A DNA stretch of 62,013 nt, the filler included, from Rhabdomonas costata (Eukaryota): NCBI GenBank assembly GCA_019059605.1. It is 30 parts of 30 records of this genome, joined end to end, with 100 filler letters (N's around TTAATTAATTAA, not from the genome) between each part and the next. Parts side by side here need not be neighbours in the genome. Positions count along the whole stretch, not along the records: positions 35,196 to 37,165 come from JAHMHO010006856.1; positions 37,266 to 39,236 come from JAHMHO010006857.1; 28 more parts are not named here. The stretch is one strand, 5' to 3'. This document shows positions 1 to 62,013 of this stretch, in pieces (the stretch's first letter is position 1; every line of letters starts with the position of its first letter). Under the pieces are notes generated by a model. It was not told where the DNA came from and searched no databases. It saw nothing but the letters and a program-made list of their open reading frames with translations. The translations under genes and the position numbers were made by a program.

Positions 1-1329
1 GGGGGGGTTTGGTAGGGACGACAGCAACAGATCTTCGTGGTCTTGTTTTGGGAATTGGGGGCCATCTGGTTTTTCTTGGCTGCTTTCTAGTCTAGGAAAC
101 TCTGACCCCAAGTACCAAGTATGGGCCGCGCAGCGTTCGGGAGGTGTGCTGTACATACAAAAGACCCGTGGCCTGCTTAGGAGTAGCTCTCCTCCGCTTT
201 CTAGGCTCACAATAACATTTTTGAAATGCGCCGTGGCAAGGAAACATAATTTGAAGAACCCTCTTGGCAAGATGGGGGTGATGCTGTGGTATAACTTGGG
301 AAATGACTGAGTAACTCTCTCTTCTCTCTTCTTCTTCCCATTTTCTTCTAATTCCCTTGCACAGAAACTCTCTCCGGGGATTCCAGCGACCATTACCAGG
401 ACTACCACTACTCAGACTTCTCAGACTTTCACTAACCCGTTTGAAAACTCCCAATATCCTCGTTAGCATGTGATGAAAAATTGGGGTGCGTCCACTTTCC
501 CTTGCAGCGCGGATCAATGTGTTTTCGTGGCGAAACAGACTGAACTTGTTTTTTGTCCTGATGTCTTTTTTCCTGTTCCGCTGATTCACCGGGGAGGAAT
601 TGTGAAGCCACACATGCCATGCGCCGATGCTGACGGCTAGTGATTCTGCAGCGCACAGGTCAATGTGCCTGTGCGCACCGAAGGTCTCGTGCTTTATGGT
701 TTGTGGTAGGTGGGGAAATCTCAGGCACTATCACAAGCTTTCACGGTTTGTGGTTTGGAGGAGTTGAGTGTGCCGGTGTATGACGCAACACACACTTATT
801 TAATGCAAGCATTTGTGAGGTGGGTCGTCGTGTCCAAGCAGTCGGTGCGGATTACCAGAAGGGTGCTTCGGTATCGTACGCTGATGACGGGTGGCGGGGT
901 ATTGGATCGCTTTGCCACCCGAAGCTACGCAGGCCGGAATCCTTCGGACCTGCGGATGTTAGGAACTTGAGTGCAGCTGGTTGTGCAGCGGGAGGGGTCT
1001 TTACCTTCTTTCTCCCGCTGGGAATCCCCCGCAAACTGATGACCCTCTATCGCGGAGTTGGGGGGGGGGGGGTCGCTCAAGAATATTTGGTCTTTCCTCA
1101 ATGGTCTTTTCGTTCTCTCCAGCCCTTCGACACTTGACGCTTTTTATCCCTCATTATTTTCCCCTGTGAAGCCCTTCACAATTGTAGCTTGCTTTCAATC
1201 CGCTCAACCCTTCCCGTTCCCTTTCCCTCTTTCGAACCAATCAAGAACCAGTTTTCTTCTACCCCCACACAAACGACATCCTTTGACCGCCTTCCCTTAT
1301 CTCCACTCCCGCCTTTCGGGAGCCGAGAA

Positions 1330-1522
1330 ATGGACTACGAGCTCTTCGCCTCTGCGGAGGAGCGCTCCCCCGTCGGGGAGCAGACCCCACCGCAGGAGGG
1401 CAGCGACGGCAGCGCACAGTCCCCCGAATCCCCGGGCACGCAGTGGGACCCCACCCCGGAGCTGATCTCCGCGGACCACTCTCCGGTCGACGTCAGCACC
1501 CTCCCCACCTTCGACACCGCCG
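1330..1522 (+). CDS. Probable first exon of an unknown Ser/Pro/acidic protein (MDYELFASAEERSP...)
   Basis: ATG follows a pyrimidine-rich leader; codon usage is GC3-rich; GT donor at 1523. Confidence 0.5.
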
Positions 1523-1972
1523 GTTGGCGCTCGTGTCGTGTGGGTGTGGGGGTGACGGCCACTAGCGATTTATTCTTGCTACTGCATATGCCTCTTGCCA
1601 TCGTTCTTGTGCATGCATCCGTTTGTACAGGACGTGTTCGCTCGTGTTTGCTCACTTGCTTCACTTCGCTTTGTTTGCTCACTCGTCCTCATCCCTGTGT
1701 TACCCTTAGCCTCTCCCACGCCTCTCGTTCACCAAGGTCTTGTACCCCCTCCCATCTCTCTAACCCCTTCGCCCGGACAAACCTTCCATGGCTGGAACCG
1801 GGGAATGAGAATCCTCTCCACCGCCCACCACCGCCACCGCAGCAGCAGCAGCGGCCCCTGGGGAGGCTCCTGCTTTTCCCCCTGAGGAGCTCCTTGGTGG
1901 GGAACTCTCCGCAGCAGTCCCCGTCTTCTCTGGGGACCCAACAGTGCCTTTCCCCGGGCTTACCACCAACAC

Positions 1973-2072
1973 NNNNNNNNNNNNNNNNNNNNNNNNNNNN
2001 NNNNNNNNNNNNNNNNTTAATTAATTAANNNNNNNNNNNNNNNNNNNNNNNNNNNNNNNNNNNNNNNNNNNN
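1973..2072. other. Artificial contig spacer N44-TTAATTAATTAA-N44 (first of 29, recurring every ~2.07 kb up to 59940-60039)
   Basis: An identical 100-bp N-padded all-frame-stop linker recurs 29 times, and the flanking sequences are unrelated. Confidence 0.99.
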
Positions 2073-2726
2073 GGGTTTTTGGAGTCGACGCCCGACATTA
2101 AGTGAGCGCATTTTTTCACTTATTACTCCGTTTGAGTCGCCTGTTATCTGTTTGCACGAGGCATTCCCTTCTTTTATTCGGATGTTTGTGTTTCCTGGCA
2201 ATTAACGGGATAATTTGACGCTGTGATGTTGTTGCTAGGATACGGACGGGAATAAACACCGCCCGTGTTCTTGTGGGCAACTACGGCTGCGACTACCGCC
2301 TCAGTTACACAGCTCTCGGTGTGCTCTTCTGCTTCTCTGGCTGCCATTGAGAGCTCACTACAATGTGGAGACTGCGATGTTCTTTTCGCTTCGAATGCGG
2401 GGTTTGGGAGATTGCTTGTGGTCACCCTGGTTTGGGACAGGTTGGTTGCGCAACCACCGCCACCATGGGTGGGAGGTAGGGCAACCTCAGCATAGCATCG
2501 CCTGCGGTCGGTGCTGGGGCTTCCTCTCCCCGTTCCCCACCCCCGTACTGCTGCACTCCGTGAGATTGACCTGATGCCGGTGAATCACATGAACGATACA
2601 AAAAGACGGGGATTCCCATCACTGATTCAGAGCAATCATGGTTTTGGGTTGGGATTACTCTTGTGTCAACTGTGTTGGCAGTAAATCAGGTAAGGAGGAT
2701 TTTTGGACACGGTGTCTGGGTTGCAG

Positions 2727-3384
2727 GTGATGGAGTAAACCTCGCCAGCCGGCTGGAGGCTTCGAACAAGGTGTTTTTTGTACTCTTTTGGTCGGGTTGT
2801 TCGTCAGAATTACACCAGTGCGGTTGGAGAGAAGGGAAGAAAAAGTTGAGGAGAACAATGAAACACAGGAGGAGATTAAGGATTCAGGAAAGAAAACTCT
2901 GCAAAAAGAAATCTGGCAATCAGGAAATCAGTCTTGGTTTAATCACTGAGGACTGGGAAACTGGTTTTAAGTCTCGTTAGTGGTTGGAGGGCGAGGCAAC
3001 TGAGCCTCCCTCCTCGTCGATAGATGGGCAAACAGGCCAGACTTGCGGCGGGCCAGCGTACCCGCATGATGATGACTCCTTTTTGTTCGCCTTTCCGCCC
3101 TGCAGTGCCGAGAAATTGTAAAACAAAACTTTCATAGGCCTTATCTACACAAAGAAGTGCCGCGAGGTCTCGTTTTGTCCCAGCCGGCACATTAGAAGCA
3201 AACCCACAACCGGAAGCCTGCACCCTACCTGCCTCGGCAACCACAGGCCTTTGGGACGGTGGTGATGGTCTCGGAGGCCACCATGGAGGCTGCTGTGGAC
3301 GGGTTTCATTTCCGGCGGCTGGGCCGCATCCTGGTCCCTGGCAAGATCCAGATCGTGACGGTATACGAGCTGCTGTTCGAGAAA
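2727..3384 (+). CDS. Class III adenylate/guanylate cyclase catalytic domain, partial (exons 2727-2770 and 3247-~3384)
   Basis: Spliced translation GDGVNLASRLEASNK|AFGTVVMVSEATMEA...RRLGRILVPGKIQIVTVYELL carries the GDxVNxASRLE and VSE...GK...VYEL motifs; GT-AG intron. Confidence 0.9.
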
Positions 3385-3915
3385 GCCCGGCCGTGCGCCC
3401 TTGCGTCGTGCCCAGAATCAAGTGTGCTCCTTGATGTGCTGAAAAATGCTCACCCGCGCATACACTGCTGGTTGCTCTCCCGCGGCACCTCATCAGAAAG
3501 GTGTTCTTTTATGCATGAGGTCTCGTCGTGCTCAACCCTAAGGCGCCCGATTTTAAGGGTGTAAAGACTCGGATCTGTGATTTTGCAGTGCAGGTTCCGG
3601 TTAGGTGGGTTCTAACTTTCCCCTTTCGGTCGCGGTTAATTCGTTTTCAACAAGCTCGCAGTGATTCGCAGTGAAAGATAAAAGTAAAAAGATAGCCCGA
3701 TCGAAAATCAATGCAGGTTCAACCACCTTATGATGCACCGTGAACTAATCACACCGAAATTTAATCAGCCTGTGCACACCAGTCACACTTTTTTCTACAG
3801 ATAGTAGGCTCCACCGTAAACTGAGACTTTCTTTGGAGCAGTTCAAGCACTGTGTTTAGGGCTGAGCGGCACTAAATCTGGGCAATCATTGTGTCGGCTG
3901 ATGTTTGGCGTTGAA

Positions 3916-4043
3916 GGTGCACGCCGTCCACCCGAAACACGTCTATTTCATCTTCAAAATGACTGATCCAAACCCGAAACTTCGCCTTTGGATCAGTCAT
4001 TTTGAAGATGAAATAGACGTGTTTCGGGTGGACGGCGTGCACC
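3916..4043. repeat. Perfect 57-bp inverted repeat at the contig end (probable fold-back artefact)
   Basis: Arms are 3916-3972 and 3987-4043 with a 14-nt loop; the repeat abuts the contig end. Confidence 0.85.
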
Positions 4044-6309
4044 CCNNNNNNNNNNNNNNNNNNNNNNNNNNNNNNNNNNNNNNNNNNNNTTAATTAATTA
4101 ANNNNNNNNNNNNNNNNNNNNNNNNNNNNNNNNNNNNNNNNNNNNGGGGTCCCTACTATTGCGAAACGATAATATCGGCCATTCACCAAGAGTCACAATT
4201 CAGCACCCAAAAATATTACCGGCCCAACTCCAAAGGGATATCCATTTCAAATGCGGGCAAACCGAATAACACGCCGCACTCATTCATCGCCTGAATGTTG
4301 TTCGAGTGTCCGAACGACATCGAACAGGAACGCTGCTGGTCACCTTTCTCACCCTTTCCAGAATGCCTTTAATGCCTTGTCACAGGGTTCCTACAATGCA
4401 ATGCGGTTGGAAAGCAGCAGAAGCCGGATGATGACCCGGAAAGGGATCTGAAAGCTGCTGCAGTGAGCCAAGCGCAAGGATAGAGACAATACATAAAATG
4501 GATAGAAAGCGATTTGGGAGGAGGAGGGGGACTACCGAAACTTTGCAGAAGGAAAAGGAACTCGGCTGCTCGGAAAAGGTGATTGCGTGTGGAGACAATG
4601 AGAAACAAAGGGTGGGAAGATGAACGAATGATGGCTCATAGGGGGTGAAGGGGTCTCGCATGTGCTGACAAAGGGCGATTGGCGCCTTCGTGCCTTCGCG
4701 AGAATGGGACCTTCAATCAATCAGGGGCAGTGTAGCGGAAGGGGAGGGAGATAAAAGCAGTCTCTCGGCTGGAAAACTCCAGGCCTCAAGCATGATGTTG
4801 AAGCCTGGGTGGCTCTCAGATCTGGAGGAGGGAGGGGAGACACTCCAATGATACGCACCCGAAATCTCCGCGCCGAAATCCAAAGGATGCGTCTGCGTCA
4901 TCCATGTCGACCAAATCCCAAAGCACACGACAAGCCAAAATAAAGTATGTGGTCTCAACGGATAGGAGGGAAAGAATCGGACAGCGGGTGGGCAATAAGA
5001 CCAGCCTGAGGACAGGGTTTCGAGGATCAATGCCGCCGCAAAAGAGCGGTGAAAGGTGGAGAAAAGTGGAGGCGAAAAGACACACCAATGCAGTTGAAGA
5101 CAATGTTCCAGAATACCGAAGGGTTTTGTGCACCAATCTTTCATTCCACTGCTACCCAAACAACAGCTCTCACAGGTTCCGCAGAGGTAAGATGCGGTCA
5201 CCATATGAAGTTCTTTTGTGATGTTCGCGGCTGTAGACTATTGTACTTGGCGTGTGTGCGTTGAACGAAGAATGCACAGTGGTTGGGTGGGGTGCGTGAG
5301 CAGTGCTGCAGCGCTCTCCCCTCCACTTTCCAAGAGACAATGTGAGCAGCTAAAATCAACTCTGGTGCGTGTGTTCACGGAAAGAACCAATCATAGAGGT
5401 GTAATCGTCGAGCTCCACCTTCACAGCCGTAGAAAATGTGGGATGTGAGGCGTGAGATGTGGAGCACGCCTACAGCAGCACAAGGCACACCTGAAACGCA
5501 ACATGGGGAGTAAGAGAGGGGGAAGGGGGGAAGAGAGAATGTTATTCTCTCCACCAGAGCAATGCAGACTCAAACTGGCATCCATTCCGCGGGAGAAGAA
5601 GGATAACACGTTCGCCCCATTCCAACTCCCAACCTCTGAGCTACATCACTTTCTGAGGTGGCCCACACAGCTGCAATGATTTGGTGTCAGTGTCCAATTG
5701 TTGATTTCAGCTTTAGCGGCCTTGACGTGCACGCCAAGCAGGGGCATCTTCAGCTGTTGAGCATGGCGGGTGGGAGGGTGTGAAGATATATTGTGAGTGA
5801 AAAGCGCATCAAGTCATAAGCCCGCGGTGCGGAGTATCTGCGTGCAAAGCGAATCAGTTAATCCGTCTGTGCTGTTCATATTTCCAATAAGGGGTTACAA
5901 AGAAGCCCCAAAGAGCAACAAGAACATCTCGGTGGGGCTTGTCTCCAGGTGCACTGGCCATCTCCACTACACCACGTTGCGAGTGCGCCCCCGATGGGCG
6001 AACAGAGAATTGACATTTTGTCCGTCGCAGGAGATAGACGCAACACACACCGTGGTTTCGAACACAGGCCCACGTCTCTTCACCAACGGTGAACCTTTCT
6101 TTCCTTTCCAACCAACCNNNNNNNNNNNNNNNNNNNNNNNNNNNNNNNNNNNNNNNNNNNNTTAATTAATTAANNNNNNNNNNNNNNNNNNNNNNNNNNN
6201 NNNNNNNNNNNNNNNNNGGTTGTTGTTTGAAGTGCTTTGAGAAATGGCATCCAGCCCCCTTGATTGCACAGTCGTGCGTTGGTGTGTTGATGTGATTATC
6301 TCTGCGTAG

Positions 6310-7130
6310 CCCACTTGGAGAGCCCTGCGAGCGGTGCTGTGGCCCTGCTGGATCCCTCGGCGGAGCTGGGCGCGGGCGCGGCGTCTGCTCTGGTGGGGTT
6401 CCTAATGCAGCGGCGGTTGGAGCTGGACAAGTTGGACCGGGTGCACCAGCTGGAGGCCCGAGCGTACATCCTGCTGGACTGCATTCAGCTCTTGTTAGGT
6501 ACGTCCGAGCGAGCGGGGGCAGGAGGACATAGCAGTCGAGAGCAGGGCTGCAGGGGCTTATGAACGACAGTAGTTGACGAGGAAATGGTTAAAAGACGGT
6601 CTAGGTGCGCATGGGAGCAATGCTCTTGAGCCAAAGAAATCACACAGCCAAAGGCTGGCTAGCGAGGGGGCAATTGAGCGCCACCAAGCCAACAAAGAAA
6701 CCCTGGGGGGAGGGGCTGCGGAAAGCTTAAACGGAGTTGAACAGCAGGAACGACTACGAAAAGTAGGGGCTTCGCTCCATGATCTCTTCATAAAAAAGGG
6801 GATTCTGTTCCAAAACGGGGACTGTTCTAGCAATTGCACGAGATGTATACGGGAGTTGGACACCTGCTTGCAGGACTCCCCACTGAAATGAATCCCGCAG
6901 CTCCTAAAGAGGCGCAAAGAAAAAGAGTGGAGGAGGGGTTCGCCTCTTTTCTTGGTCTTTTATGGGACCTAGGTATTTAATATGCGCGCATGACCTTCGC
7001 CGCCAGGGGTTTACCGGGGCGAGACGGAGGGCTTCCGACCGTTGATGCCGCAGTTCATGGCTGTGCTGGCACGGCAGCAGGCGGCACAGCCCCGCCCCGA
7101 GGCCACTTCCACCCCCGCCACCTCCAGCAG
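6310..7130 (+). CDS. Unknown protein, two internal exons (6310-6498, 7007-7130)
   Basis: AG/GT borders join in frame (LLDCIQLLL-G-VYRGETEGFRPLMPQF); GC3-rich; the second donor appears to be GC. Confidence 0.6.
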
Positions 7131-7789
7131 GCGTGACAGTGCCCTCTTCCCACATGCACAGATGCAGTGCTGGAGGCCGAAGTTGTTGTGGTTCGCCGTC
7201 CGCACGGGGCAAGAAACAGTTCAAAAGTTCAATGAAACAGTACGAAAAAGCCGCCAAGGGGCGCCACCATCGGCCGAAGGTGAAAGGTCAGGAACCTCTG
7301 ACCCCACAGCGACATGCCTCAATGTTCGGATGTGTGGATGTCTTTTTTCTGACGTGTTCGTACGAGTCGCGACCTCCCGAGGTGACGGCCCTGTCCGGGA
7401 ACACGGCAGCAGAAATAACCAACGTATCTCCCCAAGTGGAACCAACGAGAAAATAGAATAGGAATAAGAGACTTCTGGAATAGACCTCACTGCACACCTG
7501 ATGATTGGACCTTGTGACGTGAAGTTTGACTTTTTTAAAAACGAAGAGCTGACCTGGATCCCTCAACTCCCACCCTCCTTTGCAAGATGGCACTGGTGAT
7601 GTTGCTTCTGAAGCTTTTCTTTTTGGTAATGCTGGGGGTTTGTGAACATTCTTGAAAATCGTTGCACACCGGCGTGCAGGTGGGCCTAAGTTCTTTCTCT
7701 TATCAAAGCACAAGCCCGATGTAAAGCCAGTGCAAAAACAAAACGTCCTTCCAAGCCTGTGTAAAAGCTAAAAAAAAGGGGGGGGGGCA

Positions 7790-8189
7790 AAAACACCCCC
7801 AAAATGGCCCTTAAATGGCCTCTAGGGTGGCTCTAAACCGAAGCATCCCGGTGCCCGCATGAAGTACTCCAGGGCTCTACCCTTAGGGATGCTAAGCATG
7901 CCCGGCCGAAAGCTTAGGCTTGGCTTACAGGCGTGCAAAAGTCCGAAAAGTCGACCCCAGGCCTTTGAAAATTTTCGCAGTCGACAATACCCTTAAAAAG
8001 GGCAAAATGGGACCTTGAAGGGGCCGCATCTAGGGGGTAGGCAAGGAGTCCGAGTCCGGGAAGCGGCCAACCAACTCATCTCAGGAGTACTACCATACTA
8101 CCAAATATGAGCCCCAACGTGTCACTCTACCTCGAGTTCTGAGGTCATTGTTAAGTCTCCGGTCGGGTCCGGTCCGGTCCGGTCCAAAC
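7790..8189. mobile_element. Putative non-autonomous Helentron/DINE-like repeat ending in a (CCGGT)n microsatellite
   Basis: Non-coding. A core ATCTCAGG...ACCA(AA/GT)..ATATGAGCCCC is shared with 9640-9674, and (CCGGT)n follows at about 8159-8185. Confidence 0.35.
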
Positions 8190-9001
8190 NNNNNNNNNNN
8201 NNNNNNNNNNNNNNNNNNNNNNNNNNNNNNNNNTTAATTAATTAANNNNNNNNNNNNNNNNNNNNNNNNNNNNNNNNNNNNNNNNNNNNGGGTGTGTGGG
8301 AAAAGGCAGTAATTTGCTTGCACACACCTTTTCAGCTGCTACTTTGCCAGCAAATTACTGCCTTTTCCCCACAGCTGCGAACATTGCCATTGTTTACCTT
8401 TACCAGGTCCCCACTTGAACATGGGATGAAATGGCTCAGTTACTCAAGTGGCGAACGCCAGGGCCACGGAGCGGCCGGAGCGGGCGGCTGAGACAGAAAC
8501 GTTGCCTGGAGGGGGGGTACCACATGCGTTTCCCACTGCTTTTTCCTCAAAACAGTTGCTCCAGGTTCAAGGCCAGACAAGGCTGAGACCGTCGACCCAA
8601 TTTGGATCCAGACCGTTTGAAAACGGGCAACGGTTTAACAAACGATAAAAGTTTTTTATACCGTTTTTACGGTTTCCGTTGCTAACAATTTAACCCCCAC
8701 CTACATACCCACCCAATTGCAACTGACATGAGCGCAAGTGCAACTTGTCGTGAGCTGAGCTCCCGAACCCCTCAGAGCTGGCCTTAGGTGCCGCCAACTG
8801 CCCCCGGTGGAGGGTGGAGGGGGAGCAAAACAGAGGGCGAGAGGTTCAGGGGAGGTTGGAGGGCCGCCGGCGTTGTGTCAGCCTATGGGTTTCTTGGGTG
8901 AGTCGGGTGAAAAACTTGCAAATTCATTAATTCCGGATGGCAAGAGACGACGGATATACAAAGAAGTGAGTATCAAAGTAGAATCCCCACGAGCCTCAGA
9001 C

Positions 9002-9178
9002 CTGGACGCGAAGCTTCTTCTTCAGCTCAGAGGGAGAGTTGTGCATCAGCTCGGGGAGCAATGTGGAGGCGGAGGATACGGGCGGAGCGGAATCCCCCGA
9101 GGACGTACTGCTGCGGGGCTGATGCAACGGCCGGACCGTCACCACCACATTGCTGTACTGGGGGACCTGCGTGTACAC
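9002..9178 (-). CDS. Internal exon of an unknown protein (VYTQVPQYSNVVVTVRPL...ELKKKLRVQ)
   Basis: CAG acceptor and GT donor, 177 nt, GC3-rich. Confidence 0.5.
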
Positions 9179-10361
9179 CTGTTTAGGGGTGGATAACGGC
9201 AAAAGCAGGAGCCAGTCCACAGCATCGGAAGGATTAGGAGGTGTAAGTGAGGGTGACAGGGGTGAACTCTGATCTGAGCAGCTCGTTCATCTGACCCTTC
9301 CACATCTGAAATTGAAGGATAGGTCGGGATGTGTGCAGTGCGGGGCGATGGGTGATAGGCGAATAGGGTTGTGGTAGTGTTGGGGGAGGGGATAGTGAAA
9401 TGGAAGAGGGAGAAGGGCAGGTAGGGAGCCTGCTGTGAAAGCAAGGCTCTACCTTCAGGTATGCAATGCGACTCTGTCCGAAAGGTTGGGCTAAGTATGC
9501 AGGACAAAGGTAAAAAAAAGTGCTCCCATCGGTGCCCTTGACAGTTCAAGTCGGAAACGACTTCCAAAGGGAAAATTCGTGGGTAATGTTTCCCGTGGAG
9601 ATACCCTGACACTAAAAAGCGTCAACCTACCCATCGCACGATCTCAGGCACTACACCAGTATATATGAGCCCCCGTGCCGCCACTGCACAGGCAGACCCA
9701 GAAACAGGTGGCAATCCATGAGGGAATGAGAAACCTGTCAATATATGCAAAGGCTTCCACAGAGCAAAACAGCAAACCGACTTCTCCGCGAATTCAGGCT
9801 CGTCGTTTTCCTCATCTTCGGAGTTCGCTTCAACAGGGCGTTTCGTGGGGGGTGCAAGAGGCCCTAAAAGCAGATGGCAGCGGCACCAATGATGACTACG
9901 GCAAAAGATCAACTTACGGGTGCACGAGATATGCTTTTCACGATAGCGCAAATGTCAGGCAAGAGAGTGCAATGTGATCAACTGAAAGTAATTGTATTTT
10001 CGGTCTTGGGTTCTTGTGTGATTCTGATTATGCACCTTTTGCATTCTGTGGTGGCCGAAACAGCAATTACCACAGAAAGAAGATTGTGTAACGCACAAGC
10101 TGAAGACTCGCCAAGGAAAATAAAATTGCCATACCGTCAGCGAAGCGAAAGTTGGGGAGGATGGGAATCTGGCAGTTCTGGTTGTACAGAATGCGGGAGT
10201 CTTCTCTGCGCTGCGAGAAGAGTAATTGTGCCCCATGAGAAAAGACCCAAAGGATGCTGGCNNNNNNNNNNNNNNNNNNNNNNNNNNNNNNNNNNNNNNN
10301 NNNNNTTAATTAATTAANNNNNNNNNNNNNNNNNNNNNNNNNNNNNNNNNNNNNNNNNNNN

Positions 10362-10558
10362 CACAAGTTGCAGAGAACGCGATGATGCTGTTCGCGTGCA
10401 TCCACGACATTGCCTCGGGGGAGCGCAGCCCGGACTGCCCAGTGCTGAGGGGTGTCCTTCTTTGGCAATGAGAGAGATGCTGCGGCTTTGCCTGAAAAAG
10501 GATCCCAAGGCGCGGCCGTCATGCACCGATCTGCTGCAGCACGCGTTCTTCAGTGAAG
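10362..10558 (+). CDS. Ser/Thr protein kinase C-lobe (subdomains X-XI), MAP3K/STE-like; apparent 1-nt frameshift near 10417-10421
   Basis: MREMLRLCLKKDPKARPSCTDLLQHAFF is kinase subdomain XI. The upstream LFACIHDIASG lies in a different frame. Confidence 0.8.
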
Positions 10559-11685
10559 GTTATCGTTCCCTTCGTCTATGCCCTTGCCTTCGTTGGGTCA
10601 ATTGTTGAGCCCTGTTCATTTTCGGTTGTTTTGGGTGTTAAAGTTTCGTGCAACAGCGTGTTCCGGAGTAATGTGGTGAGCCTCGATCTTTTTGTTTATC
10701 TATCTCGTCCTTCACTTCGCCAGTGTTGCTGTGTCTTTCTCTCCGTTCTGTGTTTAGCGCAACAGCGTGTTCCAGAGTTTCTTTGCGAACGGGACTTCAT
10801 TCTTGCGAACCGGAGTTTGCCGACTCGGGACTTTCAATGTGTGATGGGCTACGCAGCCTTGGATGCAATTGCTCTCAGTTTCTAGGGAACTCTGCTTTTT
10901 TTTTTTGCGCTGCAGGTGTGCAGGACATGCCGTTGGGGCAAAACATAAAGGTGTGCACAAGTGTTGTCAAAGGAAGGGGTGACAAATCGCTGCTCAATTT
11001 TATGTCGCCCTGTTTTTTCTCGTTTAACAGACCAGAGAAGATCCATTGGGGGTCACACAAAACTCACACTTTTGGTGTTGAAGGCCCCATCCCCATTACA
11101 GCCCCGTATCTTGTTCTGCCGCAGAAGGGGACGCCTGAGGGCTCACCACAAACGAGCTTCTACTGATCCCGAAGGAAATGAAAAAGGACGCTGGAGGGGA
11201 GGGGCGGGGCGGAGGTTAGAATAATATGTTAATATAGTGTGCAGTGAGGGCGTGGCCCTCTTTGGATTCTTTCACTTCCTCATGGATACTGTCAATTAGT
11301 GCGTGCTTGTCTGCTGCCTTTTCTTCTTTTAACTCGCTTCCTCGCTTTTCTCGTGCACTTGGTGATGAGTTCACGTGCGTCCAACAAAACCAATTTGCGC
11401 TTCCTCTGGAAGAGCAAAAGGATCGGCTTCTTCATTCTCTTCCAAAACCCCCCGCGCCGTCTTTCCCTTTTCTCCGTTTTTACCTGTTCATTGTACTTGC
11501 GCAGTGTATAATTGGGACGGAGACCCCGCGGCCTGCCTGCACGGTTGCACGATTTCAATTGGTGCCTTGGTGGGCTGGCTGGCCGCTTTGAAGCCCGAAA
11601 GGATGTCGAAGGGGGCCTTCATCAAAGCCATGCTCATAGGGGGGAAGGGGGCAAGGAATTTATTATTATTGCATGAAATCCTATA

Positions 11686-12015
11686 GTTACACCCCGAAAC
11701 TCAGAGGAACGCATGTGACCCATTTGAACCTGGAACCTGAAGAGAACAAAGTTGAATCCTGTTTTGTGTTTGTTGTCTGCATAAGCGTATTTAAAACTAA
11801 GAAAATACTGTCATAAATAGTTATACGAGTAATACGGAACTCAAAACTTGTTTTTAAACTTACGTACGGTATAATATAGCAGGCTACACCGTAAACTGAG
11901 AGTTTTTAGCCACGGCACAAAACAGGATGCCGCGAAGGACCACCGGCATAAATATAGGCTAAAAAGACTTCTGTTCGAAATTTCACATACTAAATTCTCA
12001 GTTTCGGGGTGTTAC
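11686..12015. mobile_element. MITE with ~20-bp imperfect TIRs and TA flanks (Tc1/mariner-like)
   Basis: TA|GTTACACCCCGAAACTCAGA ... TCTCAGTTTCGGGGTGTTAC|TA, with an AT-rich interior; related termini occur elsewhere in the window. Confidence 0.6.
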
Positions 12016-14555
12016 TAGCCTTATAAATGTCAAAACCCAATTTAAGAAGGCTCCATAGTAAGAACTGGGAAACAATTCCGAACCTTTCTGGCACTCCTTG
12101 CCCAAGGGCTGTTTTGTGGATCCCTCTCGGGAAGAAAGGGTTGGGGGATGGCGGTAAATGTTTGCACAGCCTTAACGGCATCATCTCACGATCGGAGTTG
12201 TTTTGACCGACCCCCCTATTTGTGGGAGTACCCCATTTATCCCAGGGGGTCCCGAGCCTGCGATCGAAAATTTTCTCCTGAAGCCTCCCCCTGAAATTCC
12301 TTCTCGCACCACAAACCCCAAACACACCCACANNNNNNNNNNNNNNNNNNNNNNNNNNNNNNNNNNNNNNNNNNNNTTAATTAATTAANNNNNNNNNNNN
12401 NNNNNNNNNNNNNNNNNNNNNNNNNNNNNNNNTGTTTTGTGTCCTCAGCAGAGGCCCGCGGTGGCTCTGTCATCACTAGCGCGTCCATCGGAAGGCCAGC
12501 GGGAGAGTCGACGGCGGCGTGCCCGGAGCTGCACCGCCCCCTGGGATACAACCGTGGGACAACTCTGGGAGGCAAGCACGGCGGCTTCATGGGTCAGGTA
12601 TCCTGTCTCCACCAGTCGGCGAATGACCTTTTGTCACAAGGCGTCTTGCATCAGGGTGTAGCGCCCCGTAGGTGTTACAAGGAAAGGGGAGCACTTTCCA
12701 AGCTTTTCAGAACAGACTTTACCATGCTTGACGTGCTTGGAGTGGCGGCCCGGTCAAGAACGTTGCCGCCTTTGGGACCGAAAACCTCATCCAGTGGTTG
12801 GGTAGAAATCGTGAAATTGATTGCCACAGGTTGTCGTTGTCGAGCAACCCACAAACGAGATCGGCCCCGGGCACGAGCTCAATGTTGCCTGGGTACTCTG
12901 CTTGAACGTGCAAGACCACCTGCTGGGCAAATATCGAAAAGGGTCGCCTTGAGTGTGGTGTTTTCTCGACCGATGCTTCCAGAACTCTGACACTTCGCAG
13001 CATGCCTGCCGAGGGAATCGGCATCAGCACCGCTAGCGAAGCAAGTGTAGTCCGCATTTCACAAGCTCTCCCCGAAAACCCATTTCAGCTCACTGCGCAC
13101 TTCCGCGTCGGAAAGGGAGGCAGGGGTTAGTGCCACCAGTCCAAGCAAGTGCATGATGCTGAAAAAGGGACACCAGACCATTGTTTGTCAACATCTCTGT
13201 CGGTTGGATGTTTACTTGGTTAACCCGCTGCAGTCCTACCTTCCGCAAGCGACGGCGGAGGTCTGGCGCACCATCGGGCACATCAGAAGATAGAGCACTA
13301 TCACGGGCCATGCACTGCTGCAGGTTGGCGCTTCTATCCAGCAGTTTACGGAACCACTGGAGGCCGTAATCCCTCTATCGGCCCCTTATTAAAGGTCTGG
13401 GCAAGGCGGATGAGCATGAGCGCAGGCTGCTCGGTTGCCGATTGTGGGCACCAATATTGTGGGCAGCTCAGTCCTGCGAGGCCGATGCATTGCGCACCAC
13501 CTCGTGAAAGCCTTTCCGCGGGAAAGGGCCGTTTTCTCCTCTCTTTGTGCCTGACTACTTGTCAGTCATGAGGCACACCTTGGAGCCCGTGCCTCCCAGT
13601 AGAGGAGCAAGCGCGACAAGGAACAGCCACCAGCGAGCCCGCTCTTCGTGCACCAACCCTGCGCGCCTGTGGTCTCTGAGAGTGGCGCTGAGACAGGTGG
13701 TGGAGCTGGCCCGCGAATTGTGCGGGTCGCTGGCCCCGGGCCAATGAGGAAACAGACCGTTACCTCAAAACCCCAAGTCAATCACATCAGGACGACCCCC
13801 GCGGGCGGGTGGTGGAAAAGACCCCAGGTCTGCTTCGGTTTTGCCCTCTAGATACCATACCTCTATACTAAAAAAAAACACAGGGACACCAATCGAAGGC
13901 TCGGCTTTGGACTGAGTTCGGACAGCTGAAAATTTTAAATTATTGGCATAGAACACGTCCTGCAAATGGCGCTCGAGGGAAAAAGTCCTTACCTCATGCC
14001 CTGGCATAGGCTGCAAGAGTGCTTTGAAGAGCCTCAAAAGCAATTAGATTCAGCGCAGCCTCAAAAGCAAGAAAGTTCAACGCCGAACTCGGAAAGGCAG
14101 GGCTGGGAGGCAAGTCGGGCTGCTGTAGCGCACTGCTTCGGGTCTTTGATGCCATTAAATCTGGGGTCCCTGTGCACATCCACAGACACATATAAGCTCA
14201 TCGACTGCTAAGGCAATGCACACACACTCACACATACGCAAATACATTCACTCGAGAGGAATTCAAAAAGCTAGCTCTTCAAAAAGCTAGCGCAAAACGG
14301 CAAACAACATCAAATAGGAAGCCCGCAACCAACCTTAATTCAGTTCTCTATTCACACATGCAGTACACTGCTTTGCGAATAAGGGTTCCACTGCCCCAAC
14401 CCCCNNNNNNNNNNNNNNNNNNNNNNNNNNNNNNNNNNNNNNNNNNNNTTAATTAATTAANNNNNNNNNNNNNNNNNNNNNNNNNNNNNNNNNNNNNNNN
14501 NNNNGGGTGTGGGTATCAGAGAGCATGTTTCGTGAGCTCGACGTGAACTATCAAC

Positions 14556-16249
14556 AGCCGCATTGTCAGCCCGTGCGTCACGACAACGAGGTTTTCGGGC
14601 CGCCGCGACTCCGGCCGTTGATAGTTCACGTCGAGCTCACGAAACATGCTCTCTGATTCCCACACGCAAAATTCCAACGTGTAACGGCAAGTGCAGACGT
14701 CAATCATATCAGAATCGCACCGCAACCGCGATGAAATATCAGCTATGAGGTGTGTGTATGATGGCCAAATGAGCTGGGGTGACGGGAAGGAATGATCTGA
14801 ACACCGCGCGGCCTCACAAGATCTGGGTGAAGGCGCACGATGCATTTCCAGAGCAAAGGCCACCAGTGGTGAGACAGGAATCCGCTGAGAACGACGAGGG
14901 AGACACCTAGAAAGTTCGAGATGCGCTGGTAGACGTCCGCCCCGCTTTCCCCACGGGGAGAGCGGTACCAAAAGCGTCCCACACTCTTCCTCTCCTCGAA
15001 GCATTTCTCCATCTCCGGTACTACCTGGTAATTTCCGAACTCCTGCTCGCGGATCTGTGCAAAGGCGACAGTCCACAAGCCGCACACCTTCCGCTACTTG
15101 GACATACGAGAAGCGAGAATAAGGCATTGTGAAGAAAGTCGATGAACACGGTGTGTTCAACCAAAAGGGAACAGAAATCATCCCGCCCAACTGAAAACCA
15201 CTAAAACTCCGTGCACCCAAAACCACTGAAATCCACCTCCACTTTCCTGTGCTCGCGCCACATCCCGATCCCGAAGCTTTCGTCTCCAGCACTCAAGCGT
15301 TGCCATTTGTGCTCCCGACCTTGTGGCAGTGTTGCTTTCCGCGAAGCTGCGAATTTGGGAGGGGCAAAACCCACCTTCATAACGCCAAACACTTTGAAAC
15401 CAAAGGCGACTTTCCGGCACGACCCCACCCTTTTGTATGAAGGTCCCTCCTTGAAATCTCACTCACTCACTCACCCACCCACAGGCACACGCACCCTGGG
15501 ATCCAGGCGGTCATCTCGCACAATCTGGTCGGGGCACAGGGCCTGCTTCACCCCGGCTAAGGTCTGCCGGGTGCGCCGAAACGGGGAGACGTAGAAGGCT
15601 ACCCGCTGGTCGCCCACCAACCGCTTCAGCTTCTGCCCACACTCCAGCGCCTGCTCTGAGGTGTATGTCAGCGAGGACCATAGACACATTTCTTTGTAGC
15701 GCATGGAATGAAATAGCGATAACTCATGTAGTTCACATGGACACGGTCAGCGCAAAGGAGTGCCCGAAGTCATGTGCAAAAAAACGAATTCGGCACAGCA
15801 ATGTCGAGCGCATGTGCATCCACCAGATCCAACCCACGGAATCAATTCTGCAAAGCAAAAGAACTCGAAAGAAGAATCTTCCAGAAATAAGCGATGGCAG
15901 AACTGCGGAAACAACCGTTCCGTGAAACCTTGCACAGGCGCTCCCAATCCGAACACCCTTTCCAGTAGGCCGTTGTGGTGCTACAGTTTCAAAAAAAAGC
16001 CTTTTCTTGCAGCCTGAAGCCATGCAAGAGGATCCTAGGGTCCCATTTTGGAGAAAAGGTCTCAAGTCTACAAACTATCCAAATAAACACCTGGAGGTGA
16101 AGCAAAACGAAGTTAGGAAGAAAGGGCCCCGCTTGTCATGAAATCTTTCCGGGACTCACATTTCAGCACGAGGTGCACACCTTGGCCGCGCTCGGTGAGG
16201 GAGATGTGCGCGTCTGGAACGGTCTCGTACCGGTACTTGTTCACGTTGC
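14556..16249 (-). CDS. Histidine phosphatase / phosphoglycerate-mutase-like protein (DET1/At74-like), exons 16249-16181, 15655-15495, 15054-14907, 14652-~14556
   Basis: GNVNK..ISLTERG, FYVSPFRRTRQT, DPRIREQEFGN, GRFWYRSPRGESGADVYQR and VVVTHGLTMRL; all GT-AG introns are in frame. Confidence 0.92.
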
Positions 16250-18729
16250 CTGTGTGAAGGCTACACTACGAAACCACAGTTGCATCGGCTATGGACGTGA
16301 GTAGCGTTCGCTATTCATGAATAGCGGTCCCATGGACATTATGAATGTTTCTATCACCTTTCTCTTCTTCCATCGTACAGAACCCTCGAAACATCGCTCA
16401 AATGAGAGCAACTTGATAAAATACATGAGAAAAATGTACCCAGCACTAGACGTAAAATACCCCCACCCCCACCNNNNNNNNNNNNNNNNNNNNNNNNNNN
16501 NNNNNNNNNNNNNNNNNTTAATTAATTAANNNNNNNNNNNNNNNNNNNNNNNNNNNNNNNNNNNNNNNNNNNNGTTGTGGGGGTAACACATTTAGAATGC
16601 AGACGACCTGAAATCGCGACACCCACAAAGCCATATGGACACTCTCCATGGAGCCCAAGGCTCTGAAGGCAGAGTGCAGTTCCCCGCGGGCATTCTCATA
16701 CATTGGGGAATATTGCCCACGCCACCTTGAAAGTGAATTTTTGAGATGTAATCTAAAGGAGGCGTTTTAACTTACAAGCAATATTTACAGAGAGAAAAAA
16801 GTCTGCTGTGGAGATTCTGTTGAAATGTTGCATTTGAACAGCTTGGTTGGTCGGAATAGGTAGGTATCTTTGCAAACGGCGCACTGAAAAGGCTAAATAG
16901 TGACATGGTTTTCTCTCATTGCACGTGGAGTTTCGGACATTAAAACGACCTTACCTGAGTGTCATGGCATTTCGTCTTTGAGGTTCCGTGGTCAGATTTT
17001 TCCGAATTGTTGTCTCAGCTGTAACTCTCACATTTGACATCACCCGCGCCGTATTTTTCACCAAGCTGCACTTGTGGATAAGACGATAGACCATAAACAC
17101 GCGTTCCAGGCATTGCCACGGGAGTACAAATAAATCTGACCGATCTGACCGGATAAATCTGACCGTTCAGCTGTTCACAGGAATGCTCAGCTGAGATTTT
17201 CGGCATTTTGGTAAGTCAATTGATACTCAGAAGGACGGATGAATAACTTCAATTTGCAAAAGGAAGTCACAAAAACGCATGCAAGCACCAGAGCATTGCG
17301 AAATAGTCCGCTTCCACAGAGACGACCCTCCCATCCATAAAAAAAGAAGATTTCACGACACCTCCCAGGACTACTGGAAAACCTGGAAGGAGAGGGTAAC
17401 TGACCGAAATCAGCACTGAGAAGCAGCCACAGCACATCTATACATTCAAAAATGGGGACCCTGCCCAATCAGACCGCGGGTAGCGCGGCATGATGACTAA
17501 GGTCACGGTAGGAAGGCATCCCATACCAAAATAGGAGGAAAGTATGTGGACCACCCGAGAAGTCTTCTCAGGAAAAGGCAGTCAGAAAGAGGGGCAGAAT
17601 GAACGAATGAATGGGGCGGAATGAAGCCGCAAGCACGGGCATAAACGGCGGTCTCCCAAGACCGGAGCAGAGCACCAGAGTCATGGGGAAGAGTACCCTC
17701 TCAGCCGCACGCACGTACTGACAGTGCGACTGCCCCCAGGACTCACCCACCCTGGACGCCTCTCCAGAAAGAATGGCCCACTCCACAGAAAAAACCCCCC
17801 CAGACGCAGTCGCAGGTGAGACCTTCGCTCGGTAGATCCCAGAGTTGCGCCCGGAGGACAAGGAGAAAGTAACCGAGGACGAAAATGGGATAAGGAGATG
17901 GGGAACCATTCGCAGCGTCCCGACCCTCAGGTGCTGTGGTGCGAGGAGACAGTGGAGCCCACCCAGTTCAGAAAGGGAGGCCCCTCCGCTGCACTCGAGG
18001 ACGAGGGCTCCGCCACGGCGGTGCTGCTGCGTTCTGGGGATTGAGACGCAGAGTAGAGGACAGCCGGAGGATCCTCCCTTCGCTGCAGCACTGCCCAGGA
18101 GGACGGGCGCGCCAATGGATTGGCGGGGCTGCCTTGCTGCCCATCCCGGCCAGCCTGTGAGGGGCATAACCATGGTAGAGGCCACCTCGACTTCTGGAAA
18201 TAAACCACCGAGTATGACCCCGCCGAGTGTGCCGACATCCCGTCATAACTACAAAAGGTGAATGTAAAATGGAGCGCTTCGAAACTGTTTGGGGGTGCCT
18301 GCAAAGTACTACTGCAAGCGATGTGCGAGCACTCCTCTCGTCTGTTCTGAGGGGCTTGCCATTCACGTTGTCCGTCAAGCCTCTTCGCCAACCTCGGTCC
18401 TGCATCGCAACGGAGGGAGCTCCAATCTGGGACGCATGGGACCCATGGAACGGGCGCAGGGAATCCAATTGAGCCTCAGTAACCAGTGGCAATCGTTCTC
18501 CCAACTGGTACAGAAAGCTACACCAGCCCAAACTCACCCAACTCANNNNNNNNNNNNNNNNNNNNNNNNNNNNNNNNNNNNNNNNNNNNTTAATTAATTA
18601 ANNNNNNNNNNNNNNNNNNNNNNNNNNNNNNNNNNNNNNNNNNNNGTGTTGGGTGTGGTTGGGGTTGGTGTGGTGAGACCACGCCGGGTCTTTAGCAAGC
18701 TCCAAAACTTTCCGAAGTGTCCAGCGATC

Positions 18730-20562
18730 TTATCATCTTTGATCCACCGGCGCGGCACCACCTGCTCTCATTCTGTGCAATGGACAAGCCGCAGTGCTTC
18801 CACGTGTAGTTGAAGTTGCCTCTCACTGCAGGAGCACATGTCCCTTTTTGAGCAGCGCGCTGCCGTCTTGGAGACTTGTAATTTTTTTTGCAACTCTTTC
18901 CCATCCGGAAACAGTTCAGTTCCAAAACACCTGGTTAAGTCCAAGCACAAGATGACAGATCGAAAAGGCAGCTGGGGATCTCCATCACGCGGTCACTAGG
19001 CAATCCTTTTTTATCTTTCTATTCATTCATGCATGCATGCATTCATTCAACTTTGTCTCTTCTCCATCCCATATTTCTCTGGGGAAGGGCATGGCGCACA
19101 GAGGAATACCAGTCCAAGCTGCGCCAGGCACTGCGCCAGAGCGGCCTGCCCGTACGACGAGCTAAGGGAGTCCGTCGCGACCACCCCGATATGGCGCACC
19201 CGCTGCACCCCGGTCAGGAAGTTCACCAGGGCGGCTACCTCGTCCAGAGCGGAGGCCCGCACGTTCACCACCTGTGCCGTGCGGTGCAGGCGGCGCTCGC
19301 ACAACTGCCTCCCAACTGCTTTGGCATTCTTGATGGTCTGGTGCAAACATTTGTCGAGTGTTAGAGCATGTGTGTAAAAATTGTGTTACCGGTATAACAC
19401 TGTTATGTGGAATGCCGTTAGCACCGCTAAACGTCCTTTTCGGTCAATTTTTTTTCTTCGAAAAAGTCATCATAACATAGTTACACAACAACAGCATACG
19501 CCTCTCCCAACTGCTTTCTTTTTTTGATGGTCTGTTACATTCTGTGTGTGTGTGTGTTAAATACGTGCAATATGTATAACGCTGATGTGCCCACTCCTCA
19601 ACCATCCCAAAAGGTTTTGGATGGGTCATGCCTTCACAAAAATATGAAAAACAGGCGGGCTTCCCCACCCTCGGGACCTGCTGCGGCTGTCGAATGGCAG
19701 GGGAGCCAGAGACAGGCCCGATCAGAGCCACTCCCGAGGACGCGCTGACGGCGGCCACGGCCTCCGAGGTGACATCCCCGATGGAGCCCACCATGGCCAA
19801 GACCTGTGCGCGGCAACCGAAAGAGATGAAACTTGGCGTTCACGAAATCCATCACAATAAAACCTTGAAGGTTCCTTCTACCGACGTTCATAACATTTGT
19901 TTTGAAAAATAATAAGGCAAATTATATCCCGAAACTAAAAGTTAGTATGTTGCGAGTTTCCAATTGGCAGCTTTAGAGACATCTTTTTTGTTTTCGTCCA
20001 CATCTTCATCCATCTTACATCGTTATCTCTTTTCTGAGAGAGTGAGGAGGGGAGAGGGGGGGAGAAGAGGAGGCATGGATTCCTGTATTTATGTCTTTTT
20101 CATTCGTATTTAGTTGTATACGTAAGTCCTGAGAACGCTATAAAAATGCCGGTAGGCTGGCACATATGTTTCAAACGTTCTCATGTTATAAAGGCTTAAA
20201 AAGCATGTTTTCTCAGTTAACGGGGTAACGCGCAATAGCTTCGTCAAAACGAGACCTTCCATTGAAAGTTCAGTACAGACCCACCCACCTACCCACCCAC
20301 CAAAAAGAAATACAACAGCCACCACGCACCTGTCGTTCCATGATCAGCTGCTGGGCATTGGACTGGGCCTGAGCTGCGCTGCCACCGTCGTCCAGCACGG
20401 CCAGGCTGAGGTTCATCCCGTCCTGCACCCCGCCGGCCTCGTTCGCGAGCTGGAACATCGCGCTGACCCCCAGCAGGAAGTCCGAGGCCACCGAAGAGCT
20501 GGTCAGGGGCACCGTGGCGCCGAACCACAGCAGCCGCACCCCCATCACCGTGTAGTCCACTC
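18730..20562 (-). CDS. Type 1 periplasmic-binding-protein (LIVBP/ANF-receptor-like) extracellular domain, exons 20562-20330, 19803-19678, 19271-19110 (possible further exon near 18760-18826)
   Basis: FGATVPLT..FQLANEAGGVQ..LAVLDDGG..VLAMVGSIG..LIGPVSGSPAIR..VVNVRASALDEV matches the PBP1 fold pattern; GT-AG introns. Confidence 0.85.
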
Positions 20563-20900
20563 CTAAGCACAGATACGCACACAACCAGACATTCCATGCA
20601 CGAGGCATTTCCCTTNNNNNNNNNNNNNNNNNNNNNNNNNNNNNNNNNNNNNNNNNNNNTTAATTAATTAANNNNNNNNNNNNNNNNNNNNNNNNNNNNN
20701 NNNNNNNNNNNNNNNGGGGTGTTGGCAATGGTTGTGGATGAGGCATAAAGGACACAGGGCACTCACGCCAACATGTTTCCGGTGAGCAACCCCAAAATGT
20801 CCAAACACATCCTGCGTTCACAGACATGCGGCTGCCAGCAGCACAGGCAAGGCAAGGCAAGCGGAGACAAGCTGAAAAGGAGGGGGGGGGGCGCACACAC

Positions 20901-22201
<1,301 letters not shown>

Positions 22202-23081
22202 TCACCTCTCTGGCGATTATTCCGACTCTCATTTTTTCCTCAGGTGCATTTTTCACTGCGAGGCAAATTTGACACCAATCCATCGGGAAAAGTTATTGGA
22301 AGTCGAAATGGAGTGGTGTAAAGGTGGAATGCACAGCAGTGGGTTTTAAGGTTGAATGAATGGCCCTTGATTCGAAGGGAGGATTGCAGAGTAGTTTCGT
22401 CCTGAAGGAGGAGCTGTGGCAAGTGCAAGGCTGAGGTGGAATGAAGTCCCGGAAGCTTGACAACCATGGATTTCGCGTGTCCGGATATGGATTTAGGACG
22501 ACTGTTCACGTGGAAGTTTCTGCAGTCCCAGGTCACAACGGCGGAACTTACATTTCTCACAATATTTCGGATACACTCATGCCCACAAGTGCGAGGGCGG
22601 GCAATGCATTCACGAATTACAGTGTGAAAAAAGAGTCGTCAGTTGCATGAGGAAGTGCAGGATGAGAAGAAAACAAAAAACAAACAANNNNNNNNNNNNN
22701 NNNNNNNNNNNNNNNNNNNNNNNNNNNNNNNTTAATTAATTAANNNNNNNNNNNNNNNNNNNNNNNNNNNNNNNNNNNNNNNNNNNNTGTTGTGTTGAAA
22801 AGGGGTGAGATAAGTCTAGCTTCTGATTTCTGGTTTTTTTTCTTTTGGGGTTTACGTGAGACTGGCAACCTGCTTCGGAACTAGCCTGCTGCTTTGGCTT
22901 TGACTGCATTCGATTGGGGTTGGTGACTTGTCTGTGTGGACGCAGGCGGGGAACGGCGGGCTGTAATTTCATGTCATATTTGCGTGGACCTTTAGGAGAG
23001 TAATTTTTACGAAGGTCGTGATCTGCTCATAAGCTGGCTTCCGAGAAAGCAGGACGTGCATTCTTGTCTGCTCACTCACAG

Positions 23082-24444
23082 ATTTGGTTCCGTACAAGAA
23101 GGGTGACTTCGTGGATATCGTCGCGGACCCTGCCATTCAGAAGGGCATGCCGTTCAAGTACTACCACGGCAGGGTGTGGCCAAACTGTGTGTGTATATGA
23201 GTGAGTGAGTGAGTGAGTATGTGTGTGTGTGTGTGCGCGCGCGTATGTGAGGGTAGTGTCTTATGCAGGTTTGTGTTTATGAAACGACAGCTTATGACTG
23301 TGTTGGTAGAAAAAAAATTTAGAAGGGGTAGAAAAAGAAAGAGACTTTGTCAGGACTTTCCCACCAACACCCTTACAATTTGTGCCCATTTGTACCCAGA
23401 TGCCACCACAGGGACCTGCTGCACAGGAACCTTGGACTCACGGCAGAACCGTAGGAAAACCCACCATGGCGATGAAGACGTTGAAAGCAGGAAAGAAGGC
23501 AAAGTAAGGCAAGTTATCTCACGGCGAAATTCTTTCTGACTCTCTACGACACGAAAACACCAACACAAACACTTCTCCCAACAGACCGGGATTGTGTGGA
23601 CCGTGAACCCCCGCTCCGTCACCGTGCTGGTCAACAAGCGCGTCCGCCATCGCATCATGCGCAAGAAGCTGTGCATCCGCACGGAGCACATCCGCCTCTC
23701 CAGGCAACATCCCCCTCCTCTCATACGATGCCGAAACCAAAACGATCCAGCGAGCGAATATGAAATTAATCGCTGTTTGAGTAATCGCTGTTTGTTTGAA
23801 GCTAGGGCTAGCCAGTGCGAAGCATTTTAGAAGTGGTTGCACAAGATGGATGAAGTGCGGATGAAGTGAAGGGGTCGCATGACATAACTGAACTGTTGCA
23901 CGGGCTCAACATACGGATTTCAGATGCTGATGTCCTGTTCGATCCGATTTCCTGCGTTTCTAGCGTACAATGTATCACTTTTCTTTGGAATGTCCAGCTT
24001 CTGTTTCTCTTTTTTCCATCGAACCTTCGGACACCGCCTCCCCCCCTCCTCCCTGGTGCTCATGAGACCTCCTTTTACTGCTACTTCCCGTCTCCTCCCT
24101 TCCGCACTGTATATGAGGTGACGCAGAACCCGTCCAAGCGATAGAGCTCCGGGCAAAGTAGTGAATTGGGGAACAGCCCTCCCCTTGCCCCCGCCGTTGT
24201 GCGTAAATTTCTCTGTAACCGATGGATTCCATGTGGATCGCCCTCTCCTCGTGGACGACCCCTGCAATTCTGGCATTCGAACTGGAATAAGGATAAATAT
24301 TTCCATTTCTGGGGTTTACGGAGTGGGGATGCATTGGGAGTTGGCTCGCGACGTGGGATGAGGATGGAGGTTGATGTGATGTGCAGGGGTCAGGAGGAGT
24401 TCAAGGCCCGCGTGCGGCACAACGAGGAGGTGAAGCGGACCGGA
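23082..24444 (+). CDS. RPL21: 60S ribosomal protein L21 (eL21), exons 23082-23173, 23585-23703, 24387-~24444
   Basis: [68 protein letters not shown]; intron 1 is GT-AG and intron 2 is GC-AG. Confidence 0.97.
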
Positions 24445-24923
24445 AGTATGCGTTGCGTGTGGGATCGGGGTTTGTGGGTATCCGTGCCCTCAAGGGCGCA
24501 TTTTCGGAGGTTACTCCTGGTTGCATCTTTGCGTCGAAGTCTGTGTGTGTCCTTTTTCCCAATTGGACCTCTCCTCCTTTGTCATCCCGAAGTTTGCACG
24601 TGTGCGTGTGTTTTCCTCCGCCGAGAAATCTGTGTGAAGTCGAGCTCACGTCCAGATTTCTTGCTATTCAAGATTTTGATGCCCCTGCTGACATGCACAT
24701 ACACGTACCCATGCCACAGCTACAGCTACCCACCACCCCCACCCAAACACACCCACCACNNNNNNNNNNNNNNNNNNNNNNNNNNNNNNNNNNNNNNNNN
24801 NNNTTAATTAATTAANNNNNNNNNNNNNNNNNNNNNNNNNNNNNNNNNNNNNNNNNNNNGGGGTTGTTTAACGCTTTTGCTCCCACAAGAACCGATGCGA
24901 GCTTCTCAGAAAACAGCACGGAC

Positions 24924-26680
24924 CTGAGCCTTCCACAGCAGCCACAGAATTCGAGCAGTGTTCCCAGACGGGCGCGGGGAGAGCCGGGCAAGAGCTGAGC
25001 TCCGTCTCTACGGCCACATCCACACGCGCAGTGAGTGGCGCTGGGATCGAAGCCGGGAGACGGGGATCGCCAGAAGGGATTCTAGCCTCGGCAGAGGCAG
25101 ACGAGGCTTCGCAGGCTGGCAAGAGGAGGAAAAAGCGATAAACAAGCTATACGAAGATCAGACAAGAGAAAAGGTGAGGGGGAAAGATTCGCGTTCCTCG
25201 GGCGCTTTGCGTTCTTCGCACCGCCCATGCATCGTCCAAACGTAGGCCGTCGTCACCGAAGGAAAAAAGGTCTGTTCCGGTACTGGTGTTCGAAATATCA
25301 CGAAAACGGTTCAGATGCTTTCCCGGAGGGGTGGCATCGAGATGAGAGGTTTGAGACTGATATGGGGTTTGAAGAGGAAGGTGGGGATGCCATGCAGTTG
25401 CCTTGTTCACATCATCTCGAATGCTCCGAGATACCCAACGAATCAACCTGCGCCTTGGCAAAAACAGCACGGACCTGAGCCTTCCACAGCAGCAGCTGGA
25501 TTCGAGGAGAGTTCCCCGACGGGCGCGGGGAGTGCCGGAAAAAAGCAGGGCTCCCTCTCTACGGCCACGTCCACATGCGCAGTAAGTGGAGCAGGGATCG
25601 ACGCTGGGAGAGCGGGGCAAGCATGGAGGATCTGAGCCCCGGCAGAGGCAGACAAGGCTGATAAGAGACCAAAGAAAGGGGACTAAGAGAGGTACAATCG
25701 CACTCCTAGCTACTTGCGAGAGGTCCGCACGCCTGCTGCCTGCACGACGAGCGTGTAAAGCGATCCAAAACGTGGGGTGAAGATGGGCATCATTATATAG
25801 CAGTTTTCCTGCTTCCTGTAGCACCACTGAAGCAGAAAAAGAACCCGCCCTGTTCCCCGCAAGCCACACAATGCTGGTGAATAAAGAGGTAGTTTTGCAG
25901 CTCTAACGCGGTCTTCTTTCCGGAAGGGGCGGAGGGCAGGCGGTGGATAAAACCAGGATTACACCAAGATCTCGGGAAGGTCGTGATTGAGGGCAATGAA
26001 ATAGCTTACGAACCGAGAAACAACTGGACAAAGTACTTAGCATATTATCCCAGGTATTCACAGAGATTTTGGCACCGCCCCAACTAAACCGAAGCGAGCT
26101 TCTCAGAAAACAGCACGGACCTGAGCCTTCCACAGCAGCCACAGAATTCGAGCAGTGTTCCCAGACGGGCGCGGGGAGAGCCGGGCAAGAGCTGAGCTCC
26201 GTCCCTACGGCCACATCCACGCGCGCAGTGAGTGACGCTGGAGTAGCGGGGTAGGCAAGGAGGATCTGAGCCCCGGCAGAGGCAGACGAGGCTTCGCAGG
26301 CTGGCAAGAGGTAAGAAGTAAAGGAAGAGAAATGGAGAGAGGAGAGATTCGCATCCCCAGGAAGTCCTCCATCGCGCTTTTCTTCTTTTAAGAAAGTCCT
26401 TTCCTCTCCAGTTCTGCTGTGGTAACCGCAAGGGTAATCTTAACAAAGCGAGAAAGCCGGTGTGGCCATGCGAGATCGATGACCCCGAACGGGACCAAAG
26501 ACATCTTGGATGCTGAAGAAAGCTGGGCCATGCACGACTCAATGTGTCCCTTGCCAAAACTGCACGGACCTGAGCCTTCCACAGCATCTGCTGGATTCGA
26601 GCCACACGGCACCGACGATGAGAGAGTGGGGTAGACAGGAAGGATCTGAGCCCCGGCAGGGGCAGACCAGGGGTCACAGG
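24924..26680 (-). CDS. Four duplicated Ala/Pro/Ser-rich exons (26680-26570, 26300-26121, 25657-25475, 25115-24924) of a repetitive protein
   Basis: Each copy begins after CAG and ends GTGGAAGGCTCAG|GTCCGTGC. Lengths are 111, 180, 183 and 192 nt; all are phase 1-1 with no stops. Confidence 0.75.
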
Positions 26681-27296
26681 CTGACATAAGGCAAAAAAAG
26701 CGATAAACAACAGAGAAGGGAAACAACATTTATGTTTTCTCGGGAGATTCGCTCCACATCGCCGTGCGCCACGCTCCTAAACAGATTCCTTGCCGGGGAC
26801 AAAAGCAAAAAACTCCTCCCCACCCCACCCNNNNNNNNNNNNNNNNNNNNNNNNNNNNNNNNNNNNNNNNNNNNTTAATTAATTAANNNNNNNNNNNNNN
26901 NNNNNNNNNNNNNNNNNNNNNNNNNNNNNNTGTTTTGTGGCGTCTTTTCATTCTGCCACGTTTGCTAATATATGTTGCGTGCACAGTGCTTCTTGGCTCC
27001 CTTGCTCTCCATGGTACCTCTTTTCAAAAATAGGGATGGCCGCGCGTGCTCAACAGAAGGTGCTGGATGGGAAGTCTCAAGGCCTGTGGGTACGTGTCTC
27101 CGCCCGTGCCAAACACCACATTGGTGACAAATATTGGGGGGGGTGTCAAATAGAAAGTCCAGTGCTGCAGGGTAAGGATCCCTGATTGACCCATGTCCCA
27201 TGGAATCGCGCGGATTTTGGTATGTGTTCGTTGTTTAAGGTGTGGTTGCCTGTCTATTTGGGTTAGCGGTGCTACCATATTGCTGTGGGTATGGCT

Positions 27297-27337
27297 GGTT
27301 AGAGTTAAGGATTTAGGATTAGGGTTAGGTTTAGGCT
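27297..27337 (+). repeat. Degenerate TTAGGG-like hexamer run in an intron
   Basis: GGTTAGAGTTAAGGATTTAGGATTAGGGTTAGGTTTAGG. Confidence 0.6.
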
Positions 27338-27404
27338 ATTGGGCTGTCCGCTGCTTGCATTTCAACAGGCGGAAACCCACTCACCCTCTGTCCCCCCCTC
27401 GCAG

Positions 27405-28404
27405 GTTCTGCTGCAGAACTGCCATCTGTACTCCGACTGGATGCCCAGCCTGGAGAAGCTTGTTGAGGACTACAGCCGCGAGGACAGCCGCGGGAGCATC
27501 CACAAGGACTTCCGCCTGTGGCTGACCTCGATGCCCTCGGAGCAGTTCCCCGTCTCCATCCTCCAAAACGGTCCTTCCACGCATAGCTCATCTTCGAGAC
27601 ACACACACACACACACACACACACACAGCTTATGAGTTCACTAAAGTCGCTACCCCCAAAGCCTCGCACCGCTCATCTCTCTCTCCCTTGCCTGTTGATT
27701 TTTGCGCGCACGTGTGTGTGTGTGTGTCTATGGGAGAGTATTCGAAAGCCAGCTGGAGACAAAAAAGACCTCCACCAAAACCATTCCTTGTGCACGAGGT
27801 GTGTGTGTGCGCGCGCGCTTGCTCACCTCAAACCAGACGCACTGGCTTTTGTTTTGGGTGTTGAAATGCACACACACACACGCACGTGGACGGACTTCTT
27901 CCTCCGCTAATTCTGCTACTTAAACTCTTCTGCTGTTGTTTATGGGGCGAACAGGGGTGAAGATGATCATTGAGGCACCGAAGGGACTGCGCGCCAACCT
28001 GCTACGGTCGTTCACGGGAGACCCCCTCTCTAATCGGCAATTCTTTGACAGCTGCCGCCGACCCAAGGTAGTACCTGCCTGCCTAGCTCGTCTCATACAC
28101 GACCCCACAACCCATTCTCGCATACTTTTGAACACCCAGTTTGGATTTTTTTGCCCATGGTCAATTCGGTCATGCTGAACATCGAGCCGAGGGGGGGGGG
28201 GGGGCAGCCACTTGACCAGCCCCTCCCCGGAGCGTTGGAACTGTTTTCCAGATCGGTTTGTTGTGGATGCGGGAGTATGCGAGTGGGTGGGTGGTGTGCT
28301 TGGCGCAGGAATGGAAGAAGCTGCTTTTCGGGTTGTGCTTCTTCCACGCCGTGGTGCAGGAGCGTCGCAGCTTTGGTCCGCTAGGCTGGAACATCCCCTA
28401 CGAG
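27405..28404 (+). CDS. Axonemal dynein heavy chain, AAA6/AAA-lid region, exons 27405-27570, 27955-28067, 28309-28404
   Basis: [84 protein letters not shown]. Confidence 0.97.
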
Positions 28405-29018
28405 GTCCACGCTTCCCCATTCCCTCGACCGAACGACAATCTCTTTCAATTCAGCCTTTGCCTTTTGGTAAAGTTCAGGATTTCAGGACAGAGCCCAACA
28501 TACGGGCACGTTGAAAACGGCCGAAGGCACCTGGATCATGAAAGTCTGACAAGTGCGTTGTAAAAGGGAGCTTCATTTCGGAGCATGGCGCATCCCCATC
28601 ATCCGAGGCTCTGATCTCGTGGTTACTGGACATGACTGGTGTGTTCGTGGAGAGTTGGGACCATTTCCCGCCCGCATGCATCCATCCGTGTATTATATTT
28701 CCTTCTGATAGTCGACCGCTTCTTCGCCTCCGCCTTCACCAGAACTTCACCAGAAAACCATCCTGCTTTTCATAGTGCCGCGCATCTCCCCCGCTCAGTA
28801 ACCCCCCAGAGGCTAAACGTTCTTCTTTGTGCTGGGAACGCGGTTAGCTCACCTTCTCTTTGCGTCTGTGTATTTTTTGCTTCTGGTTGCCCCCCCTAAC
28901 ACNNNNNNNNNNNNNNNNNNNNNNNNNNNNNNNNNNNNNNNNNNNNTTAATTAATTAANNNNNNNNNNNNNNNNNNNNNNNNNNNNNNNNNNNNNNNNNN
29001 NNGGGGGTGGGGGAATAC

Positions 29019-30043
29019 CTCCAGGAGCTCCCGGAAGGCCATCACGCGGTCCTTTCGGGTGGCATACTCCGGGATGGCACTGAGCAGGGGGGCCGAGGGC
29101 ACCGCCGCCACCACCCTTGGGGGAGGGGTGAGGGCTCGATCAGGCCGCCCAAGGTCCTTGGCCGTCAAAGACTGCGACGAAGAGGTGGGGGTCGGCAAGG
29201 CCGTGTCAGGATCGGGCAAGTCCTGTGGCAAAGCGGATGGGAGGCACGCCGCGTATTTTTCAGGCATATCGACTGATGGGGACGTTTGCGTCTATAAAGG
29301 GGACAAATAGGATAAGACGGAGTCGCCCATGAGCTGATGATGACACCCAGAAACACACGTAGCAGCTCGACCTTGTTGATGCATACGGCTCCATATCGCC
29401 CGGGTCGGGTCGGCAAGCATGGCGCCCATTCCACAGTCACACAAGCTTCCGCACATACGCTGAAAGAAATCTCGCACACGGCATTCTCCAGAGAAAAAAC
29501 AGCGCTGTGCACGGCGTAACAGCTCCCCATCCTCCTTCTACACATATCCATGGACACGCTCTCTCTATCTTTCGTTCTGAGGGCTCACCAACCTGGAGAG
29601 GGTTTGACCATGTGGTCTCCCCGGTCACTGAGTTGTGCCAGTACTGCTTCCCCTCGGGCGTGGTGAAGGACTTCCAGCTCTCTCCAGAGTGCAGGTCCTC
29701 GCTCGTGAGCAATGCCTACGACACCCACAGAATTCACAGGAGAAGGATAATGGAAAAGGCGCTCCCCATGCAGCCACGCAGGCAGCTCGCGTTTCCAAAT
29801 TCATTTTGAAACACAGCTAAAGGAACCGCGGGCAAAGTATGGTCCCAAGCAAAGGCATTGCCCAAAACCGTTCTGAAGAGCGACATCAGAGAACCTGCCC
29901 GAGCACAAGTGGCGGAAAGAGCAGGGGGCAGGGAGTGCCTTGGGCTTGGTCCACGTCGTCTCTTTGGTGACAGAGTTGAAGTAGTATGCCTTCCCACTAC
30001 CGTCCACATATGCCTTCCAGTGCTCCGAGGATCCATTCTCCAT
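29019..30043 (-). CDS. PRP40: PRP40-like U1 snRNP-associated factor (WW-WW-FF start), exons 30043-29939, 29715-29589, 29272-29019
   Basis: Two WW domains (WKAYVDGSGKAYYFNSVTKETTWTKP; WKSFTTPEGKQYWHNSVTGETTWSNP) are followed by YATRKDRVMAFRELLE, an FF-domain start. Intron 1 has a GC donor. Confidence 0.82.
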
Positions 30044-31435
30044 CAGAGCGATGAGAGAGGAATTCACACAGCCAGCACCAGAGAGGATACCCCTCGCTGG
30101 TACCCCTTCCTTCAGACTCAGAGGGCACGAAAAGAGAGGGGCAGAGTGAAAGAGAAAGAGAAGAGAGGAGCACACGCTCGAAAACACTCCAAAACCCACA
30201 AGAAAGCAGAAGGTCCTTCCATTACCCAATGCAAAAAACTAACCTCCCACAATGCGGATGTGGCCGTGATTGGGGTTGTGGTTTCAAGTTTTGAGCCCTG
30301 ATCAACAACATAGAGCAGTATGGGGCATCTGCATCTGTTGCGGTTGGGAAGAAAACCCTTTGGCTTTCTTCGGCAAGAGCAAAGTTCTCAGCTTGATTCC
30401 GAGGCGCATGAAATACAACTAGGGAGAAAGACAAATTTACAATATTCGAGCAATGCACGCATTTCAAAGAGATGAAATCCTTCCTGAAAGCGGGCACCCG
30501 TGATGCATGCAATCGCACTGGATGTAAAAATGCGGTACAATGCAGACAAAAAGGATAATGTCCTCCTCCACCCGAATCAAGGATCTCATGAGCCTAACGA
30601 CCGCACCGCAGCAACCATCTGCTTTAACCGATGATCGAATGGTGCATAGAGGGCATAGAAAGGGGGGGTGAATATCATAGCATAATTCTAATAGCCTCTG
30701 CCTCTAACAATGTCAAACCCAACCCCACTCCTTAGAAGAAGTGTCAGTCAGGTGGCAAAGAAAACCGTAAAAGCGTGCTGTAGCTCACCGTCCAAACACC
30801 AAGGTTCAAAATGTGCACCACCCAGCCCAAAATATCACTTCTGCAATGAGGGCTCAGCGAAAGTCGGCATCTCGGTAAAGTGGGACCTGCGGCAAAGAAA
30901 GCGTACACAGTCTAAAAAGCACATAACACACATAACACAACAAATAGACGCACACAGAAAGACTGACACAAAANNNNNNNNNNNNNNNNNNNNNNNNNNN
31001 NNNNNNNNNNNNNNNNNTTAATTAATTAANNNNNNNNNNNNNNNNNNNNNNNNNNNNNNNNNNNNNNNNNNNNGTTTTTTGGGGTCGAGGATGCCGAAAA
31101 ACTGCGTCTTTACGCCGACTTGAGCGTTATTCGAGGCTCTGGTGAGGGTTTTTTGCGGCGATTTTCAATCAAAACTACCTCTTTTGGCCTCCCAGATGGC
31201 TCGAAAGGGGGTCAAAATGAGGGAATTGTGGTCCCTTGGGCAACAGATCCTTCCGCTGCAATACCCCTCCCGGGGAGAGGGGGTAACCCCGGATTAGGTG
31301 TAAACCATAGGGCTACAGTCCTGCTCGTTTCGTTACGAAACCCTTTAGCGCTGCGCCCGGCGCGCTGCGCTTACCTGTTTTAACTTGGGTCGGGGGGTCT
31401 ATCGGGGGCTTTATATTTTTACCTTTTTTGAAAGA

Positions 31436-31579
31436 TCGCACCCCCGGCCCTTTATCACTGCGAGATTCAGGAATGCGGAAAGGAAATCTTTCCGACTTTT
31501 TCACAAGCCTTTTTTAAAGGGGGCTTCTTTTTTCAAGCTCGCTTGGGTTGTCGCACCCCCGGCCCTTAATCACTGCGAG
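31436..31579. repeat. Two 29-bp direct repeats spaced 115 bp apart, within probable interspersed-repeat DNA
   Basis: TCGCACCCCCGGCCCTT(T/A)ATCACTGCGAG at 31436 and 31551. Confidence 0.7.
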
Positions 31580-32322
31580 CTTGGATGAACCATGGTGAAC
31601 ATAAGTACAAACAAGCAAGGGGGGAACTCGCCCGTAGCGGTCACTTTTTCACTTTTTCGTCTTGCTCGACTGTCCCCCTGTCCCTCGGCATGAATGGAGA
31701 GAGATCTTTCCGACTGCGATTCTGTGTGCCGTCGACCACAGGTGTATATTTTGGGACGCTAGATCACGAGTTCTTTTCGTGAGACTGTGAATGAGTGTGT
31801 TGTCGACACGCGTACTTCCGGCTGATGAGTTTCATGCCACTCACGGCTTGAATAATTTTACCACAAAATATGACGAGAAGAGGGTGGGTCGAGGGCTCAT
31901 CGATCATCTGAAGAGTTAGAGTCAGTGGGGGCCTGACCTGTTGACCAGAATTTTTGCTCTTGCTCGCTTGTGACACTTTTTTCGGGGAGCCGCTGCGACT
32001 TACCCGATGTGCTTGGACATTTTAGGGCGCGGAGCAACCTGTCCAATTACCTCGCGAAGTGGATCCCGCTGCCCCCTCCATTGACTCTGACTTCGGTGGA
32101 CAGGCAGGACTGGAAAACCACAACCGTCGGATTCCGTATCTTTTTTGGAGAGGCACTGGGGATGGGTGGGGGATAAGGCCCACTATTCAGTTTGCGCTTC
32201 TGGTCTGATTGTGCAAAACGAACTGTTTTCATTCATTCGGGGGCCTTACTAGTTAATGTTGATGCATCTAATTCGCGTGCATAAATCTGGTGTGGTAAGG
32301 ACAAACAAACGCCCACGCCCAG

Positions 32323-32764
32323 GTGCAGCAATTGCGGCTTTTGCGGTACCAGAAAGGAAGATGTGTGCTCACAGTTGAGACGGGCATTGCTTGCGACGGA
32401 AGCGATGCATATGCCCCTCGGGTCCGTGGCAATTCAAGGTTTTTCATCTGCCCTGAGCAGAGGGTATCCCAAGCAGATATGATTTTAGGGCATCCCATTA
32501 TAAAGGGCCATCGCCAAGATGTTATCAGGTGGGTTTAGGTCGCACCAGATAGGTGAAAATGGCTTCGGTTGTTTTTTTTCAGTGAAGAAAGGATCAGGGG
32601 TGGCGGTTGAGTATCTATGGGAGGCATTCGCGTTCAGGCACCTCCACTATTGAAGAGTTGAACCACGGGCTGGGGCAGATTGTGTTCTTCGCGCGCAAGT
32701 TCAGTGAGTTCTTCGGGGAAGTCTCCGTCCCGCTCAACTACGTAGGCAACACCTCGACCATCGG
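32323..32764 (+). CDS. Possible UVRAG/ATG14/Beclin-type (BARA-like) domain, two exons (~32323-32425, ~32638-32764)
   Basis: EELNHGLGQIVFFARKFSEFFGEVSVPLNYVGNTSTI resembles the AALGxxxxLxxxxSxxLxVxLxYPxxxxGSRSxI pattern; exon borders are approximate. Confidence 0.45.
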
Positions 32765-34326
32765 GCGCGTCACCCCTCCCCCTACCCCAGCCCCTGTGCG
32801 TAAATAGGCTTAAAGGCAGTGCCAATGCACTGCGTTTCTTGACACCAGCCACCGTTGGTCGCAGAAACCCGCTGAAAATTATTCTGTGTGATTTTTGGAC
32901 TGACGAAGCTTTGCAAACTGTGGGTGCTGTGGGGATGAAGGGAAACGATAAAAGCTGTGTTGGGCAAGCGGTTTGGACAGAAAAGCTTCAGGATGCTCCC
33001 CTGAAATATATGGCGTGGGAATTCNNNNNNNNNNNNNNNNNNNNNNNNNNNNNNNNNNNNNNNNNNNNTTAATTAATTAANNNNNNNNNNNNNNNNNNNN
33101 NNNNNNNNNNNNNNNNNNNNNNNNGTGGTTGGGTTTGCTGCAGTATGAGGCAAACAAAGGCATAGGGGACCAGAAGAAAAAGGATTGCGATTCCGGAGTG
33201 AAGTTAAGTTTTGATTCAAAAAATTTAGTCGCAGGTGCATCGGACGTTGTAGTTTGCGGTGGTGGTGGGGTAACACTTACCACCGGTAACGGTTACAAGT
33301 GGTGGCAACTTATTTCAAAAACGTTAGTGGCTCCACAGGTCGCATCCACGCCAGGCCGCCCACTCGGGCCGCGACGCGGGCAGGAGTCCGCGCCACTGGC
33401 CTACACCCATAAACCACTGCTGTTCTACTCGTCCGCCCAAATCCCAGCCATTAGTGAGGACATCGACATCGCCAGCCAGCCTGGCGAACCTTAGCTGAAC
33501 CCCTCACACAAAAATGAATTTCGAGAGTGCTGGCTCGTTTATCGGGCGTAACAAATGTTTTTTTTGGGGGACCTTTAACCCACAACTTCGTTTGCAAATC
33601 CATGACGGCATTACGGAATATCTAGAAGGTAAAATCCCACACAACTACAAGTACAAAATAAACGGAAAGGTCCAGCTTCCAACACAGATAGCAACAGAGG
33701 GACAGGAAGAAGACTCCTTTCTCAAACAACGATTTACGACTTACAATGTTCCATTCGCAAATGGTATATTTACCCCCCCCCTCACGCACACACTCACCAA
33801 ACGTGCACCTGCTGACCGTGGAAGTCAAAGCTTAAAACCTTGGAGATCGGTCGGTCTATATGTGCAAGAAACTGCTAGAAGTTGATTTATCATTTTATTG
33901 CACTTCCGCAGCAACAGGGGTCAGCACTGTAATTACAGTACGAAACAGAACTGCCACACACAGAACAACGAAGAACAAAAAGCTTTTATCTTTCGAGATG
34001 GCGTATCCATCATTGGGGCGGCGTCTGTCTCCGGGTCGCTCTATTTTTCCTTTTTGTTTTCGCCGGTGTGAGCTTGGGGCAAGAGCACCCCAGCCGAGCA
34101 CGCCCACTATTACAAAGGGAGAGGAAGGGGGTGCGGCCAGCCTGCTTTTGAGAAGGGGAGGAAACCCGTGCGAAGACGGTCTCTTGTCTCTTTGTCCGGG
34201 TCCATGCGAGGGCAACCACAACAAAGAACAATCATACTACGACTCAAGTGAACGAAAAATCAGGAAGCCCGCAACATCCACACTTTCCGCTGCAGGAAAC
34301 CACACACCGATCAAGATGGAGTTCAC

Positions 34327-34607
34327 CCTATGGTACATGTCCTGCCCCGCCAGCCGGTAGCACACGCTGTACAGCCCAGCAATCAGCGTGCCCACAGCGG
34401 TAAGGTTCAAGTCCTGCGCCTGCGCCGCCGTCACGGGCCCCACCGCCGCCCCGTCAGAGACGTTGCCGCACTCCGTGGCGCCTCCAAAAAGCGCCACCGT
34501 GTCCAGAACGGGCTGCAGCGCAGCCCCTCCGCCGAAGCTGAGGTTCAGGTTGGTGGTGAGCAGTGTAGGGGAGGCCGGGGAGTACACCAAGGAGGTTGGA
34601 GAGGAGG
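34327..34607 (-). CDS. Exon of a probable large extracellular repeat protein (GxYxVCYR motif)
   Basis: LNLSFGGGAALQPVLDTVAL....C....AGLYSVCYRLAG; AG/GT borders; GC3-rich. Confidence 0.6.
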
Positions 34608-35627
34608 CTGAGAGTGAAAACCGGTGGACATTTCGAAAGGGTTTCTAGGAGGGAACAGGAACTCGTAGAGATATGGGAACACGCATTCAAACACACAAGA
34701 AGGTTCACGATTGATGTCAACACAGAAGTGAGGGTGACACTGTCCAGAGCTTTGTTCAATCGTACACGTTTGACTGGAGAATCGCTGTGTAGAGAAACTT
34801 GATAATAATGACAGAGACCTGTGTACATCGAACACACACGCACACACACAGATTCGCTTGGACGGATGGGCGCCGTTTCATGCCGTTGAGAATTTGGCGT
34901 GAAGCCCCGGCCGCCCAACGCCTCAATGCTGGCAGCCGGCATGCACATGCACAAACAAAATGCACGTGCGCGCCCTCATCGGCGCACCTAGGCACCCGCT
35001 GAAGCCGAAGCTTTCACCAGTGGCGTCGCAGCTCAGAGTTGCCGTGCCTGTGCAGCCCGTGCAGCACCGCACCCCAGTGCACTGCGCCGACACACNNNNN
35101 NNNNNNNNNNNNNNNNNNNNNNNNNNNNNNNNNNNNNNNTTAATTAATTAANNNNNNNNNNNNNNNNNNNNNNNNNNNNNNNNNNNNNNNNNNNNGATGT
35201 AAGCCCTGGCTATCAGGTCTCTACCAAATGTTTAATCCGAAAATAACGAGTGTGAAAACAGTCTCATGTCCTTTATTTCAGATTATAAATTGATCCTGAC
35301 AAGACCAATGACGCCAAAAACATACCGAGAAAATAATTGAGTACGCAACAAATTCCGACGCGGATTTTTTACGGTCACTGTCCATGACTTCTGATCCTCT
35401 TTGATACTACTTTTATTCGTAAAATGCAAATTCTTAGATTACCATTATTTTTTTCTTAGATTCTTGCAAATTCTTAGATGATGCTATCTGCTTGCAGAGC
35501 GTGAGAGGTTACGTTCCCCAGTTCTGGGTCGGTCTGAAGGGAACGTGGGATCGTTGAAGCTGGAACAAGTCGCAGTTAACGTGGTTGTGAGGTACCGAAT
35601 TAAGATCATAGAGGGGGGGGGTTCTGC

Positions 35628-35681
35628 CATGTGGAAGGGCCCGATCTGCTGCACCCCTGCATAGGACTTGAAGTTTTCCAA
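35628..35681 (-). CDS. SMC4: SMC ATPase N-terminal exon (SMC4-like), 54 nt
   Basis: LENFKSYAGVQQIGPFH matches the SMC4-type NFKSYAGxxxxGPFH motif; CAG acceptor and apparent GC donor. Confidence 0.75.
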
Positions 35682-37289
35682 CTGGTAGTTGGTATAGCTG
35701 GTAGTTTTAATATAGTTTTAATATATACCTACGCATAGTGCCCGGCTTTACAATAGCTGCTTTGATGCCTCCATCAGCGGCAGCGAATGAGCGGGGGATC
35801 GCCCCCCTCCCTCTCCCAAGTTGGACAAGGTTGGTACTGGAAGATGCTGAATTTCTTGCCCCATCATTGATTTTCCCGGGGAGTGGGGGACGCGTCCGGC
35901 TGAAGCTTGGTTTCAGTCTTGCAGAGACCTGAATGGGGATGGAGATGATCAACGATCACGCGGAAGTCAAACGCGAGTTAAACCCTTTTACAATGTAGTT
36001 GTCTTTCTCCCAGACGATCGCATCTGTCCTGCGGAGCGTTGTGAGACGATGCTGTTGTCCTCATTTTTGTTAATGAATGTTTGGGCCGCTTCCTGTTTTC
36101 CTTTACCTGGAGCTCATGGCAGATCCGGTAACTTTAAAGGATGTACCTCAATTCAACCTCTTGAAGGTTTCTTGCAGAGGGTGCAAGGCATTGCAGATCC
36201 TCCGGGTGGGGGGGGAGGCGTCCTTACTGCTCTGCACCATTAGACACAACTTTCTCAAAGTCGAACCAAATTCTACACCTTAAGACCTTTTCTGGTGTTC
36301 GCCACCCTTCGCTTCGATTTCACAGAGCGGTCCTGTCCCTCCCTGACGCCGTCCGACCGGGCGTTCGGAAGATCCGTCTTGTTTTCTTTTGAACGCGACC
36401 TGGGGGTGGTGCCGGAACCTCTGAATGGTCCTTTAAATTCTTTGTTGAAGGTTCTTTAGAATTTTTAGGGCAGAGCAGAACCACTCCCGGTCGACTCCTT
36501 TTTTTCATGTGCCCTGATTTCCTTTTGTGTGCAGAGAAGGGCAAAGGCTGTCTTATGGTGAAGAGTTGGTTTGACCACGGAACTGCACAAAAATTTCTCC
36601 TCTTCCCGGTTTATTCAAAGTTCCTTGAAAACTGTCACAATGGTTCCCTGATGGTTGTCGGCAGCGGGCGCGGGTCAACGTTACCCAATAGTATTGTCTG
36701 GATGTGGGTCGTCTGAGGGTCTGTAGATCTCAGGTGGCTGCGTTTGCAGTTTCGCCTATTTCTCTGTGTTTGGCAAACTAAAACGCGACCACCAAAGCTT
36801 TTCAGCCATATGAAAGCCTTTGTGCGGCCTCTCGTGTTTTTTTTTTGCTGTTATTTTCAGCAGGAGCGCAGAAGCCTCTCTGCCACATACAAGCTTGCAC
36901 ACAATTTCTCCCGAGTACTTTCCCTCCATGTTATCTTTCGTTCCCTTGACTTCACACTTTTGGGGGATGGGTACCCAGTACTCCCAGCCCCCGCCGAATT
37001 CGTCGTCCCGGCTCCTCACCACTGCAACATGCCCGCTCCCACCAACACCTGCCGTCGTTCCTGCGGATGCCAGCCCTATCTGTGGTTTCCCGCGCCTTTT
37101 CCAGCCCCACAACCCGTTGCCATCGCTTACCTCAGAGGTGCCTGCAGCAAAGAGTGCCTTTACGANNNNNNNNNNNNNNNNNNNNNNNNNNNNNNNNNNN
37201 NNNNNNNNNTTAATTAATTAANNNNNNNNNNNNNNNNNNNNNNNNNNNNNNNNNNNNNNNNNNNNTTTGTTGTTGTATAGATGTAATTT

Positions 37290-37620
37290 AATTCAATATA
37301 AAATATTTTTACATTAAATTAGAACTTATAAAAATTTTATAAATGAATTCTAAACATAATTTTATTGCACAATTTTTGTAGTATTGTCTGTCGGTGCAAT
37401 TTGTGCATTTTGGAGCAATTGAATTCGGTGCCTATTTTTTCTTATTGTAAGAAAATAATTCATCTTTATAATTTTTATTTTATTATGTATTTGGTCTATT
37501 ATTAAAAATGATTTTTTTGACATCATTTACATCTTTAGAAAATCATGTCAATATGTTATTAAAGTTCAATTTACATCATTATTAATAAAATTATGCTTTT
37601 TAACTAAAGATCTAATGGTG
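37290..37620 (-). pseudogene. Decayed AT-rich ORF with a Cys cluster (KCTNCTDRQYYKNCAIKLCLE)
   Basis: One frame reads FSKDVNDVKKIIFNNRPNT**NKNYKDELFSYNKKK*APNSIAPKCTNC..., with in-frame TAA, TAA and TAG. Confidence 0.4.
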
Positions 37621-37952
37621 TTTATTAAAAACTGTAATTTTTTAATATATAAGATTAATAATAATCTTATTTATCAAAATTATAGGAGCATAATTTTTAG
37701 CACTATTTTGCACTTTATGCTTTTGGAAAATTTTCAAATTTAAATAAGACGAAATATAATTTGTATTTATTTTAAAATAACTTGAAAAATCAAGACGATG
37801 ATCTCGTCGACAGGAATTGTGTGTGTCGATACAAGAATTTTTGAAAAAAATTTTAAAAAATAATTTTCAAAATTTTTATTAAATTTTTAAAATAATAAAA
37901 ATCATTGTCATATTGTACATTCCACGATTTAATGTAATTATATCTATTATTG

Positions 37953-38017
37953 ACTATGTTACTGACTTGGTCATTCACTATGTTACTGACCAAGTCATTC
38001 ACTATGTTATTGATCAT
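37953..38017. repeat. 2.7 copies of a 24-bp tandem repeat whose cores are mutually reverse-complementary (hairpin); putative 3'-end signal
   Basis: ACTATGTTAC-TGACTTGGTCA-TTC / ACTATGTTAC-TGACCAAGTCA-TTC / ACTATGTTATTGATCAT; the hairpin starts about 45 nt past the stop of the R-M ORF. Confidence 0.75.
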
Positions 38018-38042
38018 ATATTGATACAAAATTTTTATTGTT

Positions 38043-39236
38043 TTACAAATTTGTTTTATAATCTATTTTTAATTTCATAAGTAATGTATTGTATTCTTTT
38101 TCTGTTTTTTTGATTTGTTCTTTTGCATTATTCACATAGTTAAAATCAAAATCTAACATTTTTATCACATCTTTATTTTTTGGTATTTTTATGACAATGT
38201 CTTTAATTGTTTCTTTTGTTATTCTTGGAACTATTGAACCATGAATCAATTCACAAAATTTTGATTGTATCGATTTTAAATAATAGTATAAATAATCAAT
38301 CTTCGTATACTTCGAGTCAATTACATAGACTTCATTATTCATTATTGAGAAATTTTTATCCATGTGTATATTTACTTTTCCAATCATTCCAATTATAATT
38401 AATTTTTTGGTATACATACATTCGTCCACATACAATATTTTATCACTGTTACTATAAAATGGATATTTTCCTTGATATGACGATTGAGATAATTTTATGT
38501 TTTTATTTCTTTTTTGATATGTTACACAATCTTCAAAAGTAAATGTATAACATTCTTCAATACTAATTAATGATTTTATTTTACATTGAACTATTGATTC
38601 AAATGATTCAACTGATTTTTTACTATTGTTTATAAATGTATAACATGAATGTAAATATAAAACTATATCTTTAATTTTTTCTTCAGATTTGGGATATGGT
38701 ATTTGAAAATCTTTTAATGTTTTTGGTGTCATATGTTTTATTGTTGAACCAGTCATCAAATTTAATAATTTATCTTTCATTGTCATTAAAATAAAAAATA
38801 TATATTGTGTTATTGTATTTGATTTTCCTCGTAAAAGAATATTGTCAGATGAACAACTAAATTCTCGATCTAGAAATAATGACCCATTACCTCCACTTCC
38901 TATTATTATTATATCTGTACCATTTCTATAATCTGCAACGTTGATATATTTTTTTGTTTCACAACTTGTATAAAAAAAATATTGTCCTTGATCAGTTGCA
39001 TCACTTGCTCTTCTTTTACTTTTTGGTAAAAATTCAACTAATTCATTTAGTGATTTAAAATCATAGTCATTTGAACATTTATTTTCTTCATTAATGTATT
39101 TTTTATAATTCAATGAATAATCTTTATTTTTTATTTCATTGTAATTTACTTCGAACAATAATTTCTCTTCAATATTTGTAATTTCATCTTTTTTATTTTT
39201 TGTTACATATAATTCAGAGAACTGAAACCACCAACA
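38043..39236 (-). CDS. 5'-truncated restriction-modification protein: N6-MTase (HsdM) C-terminus fused to a two-TRD HsdS-like specificity module; giant-virus-like
   Basis: The frame is open from the contig edge (..FSELYVTKNKKDEITNIEEKLLFEV..). EIKNKDYSLNYKKY resembles an HsdM tail. TRD1 ends TGSTIKHMTPKTLKDFQIPYP and TRD2 ends HGSIVPRITKETIKDIVIKIP, each followed by a helical spacer. Intronless and very AT-rich. Confidence 0.88.
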   Translation of the reverse strand, partial: CWWFQFSELYVTKNKKDEITNIEEKLLFEVNYNEIKNKDYSLNYKKYINEENKCSNDYDFKSLNELVEFLPKSKRRASDATDQGQYFFYTSCETKKYINVADYRNGTDIIIIGSGGNGSLFLDREFSCSSDNILLRGKSNTITQYIFFILMTMKDKLLNLMTGSTIKHMTPKTLKDFQIPYPKSEEKIKDIVLYLHSCYTFINNSKKSVESFESIVQCKIKSLISIEECYTFTFEDCVTYQKRNKNIKLSQSSYQGKYPFYSNSDKILYVDECMYTKKLIIIGMIGKVNIHMDKNFSIMNNEVYVIDSKYTKIDYLYYYLKSIQSKFCELIHGSIVPRITKETIKDIVIKIPKNKDVIKMLDFDFNYVNNAKEQIKKTEKEYNTLLMKLKIDYKTNL

Positions 39237-39338
39237 NNNNNNNNNNNNNNNNNNNNNNNNNNNNNNNNNNNNNNNNNNNNTTAATTAATTAANNNNNNNN
39301 NNNNNNNNNNNNNNNNNNNNNNNNNNNNNNNNNNNNTC

Positions 39339-40531
39339 GACAACAACCTGGACGGGGTCGAGCTGAACTGGGACCGTCCCCGCACCCACGACGAGTGGGC
39401 AGGTCTCGCTCTCCTTGTGGAAGAGCTGCGGGCCAGATTCCTAGCGCGCTCCCAGGCCCTTCACGCCGCAGCCTCGGAAGACATTCACACGAAGCCGCCC
39501 CGATCGTTTCTCGTCGGCATCGCCTACCACGTCGAGCGGCAGGCCCCCACCGAACCTTCCGTGGACTGTCTGGATGCCATTCACGCTGCCGACTTTGCTG
39601 TGCTGACGGTGAGCCCTGGGACTCGGATCGCCAAGGTGGCGGACATTGGGGCCGCCATGGTTGTGCTGGACCGTGCGATTGAGAAGCTTCCTGCCAAGAA
39701 GCTCGTGCTGGGGTTGGCGGAGATCCTGGAGCCCGAGGAAGGGGAGGTTTTGACGGAGAAGGAGGAGGAGGAGTTCCTCGGCCCTAAAATTGACCCCAAC
39801 AGGGCGAGGTAATCATTCAATCATGTCCGAATTTCAGAATGTAGGAACGTGCTGCACTGCGGTCGGGTTGACGAATAGGACGCTGGCGTAAGAATGTACC
39901 GTTGCACATGCAAGCGCATGCAAGGGATAAAGCGTGGTGGTGTAATCTCCTGTTTTATCAATTTATTTTTGCTTGAATTGGGGGGCAGACTAGTGCTCGG
40001 CTGTCGGGCGGGAGAAAGAGGGGACTGTTGGGTCGATGGACTATGCGGCATTATGTGTCCTTCTCGCTTGTTTGCTGCTATGCTTTTTGCGTGCTTCCTC
40101 GCACACACCCGCTTTTTATGGGGCTTCAGTTTATGGTGTTCCCCTGGTGCAGGAGGTGCAAGAGTACAAGGTCAAGGACACTAGAAAATGGTCAGTGGTG
40201 GAAAGTCCGTTGTCAATGGAGGTCTTAGTTTCCCCAAGAGTTGACGGCGGCATAATTTTCTCTGTGGTTTTGGATGGTGGCTGTGGCTGGGCTTTTTAGG
40301 CGGCGGCCCACACCCGCAGAGAAGCCCCCTTCCGCGAGGGAGGTGGGGCGGTTCCACCGCATGCGCACGGTACACCACGAGATGGCCTTTGCCATGCACC
40401 GCGGGCTGGCGGGTGTGGCCCTGCCCGGGCTCAGCGTGGAGGACCTGCCACAAAACCAGCACTCCCTGCTCACCGTTATCGGGGGGCTTGCCGCGCAGTC
40501 GCGCCGCTTCTCTGCAGAGGGAGAGCTGTAG
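39339..40531 (+). CDS. GH18 chitinase-like protein with a degenerate catalytic motif, exons 39339-39808 and 40300-40531
   Basis: NNLDGVELNWD (GH18 DGxDxDWE position), LLVEELRARF, LPAKKLVLGL, FAMHRGLAGVAL..L..ED....SLL; ends EGEL*. Confidence 0.7.
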
Positions 40532-42762
40532 CTGTCGCCCGACGCTGGTTTGAACTGCGTTGGTTCTTCTCTGGTTTCCCGCTGTGGTTGGGAGCGTATA
40601 CGAAATGATGGTGGAATGGTCTCATAGATTTGAGGAAACCGAACGAGTGCACCCAGAATTGATGGAAACGCAGTAATGCAGGCACATAAACAATTCGAAA
40701 GCACTTCATCTAGAGTATGAGACGACTGATGAATAGCACACTATCTATAATCGATTTGCCCATACCCGATCTCGTAAAAAAAATGAAATGCATCAACAAA
40801 CCAAAAAGTGTGTGTGTCTTAGTGAGCCAGTGCACTATTTTACGTGCTTATTAGTTGTCAGCGGTTCGTGTGAGCTGCCATCAGGTTGGTGGGACAACAA
40901 TTCCTGTGCGGTCCTAGCCCTGGCGTATTACATTGACAAAAACGTTGGTCCGTCCAGGTTTATCCACCATGGATATTCTGTGATTTTGTTGGTACTTCTA
41001 TGCGCAAGTTTGACTTAGTCCTTGGAGTTGTTCTCAAACCCAAGCACCTCAAGCCCGTGCTTGCGTACATGGGAATTCGGGCGTACCACACCCGCGCCGT
41101 TCGAGTCGCGTCCGGCGCTCCGGGATCCCAAATGCCAGTCGGCATATGTCCTTGGGCTTCATACGGCCGACGGGAACCAGGACGGGCAGCTCGCCTTGGC
41201 GCGGCCGCCCCGACCTGCCCGCGACTTCACGGCATGAGCACCGCACCCAGACTATCACACTTGTCCCGGCGCCCCGCTTTTTTTTCCTGCCTTTTAACAA
41301 CAAAAACNNNNNNNNNNNNNNNNNNNNNNNNNNNNNNNNNNNNNNNNNNNNTTAATTAATTAANNNNNNNNNNNNNNNNNNNNNNNNNNNNNNNNNNNNN
41401 NNNNNNNTTGTGTTCCGGGAGAACCGAGCTCAGGCCGCGGCCTCCTCCGCAATGCGCTTGCGGTTGCGCTCGGCCTGAGCTCGGTTCTCCCGGAAGACAT
41501 CCGCCATCTGCTTCTCACGGGCTTTTTCCTTTAGGATTGGTTTTCACGTGCCGTGTGCCGTGTATGTGAATGAGAGAGTGAGAGTGAGTGAGTGATTGCG
41601 AATGAATGCACGGCTGTGGCATTGTGCGTGTTTGCGGGCAATTTTACCACATTGAAAGCACGATAAGAGACCAAAAACAAAAGGTAGAGCGCAACTGCTC
41701 TGTCGTGAGCACAGACTTGCGAGGAAACTAATTGACTGGCGCAAAGGAATATAGTTGTGGCTGTACTTGTCAAAGCTCACCGTTAATCTCCCTTCACTTC
41801 TTTATCGATTGACGCGGCTGAGATCTCACGAGTGCAAAGTGTTTGATGGCGGCTGGTGTGTTGAAGTGGAGTGGTGGGACATCACGCCTCCTCCGCGCGG
41901 GCTTTCTCGCGGGCCTTCGCCCTGTCTAACCAGTCCACATGCCGCGGAAGAGCAGCGGGTGGACCAGCCTCTGAACCAACCTGCAAAATACGAAGCAAAG
42001 AACATTTTCAGGGAGAGAGAGAGGGGGGGGGGACCGTTTTCCACCATTAATCTCGCAGGACAAGGGCAAGAGCTTACGCATCTCCCTGCATGTGTCTGTG
42101 CAAGCGGTGTCAGGAGGAGGACGGGAAGAGTGGTGTATCCAGTTCTCTCCCAGATATATTCTCTCATATCCAGCATGAGTCTACTTCAGCAACCTAGCGC
42201 AGCGAAACTCATCAAACATTGGACGTTGGTGGGAACCTCACACACACTCAGCAGCACTGGCCCGTCTTCCCACCAAACGTGACAGCCTACCAGCAAAGGC
42301 TTCTGCATTCGCGGCCGCTCGCCCAGAAGGCGGTCCTTCTCTCCTTCACTGCTAGCCCTTCGGAGCACCCGGGGGTCCTCCCGCGGCCGTGGCGCGGATG
42401 AGGGCACAGGGGGTGGGGTCATACCCCCCACACCACACCACAGCGACAGTGCAAACAAAGCAGAAGCATGCGAAAGATACTGAGGACATTGCTGTACGCC
42501 CCGCAACGAGACAGGAGATTGCACGGGACGGACTTTTAGCACAAAAGAGCAGTAACGCAGGTGATTTCGCTTGCCGTAATTTTTTTTGAAGTTCCAGTCT
42601 GCAAATAGCTGGCAGAATGCCATGGGAATGAAGACCCCGGATTCGGACCACCCATAAGGTTTCACTTTCAGCTTTAACCCTTGATTACTTCCCCTCGAAA
42701 AAACTAACAACAGGGTTTCACAACACAGTTCAGTGCAATACAAAAGCCGGCCCGGGACACAC

Positions 42763-43310
42763 CCTCATGGACTCCGTGGGCCGCGAGCTGCACGCAGAAC
42801 GCGGCATCTCCGGAGTTCGCCACGCAGGAGCGGATCATGTACGAGGGGTCGATGTACTTCACCGTATACTCCTAACATCCGCGAACAACGACGATCACGA
42901 CGACACGATGACTGGTGACTTGCCTTCTTCGATACCAAGAAAACGGCAATAGGACTGCCACATAACTTGCCTGGTTGGACGTGCTTTGCAGCGGACCAAG
43001 ATCAAAGGATGTCACGTGAACATGCGTCTCTTCAACAATCTAACACCACACCCAGATATCTCACTTTCCACCGATGAGCAGCCATGGTTACGAAAGCCTC
43101 TCTTCCCTACCCCAGTGAATTGGTCTGATAATGGAGCACCCCACACCTCGTAGCGGGTCTTCATGTGCTTCTCAATCTCCTTCTTCAGGAAGACCCCGAT
43201 GTCCCCCAGCTTCTTGTTACCGCTGGCATCAGTGCCCTCGGCGGCGCACAGGTCCTGCCCAAACCCCTCGGCCACCACCACCACGCAGTACGGCTCCTTC
43301 TTCAGTCGAG
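42763..43310 (-). CDS. PFK: 6-phosphofructokinase of the trypanosomatid/plant ATP-PFK (group X-like) type, exons 43310-43147 and 42871-42763
   Basis: CVVVVAEGFGQD....DASGNKKLGDIGVFLK..I; TVKYIDPSYMIRSC..NSGDAAFC..LA..GVHE. Confidence 0.93.
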
Positions 43311-43621
43311 CTGCACCCACGGCAAAAATCAGTCATACCGCACAACATTACCGATCAACAATCTGCACCACACCACCCNNNNNNNNNNNNNNNNNNNNNN
43401 NNNNNNNNNNNNNNNNNNNNNNTTAATTAATTAANNNNNNNNNNNNNNNNNNNNNNNNNNNNNNNNNNNNNNNNNNNNGTTGGGTGCTGTAGTGGCATGG
43501 TCTCACTTTGATTCCTTTTCTATAGCAGAAGTGCAGTGTTCTGATGGAAAGCAATGCTGTGTGTTTCTGAGGCACTCGCCAAGCGCTTCCCCACTGTCCC
43601 TCCCTCTTCCTTTTTTTGCAG

Positions 43622-45432
43622 GAGATCATGGACGGGATGTCCGCCGCGGGAATATCGCCCTCGCTGGAGAGCTTCACCGCGCTGCTGCTCAGCCTCCGCC
43701 CCAGCGGAGGGGGAGGCGGCACAGCCGCGGAGAGGTTGCAGGGCGTGCGTGGACTGGAGGCGGAGATTCGCCGCCAGTACCCCTCGTTGAACCAAAGGAC
43801 GTACCACGCACTTCTAGAGTATGGCATCCCTCATTCCCCAATTCCCGCTTTTCTTCTGTTTGCCAATCGGATGATTGTTGCGGTTGCCCATGTGAGCCTT
43901 GTTGTTTCAGAAAGGTCATAGGGGTAGAGCAAAAGCTTCCGGAAAATTGGAATTGGTTCCCCCTGAAAATAATTGATTAAAGAAAATGGAATGAAATTGC
44001 CCTCCCGCTTCCGTTCTTTCTGTTCAACTCGGTCCCCCGAATTTATGCTTCCCTCTTAGTTTTCATGATATCCCTCTGTAATTTTACAATTTGAATTTGT
44101 ATTTGCTCGGCGAAATGGTGGACGTGGATGTCCTTTCCCCTCCCCAGAATTTGGAGCTGGTTCCCCCGAACACAATATGACAAAGATCCCGCTAAAACCC
44201 TAAAAATGCAGAACCTGTGTGAGGACCGAGAGACCTGGAACACCCGAATAGGACGAAAACGGAAAAGTCCGTTGAATGGGCGATCACGTACAAAGCACCT
44301 TTCGCTGCACCTTGCAATCACATCTAGTCCGTCCCTCCCTCCCCCCAAAAAAAACCCAACTCAAAAAAGGGTGTATTGCCGCCACGGGCAGTATGAGGAG
44401 GCCGTGAGCAGGCTGCTTCCAGAGATGCGGGCGCGGCGCATGGAGCCCAGCAACCGGACCTACCGCATGCTTATGAAGTACCTCGGCGAGGCCTCTCGGC
44501 TGGCCCTGGTGTGGGGCTTCTCTTCCTGAATGGTTTTATAGATGTGGCAGTTGGTTTGCTGACCATAGTAGCATATTTTGTTCCGAATCTCTGCCTCCCC
44601 AAGGAGAATCCAAAACTTCTGGGGAACATTGTTCTTCGGGCTCCCACAGTTGGACCATGTGATGAAAGACGCAGTGCCCCGCAAGCTGGATCTCAGCTCC
44701 TACAACAAGCTCATCAGCGTGTACGGACAGGGCCAGCACATCGGCAAGGTGGCAGCTTCCTCCCATTGATCCTCTGTTCTGGTTCTGCGGTGATCCTGAA
44801 AGTGGCACAAGCTCGATCCGACTCCCTCCTTCTCTCTGTGCCTTCATCTGTTCAGATCACTCTCTGGTGCCCTTCTCTCTGATCAACCGTCACTGCCCAA
44901 CATGACCCCTTCTCTTCCTTGGCCCCCGTGCACCCGGTGTCCAGATGAAGTAATCCTCAGTCCAGTCCAAACCTTACCACACGAATGAAAGCGCACTCCT
45001 GCTTTCCTCGTTTCCTAGGAAAAGCAATTCCTGTGGGAGTAGTTTTCTGCCCGAACCTGTCACCTTCCTTCTGACGCTGCATACTCATATGGTCCCGTGG
45101 TCCCGCGCCAGGAATCTCTCTGAGCCCTAATTTCTGTTTGGTATTTTATTCCCTTGCTTTCTTTCATCTCCCTCAGCACTCGTCTCCAGCCTTCTCGTCT
45201 CAAAATCCAAAAGGAACAAACCAAGAGCAGATGTCTGCAGATGCAAATCACGCTATCCCAAAAACAAAGCGAGCTGGGTCTCTCGTATCGCGCTGAGGCT
45301 GATCGCACGTGCGGCGGGATCCTGCCATAGGCCCAAGCCTACTTTGAACAGCTGAAGAAGTACGGAGATCCGGACATTGTCACCTACTCCACGCTGATCG
45401 ATATGTATGCCAAGCTTCCCAACGAAGCGAAG
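43622..45432 (+). CDS. Pentatricopeptide-repeat (PPR) protein, exons 43622-43818, 44370-44508, 44650-44748, 45331-45432
   Basis: TYHALLEVYCRHGQYEEAV..LLPEMRARRMEPSNRTY; SYNKLISVYGQ; PDIVTYSTLIDMYAK; in-frame GT-AG introns. Confidence 0.9.
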
Positions 45433-46439
45433 GTATGGACATGCCTTGNNNNNNNNNNNNNNNNNNNNNNNNNNNNNNNNNNNNNNNNNNNNTTAATTAA
45501 TTAANNNNNNNNNNNNNNNNNNNNNNNNNNNNNNNNNNNNNNNNNNNNGGTTTTACACAAGACGCGCGTTCAGTTCAGCACGGGAAAACCGTTCTAATGC
45601 ACATCCACATTCACCAAAGAGGAACCCCGTTCAACTTTTTCCTGCTTGACTATCGTCATCTACCTTTTATCTACAAAACTTGACCTGACCAAATGGGTCA
45701 CACCCCTTCCCTCAGCGAAGGTGCCTCAGAAACGTGCACCATGGCATCCTTCCCGTCAGTCACTGGAAAAGGCCCCTGAAGGGAGGAAGACACAGGGGGA
45801 AATCAAAAACGACACCTGTGTACAAGCCCACCCAAACCCATCCATCAGGCGAAACCACAACAAGCTCCCTTTCCAAATCATCAATGGGTGCGCTTGAATG
45901 AAAGAGAGCTGATGAGCCATTATTACCCAACTCTCAGACAGGAAGGATTGATTCATTTTTGATTATCCGCCATTTTTCTTCACAAAAATCCCGAGCTTGA
46001 CCATTATTGATTCGAACCATTGTGATTCTTCTACTTCTTCGGAAAAATCTGCTCAGTGAATGGTCCACATTCAAACGTCAAATAGCAAACATCAGGCAGC
46101 ACACACACACACACAACAAGGTACAGATGAAATGTCGGGAGGATGCCATACAGAGCTCAGAACTGCGGTGCGCACTTGGAGGCAGGGTGATGGATTAAAT
46201 CAAATTTAGACGAATGAGGACCGATGAGCGCTTGATGCCCCATCCCCGTACCCCGAAAAATAAGGGAAAGAATCTTACCGTTAACACCTACGTACATGTG
46301 TCGCTCGGTGTTGCTCGGCACAATGCCATCTGGGCTTGTTTTCCGAGTTATAGCCACATTCATGTCGTGCTGGGCTACACATTTCTCCACCTAAATCAGA
46401 ACTTTGTTGACTGGAGTAGTAGGTAAGTTAAGATTGTCC

Positions 46440-47518
46440 GCAGAGAGACAACCTACATAATCCACTCAATACAGGAAACTGATGTTTTCCGCATTGTAGG
46501 TAGGATTGTGGGATTGCTTGAAAGGGCTCATCAGATGCCACCGAACTTAGGCCACCTCCACCGCAACTACCAACCTCAGAAAGTGAGTCTAATAACCACC
46601 CACACAGCTCCGGATTCCGGCGCGCCACCATCATCTTCACCTCTTTCCCATACCTCTTCGCTTTGCTCCAGTTTGGTGGTTCCTTTTGACGTCCATACCT
46701 CTCGCACCACAGCCCACTCTTCCACAGTCTTACCCCACTTCAGATTCAGTGGGGGAGCGTTTTGATCCAGTGTGGTAGAACTCCACTTCCGTATTTATAC
46801 CGTCCATGATCCATGTTATGCCCCAATAAACGTGAACAAACTGACTTATGTTCCTCTCATGATCTCCACCCACAACCGCGCTCACCATCTTTTCCCCTGA
46901 TCACTCTGATCACGACGAGTCACTACTGGCAATATCTCATACGATACGCCCCAACAAAAAAACGAGCTACCATTGTAATCAGCACAACCTGGTGTGCAAC
47001 CACTAACCCCAGTTCCATAACAGCCGTCGCCGATCGCAGAGTCCACCCACCTCTTCACAAATAGAATGAGCCGCGCACTCACCTGAACACTACTCATATA
47101 TAACGTCTCGCTGAACACTAGCCTTCACCATATCATGAAGGATAACTCATCCTTCCTGAATCTAGTGAATCATCTCCACCAAGCTCGTCATCTTCGGACG
47201 ATTCATCCACCCCATGGATGGAACTCAACAACAACCACACCTAAACTTCTTCTGATCAGGTGCTCAGATGGGTGCGTCATTCCAGACAAATATCCCCATC
47301 AGACTACAAGGATGACGCATTTGCCTCAACTATTGTACATGTACAAAATTTTGAACCAACCGCGTCGTTGCCACGAGCACTTAATCAATCTATAAACCAG
47401 GAGCCACCGCCGATTTTACCCACTAACGACCAGCACTAAACGTTAACACAAGAACACCTGCCATCCCACCAGACCAGCACCTCTCAACCATCACTCAGAC
47501 TATCACTAACACCACCCC
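46440..47518 (+). mobile_element. Degenerate non-LTR retrotransposon (LINE) AP-endonuclease remnant
   Basis: Ordered, frameshifted motifs IIHSIQET (46469), MIHV(Y)AP (~46806) and W(K)LNN (~47219); C/A-rich sense strand; many stops. Confidence 0.45.
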
Positions 47519-50500
47519 NNNNNNNNNNNNNNNNNNNNNNNNNNNNNNNNNNNNNNNNNNNNTTAATTAATTAANNNNNNNNNNNNNNNNNNNNNNNNNN
47601 NNNNNNNNNNNNNNNNNNGGTTTTTGGACCTGATGTGTTGGAGTAGGAATTTGATAATTGCGTAACGCAATGGGTTGAAGTGTGATGTGTTTAAAACATC
47701 CTCTTTCTTGCATTTGTTTGGGGTCTTGGTTGTAGGTGTTGAGTTCGTGTGGTGCAGCGCAAGCGGTTTTGTGAAGGTTTGGGCGGTGGATATGTGTATC
47801 GTAAGTCGTGCGGTGTTTGGCTAGGCTTGCCTTGATTCGTACTGTTTTGTACTGTGCTGACCTTGCTTCAACGCACAAGCCGGGAATAGGGGAAAGCTGT
47901 GAAAGGCCAAAGGGCACAGTGACACCCCCTGGGCGCGCGTGTTTGTTAGAAGGGGTGAAGCCAAAGCACACCACCGGCATCAGGCAGTCGAAATCACATC
48001 CACCACGCGGAAGGGCAGCCCACACGGAGGCAATTTTCGAAGAGGTTTGGGTTTCGGAGTTAAACCTTGCGCGCCCTCGCACCATCGTAGCCCCACCACC
48101 CCAGAAGGAGGAGAAACTGTCAAGAGACAACTGTCAGGTCACCGGAGTCGCGAAGGACCTCGCCCCGCGCCGCGAAAGGCGGCTGAGTGTAATCAAAGCC
48201 AGGCACTTGTTGTATACCAAGGTAAGCTCCGGCAGCGCCCAACGCGCGTCACAGGCGTCCGGGAAGCGGTGGGCCCAAGCCGGGTCCGCAGTCCTTTGAA
48301 CCCACCGGGACAGGTCAGTGGCCAGGCAGAAGACTTGGCCTTCACAATTGGCGTCTGGCTTTGGTGCCTTTTGGCGCATTTCAAGGCGGAAGCTGGCGCT
48401 GGATGGCGTCGCGCAAGACGTTCTGAATGTTAGGCGAAACGGCCTCGCGCCCCAACACTGGCTTATGGGGCAGCTTTCAAAAAAGCCGCATCATAGCCGC
48501 GTCGCTCGGAAGCGCACGCGCCCGAAGCGTTCGACCGGCCTTAGTTCCCGGTATTTCGGAATCAAAACATGGAAAACCAAACTGGGCAGTTTTTTTTTTG
48601 AAACGTATATTAGATTACTGTCGTTTTCATCTATGGGCCTTCAAAATTGTCAACCTTTATCCGGCTTCTTTTCGGCGCAACTACTTCTCAAAAAGGGTTC
48701 TAAAAGAAATGAAGCGGGGGTATTGGAGAGAAAGGTCCGGGCCGAGTCCCCGAAAATCCTTAGTCGGGGAACCGCCAGAACCAAGCGCAACCGCACAATA
48801 TGTGCGGTTCTTTTTCCCGCTTGACCGGTCAAAATGGGCGTGCCGATGCGCGCGCTTGTTTGCTTAGGGCGGGAAAAAACTAAGAAAGACACTAAGGAAT
48901 CCTCCTTCTTGGCAACAATGCCCTTTGAAACACCACCATTGGGGAGCACCATAAGTGGTTCGCGCGCAAACAAGGGAAGTTAATGTGATTGGTCCCCTAG
49001 GCGGGTCCGTTTGCTTAAATGCAACATTAAACTGCATTCTTTGGAAAGTCGCTGGCGCCCCTTCGTTTTTTTTTGTGCAGTCTTCTTGTGGGTGTGGTTC
49101 ATGTGCGGGTCGCCGGGTCTGATTCCTCGTTTCCAGGTGTCCACGGCACTTTCGTGCGATCGGTCGGGCGCCTCTGGGTGGAATTCCTTTCTGAAAGCAA
49201 CTTTGCTCCTGCTTTGAACCGAGTGTTCCATTGTTGCGATATTGAAAATGGAACATAGACTCCAGGCTCCACCACGAGGGTTCTTTTTGCCATGGCTCGG
49301 CAGGGCACAGGAGTATCGGATCAGACTCGACGGGAAGCCCCAGTTACAGAACAGCCAGAGCAGCGACTACTGAGATTATTAAATGGTAGGCATGTTTGAA
49401 AAGGGAACCCAAAATGAGTGGATCACGCTGACAACGTCACAACGATAGCTTTGGTACAGTTAATTCGATATAGGTGAATGTGGTGCCGAAATGGACAGAA
49501 TTTACTCTCGCATATCCTGAGTTTGGCATATTCAGGACAACCTGCCATCAAAAATCGCGCTCACAAACACAGACTTTTTGCACACCAAAANNNNNNNNNN
49601 NNNNNNNNNNNNNNNNNNNNNNNNNNNNNNNNNNTTAATTAATTAANNNNNNNNNNNNNNNNNNNNNNNNNNNNNNNNNNNNNNNNNNNNGTTGTGGTTT
49701 GTGGGTTTCTGAAATTCAGACAACCCTCACGCTTTCGGCGCATAAACCATAAAACAAAGATCTCTCTGTTATATCGGCGAGAATAAATGGCCGGTGGCAT
49801 TGTTTTTTCTCCAAACTTCAGAAACCCACATTTTGGAAGAGGGCTAACCAGCAGGCATGGGGTTTTTTGTATATATGGCAGATCACCGAATCGCTGCGTT
49901 GCCAGTCCTTGGATGGGATTGGGGGTCCTGACCGGCGGGTTGCGGTGGCACTGTTGGGCCATATAATTAGCCTAAGTAACAAATAATTAGCCTATAAGAC
50001 AATGAAAATCAAATAAAGAGTCCCAGGTTCAAGGCGAGTTTTGGGGTGTAATCATTCTCTTACATCATCCTCATCCTCCGATTTGCAGTGCGTGATGTTC
50101 ACCAATGATACGAGGACAATTTGCGAAATCATACGAAATTACGTGAAAGAAAGGATGCCTTGGTTTGGATTGAGGAGCTGTGGCGGGGGGGTTTGACTGA
50201 TAAACGCCAAACAGTACTCAGAGAAGAAAACACCACGCTTCCAACGGCCCTAGAACTGTTCGATAGCTAAATATTGGGAACAATCCACACATAAATGATG
50301 AGGCGTTATCGCTGTGTCTTCAGCCTTCTGATGTTACTGGGTGAAGATAACCTCTCCATTCGAGAGGTTATCGGAAGTTCTTGAGGAACCTCAATGGCGC
50401 ATTAAACAGTGGATTGATGGAGCTCCAGAGTTCAGCGCTGACCGAGTCTCTCTGGACCCAAACGCCTCTTGATCTCTTCTTCAGCATGGGAACTTCAGGC

Positions 50501-50820
50501 TACTCTTCTTCTGACCAGAACGACTGCACATACACAACTTCAAGAGCGTGAAGAAACTCACATAGAGAGAGGAAAGACAACGAAGGGGTACGGGGAAGCA
50601 TACGCGCATAACGGAAATCCAGGCTGAAAGTTTTCCGGGAATGAGTATTTCGAGGCTGCAGATACTAATTCAATTATGCCAGGAAATTTCGCCACCTGAG
50701 AAACTCACAGAAAACCTGAGCTGGCTGCTCTCTCTGGAAAATGCACTTGATACCGATGAGGTTGAGGCTATGCAGCTGACGGATGGTCTCCTGACTGCAC
50801 ATCTCGATCTGCCGCGAGAC

Positions 50821-50940
50821 CTTCTCTTGGGTGAACGCGAACGTCTCGAGGGCCTGCTGGTGAAACAGGCCGGCCCCCTCGGGGTCGTAGAACTGCACAA
50901 AGGCAATTGAGGACCGGGAGTTCAGGTAGATGCTCTGCAC
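50821..50940 (-). CDS. Exon with an RRM RNP1-like motif (SIAFVQFYDPEGA)
   Basis: CAG acceptor and GT donor, 120 nt, GC3-rich. Confidence 0.5.
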
Positions 50941-52424
50941 CTGGAGGAGAATGGAGGGAGGGTGTTGGAGACAAGGGACAAGCAAGTAAACAAGTCAAAA
51001 CCCAATGACATTATTGAGCGCGGACAGATTTGTGTGGATTAATGCATGTCGTTACCCGCGCATATGCGGACCAGTTGACCTGGAGCGTCAACCAAGGGTT
51101 GTGTGGCTTACGCTGGTCAGCACCTGAGCCAACACCCGCACAGATGAGAATTCGTTCGTGACATCATTGTTGTTTGTTGAATGAAAATATTCTACCACGC
51201 ACATACGCGCAATACAGAAAATTCTCAAAATTATATACCATCCACGTCGCTATTAAGTGGGAACGTGTTCGCGTTTGGCACTGCCATGCCAGAGTACATG
51301 GTTCGTGAAATAGAAATGTCCAAGACGACAAACACCTGGATGAGTATATCCTTGGCAGGGGTTCATCACTGATTATAATGTGCCAATGTCTGTGCTTCCT
51401 GTATCGACACGATTCTGTCCTGTGGGTTTCGCCCCCGAGGGTTTGTCACGGTTGCAAAAGTTACCCATTTACCACCGCCCATCGGACTAAACAGTGCACT
51501 AGTGCAGTTGGCGGTGATTCGCACGGCTTTGAGAGAAAGAACGGCCTCGGAAATGCGCGTTTTTTTCTTGCATCCAACCTCGAGAACATTTTTCATGAAG
51601 TTCACTTCGGGCGGGAGGAGATGGATAGGACTGTACCCCCCTCCCCAGCACCCAACCACNNNNNNNNNNNNNNNNNNNNNNNNNNNNNNNNNNNNNNNNN
51701 NNNTTAATTAATTAANNNNNNNNNNNNNNNNNNNNNNNNNNNNNNNNNNNNNNNNNNNNGGTTGGGGGTGGTCTTCCAGCAGCACCATCTATCCTCCTCT
51801 GCAGGTCTCCAGAAATCGCCAGGGTTCACCCGGGGTACTACTACTACTTTCTTGGGCTCAATTCTTCACCGCTCGCTGGGTGACTTCCCAGGGCAGCGGG
51901 GCTGGAGTTACTCAGGAGCAGGACTGGAGAACCTGACGCAGGGCTGGCTGAGGCCCATACTTTGTTGGATAGTAGCACGCCTGAGTTGAGTTTACTTGCA
52001 GCTTGTCAGCCTGGCTGCATCTGCAAGCCAAGTAATGGGATCTTGAAGGCACACCCACATATCCAATGTCAGGGGGCCATGCCTGACCTGCTCAGCAAAC
52101 CGAAGTGGAGAGCTAAGGAGAGCGTCATACTGACACCAAAGTGAGCCGGAGTACTTCGGTTTGTAACTGCCGTAGAATGCGGAGCTGCACGAACAATTTT
52201 GGGCATCATTGGGGTCTTTACACGAGCTGGGAAGGGGCATACTCATGGGCAGAGCCCATGACAGCATGATGCACCGAACGAGCACCGAATCATGGGAATC
52301 AATCCTCGACAAGACAAAAAACCCCAGGGAATAACGTGGTACATAAAAAGAGACCGGAGCAAGTAGCGCAAAAGGTGTAAGGCAGAAAGAAAGTGTAGGT
52401 GCAGGGCAAAAGGAAGTAGGGCAC

Positions 52425-53486
52425 CGATAGACTCTGCTGTTTACTCTCGCCTCGCTGCAGGATGATGTCGATGTCCTCGTCTGTAATCGTCAGTGCATCC
52501 TTGGAGCGGAATATCTGCTCCGCGCCAAACCGGATCATTCCGAGCAGCTCTTCTCGACTGGCGGCTACAAAATCAGAGAGGGAGGGCAAATAGATCCAGA
52601 TCCAGATCCAGATCCATATCCAGATAATTAGCAAGACCTACGAGCGGGGCTAGGAAAAAATGCAAGATTGGCGAGACCAAAAAGGTGCAAAACGATGAAA
52701 AAAGTGCATTTCAAGCAAATATTCCGGACGGGTCGAAAATACAAAAGAAACTGTTTTTGCAGGTTGCACTATTTCCCTAGCCCTGCCACGAAACCACACA
52801 AAAAAATGCGACATAAAAAACAAAACACAAAATTGGTGATCGAAAATGAAGAAAGTGGCGGAGGCCGGGTCCAGGTTGCTCTCACTTTCGCCCTTTGAAA
52901 AGCTCTTTAAACTGGCACTAAGGGTACGGTGCAGTCCAAAAAAAAGAAGAGAAGCGTCACCCCACCACATTGCATAAGGGTCACAGAGTCGAGTACGGCA
53001 GGCTGAAGTGACCTCACGGGGAATTGGAGGGATGGCTGACCTGAGGGCCGTTCCTGTAGGCGGCCCTGTTGAATCACCGCAGCGTCCAAGTAGAGCTTTT
53101 TCAGAGCACGCTGGTAGATTTTCTCCTCCACAGTGCCCTGCCGGTGGGTGGGTGGGTGGAAGAAGGTTGTATGAATGCATTACGAGCTACGGCCAGCACT
53201 GTTGCTCTTTCTCCGTTCAGCCAGCCGGAGCTCAAGGGCAAAAAGAAAGAGCACTGAAGACGCTCCAGGCGGCCACCACGATTTTTGGGGTGACAGGCGG
53301 AGCCTAAAAAGGCTGCCCACACCCTACATACACTCCACACAATTTATGCGCGAAAAAAATACAGATGACACCAACAAGGCATGCAAGCACACACGCACGT
53401 CTGTGATGAAGCGGAAGACTGTCACGGGCTTCTTTTGCCCAATCCTGTGGGCTCGATCCTGCGCCTGCAGGTCCACCTGGGGATTC
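52425..53486 (-). CDS. ISWI: ISWI chromatin-remodelling ATPase (SMARCA5-like), exons 53486-53399, 53137-53041, 52564-52425
   Basis: [85 protein letters not shown]. Confidence 0.95.
52592..52626 (+). repeat. (ATCCAG)n hexamer microsatellite in an intron
   Basis: GATCCAGATCCAGATCCAGATCCATATCCAGAT. Confidence 0.85.
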
Positions 53487-53829
53487 CTGAAGCCCATCCC
53501 CCATCCCAACCTCGTTTCAATGAAGCCCTCATCCGGAACCATGCGAAGCGCGGTTACGCTTCTTTGGTGAGTGGCAAATATCTCAAAAAGGGCGGCGTCG
53601 CGGCGATTCCGACAAATTGGCTGGGTGGCGAAGTGGTGCGGGGCTCTGGGGATCTATCCAGATACACGGGTCCGATTTGATGGGCGAGGGACAGGAACAA
53701 CACACACATACAATAAATGAACAAACCACNNNNNNNNNNNNNNNNNNNNNNNNNNNNNNNNNNNNNNNNNNNNTTAATTAATTAANNNNNNNNNNNNNNN
53801 NNNNNNNNNNNNNNNNNNNNNNNNNNNNN

Positions 53830-55609
53830 TGTTTTGGGGGCCCGCCAGTCCGCTGGATTGGAACAGGCGTCACGCCATTCCAGTGCAACTCGCAGGCCCC
53901 CCATGTCATCGGAAGAAGCTTTTCAGAAAAATTCCCAACACGACCCCAACCCGTCCGGGAAGCAACCCGCGCAGCCACCCGCTCGATCCGGCTCCCCCCC
54001 CCTTCCTCCTGGATGGGCAAAGGGCAGTGACAGCTTCGGGGTCTTCTTCATCGACCATAATTCCAAAGTAACCACTCGAGTGGATCCCAGGAACCACCCT
54101 GCAGGGACTGCTAGACCCCAGCCGAGTGGACCCGGATCTCAGCATGGAGATGGAACTGGCAATACTGGGGCCAATGCAATGGCTCGACAGGGGTCCCCGT
54201 CAAGACTTCCCACGACTGGTGGTGCAAAGCCTTCTAGCTCGGAAAGGGGTCACGATATGAGCCTGGACCACCGCAAACGCAGGTGTGTTGTGAGATCGTG
54301 ACAGTTGAAGGCTTCTCTGCTTCTTAAAAAAACTTAGTTGCAGGGATACTTCACCCTGAAACTTTGCTGCACTTCGCTTAAATGAGTCGAACCTTTTTGG
54401 CGTTTATAGCTCGTCCTTGCATGTTTAGTAATATTTTATTATCACTGGCACAGCGCATGCCGCTTACACATCGGATCGAATGTGTGGTTGCACAGCCGCA
54501 CGCCGACCCGTGCCACCAGTCCCTCAGAAGAGCTCTCGACTTCTCGTCGCAAGTTGTGTGTTTTCACCTCCGATTCCCACTTTCCTTCCGATTGTTGGTT
54601 GCTTTCCTGTTAAACTGGTTTCATAACAATTTACTGTTCGTTGTCATGCTCACCACTTCAAGCCTGGAGTGATGTTTAACAAGTTCGTTCAGACATAGCT
54701 CGCGGACGTCTCATTGTGCGAATCAATCTCACAGCTTTTGAAAAACACGGCAGCGGGGTTTCGCGAGAGACTCTCAACATTTCTTCGACCAACCTTTCCC
54801 AGAATTTTCACCGCTTCCATAAGACTGTTTGTGTGCTATCGCCTTTTGCTCGCAGAAGCTCCGCTGCCTCTGAGCCTGCCCAACCACCCGCTCCGCAGGG
54901 ACCACCTCCCTTGGCTTGCTGCCCGAATTGCGGCTCGCTGAGCCACAGCCTGAGCCGGTGCCCGCATAGGATGTCCTGCCTGAACTGCGGGGCATCCGAC
55001 CACTTCGAGGGGGTGTGCGTTATCCGGCTTCCCAACAAAGGCGTGCATGTGTTTGTACTTCTCGCTGCAGTTTGCGTGCGTGCTCCGCACGGGCAAAACA
55101 GTGACTATACCCCAATCTGCCCGCAAAAAATAGTAGCCCGGGCTTGCGGTATACAAATTCCAGTGCATGCGGTGTGCGTCTTCGCCAATTCGATGTGGTT
55201 CCGCACCTCTTGACTTTGGTGAGGGCCTCGTGTGGGAAAGTGTAAGATCAGGGCTCTGAATTGTGGTGCACGCCCTCACTACTGTTAATCAGATTAACCA
55301 AAGAGGCACACCAGAACCTGGTGACCTTCTCTGTGCCCACGCGGGCCGGGGGTAGTATGCCAGTCGCCATTGCCCCCTCCCTTTCCGATCATTGGAGGCA
55401 GAGCAGGTTACTTCAGAACCTCACTTCTGTGAGCTGTGAGTTTTAAACACCGCTGATATTTATGCATGTGCGCAGGGCAGGTGTGCTGTGCGAACTGCTA
55501 CAGCAGTGAGCACTTCCTGAGCGTTTGCCCGCGCCCGCTGCGGTGCATGCGGTGCGGCCGAGCCCAGCACACCGCGAAGTTCTGCAGGGCTGCGCCGGAG
55601 GACTTCCAG
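53830..55609 (+). CDS. WW-domain plus tandem CCHC zinc-knuckle protein, exons ~53830-54282, 54856-~55012, ~55481-55609
   Basis: PLPPGWAKGSDSFGVFFIDHNSKVTTRVDPR (WW); CPNCGSLSHSLSRC, CLNCGASDHFEGVC, CANCYSSEHFLSVC and CMRCGRAQHTAKFC (CX2CX4HX4C). Confidence 0.85.
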
Positions 55610-56039
55610 GTTTGGATCACCAGCTGACTCTTCCACGCATTGCTGAAATCGTCTGTTATCCTGTGCAGTGAGAGATGATTGAGTGCCTCCTGCGTCTCGT
55701 TTGCACGCGGAATGTATTTGCCGCGGGTTGCACCGAGTTTGAAGTGTGGATTTGTGTGGTGGAACCCGCGGCAAATACATTCCGCGTGCAAACAACAACN
55801 NNNNNNNNNNNNNNNNNNNNNNNNNNNNNNNNNNNNNNNNNNNTTAATTAATTAANNNNNNNNNNNNNNNNNNNNNNNNNNNNNNNNNNNNNNNNNNNNG
55901 GGGGTGTGGTGCCGTCCTGCGGTCGTAAAATGTAAAATGAATGAACACGGCGAGTGTGGGTCGGTTTCCAATGCCAGAAAAGGCTTGACGGAAGGCTTGA
56001 CGGCTTGCGCAGAAAAATATATTTGGACAAAAGGGACAA

Positions 56040-57832
56040 ACCCAGGCGAGCCAGGTCATTCTTGTAAACAGACATGACAAAGTCCTCGACGTCGGTCAGG
56101 TTCTTGCGGTACACGAGGTGGACCTCCATTCCAGTAACCTAATCAACCCGCCACCCCATTCGGCGGACAAAGTGCTGCAAAGCGCTGATGTCACTGTCGC
56201 GCATGAGTTGGCCGTGTTGGTCACAGCTCGAACATTGTTCTTAACCTCCTATTTCCTCTTTATTCAATCCTTCTGCAGCATAAAACGCTACCATCCAAAA
56301 GGTGGTTGGAGGGCAACCATACCCACCATATCCCACATCTCACCAAACCCCCCCCAAATAATTTATGGGATCCTGCTCAAACAGCCAATCTTTTCACACT
56401 GACAACCAGAGCACAACACTGGAGAACAATTTACAATCTCCGGCAGTTGCGCATGTAAAACAGCGGTGCAAACGCAAAAAAAAAAAAGGGGGGGGGGGAG
56501 GAAAATTAAGGACATCCCAGGCAACGCGCAACTCAACACAGAGATCAGAAGCAGGGAACAAGATCACTGTCTTCTTGCGTCCTTGCATAACATCCTCAAA
56601 TAACTTCAAATCAGCCTCGAACAAGCTCTCCCCGACCCCGCAACGTTCACCTGGTGCACCCTGTGCAGGAGATCCTCCTGGCGGGCCATTGCGTGCCCCC
56701 ACAGCAGGAACCCGGTCATCGCATTCCGCGGTGGGGCCTCGGGAGGCTCGAATCGGGGCGGACACTGCAGGTTGCGGTAGCCTTTCTGGCCCACCTCCAC
56801 CCGGGAGAAGGCCACCGCGGGCAGCTTCGCGATCGCCTCCAGGTGCTTCTTCTTCTCCGGGCGCTTGACGACCTCCTCCAGATACTCCATGTACCGCAGT
56901 GCTCTTGGCGAAGGAGGGCAGTAAAAGTTGGCGTCGTTTTGCAAACAGGGTCCGACAAGCACAGGATATCTGAAAATTCCGAGGAACCCGCTCTATCCCG
57001 TAAGAATAAAGTCAACTCAAGTTAACAACGCAACTCAAAGAAGACTTTCCTCACCCGTCTGTCTTGATTCGATCCGTTCATGTATTTTGCATTTCACCGG
57101 AGGCCTTTTTGTGATCTCTTGCAAGAAGGTCTGTTTTGGTGCTACACCTCAGCCTGAAAGAACACCAGTGCGTGTGCCGCAGTGCTGTGTTTGCCTCCTT
57201 CGAAAGAAGACGTCAGCGGGATATCAAGAATAACGTGCGCGATGCTTCTTGCTCTTGGTTCATGTGGACGACCGAACAACCAAACAACAAGGGAGGAGGG
57301 GGGGGGGTAAACCGGTCGTCGGAGGAGCATGGCACCCACAGAAGCTCACCGTGACGGATGGTGACTTGAGCGCGGCGAATGACATCCGCGCTGAAACTGG
57401 GGTGAACGTGGAACCGCCGGTAGATCTGTGCGGGTGTGCACCCAGACGAAAACGCAAGCGCAAGTGCAAAGGTGAAGCAAACATGCGGAGAAAGCTAACG
57501 ACAAACCCAAAGCAAAAGCAGGACTTGCATTATCGCCTCCCAATGGTAAGCCCTAATCCCAAATGATGCCGCTGCTCGCTTAATGTACGTTTCCAAGAGG
57601 AGGCCAAGACACATACCTTTACCATCTTTACTCCCCAGCAAGGTGCGCTTAAGCTGACGTTGGGCGAGAAAAAGAGAGAGAGAGAGAGCACACATGCCTT
57701 CGTCAGGTTGGAGATGAGGTCGAAGCGAAACCCGATCCGGGACTTCGCACCGCCTGCGGTGAGAAGGTCGACATGGTAGTGGTGCTGGTACCACGTGGCC
57801 TTCAGCCTCCAGCCCTCCCTCACGTGGGAACG
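56040..57832 (-). CDS. Unknown multi-exon protein (exons about 57832-57698, 57425-57350, 56900-56652, 56125-56045)
   Basis: GC3-rich blocks are bounded by AG and GT/GC sites and join in frame (..DLISNLTK|IYRRFHVHPSF..); no family recognised. Confidence 0.6.
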
Positions 57833-57998
57833 CTGAAACTCCGGCGAAAACCTGGCACGAGCAGGAGAANNNNNNNNNNNNNNNNNNNNNNNNNNNNNNN
57901 NNNNNNNNNNNNNTTAATTAATTAANNNNNNNNNNNNNNNNNNNNNNNNNNNNNNNNNNNNNNNNNNNNTGTGGGTGGTGGGCAGAAGGACGAAGTAC

Positions 57999-59181
57999 CC
58001 TGGGCGGTGTCCGCCGTCAGCAGGGGCTCATCGACCTCGTCATCGCCCTCGGCCTCGCACTGGGGCGTATCGGAAGAAGGGGGCAGGAAGGGGTCGAACT
58101 GCGGGAACAGGAAGGGGTGGTTGCACACCTTCCGCAGCTGCATGATGGTGTTCAGCACTCGCAGCGGGGGAGCCCGTCCCCGGGGTCCTGTTAAGACACA
58201 CCGAGAATTTAACAGTAGGTATGTGTGTGCGTGCACATGTGTGTGTGTTGAACCCATAGCGGGGGTGAAGTCTCTGTCCAATGGTGCGGTTCTAGTGAGC
58301 TACGTGTGTAACCAGAGTTGTTGGCTGGTGTGCTGCAAACGCTCATGGACAGCCCGCCTCGGCCGATATCTATGGCGAACGCGTATGTGTGTGTGTGTCT
58401 GTTTTTGGGAAATTGGTCTTGGACTCCTTCGCCCCTCTTCAGCGAACACTACTCAGCCCTGAGTAGTGCTCAAAACGCAAAAACCTGGGAACACGTTTTT
58501 CATCGAGCGCTGGGTAAACCCCGTGCGTGCACCGCCTGGCCTTCTGTTGCAGTCTGTCCTGGGGATTCCGTGATCGCATGGAAGCATTTTACGCCGAGTG
58601 CTGGTTTACATTTCTTAATGCATTGTGTCAGGTTGCTCGCCCCGCGAATGGCTTCTGTGTTGCTCCAATGAGAAATGTGATGGAAACATTTTTGTGTGAA
58701 TGGTTGAGCAGAGAACGCTATTCACCGCATCAACAGCGCCTCTACATTAAGTGAATAGTACACAAAAGGTCCATAGCCTATGTGCGTGCACGGGTTCCGA
58801 TTCCCCGGCGACCGCTTGAGTTGCGCACAAGACTGTGGGTGTGGATCGGGTAGAGGAGATTTGTGTCCTTCTAGCAAGATTCACCACATGGAGCGCAGAG
58901 TGCAATGAAAGTGCACGGCATCCTGTGCGTGCCCATGAAACTCGAGTTTTCTTTGACAGGACGCTGCATCACTTGCGCCATTTCGGAGTCTGTGGTTGGT
59001 TTGGCTGCACTGTGCTTACCCCCAAAAGACCGTGAATGATATCCTCCGACACAGGGTATTCAGGAGGGTGGAGAGGAAACAATGTGAACTGGAGGGAGGG
59101 ATGTGTGGGTGAATGGGAACGCTCACCTGAGGTTTCGAGGTACTGTGCCAGGCTCTTGTTCCGGATCGCCTCATACCGTTC
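57999..59181 (-). CDS. SNF2-family ATPase linker region (possibly HELLS/DDM1-like), exons 59181-59127 and 58187-57999
   Basis: ERYEAIRNKSLAQYLE...RVLNTIMQLRKVCNHPFLF contains the SNF2 LxNxxMQLRKxCNHP motif. Confidence 0.85.
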
Positions 59182-60383
59182 CTGCAGACAAAAAGGACGG
59201 GCGGCAGAGGGCAGCGAAATGGGCAATCGCCTTGCACCAGAGCTGGCAGAAAGAACCTGTGCATTATCCTAACCCCAAACCATGCCCATTGCGATGCTAT
59301 CAAATGCGGCAAACATTTCCGCTGGTGAAAAAACAAAAAGAAATACGAGGACGCTACGATTGCCCATGATTACGTGAGCTCCAACAGGTCCTACAAAATC
59401 GGTACTACCGGGCAATATCGATATCACTAAAAACGGGTGGTTATAAACGGAACATTTCGGGTGTTGCACAGGAAAAGAGAAAGCGCAGACTCATTCTAAG
59501 ACAGCGCTCTGAAGTGGCTACAAGAAAAATTTCAAACTTTTTGCTGACATTTTTCCACAACGGACGTCAACAAGGTCATAGGCTTGTTCACCGCCGTCGT
59601 TTCTGTTGCCATTGACCCCAGGACCTGACCCGTGTCCAGCTCATTTCTGTGGATACTGCACAACATCACACACGTATTTAATAAAGGAGCGGCACCCGGC
59701 CATTGTTAACTTCACGCGAGGATATATACTTGTCTACGGCACGCGCAGACACCCACACCGACATCCACACCTACACACCCATTGCTTCGGAGTGGCAGCA
59801 CAGTACAGCACCACCTCCCGCTTCTGTGGCAGGTCCAGCCCGACGTCTTGCTTCAGCCTATTTTTGCCATGAGAAACGGTACAGATGACAGAAAGTAATC
59901 CAAAAAGTTTGCGGTATTCAGCAAGAAGACACAACAAACNNNNNNNNNNNNNNNNNNNNNNNNNNNNNNNNNNNNNNNNNNNNTTAATTAATTAANNNNN
60001 NNNNNNNNNNNNNNNNNNNNNNNNNNNNNNNNNNNNNNNGAGGATGGAACATCAACCCAATGGATACACCCTCTCGCAAGCAAGAGGCTGCATATATGCT
60101 GTGATGTGGGGAAAGAGGTATCAGTCAGCCCAGGAGGCGGATGAGACCACCTCGGCCTGCAAATCGCAGAGGCGAAGGGAAAGGGACGAACCTTTCCTTC
60201 TTCAGAGAAAACGAGGGTGATATGCACAGAAAGCGGAACAAACACACACATACATACACAAACAGGACAACGGACCAAAGATGCTCTTTCTTTCGTGTCT
60301 GCCAAAGACGCTCCAACTTGCTTCAGTTCCCTACTCGCTGTCCAAGCACTCGGGCACAAAAAGGAGCTCCCCGTTATCCCCCA

Positions 60384-62013
60384 CGTTGAGATTAGCATGC
60401 CGAAGCAGCCGCAGCAGGCTGGGCATCCGTGGAAGCTCAGGAAAGGCCGGCTCCTCCCTCTTAGGGCTCTGGTTCTGAGGCAAGCTCGGGTAGACCTCGA
60501 TGAACTCCTGCAGCCGTACCGGGGGCGGGGCGGTGGTTTCGGACCCCCCGCTGCGAAGGTGGAGCTCGCGCTGCTGCTGGCGCCGCTGAAGAACGGTCTC
60601 CAGGCAGCCCACGATGTGCCGCTCCCTCAGAGTGAGCTCATCTGCCATCTTCTTGTCGTTCTCCCGCCACTGGAGGTTTTCGGTCAGGCGAACCTAAATG
60701 TCGCAACCATTGGAAGGGAAGGTACCCCAATGCCCACCCCCCTCCCCAAGTGGGCCAGGAATGGGAGGGAAGGAAGCAAACCAGCTGTCCCCCCGTTCAA
60801 AGTACAGGCCCGAACAACAGCAAAGAAGCGCACTGGAAGGAACTGGTCGTTCGGCTGGGGAAAAAGGGCGCAGGCCCCACACAGTTATAGAGAAGCGAGT
60901 GGGGGGTGGGGGTGAGGGGAAGCCGAAGCAAACTTCAGGTGACGGCTGAGGCGACGCTGCCCAGACACCCACCAATGCTGGCAACTTTAGAATAAGAATG
61001 CTGTATGCTGAACAGGAAGCTGGTTTCGAAGACACTGGGGCTCGTAGAAGGGGAGAGCAAGGGGAGTTCCCACACCACGTAAAACGCCGCTCTACCAAAA
61101 ACCAATTGCCTCATCTTCCAGCAGAAGCGTGTGTCGCCCCTTAACCCACCTCAAGATCAAGGAGCTCTCCTTCGACCCCTAATCCGCGTTGTTACCAAAG
61201 TTATGAGTTGCTATACCAAACATGAAACAACAAACAAGTGCATAAATTCAGACTCGCAAGCATAGGCAACGCCCTGTGCGGGGGCCCCTTAACCATCGCC
61301 TTATAACCATCTTGGAAATCACGGGACCGGGGGAAGGGATTGTGAGGGCCAGATCCTCCTTCGGATGCCGATTGTGATGAAATATTCAGCGGGTCAATTC
61401 AACATGGGACACACGATTTGTTTAGACCTGGGCTGCTAATGTTTGTCAACCAGACAATACCATCCAACAAAATCCATAAGCCCCAACTCGCCCCCATTTA
61501 AATCTCAAATGCTTCACGAAAAGGAGATCTCGTTCAGAAACAGTGTGTTCAATGGGGGCGATAGAAATGCCTCCCACGCGTTCGATTCTGAACGCGCTCG
61601 TCGTTTTGCATGTATATAGTCCCCCGACCGAGTAGACAAAGAATTGGTCCTGAGGGACACGTACATCACCTTAGCCATGCAAGATATTTATGAGGGGACA
61701 GATGCATGAGCTCCAGGGGATGGATCTGTACGTTCCAGGAGGTTTTGTCGCACTCGTAGTTCCTCAGTCGGAAGCTGTTCACTTTACAAATACTTTTGAA
61801 CAAATACTCGATCAAATAACAGGAATTCATCAATATCACGCGATACACGAAAAGTCGAAAGAAGAAGAGTGTAATAGTGAATAGTTTTCCAAACCCGCTT
61901 CACTCGAGCGTGAGGACGCCGGAGGATGCAGAGCATTGCGCTGTGCCTGCGCACCAAGGCCTTCCAGAAGGACAGGCTGTCTTGCTCCCCCACTACGGCG
62001 GCGTAGAGAGCGG
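60384..62013 (-). CDS. Unknown multi-exon protein fragments (~62013-61919, ~61775-61670, ~60690-60384)
   Basis: GC3-rich open blocks with plausible splice borders; no recognisable motif. Confidence 0.4.

Follow-up and report, generated by a model that had tools for sequence, protein, structure and literature searches.

Gene content of the contig

The window, by which we mean the whole stretch of 62,013 nucleotides from the Rhabdomonas costata assembly, is made up of 31 pieces of ~1.97-2.07 kb with 30 spacers of the form N44-TTAATTAATTAA-N44 between them (60 runs of N). Given this layout, the contig at positions 37266-39236 (1,971 bp) stands alone, physically unconnected to the pieces beside it in the window. 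It carries the 3' part of a gene for a methylase-specificity (M-S) fusion, a hairpin and a long stretch free of ORFs:

38043..39236, minus strand: 3' part of the M-S gene (397 codons and a TAA stop; 5' part beyond the contig edge; Pfam Methylase_S twice)
39072..39236, minus strand: end of the HsdM-like methylase domain, with its last beta-hairpin and tail (residues 1-55, including ...YSLNYKKY; from alignment A1 and the model)
38685..39071, minus strand: TRD1 (residues 56-184; Pfam stretch 57-207), the family's best-conserved part
38559..38684, minus strand: conserved-region helix 1 (residues 185-226; model helix 185-226)
38172..38558, minus strand: TRD2 (residues 227-355; second Methylase_S stretch), more divergent
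38046..38171, minus strand: conserved-region helix 2 and C-terminus (residues 356-397; model helix 362-391; IKIPKNKD motif)
37958..38002, minus strand: hairpin, perhaps marking the 3' end of the transcript (41-85 nt past the stop codon; 24-nt repeat)
37266..38042, no strand assigned: ORF-free stretch of 777 bp (no ORF of at least 60 aa), reaching the other contig edge

The GC content of this contig is 0.213 and that of the remaining 1-kb windows is 0.42-0.58, in agreement with the contrast of roughly 20% against 50% that an earlier note on this DNA had drawn by eye. The sole hint of a eukaryote in the window comes from a different contig, in the form of a weakly matching piece of a tubulin-tyrosine ligase (E 1.3e-4).

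The frame of ~390 residues open to the contig edge that the earlier note described proved to be one of 397 codons on the minus strand, ending in TAA, and its description as intronless holds in the sense that this single frame is uninterrupted. At ~21% GC about 9% of random codons are stops, and a run of 397 stop-free codons is therefore not due to chance. Methylase_S was found twice in the encoded protein (Pfam, E 1.2e-23), and a search of NCBIfam with it returned no family. In full-length relatives (alignment A1), the counterpart of the tail EIKNKDYSLNYKKY is the stretch immediately behind the N6_Mtase domain, and across the fusion junction (FS.L.V...YSLN.K.Y, then [FY][LMK]PKSKRxAS) residues 4-80 align in 24 of 24 full-length relatives. 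Identity to relatives reaches 52% in residues 1-55, in which the AlphaFold model places strands at residues 3-13 and 19-31. TRD1 retains the motifs LPKSKRRAS, FYTS, GSGGNGS, FSCSSDN and GSTIKH, with a median identity to relatives of 42% (best 55%) and a DNA identity of 65-72% to five viral loci (L002, L017, L015, L011 and L004). The relative closest in TRD1 (P0005) is not the one that best matches TRD2 (P0036, 46% identity).

The model of the whole protein (pLDDT 91.6, pTM 0.81) contains two globular TRDs with a long helix after each, and its top PDB matches are HsdS subunits (1ydx, E 1.7e-18, and 1yf2). The Pfam matches, alignment A1, the model and the PDB matches thus agree on an HsdM-like tail joined directly to two TRD-plus-helix units, as the earlier note had read the frame. 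The catalytic half lies beyond the contig edge, which leaves no basis for assigning methylase activity to this copy itself.

No tRNA was found in the contig, and no Rfam family reached gathering score anywhere in the window. The mimivirus early-promoter motif AAAATTGA has no match in the contig and three in the whole window, against 3.94 expected by chance. Past the stop codon, the hairpin contains an inverted repeat (I2) with 21-nt arms, 81% complementary, and a 3-nt loop, and is overlapped by a tandem repeat at 37949-38013. Its predicted RNA fold has a free energy of -23.2 kcal/mol (z -3.46), which was equalled by 1 of 200 shuffled sequences. This hairpin fits the 3'-end hairpins described for mimivirus-like viruses in the accessible part of PMC5871332.

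Relatives of the M-S protein

All good relatives of the window protein are methylase-specificity fusions of 700-1,080 aa, matched in their C-terminal half at no more than 40% identity. A search among longer proteins gave 157 matches at E <= 1e-3; among the best 120 of these, 108 have both N6_Mtase and Methylase_S, and the best match has 39% identity over 97% of the query. The 28 matches of near-equal length were led by fusions or pieces of fusions, and only the four weakest resemble plain S subunits. An exhaustive HMMER search returned 1,847 matches, 63 of them at E <= 1e-30, and in the top ones it is again their own C-terminal halves that align (34-40% identity). Since the best identity is only ~40%, the source lineage is absent from every collection searched. 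The catalytic motifs DPFGGSGGF and NPPYGG, which belong to a gamma-class adenine methylase domain upstream of the reader, are conserved in the full-length relatives.

Because the protein-search databases carry no taxonomy, the label "viral" derives from the IMG/VR loci. A scan of IMG/VR with patterns built from the junction and peptide motifs of the viral family gave 210 candidate stretches, of which 102 encode a relative; 80 loci were retained, 45 of them with GVMAG in their names. The viral contigs that carry these relatives are as long as 617 kb, and the two bins of relatives that could be searched, G001 and G002, are labelled as giant-virus bins and have four and three matches to the NCLDV capsid PF04451, respectively. 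GC content among the 80 viral loci has a median of 0.25 (range 0.165-0.437) and is 0.186-0.224 in the closest metagenome loci (L084-L088); the best E values are 6e-61 for viral and 2e-58 for metagenome loci. The nearest four proteins (P0002, P0003, P0004 and P0163) come from unlabelled metagenome contigs, and the neighbours of the nearest relative (L084) include no viral hallmark, only an HNH_2 match. In a quick tree search the position of the window protein had an SH-aLRT of 94, with no starred support.

The protein's fold and domain order and the junction of the fusion are established, as is the viral affinity of every close relative, and the giant-virus affinity that the earlier note had suspected finds strong backing in them. 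Genes of this type are otherwise almost confined to giant viruses of protists. Most probably, the contig is a genome fragment of a mimivirus-like (Imitervirales-type) giant virus, or DNA derived from one, and its gene is the 3' half of one that encodes a single-chain N6-adenine DNA methyltransferase with a complete HsdS-like C-terminal reader (TRD1-helix-TRD2-helix). The contig itself bears this one gene and no viral hallmark gene, and the DNA may have entered the assembly through infection or insertion, as the earlier note had supposed, or from a contaminant in co-culture. By comparison with full-length relatives, some 400-600 residues are missing at the N-terminus and would comprise a helical domain of HsdM type together with the catalytic domain, the two TRDs, spaced by the two long helices, would read a bipartite target, and the enzyme would methylate an adenine within it.

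A helicase partner beside the relatives

A second gene lies within 4 kb of the M-S gene in 67 of the 80 viral loci, at a median gap of 90 bp, and of the 13 viral loci lacking it, only 2 extend for 2.5 kb or more to each side. It is present in 15 of 20 metagenome loci, and all three strong partner matches in bins G001 and G002 adjoin an M-S-like gene. Among 25 partners scanned with Pfam, ResIII was found in 24, Helicase_C in 18, T5orf172 in 6 and MUG113 in 4. The AlphaFold model of the L009 partner is poor (pLDDT 64.5 overall and under 50 for residues 1-130), so the nuclease assignment of the partner rests on Pfam matches in a minority of members. With such a partner beside the fusion in 67 of 80 viral loci, the pair looks like a two-gene Type I-like restriction-modification cassette.

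By analogy with these neighbourhoods, the window gene would normally be paired with an adjacent SF2 helicase whose N-terminal domain is of GIY-YIG type (T5orf172/MUG113). Methylation by the M-S protein would label the DNA of the virus itself, and DNA lacking the label would be a target for the motor-nuclease, much as with Type I or Type ISP enzymes. The available parts of the literature examined report no measured activity for the two-TRD M-S family or for the M-S/motor-nuclease pair.

On the contig itself, the 777 bp after the M-S gene hold no ResIII/Helicase_C gene with a T5orf172/MUG113-type N-terminus, and none of the six frames scored above zero against a partner-family HMM run with its filters disabled. 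The restriction-modification system that the earlier note attributed to this DNA is therefore not borne out on the contig, which has only the specificity half of a methylase gene and lacks the candidate partner downstream. The window protein does fall in the half of the tree in which the partner is upstream, and that side lies here beyond the contig edge. A bolder reading, which we regard as possible but unlikely, is that the DNA belongs to a giant virus that lives with this eukaryote, or to a viral insertion that is recent and has stayed intact, from a lineage in none of the collections searched. In this reading the M-S gene would supply the methylation side of a functioning ATP-driven pair, with the gene for the motor-nuclease a short way past the contig edge.

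Alternative origins of the contig

ORFs of at least 60 aa cover 89% of the viral loci, in which only 36 of 838 gaps are 600 bp or longer, so a 777-bp stretch without ORFs is atypical of these viruses. Such a stretch would fit giant-virus DNA that had been endogenised in the nucleus of the assembled eukaryote and was decaying in its genome, as opposed to part of a replicating virus. The stretch sits where 36 of the 80 viral and 15 of the 20 metagenome loci have a convergent downstream partner, the six frames of the contig hold no remnant of one, and six-frame pieces of the stretch gave nothing better than E 0.08 against 83 loci. That the contig was assembled together with host contigs also favours an insertion. 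However, the M-S frame is intact over 397 codons and retains the family's conserved residues. GC content stays between 16 and 30% in every 150-bp window, with no junction to 50%-GC DNA anywhere along the contig, and the tree would place the expected partner upstream, off the contig. We therefore consider a decaying insertion distinctly unlikely.

Alternatively, the contig might derive from an AT-rich bacterium (a mollicute, an endosymbiont or a contaminant) with a fused Type IIB/IIG-like or Type I gene. Fused two-TRD chains do occur in bacteria, as L081 (1,219 aa) illustrates, and the earlier note's picture, with hsdM and hsdS usually separate in bacteria and fused in NCLDVs, is in this respect too simple. 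A Malacoplasma MAG with 26.6% GC also has a partial match (32% identity, residues 63-219), and a feature search of the ESM Atlas listed only generic bacterial HsdS clusters. Nevertheless, a scan over 185,579 prokaryote species produced 98 pattern matches, and just 3 of these encode a relative, each of them partial and at E 6e-17 to 9e-12, far weaker than the viral and metagenome matches, although the patterns came from the viral family and the scan is thus biased against bacterial relatives. With that bias in mind, the nesting within an AT-rich bacterium that would have contradicted the earlier note was not seen. No match was found by tblastn in 50,697 phage records and no family in NCBIfam, and both the junction at the methylase tail and the motifs in TRD1 agree with the viral family. 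In addition, 777 bp without an ORF would probably be odd for a compact bacterial genome as well. A bacterial origin thus appears very improbable.

The placement of the gene on a smaller mobile element (a virophage, polinton-like virus or transpoviron-like episome) and not on a giant-virus chromosome is more doubtful still: the variable contexts of the cassette, its occurrence in both orientations and the second paralogs at some loci suggest mobility, and restriction-modification systems are described among the mobile elements of giant-virus genomic islands in the accessible part of PMC13620141, but the relatives occur on the very long viral contigs and in the bins with NCLDV capsid genes noted above, and no small-element hallmark lies beside them in the loci scanned.

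Returning to an origin from a mimivirus-like giant virus, the fragment alone amounts to one more divergent, truncated sequence and to a flag of non-host, virus-like DNA in the assembly. If the low-GC contigs represent a resident giant virus, they would link the host to a poorly sampled viral lineage and to the Type I-like pair of methylase and motor-nuclease found widely among giant viruses. If, furthermore, the gene is half of a working pair, a viral system would be tied to a culturable or sequenced host, its methylation motif could be examined, and a role in conflict between viruses, or between virus and virophage, could be probed in that host.

Comparison with known systems

Relative to the classical Type I core of two HsdM and one HsdS (EcoKI 2y7c, EcoR124I 7bst, HsdS 1ydx and 1yf2), the window protein has the same TRD-helix-TRD-helix arrangement (Foldseek E 1.7e-18 to 3.3e-9) and an HsdM-type tail ahead of the reader, and PADLOC assigned both MTase_I and Specificity_I to one full-length relative. 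In contrast to that core, M and S form one polypeptide in the window's family, with one methylase domain per two TRDs and not two. The motor neighbour of the relatives also differs from HsdR, in that it is ~700-790 aa long, matches no HsdR or REase_I model and has a T5orf172/MUG113-type head in place of a PD-(D/E)xK nuclease. A classical Type I system was rejected for the contig itself, as S is fused to M and HsdR is missing.

The closest precedent lies in chlorarachniophyte giant viruses. A methyltransferase with two specificity domains, ChlorV-3 ORF 102, is described in the accessible part of PMC13196603 (ISME J 2026), in which a one-TRD form is linked to 6mA at CANNNNNNTG and the authors liken the ChlorV methyltransferase to Type I modification genes and to the Type IIB enzyme HaeIV. 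The fusion type is already published, and the window gene is a divergent, truncated new example of it. By description, ORF 102 comes from a virus of the mimivirus lineage, the probable source of the window gene too, and shares with it a 6-adenine methylase domain followed by one or more Type I-like TRDs in one chain. The window copy differs in being truncated, and ~40% is the highest identity to any relative in the databases. A helicase partner, common beside the window gene's relatives, is not mentioned in that part of PMC13196603.

Type IIB enzymes (BsaXI 8w0p, HaeIV/AloI-like enzymes and L081) likewise combine a methylase and two TRDs in one chain, and the BsaXI specificity chain matches the window model (E 3.3e-8). 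L081, the best prokaryotic match, is a nuclease-methylase-2xTRD chain in Type IIB style; the chain begins with an HSDR_N_2 nuclease, and no helicase gene lies beside it. Among the best 120 relatives in the viral family, by contrast, Pfam found no nuclease family, and a separate ATP-dependent motor gene takes its place. In Type ISP enzymes (LlaGI, LlaBIII) the nuclease, SF2 motor, gamma-class adenine methylase and TRD form a single polypeptide with one TRD. One partner matches the helicase part of the PADLOC Type IIG REase-MTase model, and the viral cassette would be a similarly compact set of putative nuclease, motor, methylase and TRD, but is divided over two genes and has two TRDs.

Contig and gene fragment

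The window (62,013 bases) consists of 31 pieces of about 2 kb, and its dividers are 60 runs of 44 N, paired around TTAATTAATTAA. The pieces are unrelated contigs, and 'genes' that stand side by side across the spacers are not genomic neighbours. One piece carries part of a gene for a single-chain methylase-specificity fusion (M-S), in which an HsdM-like N6_Mtase domain is joined to two target recognition domains (TRD1 and TRD2):

37266-39236: M-S contig, 1,971 bp, one entire piece of the window
38043-39236, minus strand: 3' part of the M-S gene, open from the contig edge for 397 codons and closed by TAA

The GC content of this contig is 0.213 (0.16-0.30 across all 150-bp windows), against 0.42-0.58 per 1-kb window in the rest of the window. 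Its GC profile shows no junction with 50%-GC DNA anywhere along its length, and no physical link to other contigs was found within the window. On another contig, of 50% GC, a short and weak match to the tubulin-tyrosine ligase family (21653-22201, minus strand; E 1.3e-4; frame residues 36-67) resembles one exon of a eukaryotic gene, and this fragment is the sole hint here of a eukaryotic assembly.

At the base composition of the contig about one in 11 random codons would be a stop, so the 397-codon frame is not a product of chance. The Type I specificity domain of Pfam matches the fragment twice (E 1.2e-23), and a PDB sequence search returned the HsdS subunits 1yf2 and 1ydx. An AlphaFold model built with 108 aligned sequences as input is confident (pLDDT 91.6, pTM 0.81). 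Along the chain it runs from a beta-hairpin through a first globular domain to a helix of 42 residues, and then through a second globular domain to a helix of 30 residues. Its top Foldseek match is HsdS of M. genitalium (E 1.7e-18); next come the S subunits of PacII, EcoKI and EcoR124I and the Type IIB enzyme BsaXI. Residues 1-55, which include EIKNKDYSLNYKKY, align directly after the N6_Mtase domain of full-length relatives. The earlier note had described an AT-rich contig with an edge-open frame in which the HsdM-like tail EIKNKDYSLNYKKY runs into two TRD-plus-helix units; base composition, frame, domain matches, model and tail alignment together confirm that observation in every respect.

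Relatives of the M-S protein

A search for longer proteins gave 157 matches at E ≤ 1e-3. Both N6_Mtase and Methylase_S were present in 108 of the 120 matches listed, these proteins being 700-1,087 aa long, and the closest of the matches listed had 39% identity over 97% of the query. Among 28 matches of near-query length, fusions or pieces of fusions ranked on top, and only the four weakest (24-28% identity, 36-55% query coverage) looked like ordinary S subunits. An exhaustive HMMER search of 1.84 billion representatives yielded 1,847 matches (63 at E ≤ 1e-30), the top ones aligning through their C-terminal halves at 34-40% identity. Judged by these sequence comparisons, the collections searched contain no close relative of the window protein.

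The catalytic motifs, DPFGGSGGF and NPPYGG, are conserved among full-length M-S members, many of which carry an additional N-terminal C2H2 zinc finger or C-terminal SAP/Rho_N tail. In the alignment of full-length relatives (A1) these were:

C2H2-like zinc-finger start: P0008, P0009, P0011, P0012, P0016, P0019, P0020, P0024
SAP/Rho_N-like tail end: P0006, P0014, P0023, P0026, P0030

TRD1 is the best-conserved region of the fragment (median 42% identity, best 55% with P0005), and the best match of TRD2 is a different protein (P0036, 46%). Such a mosaic is the pattern that would be expected if reading domains were swapped between genes.

A partner gene next to M-S

In 80 viral (IMG/VR) loci, clustering of every ORF lying no more than 4 kb from the M-S gene revealed one outstanding neighbour family, present in 67 loci at a median gap of 90 bp. 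It lies downstream and convergent in 36 of these, upstream in tandem in 30 and upstream and divergent in one. Eleven of the 13 viral loci without it are cut short on one side, and 15 of 20 metagenome loci contain the family as well. One such pair, from viral locus L003, is:

L003:4135-6873, plus strand: M-S gene
L003:6870-8948, minus strand: partner gene

The partner is a helicase of about 700-790 aa. In two giant-virus bins its family has three strong matches, each of them beside an M-S-like gene; the remaining helicases there reach much lower scores. Together with the neighbourhood counts, this marks it as a dedicated partner rather than a core viral helicase. Domain scans of 25 members found ResIII in 24, Helicase_C in 18, T5orf172 in six and MUG113 in four. 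The last two, members of the GIY-YIG nuclease group, are N-terminal in some partners. HsdR models matched no member of the family and a PDB sequence search with the partner gave no match; weak matches were to PbeA, the motor part of a Type IIG enzyme, Cas3 and a dnd restriction helicase.

Two of the partner helicases reach about 1,100 aa (L070:5148-8453, plus strand, and G002:C19:5981-9235, minus strand). In the former, an intein splicing domain that includes a LAGLIDADG endonuclease lies inside the helicase, and the latter is a single open frame of 1,105 aa with two separate profile matches. In eight loci the main gene has, at most 4 kb away, a second, shorter M-S paralog with N6_Mtase and Methylase_S matches, for example:

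L059:6052-7899, plus strand: second M-S paralog, 615 aa

At the contig studied here, the 777 bp downstream of the M-S gene lack any ORF of at least 60 aa, any tRNA and any Rfam family; comparison with the fetched loci showed no similarity, and none of the frames carries a trace of the partner. Any partner must therefore lie upstream, beyond 39236. Our tree, a quick maximum-likelihood reconstruction of 86 rows, mildly favours that side, since it places the window protein in the half whose partners lie upstream; the nearest locus, L084 from a metagenome, likewise lacks a downstream partner, and L085 has one. Alternatively, this M-S copy might be an orphan, or an insertion that is decaying. A gap of this length is uncommon compared with the viral loci, in which only 36 of 838 gaps reach at least 600 bp and ORFs cover 89% of bases. 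Within the gap, 2.7 copies of a 24-nt unit stand in tandem at window positions 37949-38013, and these copies also pair into a hairpin with 21-nt arms. This hairpin, 41-85 nt past the M-S stop codon (z -3.46; equal folding in 1 of 200 shuffles), fits the 3'-end hairpins of mimivirus-like viruses described in a passage of PMC5871332.

Origin of the gene

A relative is encoded in 102 of 210 candidate IMG/VR stretches, and 45 of the 80 retained loci bear giant-virus MAG names. Both bins searched whole, each labelled as a giant virus, contain the NCLDV major capsid family (four and three matches). The viral loci are AT-rich like the contig (median GC 0.25), as are the closest metagenome loci (0.186-0.224), and in the TRD1 region the viral loci L002, L017, L015, L011 and L004 share 65-72% DNA identity with the contig. 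The databases behind the protein searches carry no taxonomy, and an ESM Atlas search returned generic bacterial HsdS clusters only. In the tree the window protein groups with P0002, P0163, P0003 and P0004, all of them metagenome proteins without a label (SH-aLRT 94, not starred). Its next neighbour is L005, a giant-virus MAG, and the only bacterial row sits elsewhere on a long branch. These loci, bins, compositions and placements bear out the giant-virus affinity proposed in the earlier note, and a giant-virus origin of the gene is well supported and probable. The contig may have entered the assembly through infection, contamination or endogenisation. That the contig comes from an AT-rich bacterium is very unlikely: a fused chain of Type IIB style does exist in a bacterium, but a scan of 185,579 prokaryote species (one genome each), which undercounts bacterial relatives because its patterns were peptides from the viral family, found only three partial relatives (E 6e-17 to 9e-12).

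Comparison with known systems

That chain, the best prokaryotic relative (L081:2481-6140, plus strand; 1,219 aa; Flammeovirgaceae MAG), combines an HSDR_N_2 nuclease, N6_Mtase/Eco57I and two TRDs, and thus joins nuclease, methylase and two TRDs in one protein as a Type IIB-style enzyme. A Uma2-family putative endonuclease follows it (L081:6203-6784, plus strand). Unlike some M-S relatives, bacterial HsdM lacks the extra C2H2-like and SAP/Rho_N-like DNA-binding modules. From its domains and linkage, the pair of M-S and partner resembles a rebuilt restriction-modification system driven by ATP.

Searches of the literature on restriction in giant viruses and Mimiviridae gave no description of this two-gene pair. 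Passages of PMC7253447 report Acanthamoeba mimiviruses without methylation and with predicted targets of Type II only, for Bodo saltans virus those of PMC5871332 mention 'partial restriction modification systems', and those of PMC13620141 count restriction-modification systems as mobile elements found in genomic islands of giant viruses. In chlorarachniophyte giant viruses, passages of PMC13196603 (ISME J 2026) describe a 6-adenine methylase that has a single specificity domain of Type I-like character and is linked to 6mA at CANNNNNNTG; they make no mention of a helicase partner for it. The fragment is new, truncated and divergent, and it belongs to a kind whose methylase part has already been published.
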